DNA of 54,039 nt from a virus (Duplodnaviria > Heunggongvirae > Uroviricota > Caudoviricetes). Below the pieces are notes generated by a model, which was given only the letters and a program-made list of their open reading frames with translations, searched no databases and was not told where the DNA came from. Below, one piece after another: positions 1 to 54,039 of the stretch. Numbering within the stretch: the stretch's first letter is position 1; every line of letters starts with the position of its first letter. The stretch lies in the IMG/VR virus record IMGVR_UViG_2541047747_000003. One strand, written 5' to 3'. A program made the position numbers and the translations under genes.

Positions 1-1215
1 ATGCTTACGGATACCAGGTTAAGGACTATTGCCAACAAGCCATATGACGGCCCAAGCGAGATAGCTGATCGTGACGGTCTGTCAGCCAGGATAAGTCCAA
101 AAGGGAAAATTACTTTCCAGTACCGTTACAGATTCAACGGCAAGCCAGTGCGAATGAAGATCGGCGAGTACGGGAAAATGAGTCTGAAAGACGCCCGCTA
201 TGCGGTGGCTGAATACAGGGAGTTGCTTGCGAAAGGGAAGAATCCGGCACTGTGCGTAAAGCAGGCCATAGCCTTTGAACAGGGCAAGAGATCGATAACA
301 GACGTAGTGGAAGACTATCTATCCCTGCCGAACGTCATTAAGCTGGTGGCATATAAAGAAGTCAAAAGCGCATTGATGCGCCATGTTGTCAACAAGTACG
401 GCGACTACATAGCTGACGACGTAACGACAAAACAGTGGATGGATATATTTGGCGAGATCACTGCGGCGGGTCACGCGGTTACGGCTGGTTTGATATTGAA
501 GCGAATGAAAATCATCGTTAACAGCGCAATCAGGCGCGGGCTAATGACTAACACGGCGATAAACAATATCCGTGTAGCTGACGTTGGCGAGCATTATGCG
601 GTGGGGGAGCGTTACCTTTCATGTGAGGAGATAGGCCACTTCTGGCGCACGGTAGACAGTTCGCAGATCTATCCGCAGAACAAAATAGCCTTAAAGCTAT
701 TATTGCTAACCGGGTGTAGGGTTGGTGAATTGCAGAAAATGAGAAGGGAACACCTAGACCTGGACAACGGTGTATGGACCGTTCCGGCGGCGGTGGCGAA
801 GACAAGAAGTGAAATCAGGCGGGGATTATCTGACTTGTCGATAAAAATGCTCAGGGAGGTTTTAACCTCCCATGAGTATGATTATGTATTCCCGCCAGTG
901 ATTAACGGCGGCAACAGGCCAGTAAACGCATCAGTGATAAAAGTAGCTGCAATATTCGTGCGTAAAAGGATGGGCGGTAAATCATGGTCCTGTCACGACC
1001 TCCGCAGGACGTGCCGGACACACCTTTCAGCTATAGGTGTTCCGGTACATATTGCAGAAAAGATCTTAGGCCATTCATTAAGGGGAATACTGGCGGTGTA
1101 CGACAAATATGATTATCTTGATGAACAAAAGGAGGCACTAAATAAGTTTGCTGATTATGTGTTATCTTTGGCTGACGTTAAACCAATCCGATCAAAGAAC
1201 TGCATTACGTCCTGA
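1..1215 (+). CDS. int: Tyrosine recombinase / phage integrase (P4-type)
   Basis: 404-aa ORF starting at position 1; C-terminal HDLRRT...H...LGH..Y-type catalytic signature and N-terminal arm typical of P4-family integrases. Confidence 0.85.
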   Translation: MLTDTRLRTIANKPYDGPSEIADRDGLSARISPKGKITFQYRYRFNGKPVRMKIGEYGKMSLKDARYAVAEYRELLAKGKNPALCVKQAIAFEQGKRSITDVVEDYLSLPNVIKLVAYKEVKSALMRHVVNKYGDYIADDVTTKQWMDIFGEITAAGHAVTAGLILKRMKIIVNSAIRRGLMTNTAINNIRVADVGEHYAVGERYLSCEEIGHFWRTVDSSQIYPQNKIALKLLLLTGCRVGELQKMRREHLDLDNGVWTVPAAVAKTRSEIRRGLSDLSIKMLREVLTSHEYDYVFPPVINGGNRPVNASVIKVAAIFVRKRMGGKSWSCHDLRRTCRTHLSAIGVPVHIAEKILGHSLRGILAVYDKYDYLDEQKEALNKFADYVLSLADVKPIRSKNCITS

Positions 1216-1385
1216 TAGCGGTACATAACGCCACGCCCGGTCCCAAGTACGTCAACCGGGTCGGGGAACGGAGTTCCGTTCCGTTCCCATTTTTTACGCC
1301 ATAAGTAAAACGTTCCCCTGCTAATTCCCCCAAGCATCCGGCAGATGGCAGGGCGACTAAGAAGGATTGTCCCGGTTTTATCCAT
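1155..1385 (-). CDS. AlpA/Xis-family HTH DNA-binding protein (putative excisionase)
   Basis: 76-aa ORF next to int; HTH-like segment LLSRPAICRMLGGISRGTFYLWRKK followed by FPDPV..GRGVMYRYQDV; overlaps the int 3' end. Confidence 0.55.
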   Translation of the reverse strand: MDKTGTILLSRPAICRMLGGISRGTFYLWRKKWERNGTPFPDPVDVLGTGRGVMYRYQDVMQFFDRIGLTSAKDNT

Positions 1386-2047
1386 TATTTATCCCCCGTG
1401 TATTCAACGTGTCCGATACATCCATCAATAATAGCTTGCGCCATATTGCGATAATCGCACGAAAAATCATTGTCGTGGTTAAAGTCAATCTCTTTTGCCG
1501 CGTCTTCACCCATAACATTGACAGCAAGTGCAAGCGCGATTTCAGCAAGTGCCTTTTCTTTCGGATCTATATGCAGCTTGAAAGAGCATGTTGTCCATGA
1601 TAGCGGCCTCTCGCCACAAAAATCTTCCTTGCTTTCACATATAGCCCATTTATCACCAACATATTTAAACCTGACGACATCAAGAATAGTTCCACTTGTC
1701 AAACCTACGCAATCAAGCCACACATTAACAGGAGGCTTATCACCTACGACCCATTCCGTTTTTTCTTGTTGTGTTTCGCAGTCACGGCGTTCATCTTCGA
1801 TTAATCCATCAATAATTTCACTTTCTTTATTCATGCCGTCATCATCCTTGTTAGATAAATTAGCGTATTTATCAAATTTCCAGCTTGCCGCCATAACTGA
1901 ATAAGTGCCGCGAGTATCAGCGCGGACGCCAACTAAATAGCATGATCCAAAATTGTATTCCGTGCGGCATGTTGTTACCTCAAACGATGGGTAAACATCA
2001 GGGTTAGTGCGATGACGAATTATGCCAATTACTCTTGATTCACTCAT
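1385..2047 (-). CDS. Hypothetical protein
   Basis: Long ORF; start taken at MSESRVIG with a GAGGA RBS; its stop overlaps the downstream AlpA-like start. Confidence 0.5.
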   Translation of the reverse strand: MSESRVIGIIRHRTNPDVYPSFEVTTCRTEYNFGSCYLVGVRADTRGTYSVMAASWKFDKYANLSNKDDDGMNKESEIIDGLIEDERRDCETQQEKTEWVVGDKPPVNVWLDCVGLTSGTILDVVRFKYVGDKWAICESKEDFCGERPLSWTTCSFKLHIDPKEKALAEIALALAVNVMGEDAAKEIDFNHDNDFSCDYRNMAQAIIDGCIGHVEYTGDK

Positions 2048-2062
2048 TTTGTTTATCCTCAA

Positions 2063-2239
2063 TTACGCCACTGTTACATTGTCAACCTTAATAAAATATT
2101 CAGGATGATTTTCTATTTCGTGCTTAAAGTGCGCGTGACACAATCGCCACTCACGCGCCTGGTTGTGAAAGTAATAAACGTATTCGCCATCAACCTTATA
2201 CAAAATGCCTGTAGGTTTAGCCATGTAATAACTAGCCAT
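2063..2239 (-). CDS. Hypothetical small protein (58 aa)
   Basis: Hand-translated ORF MASYYMAKPTGILYKVDGEYVYY...; start overlaps the NinB stop (TAATG coupling). Confidence 0.35.
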   Translation of the reverse strand: MASYYMAKPTGILYKVDGEYVYYFHNQAREWRLCHAHFKHEIENHPEYFIKVDNVTVA

Positions 2240-2670
2240 TATTGCCCCCAGCGTTTTATAAATTCCTCGTTTAATTTCGTATCACCTGACCATTGAACAT
2301 TATGTTCAGCACCGAACGAGTAGATCAGTTCGATTAATTCGCTAAATTCCGCTTTACTCATCCGGCTGGTTGATGTTCCCAGCACAACAAAGCCTGATTT
2401 GTCCAGGTTAGGGACAACGCCATATTTCTTAAGCCCGGCAGTGAATACCGCCTTCCAGTCTTCAGGTGACAGCTTTCTGCCGTACCAGTTAACCTGATCG
2501 CTAACGTCTGTCAGCAACGCCCAAAGCAACGCGTTTTGACTCAGTGAGCGGGTTTTCTCCTGGATGGTGATTATCAGCGGGCTTTTGCTATCAGGCTGTA
2601 TCTCCCTTATCTGCCTGATAGCGTTTTCTTTTACGGCGTCATTTACTATCTCAAATCTTATTTGCCTCAT
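2239..2670 (-). CDS. ninB: NinB/Orf-family recombination protein
   Basis: 143 aa; aligns along its length with lambda NinB as recalled from memory (FEI...NAI..I..I.P....P..ITIQE..RSL.QN..LWA.L.DVS.QV.W.GR.L..E.WK.VFTA.LK...VVPNL...GFVV.G.STSRM...EF.EL.ELI..FG). Confidence 0.8.
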   Translation of the reverse strand: MRQIRFEIVNDAVKENAIRQIREIQPDSKSPLIITIQEKTRSLSQNALLWALLTDVSDQVNWYGRKLSPEDWKAVFTAGLKKYGVVPNLDKSGFVVLGTSTSRMSKAEFSELIELIYSFGAEHNVQWSGDTKLNEEFIKRWGQ

Positions 2671-2864
2671 GATACATCGTTACTATTTTTCCACTGTGCC
2701 CGCGCATACATGATCGCCTGCAAAGAAATTAGGCGCGAGCTTGTCATAAAAGCGCCTTTTAAATGTTTCATATCAACCACAACAGGCTTATCAGGATCGT
2801 CGCAGCGCATGTATTCCGCAATTGTGCTTAAGTCTTCCACGGTCAAATCTAACTCCCTATTCAT
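2667..2864 (-). CDS. Hypothetical protein
   Basis: 65-aa ORF translationally coupled to ninB. Confidence 0.4.
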   Translation of the reverse strand: MNRELDLTVEDLSTIAEYMRCDDPDKPVVVDMKHLKGAFMTSSRLISLQAIMYARAQWKNSNDVS

Positions 2865-2873
2865 AATCGCCCC

Positions 2874-3080
2874 TTACACAATACGCATTGTGTTTCGTAA
2901 TTCCCCGCGCAGCGCCCGCAGCGCGTCACGCATTGGTACAAAAAACCGGTTAAATTTTACGTGTTTATATTTCCGCATTAGTGGCGGTGTATAAACCATC
3001 GCGCCGCAAGAATTGCATGGGAAACGGAAATGTGATTCATCAATGAATGTTTCAACTGAATAAAAGATTACACGTTTCAT
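2874..3080 (-). CDS. Hypothetical protein (Cys-containing)
   Basis: 68-aa ORF overlapping the stop of the upstream gene. Confidence 0.4.
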   Translation of the reverse strand: MKRVIFYSVETFIDESHFRFPCNSCGAMVYTPPLMRKYKHVKFNRFFVPMRDALRALRGELRNTMRIV

Positions 3081-3634
3081 AATTCCAACCCAGTTTCACC
3101 ATTAAGTTTTTCGATCTCAAATACTGGTTTATCCGGCAGCAGGCCGTTATTTTTCCGGTATTCATTCAGGCGGCTGTCAAAATCAAACGCGAGATCATTA
3201 GCGTGACCAAAGCGACCAGGTTTAAACAGTGAGTAAAAATTAAGGCCGTGTTTATTGGTATCTATGCAAAGCGTTTCATCCAGCACCATTAAACGCAGCG
3301 TGCGCGAAAGGTAATTCAACGGAATGCCAGTTTCCGCGCTAATATCTCTCATTCGCTTTCTAACGTTGTAGCCAGTAAATAACGCGGCTACACGCTCGCG
3401 TCGTTGTTCGTATAAATATTTAATTCGATAGCCCAGCAAGCGGCGGCGCGGGCCAAAATATGTATACACCCGCTCAACCAGATTAGTGTCGATCAGGTGT
3501 TTAACTGTTTCCGGCAAGCATCCGGCTTCGTCGTATTCCGCTGATAATCCGGTTTTCTGGCGTAGCTGGTGCATTGTTGCGATGCCATCAAGTTCAAGGA
3601 TATTGATAATTTTTGATTCAAGTTCAATGCTCAT
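3077..3634 (-). CDS. Hypothetical protein, probable winged-helix DNA-binding
   Basis: 185-aa ORF immediately downstream of the helicase gene in the same operon. Confidence 0.5.
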   Translation of the reverse strand: MSIELESKIINILELDGIATMHQLRQKTGLSAEYDEAGCLPETVKHLIDTNLVERVYTYFGPRRRLLGYRIKYLYEQRRERVAALFTGYNVRKRMRDISAETGIPLNYLSRTLRLMVLDETLCIDTNKHGLNFYSLFKPGRFGHANDLAFDFDSRLNEYRKNNGLLPDKPVFEIEKLNGETGLEL

Positions 3635-3713
3635 TGTTTTTTCGCCTCGTTTTAAGCGCGAAAACAGCCACCAGAAAGCGGTAAACTTTCCGGTAAGCCG
3701 TTTCTCAAGTTAA

Positions 3714-5129
3714 TTAAAAAGATGAGTTTGTCTGGTTATTTCGCTGGGAGAATCGGCTTGTCGCCTGACGTTGTTGCATTGACTGGATACACGCGGACGC
3801 CGCGCGGGCCTGGTCGCATGGTAAAATGTTGCCGTTATCATCAAACCGCTGGTAAACAGTACCCGTTTTCCCGTGACGGTTTTTTGAAACGATGATCTCC
3901 ATGTACTCGCGGGCAACTGATTGTTCGTTGTAGTAGCCGTCGCGGTAGACCATGATGATCCTGTCTGCGTCTTGTTCCAGATTGCCGGAATCACGCAGAT
4001 CAGAATTGTTAGGGCGCTTGTTCGGTCGTTCCTCAACGCGGCGGGATAACTGAGCCAGCGCAGCCACTGGCACGCGCAACTCTTTCGCCATCATTTTCAA
4101 TGACCACGACAATTGCCCTACAGCGAGATCGTGACGTTCTGCCTTAGCTAGCTTCATTAACCCGATGTAGTCAATCATTACCATACCCAGGTTGGGATAA
4201 TCCTGCTTCATTCGTTCAGTTGTGGCGCGTATTTCCTCGACAGTTAACTGTGATGCATCAACAATCCACACATCGAGATCAGCAAGTGCGCTCATTCCCT
4301 GGGCAACGTGCGCCCATCCTTCGTCATCCAGTTTTACCGGATTACGTAAGCAATCCGTTGACAAGTTCCCTGCGCCAGCGATAGCGCGTTCAGTCATCTG
4401 ATCGAGCGACATTTCAAGCGTGAACAGCAAAACGCCGACCCGCTGACCTTCTCCGCCAGGGTATTGTCGTTCAGCAGCCGCGCGGGCAATTGCCAACGCC
4501 AACGCCGATTTACCAGACCCTGGGCGTCCGGCGATAAGCACCAGATCAGTAGCGTTAATGCCGCCTAACATTTCGTCGAGTGGGTCAATCCCTGTTTTGA
4601 TGTTGTCAGAGTTCACGCCACACTCCATGCGTTTACTTAGCACTTCCGTGTATTCCTGGACAGCATCGCGCAACAGCACCGGGATAATCTGATCTTTTGT
4701 TACCTTTAATTTTGAATACCGGGAATCAAAATCTTTCATCGTCTCTTTGACGACCTCAAGTGTCCCAGTTTCCAGTTTGTAGCGCATATCGTCGATGAGT
4801 TCCAACATCTGCCGCCGCTGGTGCTCTTCACGTAGTAGCTGTGCATATCCCTTCAGGTTGGCAGCAGAAGGGCACGATCGCGCCGTTTGCATTAGCGGTA
4901 CAAAGTTTTCATTACCAATCTCATCACCAACCAGTAACGCGTCGATAAGATTTCTGTTTCTGGCTTGCGCCCGGATAATTTCAAAAGCCCGCTTATATAG
5001 CGGAATAGTGAATACTTCAGGATCGAGCGTAGCAAGAACGTCTTGCGCGTTAGGTGTAAGCCCGCCTAACAGGAGTCCGCCTATCACAGCAGACTCTCGT
5101 TCTTGTCGCAGTGAGTTAACAGAATCCAT
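3714..5129 (-). CDS. Replicative DNA helicase (DnaB-like)
   Basis: 471 aa; Walker A GRPGSGKSALAL, DnaB-type N-terminal domain and RecA-like C-terminal core. Confidence 0.85.
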   Translation of the reverse strand: MDSVNSLRQERESAVIGGLLLGGLTPNAQDVLATLDPEVFTIPLYKRAFEIIRAQARNRNLIDALLVGDEIGNENFVPLMQTARSCPSAANLKGYAQLLREEHQRRQMLELIDDMRYKLETGTLEVVKETMKDFDSRYSKLKVTKDQIIPVLLRDAVQEYTEVLSKRMECGVNSDNIKTGIDPLDEMLGGINATDLVLIAGRPGSGKSALALAIARAAAERQYPGGEGQRVGVLLFTLEMSLDQMTERAIAGAGNLSTDCLRNPVKLDDEGWAHVAQGMSALADLDVWIVDASQLTVEEIRATTERMKQDYPNLGMVMIDYIGLMKLAKAERHDLAVGQLSWSLKMMAKELRVPVAALAQLSRRVEERPNKRPNNSDLRDSGNLEQDADRIIMVYRDGYYNEQSVAREYMEIIVSKNRHGKTGTVYQRFDDNGNILPCDQARAASACIQSMQQRQATSRFSQRNNQTNSSF

Positions 5130-5147
5130 TATGGCATTACCTCCGGT

Positions 5148-6266
5148 TTACAAAATGGAATATTCAGGGTAATAAACAAAGCGCCCGATTTCCCCGTGAT
5201 CAGGACTGTAAATTATTACCGCCGCCAGACGCCGCGACCGCCAGCCGCCATTCGTTGAATAAGCGTCTTTGCCCGCTAACGTGCCGTGATACTCAACAAC
5301 GCCTAACGATGATTCAATCAACCGTTGGTGGTGCCAGTGCCCGCAATGAGCATAAACCGCCGCAGACTTACCGAAATCTTCCCGCCAGTCAGAGACGCAG
5401 GCAGACAACAAATTTTCTGGTTTTTTGATGGTGTGTCCGTGGTGGTAAGCAAGGAATGTTTTGCCGTACTGTGTGTGGTGTACGATAGCAGGTGACACGT
5501 CAACCGTTACGCGCGGTTCATCTTCGTAAAAAGCCGCCAGCGCAGCACGTAGCCAAATCATCCCCGACTGATCGTGATTACCTGATAATACCTGGATTTC
5601 GATTTCTTTGTGGTTTAACAACATCTTTCCTACAGCACGGCGGACTGACCGGATCGCCACATAAACAAGTTTTGCGTAGCGTGAATCGCAATCAAGTACG
5701 TGATTGCTTGATGGCGTCACTGGCAACAGCCCATCAGTGTGAAGAACATCCCCACCGAGAAGCAATACAGCTTTTTCAGACATCGGCGCTGCGCCTACCG
5801 CGTAGTCAAAGAAATCATTTAGCACGCGTTCAGCGATCCCGGTGTCGTAGCTCTCACCGCATTCAGCTTTATGAGCAAGCGCCCCGATATGCAGATCGAA
5901 TACCGGATAAAGGGCCAGGCTTTTTTGGAAATCAATTTCCGGCACTGGCACGGCCTCCGCGCGTGGCATGTCTTCCGTGAAAGCATCGCAAGCCGCTTGC
6001 ATTAGCCTTTCCATTTCATCGCGATCACGGGCTGTTTTAATCCAGCGCATAATCACATTGCCATCCTTATCGACGAGCAATGACTCACCATTGACGCCAA
6101 AGCCCGGCGCGCGACGCGTGGATATTAAACCGCGTTTCGCCAACCGTGCGCCCAGGCGTTCGACGTTGCGTTTTGCCATTCCATATTCTTCTGCTATTTG
6201 CTTGTAAGTTTTCCCCTTGTTGTACTCGGCGATCAGTTCCTCATCGCTGATCTTTCTTTGTGACAT
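5148..6266 (-). CDS. HTH domain fused to calcineurin-like metallophosphoesterase
   Basis: 372 aa; N-terminal HTH (KTYKQIAEEYGMAKRNVERL); metallophosphatase motifs GDVLH, GNHD, HHGH, GHWHH. Confidence 0.7.
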   Translation of the reverse strand: MSQRKISDEELIAEYNKGKTYKQIAEEYGMAKRNVERLGARLAKRGLISTRRAPGFGVNGESLLVDKDGNVIMRWIKTARDRDEMERLMQAACDAFTEDMPRAEAVPVPEIDFQKSLALYPVFDLHIGALAHKAECGESYDTGIAERVLNDFFDYAVGAAPMSEKAVLLLGGDVLHTDGLLPVTPSSNHVLDCDSRYAKLVYVAIRSVRRAVGKMLLNHKEIEIQVLSGNHDQSGMIWLRAALAAFYEDEPRVTVDVSPAIVHHTQYGKTFLAYHHGHTIKKPENLLSACVSDWREDFGKSAAVYAHCGHWHHQRLIESSLGVVEYHGTLAGKDAYSTNGGWRSRRLAAVIIYSPDHGEIGRFVYYPEYSIL

Positions 6267-6443
6267 AACGTTATTACCTCCGGTTCGCGGAATGAGTATT
6301 TATTCATAAATAACTAATTTTTATTAACATGGATTTCACGGTGTCAAAAAATGCCAGTAGGGTTAATCAACAACTTATGCAAATTGAAATAACCACTTAA
6401 TGAATAACCAATCGTATACATTACGGTTTACAATTTGTATACA

Positions 6444-7499
6444 TTAGGATATAGCACAACGGAAAAACTTGCACCCCAAATAATCTTCAATGCGTTTTTG
6501 TCTTATCGCATCGCTTTTTACTTGCCGTTTGTGATGTGACTCATCAATTTCTACAGCAACGTTATTCACAGGATCGTAGCCATCAATAAAATACTTATTG
6601 CCAGCAACATCAACAGGATATTGCCTTATTAATTTAACTCCTTTTAGTTTTTCATACATAGTTAAGCCAGCATGTTCATAACGCTTCCTAATCATATTTT
6701 TACAATTATCTCTCATTTCTGATAATTTCGAGTCGCACTCCTTTTTTATTTCTTCAATTACATTTTTATCGCTTTTTAATTCAATAAAGTTTTCTATGTC
6801 GTTATAATTCCCGCATTCAAAATTATTATTAAGACCTTTATTTTCACCCCATGCATGATACTTTTCTGCCATCTTATCGCTAATATATCTTTCATACCCA
6901 TAATTTGTTTTAACTATAAAATATTCAATATTTAAATCAATGGTAAACTCATCATTATTGAGGTGTTCAGTTAAAAACGCATCTGGATCTGCAATATCGC
7001 TTGAATGGAACAACCTTACCCATAGTTTTTCTATTGATACTCCGCGAGTGACGAACAACCATTTTTTGTACTTTTCAGCATCTTCTTTTGACACATACAC
7101 AGAACATCGCCCAGGAGTATCACTCGTTTCAACATAATTGTTACACCATAAAATATAATTATAAGCATAAGGACTATCTTTTTTGGTGTTATTTGAATAT
7201 TTATTAAAGATATCTTGCAAGTCAACTAATCCACAAGATTCAATAACTGGCTTAACCCATTTTTCATTATATTCATAATGTCTATATTTACCAGGTGTAA
7301 CGAATCTAATAAACGTTATGGGTGTGATATACACATCATCACCATCAACAATAAAATCCTTGTATTCCTCAAATCCGTAAAGATCAGAGTATTTAACAAA
7401 TGATTTAAGTCTATCAATTTCAAGTTCAGAAACCAGATTATTAACAGACAGTAATTGCGTGTCCTTACAATTGAGTTTCATATGATAAGTAGCAATCAT
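6444..7499 (-). CDS. Low-GC accessory protein with C-terminal Vsr/DUF559-like (PD-(D/E)xK-type) nuclease motif
   Basis: Start chosen at MIATYHM with an AGGAGG RBS; visibly AT-rich against neighbours; C-terminal VAVEIDESHH...SD..R...I...LGCKFFR matches the E.DG..H...D..R...L..G..VLRF pattern. Confidence 0.55.
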   Translation of the reverse strand: MIATYHMKLNCKDTQLLSVNNLVSELEIDRLKSFVKYSDLYGFEEYKDFIVDGDDVYITPITFIRFVTPGKYRHYEYNEKWVKPVIESCGLVDLQDIFNKYSNNTKKDSPYAYNYILWCNNYVETSDTPGRCSVYVSKEDAEKYKKWLFVTRGVSIEKLWVRLFHSSDIADPDAFLTEHLNNDEFTIDLNIEYFIVKTNYGYERYISDKMAEKYHAWGENKGLNNNFECGNYNDIENFIELKSDKNVIEEIKKECDSKLSEMRDNCKNMIRKRYEHAGLTMYEKLKGVKLIRQYPVDVAGNKYFIDGYDPVNNVAVEIDESHHKRQVKSDAIRQKRIEDYLGCKFFRCAIS

Positions 7500-7650
7500 A
7501 TATACCTCCTTTATTAATTTTCTATATAACGCCTCAGACGAGCTACAACGCAAAAATCCCACCGCGTAACCCGTTTACAGGTTGCAGTGTCTTATTGCGC
7601 TAGAGGCGCTATCAGGTGGCTAATTTTCGATTTACAGAATGGTAGGTAGG

Positions 7651-7752
7651 TTATGGATTGATTAGCAGGTACAGACCGCCGAACAAGGCGACGTTAACAG
7701 CGATTGCCGCAGCGATGGCAAAAGCCAGGGCGAAAACGTGTTTACCGGCCAT
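7651..7752 (-). CDS. Small hydrophobic membrane peptide (33 aa)
   Basis: Hand-translated MAGKHVFALAFAIAAAIAVNVALFGGLYLLINP; GAGAGGA RBS 7 nt upstream; below the ORF-track size cut-off. Confidence 0.4.
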   Translation of the reverse strand: MAGKHVFALAFAIAAAIAVNVALFGGLYLLINP

Positions 7753-7885
7753 TTTAAAATCCTCTCTGTAACGCCCTATAACGAGCTAATCGCAAAAAGG
7801 TAAGCAAGTGTAGCACCACATGCGATTTAGCTCGCTGGTGAGGTTGTTTTGTGGGTAATTTTGGATTTTTGAGGATCGTGATTGG

Positions 7886-8938
7886 TCAAAGAACGCCAGC
7901 GCGCGTATCACGTAGCGTTTTTGGTTTAAGCAGGAAATCAAGTGTCGCGGTGAAGCCATCGCCGAAGTAAAAATCTGAAGCCGTGTTTTTGAACGTTTCG
8001 AAGTAGGCGACAAAGCCGTTAATGCTTTTGTCTTTCAGGTAGTCAGTGAACGCATAGATCTTGCGTTCAAGATCCCGATCCAGTTCGGCAGGTGGTAACA
8101 GGCCGTCAAACGTGCTGTTAAATGCTTCCACCACGTCGGCAGCGTTTACAGTGGCTGACAGTTTGCGCCATTGTTCAGCATCAGTCAGATACCCATCAAA
8201 TTTAGTTACCCGGCAAATGTTGATAGGCTTAGGTACTCCACCACGGCTACGCCATTGGGTTAAAGCCCACTCAATTACTAACGTGATCTCATTCTCCGTA
8301 TACGCTTTACGTGTTTTTGTTTCTGTCAGTAGTTCTACGAATGGCTTAGCATCACGACATTTGCATCCTGCCTTGTCGTTGTAGAAGGCAAGGCAACGCA
8401 ATGCCGCTTCGTTTACGCCATCCTGATTGACCATTTTTTGTTCATTTTCGACAATACACGAAGTGTATATATCTTTTTCTCTTTCTTTTTCTACTTCTAA
8501 TTCTAATTCATGACCCTTTCCTGACCCGGTCATGACCCTATCATGACCTTTTTGTGTTGGATTGATTAACTTTTCTAATTTTAATCGCTCCTTCGCTGTG
8601 TTTATGGCGCCCCTGTAAGCGCTTTTAGAAGTCATTGATTGGTCCAGCCTTTTCAATAACTTTAAACAAGTTATGTGGCCTTGAGAACATTCAAACAAAC
8701 CAATTTCGATGAAGTATTTCATCATTTCTTCTATACGTTTTTCAGTAGATCCGACGTTTCGCGCAATTATTCTTGCGTCATGTCGTAGGTCAAAAGTTAG
8801 ATTGTGCTGATCTACGTCATAAGTTATTAGTTCTAGGCAATACCAATAAAGCCCGTACCCTTCCAGGCCATAATCTAACAAAACGTTTTGAAGTTTTTCA
8901 TCGCGGTTCGCATCGCTGTCATGCTTAAACCACTTCAT
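7886..8938 (-). CDS. Putative replication initiation protein
   Basis: 350 aa; N-terminus MKWFKHDSDANRDEKL...GLEGYGLYWYCLELI resembles the Lin1244/DUF4373-type domain of phage replisome organisers; occupies the O-gene position. Confidence 0.45.
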   Translation of the reverse strand: MKWFKHDSDANRDEKLQNVLLDYGLEGYGLYWYCLELITYDVDQHNLTFDLRHDARIIARNVGSTEKRIEEMMKYFIEIGLFECSQGHITCLKLLKRLDQSMTSKSAYRGAINTAKERLKLEKLINPTQKGHDRVMTGSGKGHELELEVEKEREKDIYTSCIVENEQKMVNQDGVNEAALRCLAFYNDKAGCKCRDAKPFVELLTETKTRKAYTENEITLVIEWALTQWRSRGGVPKPINICRVTKFDGYLTDAEQWRKLSATVNAADVVEAFNSTFDGLLPPAELDRDLERKIYAFTDYLKDKSINGFVAYFETFKNTASDFYFGDGFTATLDFLLKPKTLRDTRAGVL

Positions 8939-8941
8939 AGA

Positions 8942-9199
8942 TCATCCCTCCGGCAACATCACTACATAGACATCACTGAATGCATCAAGACGACAAACAA
9001 ATCCTTTATCCATTAACGCGGCGAAGGCATCATGTACCGTATGAACAGGAAGTTCACACATTGCGGCTACTTCTTTGCGTGATGCATCATGTACCCGTCC
9101 TTTGTTATCTGCCTTTTCAGCCAGAGCCATTAAGACAAGTTTTTGAATCGGGCTATTAAGTTTTACGTTCCATGCTTTACTAATCATGTTTATACTCAT
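8942..9199 (-). CDS. Putative HTH DNA-binding protein (Cro/CII-position regulator)
   Basis: First gene of the leftward operon, divergent from the repressor; start chosen at MSINMISK with an AGGAG RBS. Confidence 0.4.
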   Translation of the reverse strand: MSINMISKAWNVKLNSPIQKLVLMALAEKADNKGRVHDASRKEVAAMCELPVHTVHDAFAALMDKGFVCRLDAFSDVYVVMLPEG

Positions 9200-9504
9200 C
9201 GCATTTTCTCCTATGGTTAGAGTGAACGCGCGGGCGGGCATCCCATTAGCATTAGATAGCAGTGACTGACCGCTCAACAGATCCCGCCGTTGCGTGATAT
9301 TTGTTTTTCGCTTCGCAGCGACACCGGATTTTTAAAGAGCATAAGGTAAGTGCCTTTTTGTGCCTTCCGTTATCTTTTTCCTTGCGTCTTTGCAAGTATG
9401 GCCTTACCTTGTCTGCAAGTTTACAAAATGGAATTTTAAGATCAAGGCTTAAAATGCACGTTTTGTGACTTGCATCAAACTTTTTGAGGTTATAGGGTAG
9501 CGAC

Positions 9505-10152
9505 ATGAAAACAAAATGGTATGACTTAGCAAAGCAGCTCATGCGGGCGCAGGGCATGAGCCAGGATTCACTCGCGGATCGTATGGGGATAACTAAAGGC
9601 GGCCTGTCACACTGGCTGAACGGTCGCCGAGAGCCAAATCTTGAAGATATTGCGCGGATTATGCGCGAGCTTGGTCGTCGGCAGTTTACTGTTACACATG
9701 ATGGCATGGTCATTGATGATTCTGTTTCTAATACACTTCAGGCCGTGCCGCCGCGTGATTTAGGTAGTTACCCGGTTATTGACTGGAAGGACACAGTAAA
9801 CAATATGGATGACGCAAGGCGTTCAGCATTACGACACGTTACGACTAGCGTTATTTGTTCAGATGACAGTTACTGGCTGGTTGCCAAAGGTGAATCAATG
9901 AACGCGCCGCAGGGGTTGAGCATCCCGGCGGGGACGATGATACTTGTGGACCCGCACGCGCCAGCTATTGACGGCAAACTGGTTATAGCCCAGCTTGAGG
10001 AAGGGCAGATACCGACGTTTAAACAGTTGATTATTGATGGAGGTCAAAGGCTTTTACGTTCGCTCAATCCGCTGTATCCGCCAATCCCTATGAATCCAGA
10101 ATCAAAAATTATAGGCGTGGTGGTTGATGCGAAGATCGTAAACCTGCCATAA
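9505..10152 (+). CDS. CI-like repressor (HTH plus S24/LexA-type peptidase domain)
   Basis: 215 aa; N-terminal HTH (QDSLADRMGITKGGLSHWLNG), C-terminal S24-like domain with GESM serine motif and a downstream lysine. Confidence 0.85.
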   Translation: MKTKWYDLAKQLMRAQGMSQDSLADRMGITKGGLSHWLNGRREPNLEDIARIMRELGRRQFTVTHDGMVIDDSVSNTLQAVPPRDLGSYPVIDWKDTVNNMDDARRSALRHVTTSVICSDDSYWLVAKGESMNAPQGLSIPAGTMILVDPHAPAIDGKLVIAQLEEGQIPTFKQLIIDGGQRLLRSLNPLYPPIPMNPESKIIGVVVDAKIVNLP

Positions 10153-10275
10153 ACATTAGCCGCCGGATGGCGGCTTTTCTTTGCCTGGAAAACACCAAAA
10201 CGTAAACAGAAAACGTTATTTATTGTTTAAATATCAATAGCATATAAAATATTTTAAAAAAGTATACAAAATGGA

Positions 10276-10304
10276 TTGACTCGATGTTTTACGGGGCGTA
10301 TATT
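10276..10304 (+). promoter_or_regulatory. Sigma70 promoter (PL-like): -35 TTGACT, 17-bp spacer, -10 TATATT
   Basis: TTGACT at 10276-10281 and TATATT at 10299-10304; flanked by 8-bp inverted repeat TTGACTCG/CGAGTCAA (10276-10283, 10306-10313), a possible operator. Confidence 0.5.
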
Positions 10305-10558
10305 GCGAGTCAAAGGAAGGTCGCAGGTAACAAAAGCAACTTCCTGGCACTTTAAAAATCAGGCTTAACACCTTGTCAACCGTGGAGTAACTCCCCGATG
10401 GGGGACCGAAAGCGGCACTGATAACAAGGCGCATGGGGTGTTTAAAGCGTTACATCCCCCACGAAACCGCACGCAAGGCGACGAGTCAGCTTGCTTGGAG
10501 TGAGCAAGGTCACGCCGGGAACGGCGATGATTGCGGGATTAGTTGAAAGATGTTAAGC

Positions 10559-10596
10559 CGCTCATTAACAATCTGGTCAGCCGCTGGAAGTGCGGC
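10559..10596 (+). promoter_or_regulatory. nut-like antitermination site (boxA-like CGCTCATTA plus boxB-like hairpin)
   Basis: CGCTCATTA at 10559-10567 (one mismatch to boxA CGCTCTTTA); hairpin GCCGC-TGGAAGT-GCGGC at 10580-10596, in the leader between promoter and first gene. Confidence 0.4.
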
Positions 10597-10653
10597 AATT
10601 AACGAAGATGATTTTTTTATTAAGTATCATCAAGGATATACGGAGATCAGATT

Positions 10654-10944
10654 ATGAGCGTTACAATTATATATGGCAAATGTGATAGCAAAATGAATGC
10701 CAGGGAACGCAGAAGGATAAAAAGAGAAAACGAAAGAAAATCATCACCTGCAATCAATAAAACAGACAATGTGGATAAAGCTATTCGATTTGCAAACGAG
10801 GAAAGATGCAAACCAAATAGCATTAAAGAACGTCGCAAAGGATCAGTAAAATGGTATACGGAAAATGAAAGCGGCAGCTACTACCACGCAACGCAACCAC
10901 GCCATTTAGGGGAAAAACCCCTGGATAAAGTCCGCTACCATTAA
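10654..10944 (+). CDS. Putative N-like antiterminator (arginine-rich motif protein)
   Basis: 96 aa, first gene after the promoter; N-terminal arginine-rich segment NARERRRIKRENERK; RBS AAGGATATACGGAG. Confidence 0.4.
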   Translation: MSVTIIYGKCDSKMNARERRRIKRENERKSSPAINKTDNVDKAIRFANEERCKPNSIKERRKGSVKWYTENESGSYYHATQPRHLGEKPLDKVRYH

Positions 10945-10974
10945 TACAAAATGTAAACATTTGGAGGTGACATT

Positions 10975-11097
10975 ATGGTTATTCTGGCGCTTCAATTCAA
11001 ACTGGCGGTAGCGGAAATGCTTCATGATGCCGAAATGTGGAGCGCCGCGAATAAAGCCTTATACATAGTGTTAACAGCGAAGGAGATTAAAGGGTGA
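10975..11097 (+). CDS. Hypothetical small protein (40 aa)
   Basis: Hand-translated ORF with strong RBS GGAGGTGA; stop overlaps the erf start. Confidence 0.35.
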   Translation: MVILALQFKLAVAEMLHDAEMWSAANKALYIVLTAKEIKG

Positions 11098-11735
11098 AAA
11101 CAGAGTTACATAAAAAACTATGGACGATTCAGCAAACGCTGAATGCGCCGAAAAATCAGCGTAATAACTTCGGTGGCTATAATTACAGGTCTGCGGAGGA
11201 TATTTTAGAGGCGGTTAAACCACTGCTTCAAAATATCACACTGACTGTTAGTGATGAAATTGTCCTGATCGGCAATCGCTATTATGTGAAAGCAACGGCG
11301 ACGCTAAGCGACGGTGAAGATGTAATAGCGGTAACTGCTTATGCCAGGGAGGAAGAAAGCAAGAAGGGTATGGACGCCAGCCAGCTAACAGGAGCAACAT
11401 CAAGTTACGCGCGTAAATATGCTTTGAACGGTTTATTCTGCATAGATGATGCTCGCGATCCTGATACTGATGCTTACGCGAAGCAGACAGGCCTGCAGCA
11501 GCGACAACAGAAAAACCCACCAAAACAACAACCGCAGCAGAAGAAAGCGCCGCCAAATCCTGATGAAGTATTAGCACGTTTCTGTGATGCAGCAGCGAAA
11601 GCGCAGGACGCTAACAAGCTGCGTGAAATATTTGGCAAATGCTGGAAATTACTACCGGAAGGATCGGAACATCGAATCAAGGCAAAAGATGTTTATGACA
11701 TCCGGGTAGCAGAGCTTAACGGGGAGATGTGTTAA
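11094..11735 (+). CDS. erf: Erf-family single-strand annealing protein
   Basis: 213 aa with GTG start after an AGGAG RBS; N-terminal region resembles P22 Erf-type proteins; sits directly upstream of ssb. Confidence 0.7.
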   Translation: MKTELHKKLWTIQQTLNAPKNQRNNFGGYNYRSAEDILEAVKPLLQNITLTVSDEIVLIGNRYYVKATATLSDGEDVIAVTAYAREEESKKGMDASQLTGATSSYARKYALNGLFCIDDARDPDTDAYAKQTGLQQRQQKNPPKQQPQQKKAPPNPDEVLARFCDAAAKAQDANKLREIFGKCWKLLPEGSEHRIKAKDVYDIRVAELNGEMC

Positions 11736-12154
11736 TGAGTTTAAATTCAATCACGCTGGGCGGGAATATCGGTAATGATATGGAGGTTCGCTACACACAA
11801 AACGGGAAAGCGATTGGTAGTTTTCCGTTAGCTGTAACGAATGGCTACGGCGATAATAAGCGGGTAATGTGGATCACTTGCCTGGTATTTGGCGAGCGTG
11901 CGGAAAAATTGGCGCCACATATCCGTAAGGGTGGAAAAATAGTGGTAAGCGGTCGCCTGGATGTTCGGCAATATGACCGGAACGACGGCACGAAGGGGAC
12001 TGCGGTAGAAGTGGCGGTTAATGAATTTGAATTCATGAATGTTAACCAACAAGGCCAGCAGCAAGGACAGCAGCAGAAAGCGCCGCCGCAGCAGCAGAAT
12101 AATAACGGGAATAATCCGCCTCCGATGGACTTCGACGACGATATTCCTTTTTAG
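11735..12154 (+). CDS. ssb: Single-stranded DNA-binding protein
   Basis: OB-fold core, Gln/Gly-rich linker and acidic C-terminal tail ending DDDIPF. Confidence 0.85.
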   Translation: MSLNSITLGGNIGNDMEVRYTQNGKAIGSFPLAVTNGYGDNKRVMWITCLVFGERAEKLAPHIRKGGKIVVSGRLDVRQYDRNDGTKGTAVEVAVNEFEFMNVNQQGQQQGQQQKAPPQQQNNNGNNPPPMDFDDDIPF

Positions 12155-12170
12155 AATCAATGCGTTAGCT

Positions 12171-12449
12171 ATGAGTGATTATCTAAAACCGCCACCGCAA
12201 CCACGAACAAAAGAGCAAGTATTAAAAGAAGCCCGCGATCAAATCGATCGCGGGCTTTTTTTATGCGGCACGGCAGCGGATCGAATGGCGAAAAGATTTA
12301 GTGACCTGTACGCGAAGCAAATCTGGTTTGACAACTGGCGAGCGAGTTCTTACCCGCTACAGAAAACTGATGATATGCAGTGGCCTGAATATGTTGATCC
12401 ACGAATGCGCAAATATCGCGGGCGTATGGGCAAGGTTATTAACGATTAA
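12171..12449 (+). CDS. Hypothetical protein (start uncertain)
   Basis: ORF contains a strong intrinsic-terminator-like hairpin at 12229-12263, so the true start may be further downstream. Confidence 0.3.
   Translation: MSDYLKPPPQPRTKEQVLKEARDQIDRGLFLCGTAADRMAKRFSDLYAKQIWFDNWRASSYPLQKTDDMQWPEYVDPRMRKYRGRMGKVIND
12229..12263 (+). terminator. Rho-independent terminator-like hairpin (tL-like)
   Basis: Perfect 10-bp stem GCCCGCGATC / GATCGCGGGC with 5-nt loop, followed by seven T. Confidence 0.5.
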
Positions 12450-12461
12450 TGAGGTATTACC

Positions 12462-12713
12462 ATGACAGCTACAACATTAAGCGAAAATAACGGGCGCGGT
12501 TTTCAGGGGACTGCGGAAACCTCAGACGATGGTGATGTATTTGTCGAATTCGGTGGCGGTAACTATGAATTCGAAACGTCGGCGGGCTGGCACGATAAAT
12601 GGCCTTTCCCGACGCGCAAGGAATTAAGCGATCGAAAAACATTTGGCGAAGATGCCGAACGCCTGGCGAATAATAAATGGATGGATAAATTTATTGCGGA
12701 GGCTGAAAAATGA
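12462..12713 (+). CDS. Hypothetical protein
   Basis: 83-aa ORF with RBS GAGGTA. Confidence 0.5.
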   Translation: MTATTLSENNGRGFQGTAETSDDGDVFVEFGGGNYEFETSAGWHDKWPFPTRKELSDRKTFGEDAERLANNKWMDKFIAEAEK

Positions 12714-12823
12714 GTTTTGCAAAAATTGCAGCATTGGCTGCGGCGGTGGCGATCGCGGCGCTATATCTTAGCTTATCGCTTTATATTACGGTGGCGATCA
12801 TCAAGCTGATTACAACTATGTGA
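12710..12823 (+). CDS. Small hydrophobic peptide (37 aa)
   Basis: Hand-translated MSFAKIAALAAAVAIAALYLSLSLYITVAIIKLITTM; RBS GGAGG; start overlaps the upstream stop. Confidence 0.35.
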   Translation: MSFAKIAALAAAVAIAALYLSLSLYITVAIIKLITTM

Positions 12824-12830
12824 GGCAATC

Positions 12831-12953
12831 ATGAGAGTCAGTAAGGATATTGTGACGGTCGCGTTTTGCGTTATTTGTTTCCTGTTTGCGGTTGTGTTTT
12901 GTGGCGCACTTGCGGCAGTGATTAGCTTTATTGGTAAGGGGGTGATGTTATGA
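12831..12953 (+). CDS. Small hydrophobic peptide (40 aa)
   Basis: Hand-translated MRVSKDIVTVAFCVICFLFAVVFCGALAAVISFIGKGVML; coupled to the next gene. Confidence 0.35.
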   Translation: MRVSKDIVTVAFCVICFLFAVVFCGALAAVISFIGKGVML

Positions 12954-13222
12954 CTCTGTGGGATGCAAAAGAAGGTGATCTCGTTGTCTTGCCAGCATAT
13001 CGTAGTGATCTCGGGCTGGTCGTACTGAATAAAACATGTAGCGACATTCAACGCCCGATCCTGGTTAGATACTTAGACGGCACGATGATCGAACCGCGTT
13101 TCTTCGACAAAGTTGAACTGAAGGCCCGCAATGTTCGCGTTAAGCCTTTCCGGGCTTATGTTGAAAATCACTGGCGTAAATTGTTCGCCGGACTGAATGG
13201 GATGTTCGGCGTATGGCTATAA
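12950..13222 (+). CDS. Hypothetical protein
   Basis: 90-aa ORF in the coupled early array. Confidence 0.5.
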   Translation: MTLWDAKEGDLVVLPAYRSDLGLVVLNKTCSDIQRPILVRYLDGTMIEPRFFDKVELKARNVRVKPFRAYVENHWRKLFAGLNGMFGVWL

Positions 13223-13404
13223 AATTAGTGAAGGTTAAACACCTGAAAGGCGGTGAAAGATTAATGTCATGGTGGGGACATGAATTTATTGCTACTGCCT
13301 TTCATTTCGGCCTAGGTGGTCAAGTAACAATATTTGATGAAGATTACGACGAGGTGGGGCAATGGCATCTTGAGCAATATGTCGAGGTGTTAAATGAAAA
13401 TTAA
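13213..13404 (+). CDS. Hypothetical protein
   Basis: 63-aa ORF overlapping its neighbours. Confidence 0.45.
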   Translation: MAIKLVKVKHLKGGERLMSWWGHEFIATAFHFGLGGQVTIFDEDYDEVGQWHLEQYVEVLNEN

Positions 13405-13726
13405 ATTCCACAAAGCGTATGACGCTAACACAAACAAGCTATCACTATTTATCGAATTCGAACGCCGGATCGTGGTAGTGCCTTGGTCGCGGCGCTTTAA
13501 TGACGCCGCCGGATGTAGACAATTCGCGGTCGATATGCTGTTACGCGGCTGCGGCCTTATGCGTCCGCTATCTGATTTAAAACGAATGATGCCGGGATCG
13601 TTCGGTCAGATTGATGAAATAGAAATAAGCCCGGAAGAACTGAAACGTGAGCGTGATTTATTCCTTTCAAGCGAAGGAAACCCGTTTAATTCAGAAACTG
13701 AAATGAAATGGCATCATCCACTATAA
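13394..13726 (+). CDS. Hypothetical protein
   Basis: 110-aa ORF. Confidence 0.5.
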   Translation: MKIKFHKAYDANTNKLSLFIEFERRIVVVPWSRRFNDAAGCRQFAVDMLLRGCGLMRPLSDLKRMMPGSFGQIDEIEISPEELKRERDLFLSSEGNPFNSETEMKWHHPL

Positions 13727-13737
13727 GGGTAAATATT

Positions 13738-14358
13738 ATGAACAATATCAAAACGGCTTATTCACTCGGCAGCGAAGGCATGTTAATTACTCGCTACACA
13801 GAGGACGCGAGCTTTCACGAAGTGGTAACTAAGGATTATCACGAAGTTTTAAAAGATATGGAAGCAGGAGTGTATGACAGTGACTTAAATCTGGCGCTAC
13901 AGATTGTTGATATTATGATGGATGCATCAATCCGCGATTACGTGTCTTTAAGCATGGAAGAAAAAACATCGGTAGCGCGTTATGTGTTCTGCCTCACTTT
14001 CGTAAGACGCATGGAGGAGGAATTCGGACGCGCACCAGTGCCGGAAGATGTTGATCCGCTCGCGTTCGGAAGTGCTGTTATTTTCCCGTTGAACAAGGAT
14101 CTGCTTGGCAGTGTTTCACTGCATTCTATGCGCGGCCTGATGAAAAAGGTCTTTGAGGTTAAGATGTTGCAGAAATTTATTGAGGAAGGACACGAAGAAG
14201 TGAACGTTAAGGCGTTTATTCCGGTGCTTTACGGAAAATTTGTTGGCGATGATATGCGCGCTAATGAATTCGGCGTACAGGCGGCTATAGCTACGCTTAA
14301 CGAAGCAATGAAAAGTGCACAGCCTATTCATGAACAGGAAAAACGTGTACTGCATTAA
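13738..14358 (+). CDS. Hypothetical protein
   Basis: Start chosen at MNNIKTAY; about 206 aa. Confidence 0.5.
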   Translation: MNNIKTAYSLGSEGMLITRYTEDASFHEVVTKDYHEVLKDMEAGVYDSDLNLALQIVDIMMDASIRDYVSLSMEEKTSVARYVFCLTFVRRMEEEFGRAPVPEDVDPLAFGSAVIFPLNKDLLGSVSLHSMRGLMKKVFEVKMLQKFIEEGHEEVNVKAFIPVLYGKFVGDDMRANEFGVQAAIATLNEAMKSAQPIHEQEKRVLH

Positions 14359-14456
14359 CAGCGTGATTGCGATCACATAAATATACATTTTGTATTGCGA
14401 TCGCATATCCGTTTTGTAAACTGAAATTAAGAGGTTTACGGCACGGAGGAAACAAG

Positions 14457-14675
14457 ATGGAACGCGAATTGATGCTTTATTGCGTAGAAGGTGGCGTAGG
14501 TCACGATGCCTACGTCGCCGGGAAAGGCTACCCAGCCGATGAAGTGCTTTCTAATATGCACTTCAGAGAAAATGAAAGCCAGGTGTCTGTGTGGAAACGG
14601 TGCATTGATGGTATTGAGGTTGTAAGTATCGAACGGTATTTAGGCACGTTCGATTACGGTGTTATTGAGGCTTAA
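14457..14675 (+). CDS. Hypothetical protein
   Basis: Start chosen at MERELMLY with RBS GGAGGAAACAAG. Confidence 0.45.
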   Translation: MERELMLYCVEGGVGHDAYVAGKGYPADEVLSNMHFRENESQVSVWKRCIDGIEVVSIERYLGTFDYGVIEA

Positions 14676-14773
14676 TTATGGACGACACATTGTTTTATAT
14701 GTGCTGTTGCTGGGGTTTTATTGCCTTATGTCTGTTTATCAGGTGGTTTATTGAATACCATATGAGGTGAGGC

Positions 14774-14968
14774 ATGGAACAGAAAACTGATTATAGAATA
14801 CCTGACAACCTGAAGTTGGTTGGTATTGGTTTTGGCTGTCATTTTGTATCTGACACAAACGGTGCAATTTATTTAGTGCGCATCATTGATGGCGTTCAGC
14901 ATATAAGAAGGCTAGGACTTTACATCAAAGCATTCAGAAGGGGTTATTTAAAAACTCATGAAATTTAA
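14774..14968 (+). CDS. Hypothetical protein
   Basis: 64-aa ORF with RBS GAGGTGAGG. Confidence 0.4.
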   Translation: MEQKTDYRIPDNLKLVGIGFGCHFVSDTNGAIYLVRIIDGVQHIRRLGLYIKAFRRGYLKTHEI

Positions 14969-15161
14969 ACATTACATGGAATGGAAAATTCCAGAAGCAG
15001 CAACAAAGGCAGCGCCAGGAAATTATTCTGGCGTTTATTTTTATATGGATGGCAAATGGTATTTCGGCAGCAGGCCGGATCACTATTATCAGGAAATATG
15101 CAAGCCTCACGTATGGGATATTAAAGAGCGTGTGAAAGGCGGGGTAATTGAGGACGTTTAA
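14958..15161 (+). CDS. Hypothetical protein
   Basis: 67-aa ORF. Confidence 0.45.
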   Translation: MKFKHYMEWKIPEAATKAAPGNYSGVYFYMDGKWYFGSRPDHYYQEICKPHVWDIKERVKGGVIEDV

Positions 15162-15162
15162 A

Positions 15163-15399
15163 ATGCTTAAGAGCTTTTTTAACTGGTTGGGGGCGTGGCT
15201 TTTGGCTACGCTTTTTGTTTTCCTGGCGGCCATGACTGTTATCGGTGTTATTATGCTGGGGGCTATTTTTATTACGTGGTCGCTTCCTGAATTTAACGAC
15301 ATTGGGAATATTCTTTTTGCAGCCCGCGCTTTATTGGCTGTTAGCGCATTCATTGGTTTTTGCTGGACTGCCGCGCCGGATTGGACTGACACATGGTGA
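15163..15399 (+). CDS. Hypothetical membrane protein
   Basis: Start chosen at MLKSFFNW; two predicted transmembrane segments. Confidence 0.4.
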   Translation: MLKSFFNWLGAWLLATLFVFLAAMTVIGVIMLGAIFITWSLPEFNDIGNILFAARALLAVSAFIGFCWTAAPDWTDTW

Positions 15400-15403
15400 T
15401 CCT

Positions 15404-15637
15404 ATGGCCTTATTCAATATGTCAGAGCCGCAATTTAACGCCGTAAAGACTGCCGCCCGCGCCGCGCTTTCGGCCTGCAAAGCGGAGGTAGAGAAGAACG
15501 GCTACAGCGATAAAGCCACGCGGCTGATATTAGATAAGCATTATCGCAAGGTCGCCCCGCTAATCAGTATTGAGCGTTTTGTGTGGTTGGTGGGGTATCT
15601 GAATAACCGCTGGGGAACAGATCATGATTATTTCTAA
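15404..15637 (+). CDS. Hypothetical protein
   Basis: Start chosen at MALFNMSEPQ. Confidence 0.4.
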   Translation: MALFNMSEPQFNAVKTAARAALSACKAEVEKNGYSDKATRLILDKHYRKVAPLISIERFVWLVGYLNNRWGTDHDYF

Positions 15638-15646
15638 GGGGGCGTA

Positions 15647-16186
15647 ATGAAAAATGATTACGGCGGCAGCCATACGCCGAAAGAAATAAAGGACTTATGG
15701 CAAACGCCAAAACCCGTTTTTAGAGGAATGGATCGAGAATTCGAGTTCGTCGCGGATGTGGCGGCAAACAAGGCAAACGCATTAATACCGCGATATATAA
15801 CCGAAGAAATGGACACGCTCCATTATCCGTGGGGAGCGGTGGCGATGCCTGGTGAGTATGTCTGGATGAATCCGCCATATTCTAATCCGGGGCCATTCGT
15901 TGATAAAGCGGCGCTTGAACACAGCCGAAATCATATCGGATGCGTAATGTTATTGCCCGCTGACATTTCTGTTAGCTGGTTTATGAACGGCGTGGAGACG
16001 GCAAACGAATGCCGATTAATCACGCGCGGGCGGCTGGCGTTTATCAATGCTGCAACAGGGAAACCAGTAAGCGGGAACAATAAGGGGAGCTTGTTCCTGA
16101 TCTGGCATCCACGATGCAGACATGAATGTATTTTCACGCAGATAACACGTAAAGAGCTATATGCAAGAGGTGCAGAAAATGAATAA
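15647..16186 (+). CDS. Phage DNA N6-adenine methyltransferase (Dam-type)
   Basis: 179 aa; catalytic NPPYS motif plus LLPADISVSWF and GRLAFINAATGKPVSGNNKGSLFLIW blocks typical of phage N6-A methyltransferases. Confidence 0.85.
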   Translation: MKNDYGGSHTPKEIKDLWQTPKPVFRGMDREFEFVADVAANKANALIPRYITEEMDTLHYPWGAVAMPGEYVWMNPPYSNPGPFVDKAALEHSRNHIGCVMLLPADISVSWFMNGVETANECRLITRGRLAFINAATGKPVSGNNKGSLFLIWHPRCRHECIFTQITRKELYARGAENE

Positions 16187-16499
16187 AGCGGCTGAATTGC
16201 TGAGACTTGCGGCTGAAACTATCGAGGCAAGAGGGGAGCAAAACGGATACGATCGAAAAGAAGAAAAATCAGCGCCAAAAATAGCGGCTATTTTCAACGC
16301 TAAGATGAATGCGAATTTAACCCCACTTGATGTATGGGATCTAATGATTTGCCTCAAGGAAGCGCGTTTAGGGGCTATTCTCGCTAATGGAACTGATCCG
16401 CTCGACACTCTTATAGACCTTATTGCTTATAACGCGCTTAAGGCCGAACAGATATTAGCGTATCGGGAGGAAGAGCTAAATGAAGATGGTGGCAATTGA
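16179..16499 (+). CDS. Hypothetical protein
   Basis: Start chosen at MNKAAELL. Confidence 0.45.
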   Translation: MNKAAELLRLAAETIEARGEQNGYDRKEEKSAPKIAAIFNAKMNANLTPLDVWDLMICLKEARLGAILANGTDPLDTLIDLIAYNALKAEQILAYREEELNEDGGN

Positions 16500-16983
16500 C
16501 AGGTTATTAGCCTGCGTTTATGTCGCCGTTTTCGTTATCATCAATCTTATTGTTAACCACTGTGGCCCGTGGGTAATTCCGATCACCACGGTAGCCGCCG
16601 TGTGTGTCAATATGATGATTCGTGATTTTCTGTTATATGACGGCGGCCTTAAATGGTCGGCTACAACATGCGCCGCCGCTGGCGCAATCACGGTGCTGAT
16701 AAATTACGACGCCGGAATGGTGGCGATCGCGTCATTCGTCGCGGTTGTTTCCGGTGCGCTTATTTCTGGCGGCGTTTACCGGGTTTTACCTGGTGATTTC
16801 GATTCTAAACGCTGGCCTGCAAATATAGCGTCCGCCATTGGCGATGCGTTAATTTTCCCAACGCTATCGTTTATGGCATTCATGCCGGAAATATCAGCTA
16901 TGCAATTCATCTCAAAAATGGCGGCGGTAACGGTGATCACTATCATCATGCGCCGCTACTTTACGTTCGAGGGTAGGAAATGA
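16480..16983 (+). CDS. Integral membrane protein (possible VUT/YhhQ-like transporter, uncertain)
   Basis: 167 aa with four or five hydrophobic helices; weak resemblance to the DUF165 family. Confidence 0.5.
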   Translation: MKMVAIDRLLACVYVAVFVIINLIVNHCGPWVIPITTVAAVCVNMMIRDFLLYDGGLKWSATTCAAAGAITVLINYDAGMVAIASFVAVVSGALISGGVYRVLPGDFDSKRWPANIASAIGDALIFPTLSFMAFMPEISAMQFISKMAAVTVITIIMRRYFTFEGRK

Positions 16984-17744
16984 GTGGGCTTAGAAATTGG
17001 GTGGTGTGGTCGCTGTACGACGGCAGCGGATACGCCGTTAAAGATTGGGCCGACGCTGGTTATAAATGCTATTGCTTCAACTATGATGGCGCTAATCACG
17101 GCGATTATGAAGGCGTCAAAATCATTCATCCGAACATTGAGTATATCAACGTATGGATTGACAGCCATTTCCTGGTAATGTTCTCCCCTGAATTGTCTGT
17201 TTATCCAAATCCTGACATTATCCTGGGCTTTCCTCCGTGCGACGATCTTGCGGTGTCCGGCGCTCGCTGGTTTGCTGATAAGCGGAAAAAAGAACCTTAC
17301 TTCCAGCAGAAGGCGGCATACAACGCAAAACTGGTAGAAACGCTTGCTGATATGTACCACGTCCCGTGGATGGTGGAAAATCCGGTAGGTGCGCTGTCAA
17401 CGTTATGGCGCAAACCTGATTTTATCTTCAACCCGTGCGCTTACGGTGGCTACCTGCCTGAAGACGACAAACACCCTGCTTTCCCTGAATACATAGCTGC
17501 CCGCGACGCATACACGAAGAAAACTTGTATCTGGTGCGGGAATGGATTTAAGCAGCCGCTATTCCGGCCTGTACCTATGCCGGATGAATGGGAAGACAGC
17601 AAACAGCACGCGAAGTTAGGAGGAAAGTCGAAACGCACTAAGATGATCCGCTCACTAACGCCGCGCGGCTTTGCCCGTGCTGTATTCCTGGCTAACGACC
17701 GGGCCATCACTCGTACTACGCTTAACCGCATTTTACCGGACTAA
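16980..17744 (+). CDS. DNA cytosine-5 methyltransferase-like protein (divergent motifs)
   Basis: 254 aa; motif I-like LYDGSG, motif IV-like GFPPCDD (PCQ-like), motif VI-like VENPVG; no large target-recognition domain. Confidence 0.5.
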   Translation: MSGLRNWVVWSLYDGSGYAVKDWADAGYKCYCFNYDGANHGDYEGVKIIHPNIEYINVWIDSHFLVMFSPELSVYPNPDIILGFPPCDDLAVSGARWFADKRKKEPYFQQKAAYNAKLVETLADMYHVPWMVENPVGALSTLWRKPDFIFNPCAYGGYLPEDDKHPAFPEYIAARDAYTKKTCIWCGNGFKQPLFRPVPMPDEWEDSKQHAKLGGKSKRTKMIRSLTPRGFARAVFLANDRAITRTTLNRILPD

Positions 17745-17903
17745 AGTTTACAAAATGGCATCATTGCGTGATGCGGATCACATAATGGCGCTTTTTGCCT
17801 TGTTTGGGGGTATCCATTTTGTATACTTCAAGCAAACAAAATGCTCTTTAAAAATCCGGCAGCGCTGAAATGCGTAGAAATCACCTGAAAAGGAGAGAGC
17901 ATT

Positions 17904-18080
17904 ATGTCTTTTGATGATTACCAATGGCATGACGACTATGAACGAGAAAGCGTCATGCGTGCAATGTGCAATGTATGCAGCACGAAAAAAGGAGAATGTA
18001 ACGAGTACAACGAATGTGTAGATCACTCGCTAAGGGCCGGACACGCCGAAAGGCTGAACGAAACAGAGAATCAAAAATAA
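17904..18080 (+). CDS. Hypothetical small Cys-rich protein (58 aa)
   Basis: Hand-translated MSFDDYQWHDDYERESVMRAMCNVCSTKKGECNEYNECVDH...; RBS AAAAGGAGAGAG. Confidence 0.35.
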   Translation: MSFDDYQWHDDYERESVMRAMCNVCSTKKGECNEYNECVDHSLRAGHAERLNETENQK

Positions 18081-18094
18081 TTGGGGTGGTTTTT

Positions 18095-18700
18095 ATGCAA
18101 AACCCTAAGAAACCAATAAGACGCCGTTGCAAATGCTGCGGCGTTTTTTTTGAGCCTAAATATCACAATCAAACGTGGTGCAGCGACGAATGCCTGGAAG
18201 AACTGAAATTTGACCAGTTATGCCGCGACCGTGAGAAGGCTATGAAGGCTATGGAACGGAAGAAACGCCGTGATAGCCAGCGGGAAGAACGCAACCGGAA
18301 GCGGAAGCAGTTAAATCCGCGTAGCTATTGGTTAAAGCAGGCACAAGCGGTATTTAATGCCTATATCCGCGAACGTGACGCGCGGTTGCCGTGCATATCC
18401 TGCGGGACTTACTACGGTGAGCAATGCGGATACGATGCGGGGCATTACAGGACGGTCGCCGCCGCCGGACACCTTCGCTTCAATGAAGATAACGTCCACA
18501 AGCAATGTAGGCACTGCAACCAGATACTAGACGGCAACATCGGAGGGTATCGCCCGGCGCTGATTCGAAAAATTGGCCTCGCCAGGGTGGTAGCTCTGGA
18601 GAACAACAACGATACGCATAAATGGACGATCGAAGAATGCAAGGAGATCATTAAAGTTTACCAGGCGAAATTGGACGCCTTAAGGAGAAAGGCAGCATGA
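18095..18700 (+). CDS. ninG: NinG/Rap-family recombination protein
   Basis: Aligns with lambda NinG as recalled (CK.C...F.P....Q.WCS.EC......L...PRSYW.KQAQ..NA.IRERD..LPCISCGT...Q.DAGHYRT.AAA..LRFNE.N.HKQC..CNQ...GN...YR..LI..IG...V...E.N....WTIEECK.I...YQ.KL..LR). Confidence 0.8.
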   Translation: MQNPKKPIRRRCKCCGVFFEPKYHNQTWCSDECLEELKFDQLCRDREKAMKAMERKKRRDSQREERNRKRKQLNPRSYWLKQAQAVFNAYIRERDARLPCISCGTYYGEQCGYDAGHYRTVAAAGHLRFNEDNVHKQCRHCNQILDGNIGGYRPALIRKIGLARVVALENNNDTHKWTIEECKEIIKVYQAKLDALRRKAA

Positions 18701-19098
18701 ATGAATATACTTTTAGCCTGCCTTACCCGCCATCGAACAATAAATATTACCGGCATTCGCGCGGTTTCCACTATATAAGCAAGGAAGGTAAGGAATACAG
18801 GGAGCAGGTAAAAGACATTATAAAACTGCTTAATCTGAAAATTAATCTTAAGTGTAGGCTATCAATAACGGTGTATATTGCACCGCCAGATAACAGACGC
18901 CGCGATATTGACAATGTAGGGAAGGCATTATTTGACGCTATAACTTATTCCGGTTTTTGGGCTGATGATAGCCAGGTTGACGCAATGAAATTTGTCCGCT
19001 GCCGGAAGGTAAAAAGAGGGCGATTGTTTATCAAGGTACGCGAACGCGGCGACCTGTTACCGGATATTAACGAATACTTGACTAATATGTGGTGGTAA
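18697..19098 (+). CDS. rusA: RusA-family Holliday junction resolvase
   Basis: 133 aa with conserved D-x-D-N segment (RRRDIDNVGKALFDAI) and WADDSQV. Confidence 0.75.
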   Translation: MNEYTFSLPYPPSNNKYYRHSRGFHYISKEGKEYREQVKDIIKLLNLKINLKCRLSITVYIAPPDNRRRDIDNVGKALFDAITYSGFWADDSQVDAMKFVRCRKVKRGRLFIKVRERGDLLPDINEYLTNMWW

Positions 19099-19283
19099 CA
19101 ATGAAAAACGAAATTAAAGATCTGCAAATAGATATTCAGCGCGACGAGCATGATTTGGAAACTGTACGACAAATACAGGTTTTCCACATGCGAGAATTGC
19201 TTGCGCTTAAAGAGCTTGAAAGAAAGCTAGTGCAATCAATATCTGATCGCAAAAGACTGGTTGCACGTTACGGGGGTAAATAA
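19089..19283 (+). CDS. Hypothetical protein
   Basis: 64-aa ORF, coiled-coil-like, coupled to neighbours. Confidence 0.45.
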   Translation: MVVTMKNEIKDLQIDIQRDEHDLETVRQIQVFHMRELLALKELERKLVQSISDRKRLVARYGGK

Positions 19284-20005
19284 TGAATTTGGAATCTATT
19301 CTTAAATTCCACCTCCCAAAATCACCGCGTTTGTCAGATGAAAGCCGGGGCACGTCCCCAGACTCGCTTAATACTACTGATGCACTAACCGCAGCAGGTA
19401 TGGCGCAATCGCGCGTAGAGCTTGGTTATAGCGCTTTTTTAGGGAAGATGGAACTGTCGCAAGCCGAAAAACACAGGGCCGTAGTTTTGCTTACAGAGCG
19501 TTTAAGAGCTATGGCAAAAGATTACGAATACGTCATGGAGCTGGACGAGGACAAACGCAATGATCTTATTATTCTTGTTGCCGTTTTCGCGTTTCGGGAT
19601 TACTGCCAGAGTGCCGCGACAGAAAAAACTTGTATGGATTGCGGCGGATATAAATTTACGTTTGACGACTACGGAGAAAAACACCTTTGCAAAAAATGCA
19701 AGGGGCATGGAAAAGTTCGCAATCATTGTAAACAATGCAAGGGCCGTGGCGAAGTACCGGATAAAGCAGCCAGCGAAGCGGCGGAAATGCCAGTGTTCAA
19801 AACGTGCCAGCATTGCGGCGGGCGCGGGTACTCGCGTTTCCCTGTAGATCTTGTCCGGCAGGCGGTTAATCAGCTTGTTTTCCCGGTAAGCCGATCAACG
19901 TGGTGGAAGAAATACCGTGCTTTCTATGAAGACGCCATTACTGAATTGTTCAAAGAAGAGGCGCGGGCTGATAACGAAATTAAACTAGTGACACGGGGTG
20001 AATAA
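19283..20005 (+). CDS. Cysteine-rich zinc-finger protein with four CxxCxGxG repeats (possible Q-like late antiterminator)
   Basis: 240 aa; CMDCGGYK, CKKCKGHGK, CKQCKGRGE, CQHCGGRGY; sits after ninG-rusA, the usual Q position. Confidence 0.45.
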   Translation: MNLESILKFHLPKSPRLSDESRGTSPDSLNTTDALTAAGMAQSRVELGYSAFLGKMELSQAEKHRAVVLLTERLRAMAKDYEYVMELDEDKRNDLIILVAVFAFRDYCQSAATEKTCMDCGGYKFTFDDYGEKHLCKKCKGHGKVRNHCKQCKGRGEVPDKAASEAAEMPVFKTCQHCGGRGYSRFPVDLVRQAVNQLVFPVSRSTWWKKYRAFYEDAITELFKEEARADNEIKLVTRGE

Positions 20006-20205
20006 TGAAACAACAAGAGATAAATATGAAAAAAGTGATTATTCTTTTTGAAGATTATAACGGTGAGGTATGGTGCAAGTATTTAAGCGGTGTTGAAGCA
20101 CGGTTGGCGCTAACGTTTATTGCCGCACTGGATGAAGGGGATTTTAACGCTATTCCGGTTAAGCCAGTAGAAATCTATCGTCGCGAGGTGAAGGATGAAG
20201 CCTAA
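20005..20205 (+). CDS. Hypothetical protein
   Basis: 66-aa ORF with RBS GGGGTGAATA. Confidence 0.45.
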   Translation: MKQQEINMKKVIILFEDYNGEVWCKYLSGVEARLALTFIAALDEGDFNAIPVKPVEIYRREVKDEA

Positions 20206-20464
20206 ATTAAAAGAACATCTATTCGCAAAGCTGGTCAATAACCTGACATTAACGGCGCGTGTGTGCAGTGATACGCAACAATTAAGGGCGTGGATAGCAA
20301 GGGATTTAAGAAAATACATTGAGCCAGGCGGACCAGGCGACGAAATGACTATGGACAAGGCCATCAAGCGCCGTTCGGCTGAATGGTCAGTGAGTAACAC
20401 TGGATTAACCGGATACATTGAAGGCTATAACGACTGTTTACAGGATCATAGCGATGGCAAGTAA
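20195..20464 (+). CDS. Hypothetical protein
   Basis: 89-aa ORF. Confidence 0.45.
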   Translation: MKPKLKEHLFAKLVNNLTLTARVCSDTQQLRAWIARDLRKYIEPGGPGDEMTMDKAIKRRSAEWSVSNTGLTGYIEGYNDCLQDHSDGK

Positions 20465-20762
20465 AGACCTGCATTTGAATCTGAAAGGGGAATATTTCCA
20501 CGCCATCCGGGCGGGAAAGAAGGTGGAGGAATACCGACTTTATAATGAATACTGGCGTAAACGCCTGGAGGGGCGGGAATATGAACGCCTGATCATTAAG
20601 CTGGGGTATCCAGCCAGCCACGAAACACACCGGATCATAAACCAGCCTTATTTCGGGTATGAAGTGAAAACTATCACACATCCATTGTTCGGCCCTGATC
20701 CTGTTAAGGTATTCGCAATTAAATGTGATGTGAATTGGATGTTAAGGTGGGGTGAGCAATGA
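20454..20762 (+). CDS. Hypothetical protein (possible ASCH/DUF3850-like)
   Basis: Start chosen at MASKDLHLNLKGEYFHAIRAGKK..EEYR. Confidence 0.4.
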   Translation: MASKDLHLNLKGEYFHAIRAGKKVEEYRLYNEYWRKRLEGREYERLIIKLGYPASHETHRIINQPYFGYEVKTITHPLFGPDPVKVFAIKCDVNWMLRWGEQ

Positions 20763-20974
20763 AAAAAGCTGGCCTATCAATTAGCCGTGTATTGTGCGGT
20801 GACGAAAACGAGATCCGCATAGAAATTAAATTTAGCACAGGTAAAGAGATAATCCTTTACACGACGCCTGAAAACCTGACGCTGGCGCTTACTGGTAAAT
20901 CTGAAACGCCGTGCGACGTCCGGTTGCGCAATATTGAAATTAAGGAATTAAGGAAGGTGAAAGATGAAAAGTAA
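20759..20974 (+). CDS. Hypothetical protein
   Basis: 71-aa ORF. Confidence 0.45.
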   Translation: MKKAGLSISRVLCGDENEIRIEIKFSTGKEIILYTTPENLTLALTGKSETPCDVRLRNIEIKELRKVKDEK

Positions 20975-21182
20975 CCGTAAACGCCTGGTAAGGGCGTATG
21001 ACAAAGCGTTAAAGGCTTTTGACGACCTGCGGCACAATAAGCGCCAGCGCCGCAAGTGGGCGCGAATGCTTGTTAATGAATGGCATTATCCTGATGCCGC
21101 CTTGATAGAAGGCGCACCGCCATTTACACAGGAGCAAGCCGACGAAGTGGCTAACGATAACGTTTATTATATGATGTGGTGA
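20964..21182 (+). CDS. Hypothetical protein
   Basis: 72-aa ORF. Confidence 0.45.
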   Translation: MKSNRKRLVRAYDKALKAFDDLRHNKRQRRKWARMLVNEWHYPDAALIEGAPPFTQEQADEVANDNVYYMMW

Positions 21183-21186
21183 TAAT

Positions 21187-21552
21187 ATGCAAATAATCAT
21201 TGATTACCTTTGCCACGCTGCAAATACGCTTTTCGGTTTTTATCAGCATCCATTCCTGAAAGAATGGGACGAAATGCTTAATGACATCATTGATAAAGGG
21301 TTAATAGTTGAAGTGGACGAGCTAACGATAAAATTCAATTACGAAGGCAAAGAATATGAAATATGGGTAGGGAATAGATGGTATTCATACGGGCATATTT
21401 ATTCAATTGGCGGCAAATACATTAAACGGAGCCAGGAGTTTAGACCGCGATTCCGAACAATGCGCCGTCTGCGTGACCTGCATATGAATATATTTGAAGA
21501 TCAGAAAGCGTGTGAACTATTCAAGATCTACGGTGATAAATCATGGAACTAA
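21187..21552 (+). CDS. Hypothetical protein
   Basis: 121-aa ORF. Confidence 0.5.
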   Translation: MQIIIDYLCHAANTLFGFYQHPFLKEWDEMLNDIIDKGLIVEVDELTIKFNYEGKEYEIWVGNRWYSYGHIYSIGGKYIKRSQEFRPRFRTMRRLRDLHMNIFEDQKACELFKIYGDKSWN

Positions 21553-21773
21553 AAATCTGGCAGGCTATCGACGTTGTTGATAACGAATTAACCATGTTTG
21601 CCACTGATGGAAAGCGCGTGGTGATCGCTACATGGACGCGCAACCATGATGATATAGCTTTTCGTCGCAAGGCTGCGGAGTGGCTTTTCTCTGACAACGG
21701 CTACACGATGAATATCATGCAGCTTTCCAGAATGAAGGATGAAAAGCTGGTTGATAGTTACACAACTGCATAG
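21543..21773 (+). CDS. Hypothetical protein
   Basis: 76-aa ORF. Confidence 0.45.
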   Translation: MELKIWQAIDVVDNELTMFATDGKRVVIATWTRNHDDIAFRRKAAEWLFSDNGYTMNIMQLSRMKDEKLVDSYTTA

Positions 21774-21783
21774 TGGGGCAAAT

Positions 21784-22017
21784 ATGTGTATCTATGAACA
21801 CAAGCGGGATAAAACCCGCTTTTTTGTTCGTGCTGGCGTGGCTTACCAGTATCACGACTGCGGATATATCGAGGCGCTTGCTTACGATCTGGATTTCGAA
21901 CAAGAAAAAGAATGGTTTGATTTCAAGATTTACCGGAAGCGCAAGCCAACGCGTGACGAACGACACGCTATCCGGGACTTTTTAATCAGCATAGACCGCT
22001 GGGAGGCAGACGAATGA
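21784..22017 (+). CDS. Hypothetical protein
   Basis: Start chosen at MCIYEHKRDK. Confidence 0.4.
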   Translation: MCIYEHKRDKTRFFVRAGVAYQYHDCGYIEALAYDLDFEQEKEWFDFKIYRKRKPTRDERHAIRDFLISIDRWEADE

Positions 22018-22241
22018 AAGTTAAATTCTTGCACGATCACGGATACCCGTCATTGAAACAGGTTGTTGGTAAGGTCGTTAATGTCGTTCATAGCGATGAT
22101 ATTGCTTGCATGATTAATGGTGCTGATCTCATTGCTGCTGGTGCTGATGACCATTACATCAATCCGGCGTGGTCGTATACGTTCAGCCAGGGCGACTTCG
22201 TGGGCGATAAGGGGCGCGGGCTGCAAGTAGTCGAGGGTTAA
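22014..22241 (+). CDS. Hypothetical small protein
   Basis: 75-aa ORF. Confidence 0.45.
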   Translation: MKVKFLHDHGYPSLKQVVGKVVNVVHSDDIACMINGADLIAAGADDHYINPAWSYTFSQGDFVGDKGRGLQVVEG

Positions 22242-22245
22242 TATT

Positions 22246-22494
22246 ATGGACGTTTACGAGGATGTTTACCTGGCACCTTCATCTTATAGCTTTTATTTTC
22301 TGATAAATGGAAAGGCTTATAGATGCGATTCTGACGGGGTGAGAGAAGAAAAGCTGTTTTGCACTAAAGGATACCTGGATGATTTGGTTTTTGCCGGGAT
22401 ATTTCGTAAACGCCCGGCTAACCTGGAAGAAGAAATGTTGATTGAGGTAATTAAAAATGAAAATAAGGGTAAGTTATTTCCGGGCGAAAGATAA
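22246..22494 (+). CDS. Hypothetical small protein
   Basis: 82-aa ORF. Confidence 0.45.
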   Translation: MDVYEDVYLAPSSYSFYFLINGKAYRCDSDGVREEKLFCTKGYLDDLVFAGIFRKRPANLEEEMLIEVIKNENKGKLFPGER

Positions 22495-22708
22495 GGCAAC
22501 AGGAAAGCAGATTGCGATCCTGGTTAACGAGGCGCAGTACATGTTTGTCCTTCAGCCGTGGTGTGTTGTAGATCTTAACGACAACTGTCGCCGCCACGCT
22601 GCGCGAAGTGCTGTTGGTATGAAAGGCTGGCAACCGCGCGACATGGAAAAATATTGTGAATGGAAATTGGTGGCAAAATACACGGTCGATTATAAAGGGG
22701 TTTTCTGA
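22457..22708 (+). CDS. Hypothetical small protein
   Basis: 83-aa ORF. Confidence 0.4.
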   Translation: MKIRVSYFRAKDKATGKQIAILVNEAQYMFVLQPWCVVDLNDNCRRHAARSAVGMKGWQPRDMEKYCEWKLVAKYTVDYKGVF

Positions 22709-22932
22709 TGTTTGTAAAATGTATAAAGTCTCGTTTCCCTAATCTTTTTGTGGTTGATGAGATTTACGACATAGAAACGCTAATAAGCAGAACTAACGAT
22801 ATTCAGTACATTTATGATGAAGATGGCGATCCGTGGTTTTTTTATAACGATCTCAATGGTAGCGGATTCGTTGATGGCGTTGGCGGTAATGGTGTGCCAG
22901 TTGCGCTATTTATAAATGCAAATAAGGAATGA
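22708..22932 (+). CDS. Small protein, member 1 of a tandem paralogue set
   Basis: 74 aa; shares the pattern hydrophobic-KC..S....F..G..Y.V......YI.DD.G..W.F with the next three ORFs. Confidence 0.45.
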   Translation: MFVKCIKSRFPNLFVVDEIYDIETLISRTNDIQYIYDEDGDPWFFYNDLNGSGFVDGVGGNGVPVALFINANKE

Positions 22933-23144
22933 ATATCATGTATGTTAGATGCACTGAATCAAAATCATCATGCTTTGAGGTTGGCGGAATATATACCGTA
23001 GCTCACCTGACTGGTGATGAACTTAACACCCAATACATTAAAGACGACCACGGAGACGCGTGGCGCTATTGGGATTGTTACGCGCGTGGACACGTTGCCA
23101 GCCAGTTCAGTACGGAACCGATCGCGCGTTTTGTTAAGTGGTGA
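22929..23144 (+). CDS. Small protein, member 2 of a tandem paralogue set
   Basis: 71 aa; MYVRCTESKSSCFEVGGIYTV...YIKDDHGDAWRYW. Confidence 0.45.
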   Translation: MNIMYVRCTESKSSCFEVGGIYTVAHLTGDELNTQYIKDDHGDAWRYWDCYARGHVASQFSTEPIARFVKW

Positions 23145-23153
23145 GGTAGTGTT

Positions 23154-23393
23154 ATGAGACAGAATCAGAGATACCAGTGCACATACTCACGATGCAGCGC
23201 GTTTTTTAAGAATGGCAAGATCTACGAAGTCGGAGCGGCATTGGTTGACGCAAAGGATCAGGAATATATTCACGCCATTACTGACGACCAGGGCCAGTTA
23301 TGGCGATTTTATAAGATGGGATGTGGAACTGCGCTTGTTTATGCGCGGGCTTGTGGTGGTGCTTTTGCTGCGTTTTCGTATGTAGGTGCATAA
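23154..23393 (+). CDS. Small protein, member 3 of a tandem paralogue set
   Basis: 79 aa; CTYSRCSAFFKNGKIYEV...YIHAITDDQGQLWRFY. Confidence 0.45.
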   Translation: MRQNQRYQCTYSRCSAFFKNGKIYEVGAALVDAKDQEYIHAITDDQGQLWRFYKMGCGTALVYARACGGAFAAFSYVGA

Positions 23394-23394
23394 A

Positions 23395-23613
23395 ATGATT
23401 TTAACGTGTAACGAATCGGGATTAGGTTGTTTTGAGGAAGGAGCACAGTACACGGCTGAAAAACCGATGGGATTGTCTCCTAAATTTCCGTTTATCGTCG
23501 TGACTGACACTTACGGTCACTTATGGTATGCAGGGCCGCTAGGCGGTATTGGTCGTTATGTTGTCCGTAGTTCGGATGGGGCGATGAAGGTTACTTTTAC
23601 GGAAGAAACGTAA
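23395..23613 (+). CDS. Small protein, member 4 of a tandem paralogue set
   Basis: Start chosen at MILTCNESGLGCFEEGAQYTA...VVTDTYGHLWYAG. Confidence 0.45.
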   Translation: MILTCNESGLGCFEEGAQYTAEKPMGLSPKFPFIVVTDTYGHLWYAGPLGGIGRYVVRSSDGAMKVTFTEET

Positions 23614-23711
23614 ATGTGATCTGTATCACAAGGTTTACGAAATGGCATTGTTTCGGCAGTGCCATTTTGTTATAAAGAAGCTGAAGAGAGAACGATGCGG
23701 AGGGTAGAAAA

Positions 23712-23990
23712 ATGAAACGCTGGATTAACAAAGAAGTCGAATCTCGCTTAAACGCATTTTGGGAGATGGTGGAGAAAGAAGACCCAGCACACGCTGCAAG
23801 CCCTTACCTGAACAACATCGAATATCACTACATTGCAGCAAACAACGCGGAGTTCGAAGAAGAAGGTGGAGCCGACAAGTTCGCACAAAGCAACGCATTC
23901 AACAACGCAAACGAAACGATGATGGCAGTCATCGAACAGGCAGAGGAAGACTACGAATGCAAATCACTTGAATTTGCACGCATGGCATAA
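23712..23990 (+). CDS. Hypothetical protein
   Basis: 92-aa ORF with RBS GGAGGG. Confidence 0.5.
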   Translation: MKRWINKEVESRLNAFWEMVEKEDPAHAASPYLNNIEYHYIAANNAEFEEEGGADKFAQSNAFNNANETMMAVIEQAEEDYECKSLEFARMA

Positions 23991-23999
23991 GGGGGAACC

Positions 24000-24140
24000 A
24001 TGAACGCTAACGCTAAATATCCGGCCTGGGTTTTCGAACTATACGCCCGCTACTTTGAAGTATTGGCACCAGGTGAAGAAGCATTAAGCATTGACGAATA
24101 CGCGGAGTGCTTAGGATTTAGAGGAGGAGAAGAAGAATAA
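24000..24140 (+). CDS. Hypothetical small protein (46 aa)
   Basis: Hand-translated MNANAKYPAWVFELYARYFEVLAPGEEALSIDEYAECLGFRGGEEE; RBS AAGGGGGA. Confidence 0.35.
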   Translation: MNANAKYPAWVFELYARYFEVLAPGEEALSIDEYAECLGFRGGEEE

Positions 24141-24179
24141 ACACGGGGCAGAATGGCCCCATCAAACGGAGTAGAAATT

Positions 24180-24434
24180 ATGGTTGTGATCAGACTATGG
24201 CGCGGAGTTAGTAGGCTTGATGGCACATACAGCCGTGTAATTGAGGTTGTTAACAATAGTCGGTTTTATGAACTGGAATACAGCGAAAAAAGGGAGAATG
24301 AATATTTGAGCGAATCGACCCCTATGTGGTGCAAAGTGGCTGGCCTTTCTTCACTTATGCGTTGCGGGTTTTATACAGATTATAACACGCTAACAGATGC
24401 CGAACTGGTGGCAACTCTTTACGAAGGAGAATAA
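24180..24434 (+). CDS. Hypothetical protein
   Basis: Start chosen at MVVIRLWRG with RBS GGAG. Confidence 0.4.
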   Translation: MVVIRLWRGVSRLDGTYSRVIEVVNNSRFYELEYSEKRENEYLSESTPMWCKVAGLSSLMRCGFYTDYNTLTDAELVATLYEGE

Positions 24435-24437
24435 ACA

Positions 24438-24761
24438 ATGACTAAATTTATCAGCGTTAAAGTTTTCCGTGGTACTTTACCGAACGAAGAAAGATTGGGG
24501 GAATTCGCCGGGCAACCTGGCGCATGTTTCCGTGTAGCCACTGAAGACGATGCGCATGTTAAATGCTTCCACGTATCGGAACCGCCTTTTAATGCAGACC
24601 ATCTTGAGGACCCGGATAGAATTAAAAGCCTAGTTTTTGCCTATCTGATGTTCCAGGGTATCGCTAATATGGAAGTGGAATTGCTTGGCGCTGAACTGGC
24701 GGCAGAATACAAAATCACTGAAGCAGAAAGTGTAGGGTCGGAAATTGAGCGCATCAAATAA
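24438..24761 (+). CDS. Hypothetical protein
   Basis: 107-aa ORF. Confidence 0.5.
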   Translation: MTKFISVKVFRGTLPNEERLGEFAGQPGACFRVATEDDAHVKCFHVSEPPFNADHLEDPDRIKSLVFAYLMFQGIANMEVELLGAELAAEYKITEAESVGSEIERIK

Positions 24762-24996
24762 ACCTTACAAAATCCGGTGTAAAGGCGAATACCCTGGGTT
24801 TACGATTGGTTGCGAATACCTGGGCCACATTGGGTACGGCCCTTTCGGTGAATTAGGGATGAATACGCTGGACGACGACGGCGACAGCCGGACGCTCGAT
24901 CTTGATACGGATGACTTCGAATATATCCCTCCAGTTACTTACCGTGCCGTAGATGATTTCCTGGCTGAACAAGAAGATGATGAAGAGGATGATTAA
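24745..24996 (+). CDS. Hypothetical acidic protein
   Basis: 83-aa ORF with acidic C-terminus. Confidence 0.45.
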   Translation: MSASNKPYKIRCKGEYPGFTIGCEYLGHIGYGPFGELGMNTLDDDGDSRTLDLDTDDFEYIPPVTYRAVDDFLAEQEDDEEDD

Positions 24997-25131
24997 CTAT
25001 GGATGACGAATACGTTAACAATTTTATTGTTATGTTTCTTAGTGAAAATTGGCGCATGTTTGAACATTATTGTTTTGAGCGCGGGGAAAATGCTGAAGAA
25101 ATATATCAATATTTAGGCGGGGAGAAAGAGG

Positions 25132-25326
25132 ATGATTGAATGTCTTATCATTGCTGTGTTTCTCCTTTATATTGCTGGCGCTATCCTGATGTCTTGTTTT
25201 ATCAAATCTAATGATCTCGATCGTGGTGGTCTTGAGATTCCTTTCTGGCCTGTAGCGGTGTTTATTGCTCTCGTAGATGCCGCGCGCGCGCAGATCAAAA
25301 GGGTTATTAAGGAGCGCAAGAAATGA
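25132..25326 (+). CDS. Hypothetical membrane protein
   Basis: 64 aa with two hydrophobic helices; RBS GGGGAGAAAGAGG. Confidence 0.45.
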   Translation: MIECLIIAVFLLYIAGAILMSCFIKSNDLDRGGLEIPFWPVAVFIALVDAARAQIKRVIKERKK

Positions 25327-25505
25327 TTGAAGATGGTATATACGCCGTAACACTAATCGACAAGATGTTTTATCGCGTAGAGGGTGGTGATATTCGCGTT
25401 TGCGTTAGCGATGGTGAGTGGGTAGCGCCAATCATCAAGACGACGCGAGAAACAATTAAAATCTGGCTTGATAATGGCGATTTGGTGAAAGTTAGTGATT
25501 TGTAG
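25323..25505 (+). CDS. Hypothetical protein
   Basis: 60-aa ORF coupled to the upstream gene. Confidence 0.4.
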   Translation: MIEDGIYAVTLIDKMFYRVEGGDIRVCVSDGEWVAPIIKTTRETIKIWLDNGDLVKVSDL

Positions 25506-25610
25506 CCATAATCGCGCATAAAAAACAAATAGATTAAAATATTTCCTAACAATGCGAAATTGTAATTACCCGGCCACGAGCCGGGTTTTTGCTTTGTTGG
25601 AGGAAAATCT

Positions 25611-25811
25611 ATGTTCGACAGAATACGGGAGGCGTGCGCGTATGTGACCGGGGCCGTAACTGCTTTTTTCGGCGCGATAACCATTAATGATATTGCTGTC
25701 TTTGTGGGTATCTTATCAACCATAGGCACATTTGCCGTTAACTATTACTTCAAATCACAGGAGAACAAGCGAGCGCAAGAGGAACACGACGCGCGAATGG
25801 GGAATAAGTAA
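25611..25811 (+). CDS. Putative holin
   Basis: 66 aa, immediately upstream of the endolysin; hydrophobic segments then a charged C-terminus; RBS GGAGGAAAA. Confidence 0.55.
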
Positions 25812-25812
25812 C

Positions 25813-26304
25813 ATGATTAGCCAATCGCTGAAGAATAAAATTATTGCTGCGGCGGCTGGTGGGGCGATCGCTATTGCGGCTGTGATGGTTAAACCATTAG
25901 AGGGCGTGGAGTACGATCCTTATCGTGATGTTATCGGTGTATGGACTGTTTGCTATGGTCACACCGGAAAAGACATCATGCTTGGTAAGACTTACACGCA
26001 ATCAGAATGCGATACTTTGTTAAACAAAGATCTCCACAAAACCGCAAAAGCGATTAACCCATATATCAAAGTCGAAATATCAGATTTTACCCGCGCTGCG
26101 CTTTATTCATTCGCCTATAACGTAGGCGCAACCAACTTCAAAACATCAACCTTATTAAAGCTACTCAATGACGGTAAGAAATCAGAGGCGTGCGCACAGC
26201 TTAAACGCTGGGTATACGCTGGTGGTAAGAAGTGGCAAGGCCTGGTAAACCGCCGAGATGTTGAATATGCCGTTTGCGAATGGGGTGAAAAATGGACAAG
26301 GTGA
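25813..26304 (+). CDS. Endolysin, GH24 lysozyme with N-terminal signal-anchor-release (SAR) domain
   Basis: Catalytic block [23 protein letters not shown] (E-D-T triad context); N-terminal Gly/Ala-rich weakly hydrophobic SAR-like segment [17 protein letters not shown]. Confidence 0.85.
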
Positions 26305-26762
26305 AGACGTTAATCATCGCCGTTGTTGTTTGCATTATTGCCGGGCTGACCGCCGTAACGTGTTATTACCAGGGTGAGGCGGCAAGGTTACAGGAAGAAG
26401 TCACGGTGACGAAAGGCGCACTAAAAACAGCAAGTAACACTATCCAGCAGATGAAGGAGCGAAACGCCGAACTGTCAAAACTTGATAAGAGGTATCACGA
26501 TGAGATTAAAGCTATCAGATCTGACATTGCCGATCTGCGCACTGGCATTGATAACGGCACTATCAGGCTGCGCATCAACGCAATGCCCGTGCGAGTGTCT
26601 GACCCAGCCGGAACCGTCCGCGCCATTGATGGAGCCGCCTGTAGACTCACTCCCGACGCTGAATCGGCTTATCTATCCCTCAGAGAACAACTGAAAACGA
26701 AAGATGCCCAAATTATCGGGTTGCAGGACTACATAAAAACACAGTGCTTACGCAAAGAATAA
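26292..26762 (+). CDS. Rz-like i-spanin
   Basis: N-terminal transmembrane helix, coiled-coil periplasmic domain; directly follows the endolysin. Confidence 0.7.
26500..26694 (+). CDS. Rz1-like o-spanin lipoprotein (embedded in the Rz +1 frame)
   Basis: Lipobox LSGC, proline-rich mature region; entirely nested in the Rz gene. Confidence 0.6.
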   Translation: MRLKLSDLTLPICALALITALSGCASTQCPCECLTQPEPSAPLMEPPVDSLPTLNRLIYPSENN

Positions 26763-27090
26763 CAGTGCGTGGGCGTGTCGCCGTTTCTGCCAGCCAGCCA
26801 TGACCGGGCCAATCCTTACCGCGAGCGACGGCAGAAATTCAAAAACACGTAATACCGGATGCACGTCATCCCATTAACAGGTCCGGCGCTACCTGGGTAG
26901 AAGAAAGCGCCATTACTCACCTGCCATGCGTAGGACGAGCGCCAGGATCTGTTTACCAGAGATGTTGAGCAGGTCCAGTTTTATAAAATTCTGTAAACGG
27001 TACTCACACAGCGCCGTTTTCAGTGTTTTATGTCATTCCTGCCGCTGTATAAACAGGAAGTAAAAGCAAACCAGACAGGAGATTATTCTG

Positions 27091-36694: not shown

Positions 36695-36696
36695 TC

Positions 36697-37161
36697 ATGC
36701 CTATCAAGGGGGTTAAACGCGTCCGTGAGAGATTAAAGCAGGAACTAAAGGAAATCACCGATAAAAAGACGCACGAAGTTTTATGGCGCGTCGGTATGCT
36801 GGCTGGTGGCTTCGCGGCTAATATGACGCCAGTCGATACGGGCTTCTTAATTAACAGTCAGTTCCAGTACATAGGGAACACGGCGGACGGTATGCAATTA
36901 CGCCTGGGATATACGGCCCGCTACGCTGAATGGGTGCACAATATGCCGGGTACATTAAAAGGCCAGCCGCGCGAAGATTTCGGCAAAACGAATAACCTTT
37001 CAGATTTCGGACCGAAACAGGTAATTAGTTTTGGTGGTGGTACTGGAAAGGGTAATTATTGGGATCCAAATGCGGAGCCTGGATTCTTGCGTAAGGCATT
37101 CGAAGATCCTAACCACGCCGATGATATTTATAAAGAAATTGTAGAAGGTTACAAAGTATGA
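36697..37161 (+). CDS. Putative tail completion / head-tail joining protein
   Basis: 154-aa ORF, positional call. Confidence 0.45.
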   Translation: MPIKGVKRVRERLKQELKEITDKKTHEVLWRVGMLAGGFAANMTPVDTGFLINSQFQYIGNTADGMQLRLGYTARYAEWVHNMPGTLKGQPREDFGKTNNLSDFGPKQVISFGGGTGKGNYWDPNAEPGFLRKAFEDPNHADDIYKEIVEGYKV

Positions 37162-37544
37162 AACGCAGCGAAGTTTACGACGAAATAAGGGATTGGATTC
37201 AATCCCACGGATACGATGAAGGCTATATTTTGCAGGCCCGTTTCTGGAATGAGCGAAGTAATTCGAATAATGACAGATACATCGTGATCCAGCAAAACGG
37301 CGGCGCGGCTGGTGAGGAAGCAATAACCCGTGATTATTTCCGCATCCTGGTTATTTCAGCGCGTAATGATGCAAATATCAGTGAGGTGGAAGACCTTGCC
37401 GATGCCATCCGTCAAAGTATGTTAACAGAATATAAAACTGATAAAATTACACACATGAAGCCAGTTGGCGCTATTCCTGCAATACAGACAAGAGAAGGGC
37501 GCTTTATTTTTACCGTAGCCTTTCAAACCATCATATCAAGATAA
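37158..37544 (+). CDS. Putative tail terminator protein
   Basis: 128-aa ORF directly upstream of the major tail protein, positional call. Confidence 0.45.
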   Translation: MKRSEVYDEIRDWIQSHGYDEGYILQARFWNERSNSNNDRYIVIQQNGGAAGEEAITRDYFRILVISARNDANISEVEDLADAIRQSMLTEYKTDKITHMKPVGAIPAIQTREGRFIFTVAFQTIISR

Positions 37545-37557
37545 GAGGTAAATTAAC

Positions 37558-38034
37558 ATGTCTCAGACTTGCGAAAAAGGCACGTTTACAGGCCGTGACG
37601 TTGCTGTATTCTTCGCTATCGCTTGTCCAAATGCGAAGCCGGAATCTGGAGCGTACAAAGCGTTAGGCATGATGCGTGGTAAAACACTTTCCGTTGAATG
37701 GGAAACCGCTGACGCCACCGCCGATAAATCAGCCGATTACACGAAAGAATCAATGGTTACTTACAAATCCGTTTCTTTCTCCGGCGACGGTGTGTCCCGC
37801 ACTGAAGAAATCCATAATCAGAAAGCGCTGAAACGCCACGTAATTACGCCAGGTGAAACCACCGGATCACAACCTTATGTATGGCTGAAGATCGTTTCTC
37901 CTGTAGACGTAACTGAAGGCCCATTCCTTTGCACTTCCTTTAAAGAAGAAGATCCGCATGATGATGTTTCCACCTGGTCTATTGAGTGCGAAAGCGCTGG
38001 CAAGGTAACGGTAGGCGACGTTCCGCCAGCATAA
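37558..38034 (+). CDS. Major tail (tube) protein
   Basis: 158 aa with strong RBS AGAGGTAAATTAACATG, followed by a terminator; position before the chaperone and tape measure. Confidence 0.6.
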   Translation: MSQTCEKGTFTGRDVAVFFAIACPNAKPESGAYKALGMMRGKTLSVEWETADATADKSADYTKESMVTYKSVSFSGDGVSRTEEIHNQKALKRHVITPGETTGSQPYVWLKIVSPVDVTEGPFLCTSFKEEDPHDDVSTWSIECESAGKVTVGDVPPA

Positions 38035-38051
38035 CAGCCAATATTAACAAT

Positions 38052-38078
38052 CGGGGCCATTTGGCCCCTTTTCTTTTA
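38052..38078 (+). terminator. Rho-independent terminator after the major tail gene
   Basis: Hairpin GGGGCCA-TT-TGGCCCC followed by TTTTCTTTT. Confidence 0.65.
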
Positions 38079-38089
38079 AGGTGAATACT

Positions 38090-38788
38090 ATGATCCATGT
38101 TCGTACAGGACAATTTGCTGCCGTGGTGAACGGTAAGCGCTATGAGTTTAATCCTTGCTTTGCTGCGATGGCTAAAATCGGCAACGATAGTGAGCTTGTC
38201 GAATATTTCGCACTTATCCACGGCGGCAAATATCCATCACGATTGCCAGCAGATCCAGACCTACGCAATCGCATTCTGGCGCGGTGTTATGGTGAAATAG
38301 TTCAGACATCAATGCACATCCTGAAATGTTGCTCAGACGACGAAATAGGCCCGTTATTGGGCGAATGCTGGTTTACTCCTTCGGGTAAGTTAAAGTTAAA
38401 GCCCGGATTAATGCCGATCGAGGATATCATCACGCTTGCGCAGCACTGCATGTACCACGGTCTTATTGGTGATGGCCCGGAAGAAGAGTCCGGGGAAATC
38501 CCGGAAGGGGAATATAAGCCGACTTTTAACGTCCTTGAATTCGTCTATTCTGCCGTTGCTCACCTGGGCTTGTCAGAATCGGAAGCATGGAATATGACAA
38601 TGACCGGATATAGGGCCGCTGTACGCGCTAAAACGCCGCCAGACGAAAGAAACGAGAAAAGCAAGCCAAACATTCACATAAATAAACGTGCTTATGACGA
38701 GCAAATGGAGGCCGCTAAAAAGGCACTAGAAAGAATGAAAAATCGTGAGCAAGAAAAGCCCGGTAGATCCGGGCGTTTTGCTAATTGA
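38090..38788 (+). CDS. Putative tail assembly chaperone
   Basis: Start chosen at MIHVRTGQF; positional call between tube and tape measure; no frameshift site identified. Confidence 0.45.
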   Translation: MIHVRTGQFAAVVNGKRYEFNPCFAAMAKIGNDSELVEYFALIHGGKYPSRLPADPDLRNRILARCYGEIVQTSMHILKCCSDDEIGPLLGECWFTPSGKLKLKPGLMPIEDIITLAQHCMYHGLIGDGPEEESGEIPEGEYKPTFNVLEFVYSAVAHLGLSESEAWNMTMTGYRAAVRAKTPPDERNEKSKPNIHINKRAYDEQMEAAKKALERMKNREQEKPGRSGRFAN

Positions 38789-39155
38789 AATCTTTAATTG
38801 CTGTACCTGGTGAACTGTGTGTGATTGTATTGTATACAGACTTTGCCTTACTGCGATCTTTCCATTCTTTTAGGATGCAGTTATCAAACTTTGCGATAAC
38901 CCTTGAAGGGGATAATTCTTCAACATCCATGTAAGTAAATCCTATCGTGCTGGTTACTGAATACCATACGTGATAACTATAATTACCGTCATGCTCGATT
39001 CTTTGTGGTTCCCCCATTATTTTATTCACTTGCTCACAAGTCATTCCAACTTGCAAATTTTTATCAGCTAACTTAACGAAATCAGTTGATCTTGCGCACC
39101 CTGTAAGAGCTAAAGCCATAACACCAATGAGAACCGCTTTGATTATTTTTTTCAT
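38781..39155 (-). CDS. Lipoprotein with BamE/SmpA-OmlA-like domain (accessory gene)
   Basis: Signal peptide plus lipobox LTGC; LQVGMTCEQVNKIMGEP resembles the BamE fold signature; AT-rich; opposite strand to the tail genes. Confidence 0.6.
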   Translation of the reverse strand: MKKIIKAVLIGVMALALTGCARSTDFVKLADKNLQVGMTCEQVNKIMGEPQRIEHDGNYSYHVWYSVTSTIGFTYMDVEELSPSRVIAKFDNCILKEWKDRSKAKSVYNTITHSSPGTAIKDFN

Positions 39156-39165
39156 GATTTACCCC

Positions 39166-39825
39166 TTAATTCCAGTTGCAAGCGTTTTTCACTTTGTCGA
39201 TGTGGTTATAAAGACCATCAATGTTAAACACTGCTTTCTCAATGTCGCCAGCTTCCGGCACTACTTCAATGATGAATTGTTTTTCGTTAACCAGTTTTTT
39301 AATCATTGGGATGGCTTTTTTGCCGTCCCATAATCCAAGAGCTTTATAATTAGTTGACCGCCACCACTCAGTAGCTACAGCTTTGTGAACGCCGATCCGG
39401 TAGTTAATATAAGTAGTGTCCCCGGCGTCAGTTACATGGTGTGACCATGCTACGAACATTTTTGTTTTATTACCCTGGCAAGCGATTGTTAATACCGGTT
39501 TATTCTTATCCTGTGCCTTCAGTGTCGGGAAAGCATCAAGACTTCCGCTGAATTGTTCTGCTTTCACAAAAAGGAATACGTTTTTTGCGTCCTGCATATC
39601 ATCTTTTCTTTCAACTACAAGCCACTGTTTACCAGCATTTTCTTTTTCTAACTGTGCATCGTATGCGGCTTGTTTTGCTTGTTGTTCTGCAAGCCATTTA
39701 GCATTTTTCTCTGCTAATGCTTGTTGCTCTTGATTGGTCACTATAGGCGCTTTTTCATTATCCTCATTGCAACCAACCAGACCCAATACCGCCGCAATCA
39801 TTGCCACTTTTGCTAACCGTTTCAT
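39166..39825 (-). CDS. Lipoprotein (accessory gene)
   Basis: 219 aa; signal peptide with lipobox LVGC; Gln/Ala-rich linker; opposite strand to the tail genes. Confidence 0.6.
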   Translation of the reverse strand: MKRLAKVAMIAAVLGLVGCNEDNEKAPIVTNQEQQALAEKNAKWLAEQQAKQAAYDAQLEKENAGKQWLVVERKDDMQDAKNVFLFVKAEQFSGSLDAFPTLKAQDKNKPVLTIACQGNKTKMFVAWSHHVTDAGDTTYINYRIGVHKAVATEWWRSTNYKALGLWDGKKAIPMIKKLVNEKQFIIEVVPEAGDIEKAVFNIDGLYNHIDKVKNACNWN

Positions 39826-39872
39826 AACCCACCACGCTAACTTGATTTACTGACCATTCCCTTTAGCTTCCT

Positions 39873-39912
39873 TATACAAAATGGAGTCGTTGAAGTAAAG
39901 CCATTTTGTATA
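39873..39912. promoter_or_regulatory. Perfect 12-bp inverted repeat TATACAAAATGG / CCATTTTGTATA with 16-bp spacer
   Basis: Intergenic, between the divergent lipoprotein gene and the tape measure gene; a copy pair of the dispersed motif. Confidence 0.6.
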
Positions 39913-39952
39913 AAATAGATACACAGATCACATTTTTGCATGAGGTTAAATC

Positions 39953-42295
39953 ATGGCTACCAGTGTAGGTACAATTTATTACGAAGTTGATGCGAAAACT
40001 GGTCAACTTCTCGTTGCACAACGACAGGCAGACCAGGCCTTTGATCGTATAGAGCGCGGCGCAAAACAGGCTGACCGCCAGGTAAACACCCTGAAAACAT
40101 CCATCAAGGCACTGACCAGGGTTATCCATCTGCTAATTGCTGCGGAGGCTGTGCGCCAATTTATGGATATGGCGGAGCAAGCAAAAATGCTTCGCGTAAA
40201 AATCAAAATGCTTACGGGCGATGCGGAGTCCGCCGGACGGGTTTTCGACGGCCTGAAAGCAATATCCAGGGAGACGGGGCAGAGCCTGAAAGATACTGGC
40301 GAATTATGGCAAGGCCTGGCTATCTCACTAAAAAACACCTCCGCTACGGAAGGGCAATTGCTTAACCTGGTTGGCACTATTCAGAAAATGGGTGCATTAG
40401 GCGGCGCGTCAGCGGAACAGATGTCTAACTCAATGCGTCAATTCCGTCAGTCTATCGACGGCGGTGTTCTTCGTGCCGAAGAATTTAACAGCCTGCTTGA
40501 AAATACGCCGACCATCGTACAAACAATGGCCCGCCATATGGGATTATCAATGGGCCAGTTCCGCGCCGAAATGCTGGACGGCAAGATCACGGCTGAAAGG
40601 ATGGTTAACGCAATACAGGCGGCTACGCAGGAAACAAACGATAAGTTTGCTCAGTTGCCGCGCACATCCGGCATGGCTATCAATGAGCTTAAAGTAGAAA
40701 TTATGGGCCTTGTTGAGCAGTTGGATGATCTTTTTGGCGTGTCAGATGGCGTTGTTTCAGCTATCGACTTGATCACGAAAGGCGTTAAAGGGCTTGGCGA
40801 TGGCGCTAAATTCGCTAAAACCTGCTTCGACACACTCAAAACGGCTGGTAGCGAATTTATCGACATGTTTGATGATGTGGCTGTTAAGGCTGGAGAGGTG
40901 GCAGAGAAGATCATCGCAATGGTGACGCCAATCAAGGCGCTAATGGATGGCTATAAATGGATGAAGGAGGTAGTAGGAGAGCAAACCGACGAATATAACA
41001 GCAACTACGAGAAGAAATACGGGAAGACCGTTGGCAAGGTCATGCAACTACAGGATGATCTGACCGCAGCAATCCAGGCTACAGAAGAAGCAAGGAAAAA
41101 TGAACAGAATGCTGCCAATGACGGAGCGATTACCGGATTCGACAAGCCAGTAGACAAGCCGAAAAAACAGAAAAAAGAGAAGAAATCGGAAGCTGATCGG
41201 CTTGGTGACAAAGGTATAAGCGTTTCTGATCAGTACAACAAAGACGCCGCCGCCATGCGCAAAGCGTTGGAGAACGGCAAGGCCATTGATGCTGCATTTG
41301 CCCAGGGTAAAATCACGCTCCTTGAGTACCGCGCCGCGCAAAAAGGGATCGGCAAGGAACTGAAAGAAGAATTAGCACAAATTCCGGTAGATGAATTGCG
41401 TGATAAATGGTCACAAATAGTAAGCCCGATGGATCAGCTAAAAGGCGAAGTTGACCCCATCCAGCAGGCGCAAAATGAATGGGCCATCCGTAAGCAAATG
41501 CTTATAGACCTGGGCGCTACTGAAGCGCAACAGAAACAGGAATTGTTAGCCTATGAGCAACAGATCCGCGATCTGAAATGGGAACAATGGCAGGCGCAAA
41601 GCGACACAAACGGCCTTATCGGTGATTGTGTTAATGGCCTTAAAGGCGGAATGAGTAATGCGCTTGTTGGCCTGTTAAACGGCACTCAATCATTGAGTGA
41701 TGTTTTTGCTAACTTAGGAAGCAATATACTCGGCAATATCGGTAACAGACTCTCAGACATAGCTGCAAACTGGATAGCAGATCAGATCATGATGGAGACA
41801 CAAAGCAAGGCCACGCAAACAAGTACAACAGCAAGCGCGGTAGCAGCTCAGGGAAGCATTGCTGCGGCGGCGGCCCCAGCAGCGGCGGCAACTGCGGCGT
41901 CAACTGGCGGTAGCTGGGCGGCGGCTGGTTCGGCGGCGCTCACTGCGATCATGTCGCTGGCTACGTCAATTTTCGGCGGCGGTCGCTTTAATGGTGGTAG
42001 CGTCATTGGTGGTAATATGTACCGCGTAGGGGAACACAACAGGCCGGAGCTATTCCAGACATCTAACGGCAATCAATATATGATCCCTGGCGAGAACGGC
42101 AGAGTTATTCCGGGTCGTGATATTGGCGGCGGTGGCGGTATTAGTATGCCTGTCAGTATCAGCATTCAGACCACGAACGGATTCAGCGACGAAGACAGCC
42201 GCAGACTTGAATTAACAATGGAACGTGTAGCCATGAAAATGATAACAAGGGAATCTCAAAGACCAGGCGGAATGTTGCAACCTCGCCGCAAATAA
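39953..42295 (+). CDS. Tail tape measure protein
   Basis: 780 aa, largely alpha-helical and low-complexity, Gly-rich C-terminal region; canonical position. Confidence 0.85.
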   Translation: MATSVGTIYYEVDAKTGQLLVAQRQADQAFDRIERGAKQADRQVNTLKTSIKALTRVIHLLIAAEAVRQFMDMAEQAKMLRVKIKMLTGDAESAGRVFDGLKAISRETGQSLKDTGELWQGLAISLKNTSATEGQLLNLVGTIQKMGALGGASAEQMSNSMRQFRQSIDGGVLRAEEFNSLLENTPTIVQTMARHMGLSMGQFRAEMLDGKITAERMVNAIQAATQETNDKFAQLPRTSGMAINELKVEIMGLVEQLDDLFGVSDGVVSAIDLITKGVKGLGDGAKFAKTCFDTLKTAGSEFIDMFDDVAVKAGEVAEKIIAMVTPIKALMDGYKWMKEVVGEQTDEYNSNYEKKYGKTVGKVMQLQDDLTAAIQATEEARKNEQNAANDGAITGFDKPVDKPKKQKKEKKSEADRLGDKGISVSDQYNKDAAAMRKALENGKAIDAAFAQGKITLLEYRAAQKGIGKELKEELAQIPVDELRDKWSQIVSPMDQLKGEVDPIQQAQNEWAIRKQMLIDLGATEAQQKQELLAYEQQIRDLKWEQWQAQSDTNGLIGDCVNGLKGGMSNALVGLLNGTQSLSDVFANLGSNILGNIGNRLSDIAANWIADQIMMETQSKATQTSTTASAVAAQGSIAAAAAPAAAATAASTGGSWAAAGSAALTAIMSLATSIFGGGRFNGGSVIGGNMYRVGEHNRPELFQTSNGNQYMIPGENGRVIPGRDIGGGGGISMPVSISIQTTNGFSDEDSRRLELTMERVAMKMITRESQRPGGMLQPRRK

Positions 42296-42298
42296 ACT

Positions 42299-42327
42299 AA
42301 ACCCCGGTGCAATGCCGGGGTTATTTT
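42299..42327 (+). terminator. Rho-independent terminator after the tape measure gene
   Basis: CCCCGGTG-CAAT-GCCGGGG then TTATTTTT; near-identical to the terminator at 35713. Confidence 0.7.
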
Positions 42328-42381
42328 TCGTATTTATAAACGACCATTCCGCGCGATATATCCCCTTTCGAATATCTCGAC

Positions 42382-42636
42382 TCACTTATGAGTGCCTTTC
42401 ACGCCACATAACTTGTTATAGGCACGGTGCTCAACAATTAACCAAACCTTCAAATCTTCGCTAAACAGCCTCCAATCAAGATTGATATCCATTTTGTATC
42501 CGTAACCGTCGCGTAACTTTTTGGGGTAAACTTCTTTTCTCAGAAAGGCTTTAAGTAATTCCTTACCTTTCTTGATGATCCGGTCCTGTGCGTTTTTCTG
42601 TGCTTTCAGATTTCTGTCAATCGCTACCAGTTTCAT
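42382..42636 (-). CDS. Possible RelE/ParE-like toxin (84 aa), low confidence
   Basis: Small basic protein; C-terminal hydrophobic strand ending in HR (VWLIVEHR) resembles the RelE/ParE C-terminus; GGGGTGAG RBS; follows a 50-aa ORF. Confidence 0.35.
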   Translation of the reverse strand: MKLVAIDRNLKAQKNAQDRIIKKGKELLKAFLRKEVYPKKLRDGYGYKMDINLDWRLFSEDLKVWLIVEHRAYNKLCGVKGTHK

Positions 42637-42659
42637 AACTCACCCCATCATCCTTAGTT

Positions 42660-42812
42660 AAGTGCCTTCAGGAAGAAGTCCCGGTATTCATCTTCTTTCG
42701 CATTCATCATGAATTGACCGTATTTGAATGCGTCGTCGAAACCCTTAACGATTGCTATTTCCACTTGTTCGAATGCGTTATTTAGCATTACTACTACATA
42801 GCGTTTCATTTT
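42660..42812 (-). CDS. Hypothetical small protein (50 aa), possible antitoxin partner
   Basis: Hand-translated MKRYVVVMLNNAFEQVEIAIVKGFDDAFKYGQFMMNAKEDEYRDFFLKALN; upstream of and close to the 84-aa ORF. Confidence 0.3.
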
Positions 42813-42976
42813 GGGCCTCCTTCGTTGGTACTACTTTCTTCTTGCTTTCTATATACATCTTGTTGCGTGCTATGTGAAGCCATTTTGTAAACTAGCTATA
42901 ATCATTGTGACAATGATCTTATTTTTCGCGTAGAAGCGCGTAAAGATATATACAAAATGTAACTTGTGGGGGTTTT

Positions 42977-43330
42977 ATGCCGGAAGTGTTCAGATGGACG
43001 CCGCAAAGAAGCTACAGCGTGACCAGGAAGCCAGACGTATCTGTTGTTAAGCTGGGCGATGGTTATGAGCAAAGACAGGTAAAAGGTATCAATCCATTGC
43101 TTGATAGCTACACCCTGGTGTTTAAAGGCAGTAGCGCCGGATGTGGTGATGGTGGAAACGTAGCAATCCAGGCGGAAGCATTCTTGAGGGCGCGCGGCGC
43201 GGTCGAGGCTTTTTACTGGTCGCCGTCAATGGATAACGTGCAAAGGCTTTTTGTCTGTCGGCAATGGAGCATGACTAAAGACGGGCCTTTGTACACGCTA
43301 AACGCAACGTTTGAGCAAGTTGTTGGCTAA
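42977..43330 (+). CDS. Minor tail protein (lambda M-like)
   Basis: 117 aa; first gene after the tape measure, conserved lambda tail-tip gene order. Confidence 0.65.
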   Translation: MPEVFRWTPQRSYSVTRKPDVSVVKLGDGYEQRQVKGINPLLDSYTLVFKGSSAGCGDGGNVAIQAEAFLRARGAVEAFYWSPSMDNVQRLFVCRQWSMTKDGPLYTLNATFEQVVG

Positions 43331-43527
43331 TGGGGGTTGTTATGTACGGGACTTGTGTAGTTGACAAAACTTACGCTTTTACATTGTTTGACGACTATGA
43401 GATCAACGACCTTACTGTAAAAGCTGACAACGGCGATATATGGTATCTTCACGACGTTGGTGATGGGTACGTTGGGTGTAGATCCCGGGAAGGGAAGGAG
43501 GTTTTATTTTTGGTTGATGGCGTATAA
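43330..43527 (+). CDS. Hypothetical small protein
   Basis: 65-aa ORF followed by a terminator. Confidence 0.35.
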   Translation: MGVVMYGTCVVDKTYAFTLFDDYEINDLTVKADNGDIWYLHDVGDGYVGCRSREGKEVLFLVDGV

Positions 43528-43533
43528 ACACGA

Positions 43534-43561
43534 CCCCGCGCGAAGCGGGGTTATTTTTATT
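43534..43561 (+). terminator. Rho-independent terminator
   Basis: CCCCGCG-CGAA-GCGGGG followed by TTATTTTTATT. Confidence 0.6.
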
Positions 43562-43683
43562 CTATTTCCATTAATGCTATATTTTCTGCTATCGTTTTCC
43601 AGTCCAGATCTACAGCATGAACGCCAAATACTATCAACCCCATTATTATTAGCGCCAAAACTTTTATTTTTATAATTAGTCAC

Positions 43684-43932
43684 CTATAAGTTATCACGCA
43701 GATAATTAACGCCCTTATCAGTGACGAATGAATGGTTAACCTGGTTTTCATCCGTCATGATGATGAATAACTTTTCATGTAGGTATTTCGCTTTCGGGTA
43801 CAGCGTTAAACAGACCTGGTACAGTATCCCGCGCTCAATCAGCAAATCAATAAATTCGTGTTCATGATAACCGATGAGGCGGGCGGCCTGTTTCAACGTG
43901 TACACATAATCACCGTGATTGCGCCGCCCCAT
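43684..43932 (-). CDS. Hypothetical protein (accessory gene, minus strand)
   Basis: 82-aa ORF last in a three-gene minus-strand cassette. Confidence 0.45.
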   Translation of the reverse strand: MGRRNHGDYVYTLKQAARLIGYHEHEFIDLLIERGILYQVCLTLYPKAKYLHEKLFIIMTDENQVNHSFVTDKGVNYLRDNL

Positions 43933-43941
43933 GTTGCCGCC

Positions 43942-44289
43942 TTATTTATCGAATGCTGAAAGGTTATCGATACAGAAATCTTTCGCCGCTTTTTCGTATT
44001 CGCGTTTTGCTTCTGGATCGTCAGCCGGGAAACCTTTTGCGTGTATTTCACCAGGGCAAGACTGGTCCATAGAATCTGCATAATAAGCAGTGAAGCTACC
44101 ATTAATATCTTTCGGGTTCATATCTTCCACCTCATCAACTATCTGTACCGGATTAGCAGCATATTTCACTGGATGGCCTAAACTACATTCAAGAATCCTG
44201 CCTTCTTCCAGGGCTACTTCTTCGCTATCAAATAATCCGAAACACTCCTTGCTACCACTTAACCACACATCAAGACTGTATTTTTTCAT
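43942..44289 (-). CDS. Hypothetical protein (accessory gene, minus strand)
   Basis: Start chosen at MKKYSLDVWL with a GAGG RBS. Confidence 0.4.
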   Translation of the reverse strand: MKKYSLDVWLSGSKECFGLFDSEEVALEEGRILECSLGHPVKYAANPVQIVDEVEDMNPKDINGSFTAYYADSMDQSCPGEIHAKGFPADDPEAKREYEKAAKDFCIDNLSAFDK

Positions 44290-44458
44290 TTTTGTTAGCC
44301 TCATATTTGACAGGTTCGATCTGGTATCCCAAAAGGCGGTCATCCTCAGCAAGTAAAAGCGCGTCAACCAATGCTTCACCCTCGTCGTCATACAGGGCGA
44401 TAACCTTTTCCCTACCGTCTGTCATGAATACCGTCAACTTCCATAGCTTTTCAGTCAT
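44270..44458 (-). CDS. Hypothetical acidic protein (accessory gene, minus strand)
   Basis: Start chosen at MTEKLWKL with a GGAGGTG RBS; dispersed-motif copy immediately upstream. Confidence 0.45.
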   Translation of the reverse strand: MTEKLWKLTVFMTDGREKVIALYDDEGEALVDALLLAEDDRLLGYQIEPVKYEANKNEKIQS

Positions 44459-44587
44459 AACGCACCTCCGCGCCATTTTGTTAACTATGCTTCCGTTTGA
44501 GTAAAATATACATATTGTAAAAACCGCGATCAATCCATTTTGGTATGATTTAGCGTGACGCAGATCACAGAATGACAAGGTGAGAAA

Positions 44588-45292
44588 ATGCGCAATATTC
44601 CGAGAGAAATGATTATTGATTCCGTCGATGCCGGAGTCGGCGCGGTAATTGACTTGTTTGAATTAGACCTCACGCCCCTGGGTGGCGAGGTTATCCGCTT
44701 CCATTCCGGCGTGAATGGCTATTACGGCCCGGTTATCTGGAAGGGGGTGGCTTACAACAGCTACCCTATCGAGGCCACTGGCTTCGAAATGAAAAACGAG
44801 GGTGTCTATTCACGCCCGCAAATGGTTGTAGCCAACATTGGCGGCCTAATCACCGGGATGAATAACGATTTCAACGACCTGCGAGGAATGAAAGTTACAC
44901 GCCGCCAGGTGGAAGTAAAATACCTGGACGCCATCAACTTCCCCAACGGCAACCCGGATGCAGATCCGTCTATCGAGGCGGTGTCTTTTTACGTCGTTGA
45001 GGCGATGAGCGAAGAAACAGCCGACCAGGTGCAATATGAGCTGTCAACGCCAATTGATGCTGACAAGGCGGTTATCCCAGGGCGCACAATCCTTGCTGAC
45101 GTTTGCCAATGGCAATATCGCGGCGACGGTTGCGGATACAGTGGCGGCCCTGTAGCTACTGATAAAGACGAATCGACCAGCGATCCAAAGCTGGATAAAT
45201 GCAGCCACCGCCTGAGCGGTTGCCGTTTACGTTTCCCGCGCCCGAATCCGTTACCAATTTCATGTTTCCCAGGATCGAGCAAGGTGGGTTGA
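44588..45292 (+). CDS. Minor tail protein L
   Basis: 234 aa with lambda gpL-like size and position, C-terminal cysteine cluster (CQW...CGY...C..C). Confidence 0.75.
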   Translation: MRNIPREMIIDSVDAGVGAVIDLFELDLTPLGGEVIRFHSGVNGYYGPVIWKGVAYNSYPIEATGFEMKNEGVYSRPQMVVANIGGLITGMNNDFNDLRGMKVTRRQVEVKYLDAINFPNGNPDADPSIEAVSFYVVEAMSEETADQVQYELSTPIDADKAVIPGRTILADVCQWQYRGDGCGYSGGPVATDKDESTSDPKLDKCSHRLSGCRLRFPRPNPLPISCFPGSSKVG

Positions 45293-45294
45293 TT

Positions 45295-54039: not shown

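Follow-up and report, generated by a model that had tools for sequence, protein, structure and literature searches.

Between the M-like and L-like tail genes of an mEp021/mEpimmI-group phage, three small genes run opposite to the late operon, and their presence raises the question of what they are, how they came to lie there, and what they may do. We analyzed them in a 54,039-nucleotide stretch of DNA (the window; IMG/VR record IMGVR_UViG_2541047747_000003). A preliminary description had placed minus-strand open reading frames (ORFs) of 62, 115, and 82 amino acids (aa) at 43684-44458, with a terminator on one side and a copy of a dispersed motif beside GGAGGTG on the other; all three ORFs and both boundaries were located as claimed (Table 1). 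Here, we report that the cassette, a nonstructural operon of an E. coli prophage, is a familiar type of phage accessory whose core is a stand-alone KilAC protein with two orphan acidic partners.

Table 1. Coordinates of the cassette, its control region, and associated features in the window (residue ranges refer to OrfB; SD, Shine-Dalgarno site)
Feature	Position	Strand	Details
Rep021 repressor	9505..10152		
p61	43342..43527	+	61 aa, acidic; directly after M; converges on the cassette; phrog_3249
L079 natural deletion (IMGVR_UViG_3300045988_076424)	43344..44474		1131 bp missing
Terminator hairpin	43532-43552	both	Predicted bidirectional intrinsic; common to p61 and the minus-strand operon
h8 remnant	43673..43557	-	Fourth operon gene; start-less here
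orfC	43932..43684	-	82 aa; start 9 nt past orfB; neutral, pI 7.0
orfB	44289..43942	-	115 aa; acidic, pI 4.4; 20-nt overlap with orfA
OrfB N-domain	residues 1-~55	-	Variable, folded
OrfB C-terminal module	residues ~66-115	-	ADSMDQSCPGEIHAKGFPADDPEAKREYEKAAKDFCIDNL; highly conserved
B'	43942..44121	-	59 aa, predicted; in-frame start at Met57 of orfB
B' internal SD GAGGTGG	44133-44127	-	Predicted
orfA	44458..44270	-	62 aa; first operon gene; acidic, pI 4.4
orfA SD GGAGGTG	44469-44463	-	4 nt before ATG
Dispersed-motif copy TTAACAAAATGG	44484-44473	-	3 nt upstream of orfA SD
Predicted L promoter	44478-44507	+	TTGTTA-18-TAAAAT
Cassette promoter, predicted sigma70	44505..44533	-	TTGATC-17-TATATT; consensus only
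Degenerate second motif copy ATACCAAAATGG	44535..44546	-	Just before the cassette -35, which a motif-like ACCAAAATGG abuts
CRP-like palindrome TGTGATCTGCGTCACG (minus-strand reading)	44555..44570		17 nt ahead of the L start

Shine-Dalgarno sites are present for all three genes, each of which matches a PHROG (orfA, phrog_29559, E 9e-47; orfB, phrog_38567, E 1e-80; orfC, E 6e-22), and the same three coding sequences stand in the RefSeq annotation of an Escherichia coli M1/5 prophage that is 99.8% identical. Longer ORFs of 149 and 102 aa were rejected, as homologues begin with MKKYSL/MQKYxL and, after an SD, with MTEK/MDDK, and the ATG within the dispersed motif was rejected as the orfA start, being out of frame in some relatives (e.g., L016). 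The ORFs are intact in 50 to 52 of 52 loci. Pairwise dN/dS was 0.24 for orfA, 0.23 for orfB, and 0.11 for orfC (37 to 41 distinct relatives), and 0.11 to 0.26 over all cassette genes (22 to 41 distinct sequences), indicating purifying selection. Mean pairwise aa distances were 0.054 for C, 0.083 for the C-half of B, 0.36 for its N-half, and 0.26 for A, with A and the B N-domain diverging 5 to 7 times faster than flanking genes; Spearman correlations of pairwise distances among p61, C, the two halves of B, and A revealed nothing above linkage, those between cassette parts being low (rho, 0.1 to 0.35). No cassette protein carried a tail-family annotation (Pfam, PHROG) or matched NCBIfam, and A, B, C, and p61 had no match at an E value of ≤1 in PADLOC-DB v2.0, a library dated 2023 and, therefore, earlier than the two 2024 papers on the Tab and Tai systems. 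The text of the mEp021 paper makes no mention of gp69-gp75, and 16 virion proteins from mass spectrometry are listed in a figure.

The M-L interval also contains p61 and a start-less h8 remnant, and so exceeds the unit of just three genes first described. Found in 51 of 52 loci (dN/dS, 0.135), p61 by comparison of loci belongs to the cassette's insertion, because it is co-deleted in L079 and absent from the sister clade. In relatives, h8 encodes 38 to 49 aa that are hydrophobic or signal-peptide-like (MKIEVLALIIMGLIVFGVHA...); 37 of 52 loci have an ORF of ≥28 aa that begins with ATG (dN/dS, 0.19; 22 distinct sequences), and full-length h8 has an SD (GGTGA) immediately past the orfC stop. In the window, its ATG has become ATA (43673-43671), leaving a 33-aa TTG-started ORF at 43658..43557. 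Gene content varies further among relatives, with A replaced or undetected in some, a gp72-like gene between B and C in some, and gp72-like, x14, and h8 all optional; the optional genes gp72-like, x14, x20, x23, and h8 yielded nothing useful in Pfam or PHROGs. The terminator hairpin was scored on both strands, its T-run being strong when read on the plus strand and weaker in the opposite direction, and its site is annotated as two terminators in mEp021.

The description of the cassette as an insertion held up. In the nearest sister clade (L protein, 70 to 72% identical), M and L are separated by ~36 bp in 18 of 36 loci or have unrelated inserts at the junction, where pairs in which a small plus-strand ORF and one on the minus strand converge occur repeatedly, one of the minus-strand ORFs encoding a DUF6602/NucC-like PD-(D/E)xK nuclease. 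The natural deletion in L079 cleanly removes p61, terminator, h8, orfC, orfB, orfA, and the orfA SD, keeps the promoter region, and leaves 125 bp between M and L. GC content is 0.36 to 0.45 across 43550-44600, versus 0.50 to 0.54 in M, L, and K, and a promoter and a terminator are predicted for the cassette itself. Because sister phages have close M and L genes or unrelated inserts, and because a deletion exists, the cassette is, on comparative grounds, a lineage-specific accessory operon of mEp021/mEpimmI coliphages, a moron-type insertion at a hotspot. It is dispensable for the M-L-K-I-J gene order, and one natural variant has lost it. Within the group, it is a conserved unit, as the presence/absence comparison suggested at the outset revealed: among the 42 mEpimmI contigs from an L-protein scan in which both M and L were located, 41 have B and C between them. 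We infer that the constant core consists of OrfC and of OrfB's conserved C-terminal module. The tail operon contains two additional minus-strand cassettes (42382-42809 and 38781-39825), contrary to the earlier statement that its order is otherwise uninterrupted.

Upstream of orfA, the -35, -10, and spacer of the predicted cassette promoter hardly vary among 38 distinct relatives, and conservation of the promoter region exceeds that of the cassette genes themselves. The dispersed motif TTWACAAAATGG has 15 copies in the window versus 1.15 expected from shuffles, and one of them lies past the predicted transcript start but ahead of the orfA SD; this copy contains GTYAACAAAATGG, invariant in relatives, and on the plus strand supplies the -35 (TTGTTA) of the predicted L promoter. 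The layout motif-N1-(-35)-N17-(-10) occurs also at 10263(+), 39901(-), and 42880(-). The CRP-like palindrome, whose TGTGAT and TCAC do not vary among relatives, has 7 matches at ≤1 mismatch versus 0.76 expected, and 4 exact copies plus one 1-mismatch copy lie beside dispersed-motif copies. No LexA box or recognizable stress-responsive operator was seen by eye in the 129-bp control region; CTGTGATC of the window is TTGTGATC in most relatives, and the sole CTG..CAC-like sequence there reads TTG. The cassette region has neither the GCAAGT repeats nor the TTGACTCG..CGAGTCAA inverted repeat that occur near the repressor gene.

OrfC, whose gene varies least in the cassette, is by profile and fold assignment a stand-alone KilAC (ANT) winged-helix protein. 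It passes the Pfam gathering threshold for PF03374 (29.4 bits; cutoff, 25.3; E 1.1e-6), with residues 10 to 82 aligned to profile positions 23 to 105 of 108, and PF03374 is precomputed for six of seven homologues. The TxKG motif described for CreP and the P1 KilA C terminus (bioRxiv 10.1101/2024.01.05.574328) corresponds to T71-D72-K73-G74, where the alignment shows no variation at T71, D72, or G74. The fold is a MerR/excisionase (Xis)-type winged helix whose best structural neighbors are DNA-binding winged helices, and as it is typical of DNA-binding proteins, OrfC could simply be a regulator; its neutral pI fits protein binding at least as well as DNA binding. The two-domain antirepressor architecture (AntA/AntB, Bro-N, pRha, or KilA-N before KilAC) is absent from OrfC, which has KilAC only and, beyond the mEpimmI group, aligns just with C-terminal portions of larger Rha/Ant proteins. 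The domain points to antirepressor, Kil, or SOS-modulator action on an intracellular protein. For lysogenic conversion or exclusion, the functions first suggested as possible for the cassette, PADLOC gave no match, and such a domain does not point to classical surface exclusion.

OrfA, whose family is narrow and confined to E. coli, is a small beta-beta-alpha-beta protein and an apparent paralogue of the OrfB N-domain (hhalign probability, 77%; E 2e-5; 48 columns), both seemingly fast evolving. OrfB is an orphan family, with just 4 representative clusters below 1e-10 among 1.84 billion. Across its 58 homologues the C-half is nearly invariant, and dN/dS is 0.26 in the N-half and 0.135 in the C-half. 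The AF2 model has a pLDDT of ~90 at residues 1 to 50 and <60 elsewhere; we read a conserved C-half with a low-confidence model as the pattern of a segment that may fold on a partner. Structure prediction, as had been proposed, produced a winged helix for OrfC and a confident N-domain for OrfB; fold matches for A and B were far below significance. A BFVD fold search with the OrfB N-domain returned nothing at an E value of ≤0.001, its sole resemblance, below significance, being to small DUF7336-type phage proteins, a family of which the literature searched contained no mention. PDB matches of OrfB to RecA (E 6e-8) and of OrfA to designed armadillo repeats (E 9e-6) were discarded as artifacts of summed weak per-copy matches (4.5 bits per copy for RecA), with no single stretch passing, because the targets are tandem fusions or repeats. 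Also rejected were a relationship of OrfA and the OrfB N-domain to the 51-aa partner of a neighboring ParE-like toxin (hhalign probability, 0.2%) and the PGAP name "transporter" on homologues of OrfA, a soluble acidic protein without a family match.

The OrfB module is probably also produced alone, as B', from an internal start. M57 is nearly invariant among homologues; GGTGGAA lies 5 nt before the B' ATG in all haplotypes with recovered upstream sequence but one (GAGGA), and the Val and Glu codons over this SD never vary synonymously. The N-domain is broken in L007 and probably in L049, both of which retain the B' SD and ORF, and stand-alone 56-aa representatives exist.

Several characterized systems resemble parts of the cassette. 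CreP of Acinetobacter baylyi ADP1 is bacteriostatic, causes filamentation, and has been tested by CoIP against FtsZ (bioRxiv 10.1101/2024.01.05.574328); like OrfC, it has a single KilAC domain of ~80 to 100 aa with TxKG and no N-terminal partner domain, and it is of phage origin. CreP differs in its length (103 aa), its CRISPR-cas locus, and its repression by a CRISPR-like RNA, whereas OrfC is encoded in a phage tail operon with putative protein partners and shows no close sequence similarity to CreP. AriS of Listeria phage phi10403S is likewise a temperate-phage regulator with KilAC, a domain that blocks SOS, probably via RecA (PMC9043618), but it has two domains (AntA/AntB plus KilAC) and comes from an early region in Firmicutes, whereas OrfC is KilAC alone. 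The KilAC family is also shared with P1/P7 Ant1/Ant2 and KilA and with staphylococcal phi11 Gp07, proteins with antirepressor and/or host-killing and filamentation activity; the KilA domain of Gp07 alone is growth inhibitory in E. coli (PMC5944126). These proteins differ in size (~200 to 270 aa), in their N-terminal KilA-N, Bro-N, or AntA, and in being controlled by the immunity circuitry and encoded outside tail operons. As the domain is all that OrfC has in common with CreP, AriS, and Gp07, none of which is closely similar to it, their activities may not transfer.

Other likenesses concern genomic position. Lambdoid morons (Juhala/Hendrix; HK97 gp15; PMC3594210), whose benefit to the host comes from prophage expression, share with the cassette a place between genes adjacent in relatives and a base composition unlike the flanks, and they have a promoter and terminator of their own, as is predicted for the cassette; the cassette differs in comprising several genes, in an accessory set that varies, and in the convergent partner gene on the late strand. 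Tab/anti-Tab of Pseudomonas aeruginosa phage JBD26 (PMC10884400) and TaiEcA/AtiEcA of phi80 (PMC11364771) are small accessory genes interrupting the late operon, as here, and the phi80 pair, with a gene in opposite orientation and its partner on the late transcript, is a noncontiguous operon like the cassette with p61. Both lie near terminase or Q genes, however, with one defense and one antidote gene, and have no known sequence relationship to the cassette. The Gifsy dinI-antirepressor-irsA operons (PMC3121763) are three-gene operons outside the immunity region, like the cassette, with a small antirepressor for a repressor that RecA does not cleave; they encode unrelated proteins and are LexA controlled and SOS inducible, unlike the cassette, where no LexA box was seen.

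The reading that we tentatively prefer, at somewhat less than an even chance, is that a conserved protein of the host or of a prophage is the target of OrfC and that OrfB/B' is the partner of OrfC. As the effector, OrfC would bind a conserved intracellular protein (candidates are the cell-division machinery, the RecA/SOS machinery, and a prophage repressor) and arrest or reprogram the cell, a mode of action described for isolated KilAC domains in CreP, AriS, and phi11 Gp07; OrfB/B' would be the bound partner that neutralizes or tunes OrfC. Binding between B and C we infer from parallel conservation and co-occurrence alone; the low distance correlations and the gp72-like gene that parts B from C in some relatives speak against it. 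Specificity, or the sensing of some variable input, would fall to the rapidly diversifying paralogous domains, OrfA and the OrfB N-domain. Late-operon read-through, antisense to the cassette, would silence it while virions are made; antitermination of a Q-like kind has been reported for the mEp021/mEpimmI phage group. Gene order, co-occurrence of B and C, and the conserved low-confidence tail of B are compatible with a candidate type II toxin-antitoxin pair, and none of A, B, or C matched a known toxin-antitoxin family in Pfam or NCBIfam. A more elaborate version, which we rate as distinctly improbable, would make the whole M-L insert one three-layer module: a KilAC effector arresting division or blocking RecA/SOS, a nested antidote (OrfB/B'), and a convergent off-switch in which p61 and antisense late transcription jointly turn the module off during virion production, the hypervariable A and B N-domains being sensors or specificity determinants.

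OrfC might instead be an antirepressor that inactivates Rep021 (CI-like) or the repressors of coresident prophages, with A and B gating it. KilAC is the signature domain of P1/P7 Ant, and mEp021 gp71 is named "putative antirepressor" in GenBank; moreover, mEpimmI lysogens are not UV inducible and Rep021 has no Ala-Gly cleavage site (PMC11893012), and, therefore, another inducer is needed. Gifsy prophages encode their small antirepressors in three-gene operons at a distance from the immunity region (PMC3121763), and the near-invariance of OrfC would be expected if it recognized the single repressor defining immunity group I. Yet the cited characterized Ant proteins have an N-terminal AntA, Bro-N, Rha, or KilA-N domain that is missing from OrfC, inspection of the control region by eye revealed neither LexA box nor stress-responsive operator, and a consensus-like sigma70 promoter would destabilize lysogeny unless repressed, with no repressor site found. 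We think this reading unlikely, as we do the non-SOS induction route that it would provide. Prophage defense, in which cassette products made in the lysogen would block superinfecting relatives and the convergent late gene p61 would protect the phage's own lytic cycle, we also give a low probability. The joint loss of p61 and the cassette in L079 and their joint absence from the sister clade speak for a single insertion, and the recurrence of convergent pairs at the sister-clade junction, one with the DUF6602/NucC-like nuclease, fits such a scheme, as does fast divergence of A and the B N-domain, like that of arms-race specificity determinants; small late-operon morons and a counterdefense gene in the late transcript provide precedents (PMC10884400; PMC11364771). 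PADLOC returned nothing for the cassette proteins, however, p61 distances do not covary with those of A (rho, 0.24) or the B N-domain (0.02), and dN/dS values of 0.23 to 0.26 indicate no positive selection.

A further possibility confines OrfC to the role of an Xis/AlpA/MerR-like DNA-binding regulator and makes acidic A and B the effectors, for example, early anti-defense or host-takeover inhibitors acting upon infection or induction. Small size and acidity are features of some phage inhibitor proteins, and A and B have both; the structural neighbors of OrfC and a promoter layout that the cassette has in common with the early promoter preceding the N-like gene agree with this proposal. The neutral pI of OrfC does not, nor do published isolated KilAC domains, which point to protein targets, the insignificant fold matches of A and B, or the lack of a link between the conserved intergenic motifs and OrfC, and we consider both the regulator and its proposed effectors quite improbable. 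Finally, the cassette could be a decaying remnant, no functional unit at all, with ORFs kept merely by linkage to tail genes, as the lost h8 start codon and the deletion in L079 might suggest. The selection analysis argues strongly against this: purifying selection on every gene, intact ORFs across nearly all loci, and a promoter region more conserved than coding sequence make it very improbable.

Among Nus-dependent coliphages isolated from human feces, mEpimmI phages were reportedly as prevalent as lambdoid phages (PMC11893012). Should none of these readings hold, the cassette would be one more uncharacterized moron. If the three-layer module is real, it would be a noncontiguous operon around a KilAC toxin, and a RecA/SOS block by OrfC could explain the long-noted UV noninducibility of mEpimmI lysogens. 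As a conserved, separately promoted KilAC operon, the cassette is the obvious candidate if the mEpimmI group has a switch directed at the host or the repressor, and the M-L junction, an insertion hotspot across a wider clade of lambda-like tails, is a place to seek new prophage defense/antidote or toxin/antidote pairs.

The cassette between the M-like and L-like tail genes consists of three minus-strand ORFs, orfA, orfB and orfC (62, 115 and 82 aa), positioned exactly as in the preliminary description. All three are real genes, with PHROG family matches (E = 9e-47, 1e-80, and 6e-22, respectively), identical RefSeq annotation, and dN/dS values of 0.24, 0.23, and 0.11 (37-41 distinct relatives). 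The terminator on one side and the copy of the dispersed 12-mer motif beside the first ribosome binding site (GGAGGTG) were likewise confirmed. The flanks encode, on one side, a minor tail protein of the lambda M family (PF05939, E 1e-27) and, on the other, a member of the lambda L family (PF05100, E 9e-72). The window, 54 kb in all, represents the entire genome of a temperate coliphage from the mEp021/mEpimmI group; 42.2-44.7 kb shares 82-90% identity with mEp021, mEp554, mEp013, mEp010, mEp044, mEp515, and MagusPhagus, and 43.5-44.6 kb shares 99.8% with the Escherichia coli M1/5 prophage, a segment present in 35/5426 complete E. coli genomes.

Coordinates of the cassette, its control elements, and other features of the window
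Feature	Position	Strand	Remarks
orfA	44458..44270	-	62 aa; SD GGAGGTG 4 nt before ATG
orfB	44289..43942	-	115 aa; 20-nt overlap with orfA
B'	43942..44121		putative tail-only product of orfB
orfC	43932..43684	-	82 aa; start 9 nt past orfB
Terminator hairpin (predicted)	43532-43552		scored on both strands
p61	43342..43527	+ (late strand)	extra 61-aa gene across terminator from cassette
Motif copy TTAACAAAATGG	44484-44473		immediately 5' of orfA SD
Cassette promoter (predicted)	44533-44505	-	TTGATC-17-TATATT
Promoter facing L (predicted)	44478-44507	+	TTGTTA-18-TAAAAT; overlaps minus-strand promoter
Motif copies	5147, 7631, 9420, 10263, 14409, 17747, 17814, 23634, 23662, 39873, 39901, 42880, 44473, 51915, 51944
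CRP-like palindromes adjoining motif copies	14363-14377, 17768-17782, 23615-23630, 39922-39936, 44555-44570
Second antisense cassette	42382-42809	-	between tape-measure gene and M; 51-aa gene at 42809..42654
Bidirectional terminator	42300-42322		end of second antisense cassette
Third antisense cassette	38781-39825	-	upstream of tape-measure gene
35-nt direct repeat	30540-30574, 42920-42954		86% identical
59-nt repeats	49294-50381		in J-like tail fibre gene

The three ORFs stood, but not as the full extent of the cassette. Comparison of 52 M-L intervals, drawn from the window, from annotated phages, from prophages of E. coli, and from contigs in IMG/VR, gave the operon order in relatives as A, B, an optional gp72-like gene (75-93 aa), C, the optional x14 (67 aa), h8, and the terminator. 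In relatives, h8 encodes a hydrophobic, signal-peptide-like product of 38-49 aa (MKIEVLALIIMGLIVFGVHA...; dN/dS 0.19), and where it is full length its SD directly follows the orfC stop; in the window and its closest kin, the start has changed from ATG to ATA (43673-43671), leaving only a 33-aa TTG ORF. The gene p61 (dN/dS 0.135) was found in 51/52 loci and was not found in the sister clade (L 70-72% identical).

Presence at the locus was scanned by querying IMG/VR with the L protein, which does not presuppose the cassette. Of the 44 mEpimmI-type contigs recovered in this way (L 85-100% identical), 42 had both M and L locatable; orfB and orfC lay together between them in 41, so the genes proposed as a unit are kept as one. 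In the remaining contig (IMGVR_UViG_3300045988_076424), just 125 bp separate M and L, owing to a clean 1131-bp deletion (window 43344-44474) of p61, terminator, h8, C, B, A, and the orfA SD; since the promoter region is retained, the contig arose by deletion and does not represent the ancestral empty state. In the next clade (loci L097-L132), the M-L gap was ~36 bp in 18/36 loci, and the other 18 carried unrelated inserts of ~290-1290 bp, mostly pairing a short ORF on the plus strand with a convergent one on the minus strand (58-268 aa). The latter encoded a DUF6602/NucC-like PD-(D/E)xK nuclease in one locus (L114) and a retropepsin-like aspartyl protease in another (L132). A junction empty in some loci and variously filled in others marks a recurrent insertion hotspot and, together with the lower GC content of the cassette (0.36-0.45 versus 0.50-0.54 in the flanks), which is typical of morons (accessory inserts with their own transcription signals), bears out the earlier reading as an insertion. 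In the next clade, the junction appears to be an accessory or defence hotspot yet to be explored.

The 129-bp orfA-L intergenic region is more conserved than the cassette genes and holds, besides the overlapping predicted promoters, two motif copies and a CRP-like palindrome (TGTGATCTGCGTCACG); no LexA box was seen within it. The motif (TTWACAAAATGG) occurs 15 times in the window (1.15 expected) and is promoter associated, abutting a -35 hexamer at four places with a good -10 located 17 bp beyond. Outside the cassette, this layout (motif-N1-(-35)-N17-(-10)) recurs at 10263 (+), in the promoter that precedes the N-like antiterminator gene, and at 39901 and 42880, the heads of two other minus-strand tail-region cassettes. 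From this common layout, all three antisense cassettes seem to use one promoter class, apparently in common with an early promoter. The CI-like repressor gene (9505..10152) has a motif copy on either side. Copies also occur as inverted repeats (two pairs, 16-bp spacers), and most single copies read CCATTTTG along the direction of the main operons. Phage P1 C1 operators and mycobacteriophage L5 stoperators are dispersed asymmetric repressor sites, which the distribution of this motif recalls. The window matches the CRP-like palindrome (TGTGATC-N4-TCAC(A)) 7 times at ≤1 mismatch (0.76 expected); at 14.4, 17.8, and 23.6 kb, CCRTTTTG follows exactly 31 nt downstream, making a composite element, and the tape-measure and L genes start 17-20 nt past a palindrome.

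The second antisense cassette has a predicted promoter (motif-TTCACA-17-TATATA) and encodes a 51-aa protein followed by an 84-aa ParE-like toxin (PF24732, E 2e-11; RefSeq "ParE family toxin-like protein"), probably a toxin-antitoxin pair. The third encodes a 219-aa VasI-family protein (T6SS VasI/EvfG, PF11319, E 1e-15) and a 124-aa product with weak BamE/DUF7738 matches. A direct repeat (TATTTTTCGCGTAGMAGCGCGTAAA...) contains a T-run followed by a short GC hairpin; one of its two copies is in the divergent region preceding M. The J-like tail fibre gene (1656 aa) contains a 59-nt unit six times, spaced by 108 nt (36 codons) or multiples, and a 59-nt pair 678 nt apart; together they encode recurring "D.AIADE.SAR..AIS.VNAS" segments of the central fibre.

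OrfC (pI 7.0, neutral) is an ANT/KilAC domain alone (PF03374; 29.4 bits, threshold 25.3), and outside the group its alignments are solely to the C-terminal portions of larger Rha/Ant proteins (32-38% identity). The OrfB family is an orphan, with just four clusters below 1e-10 when 1.84 billion representatives were searched with a profile. It combines a variable N-domain, modelled confidently by AlphaFold as beta-beta-alpha-beta (pLDDT ~90), with a nearly invariant C-terminal tail of 50 residues (Cys78, His83, and Cys106 conserved), modelled with low confidence. Full-length OrfA aligns with the OrfB N-domain (hhalign probability 77%, E 2e-5, 48 columns), and the two are probably paralogues. The constant parts of the cassette are OrfC and the OrfB tail: mean pairwise amino acid distances were 0.36 (B N-domain), 0.26 (A), 0.083 (B tail), 0.054 (C), and 0.051 (L). 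The PGAP name "transporter" for orfA homologues (e.g., WP_086611599.1 in L004; P0061-P0066) was unsupported by sequence or any family library; these E. coli RefSeq proteins are soluble, acidic, and 51-67 aa long. PDB phmmer matches to RecA hexamer fusions and armadillo repeats were rejected as artefacts, as tandem fusions and designed repeats obtain very low whole-sequence E values by summing tiny per-copy scores and no single stretch passed.

We infer that the OrfB tail is also translated independently, as B'. Met57 is nearly invariant and preceded by an SD-like sequence in every haplotype with upstream sequence recovered (GGTGGAA 5 nt upstream in all but one, which has GAGGA). Synonymous variation is absent from the two codons, Val (GTG) and Glu (GAA), that make up this internal SD, yet pS is 0.58 in that half of orfB. 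A premature stop (L007) and an apparent frameshift (L049) in the N-domain both leave the internal SD and a 59-aa tail ORF, and stand-alone 56-aa tails form separate clusters in the large protein library.

The operon is conserved, non-structural, and dispensable, and is apparently autonomous. Within it, we infer that OrfC is the effector and OrfB/B' its partner. A prophage with a KilAC-type gene behind a good promoter would require repression or a neutraliser, a role that the OrfB tail fits, being conserved, always found with OrfC, modelled with low confidence when alone, and retained where the remainder of OrfB decays. Co-variation tests between cassette parts were uninformative, as recombination has shuffled the region in segments smaller than a gene. 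Among isolated KilAC domains, that of CreP is reported to be bacteriostatic and to cause filamentation, and CreP was also tested against FtsZ by CoIP (bioRxiv 10.1101/2024.01.05.574328); that of AriS is reported to block the SOS response, probably via RecA (PMC9043618); and that of phi11 Gp07 is described as inhibiting E. coli growth (PMC5944126).

The mEpimmI repressor has no RecA cleavage site, and its lysogens are not UV-inducible (PMC11893012). OrfC could accordingly be an antirepressor providing an alternative route to induction, or, given the same UV non-inducibility, an SOS blocker contributing to it. A defence/antidote system like the prophage systems Tab/Tai is also a live candidate, consistent with p61 being convergent with the cassette and with the hotspot pattern at the M-L junction.

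The cassette belongs to a known kind, the moron operon whose KilAC protein stands alone. GenBank annotates the genes (mEp021 gp71-74, gp71 as "putative antirepressor"), and the paper on the mEpimmI group counts a KilAC-like protein with the near-core genes, leaving the cassette itself unanalysed. New here are its full anatomy (p61, h8, the putative nested B', and the probable A/B paralogy), the natural deletion, the sister-clade hotspot pattern, and the promoter layout that the antisense cassettes have in common.
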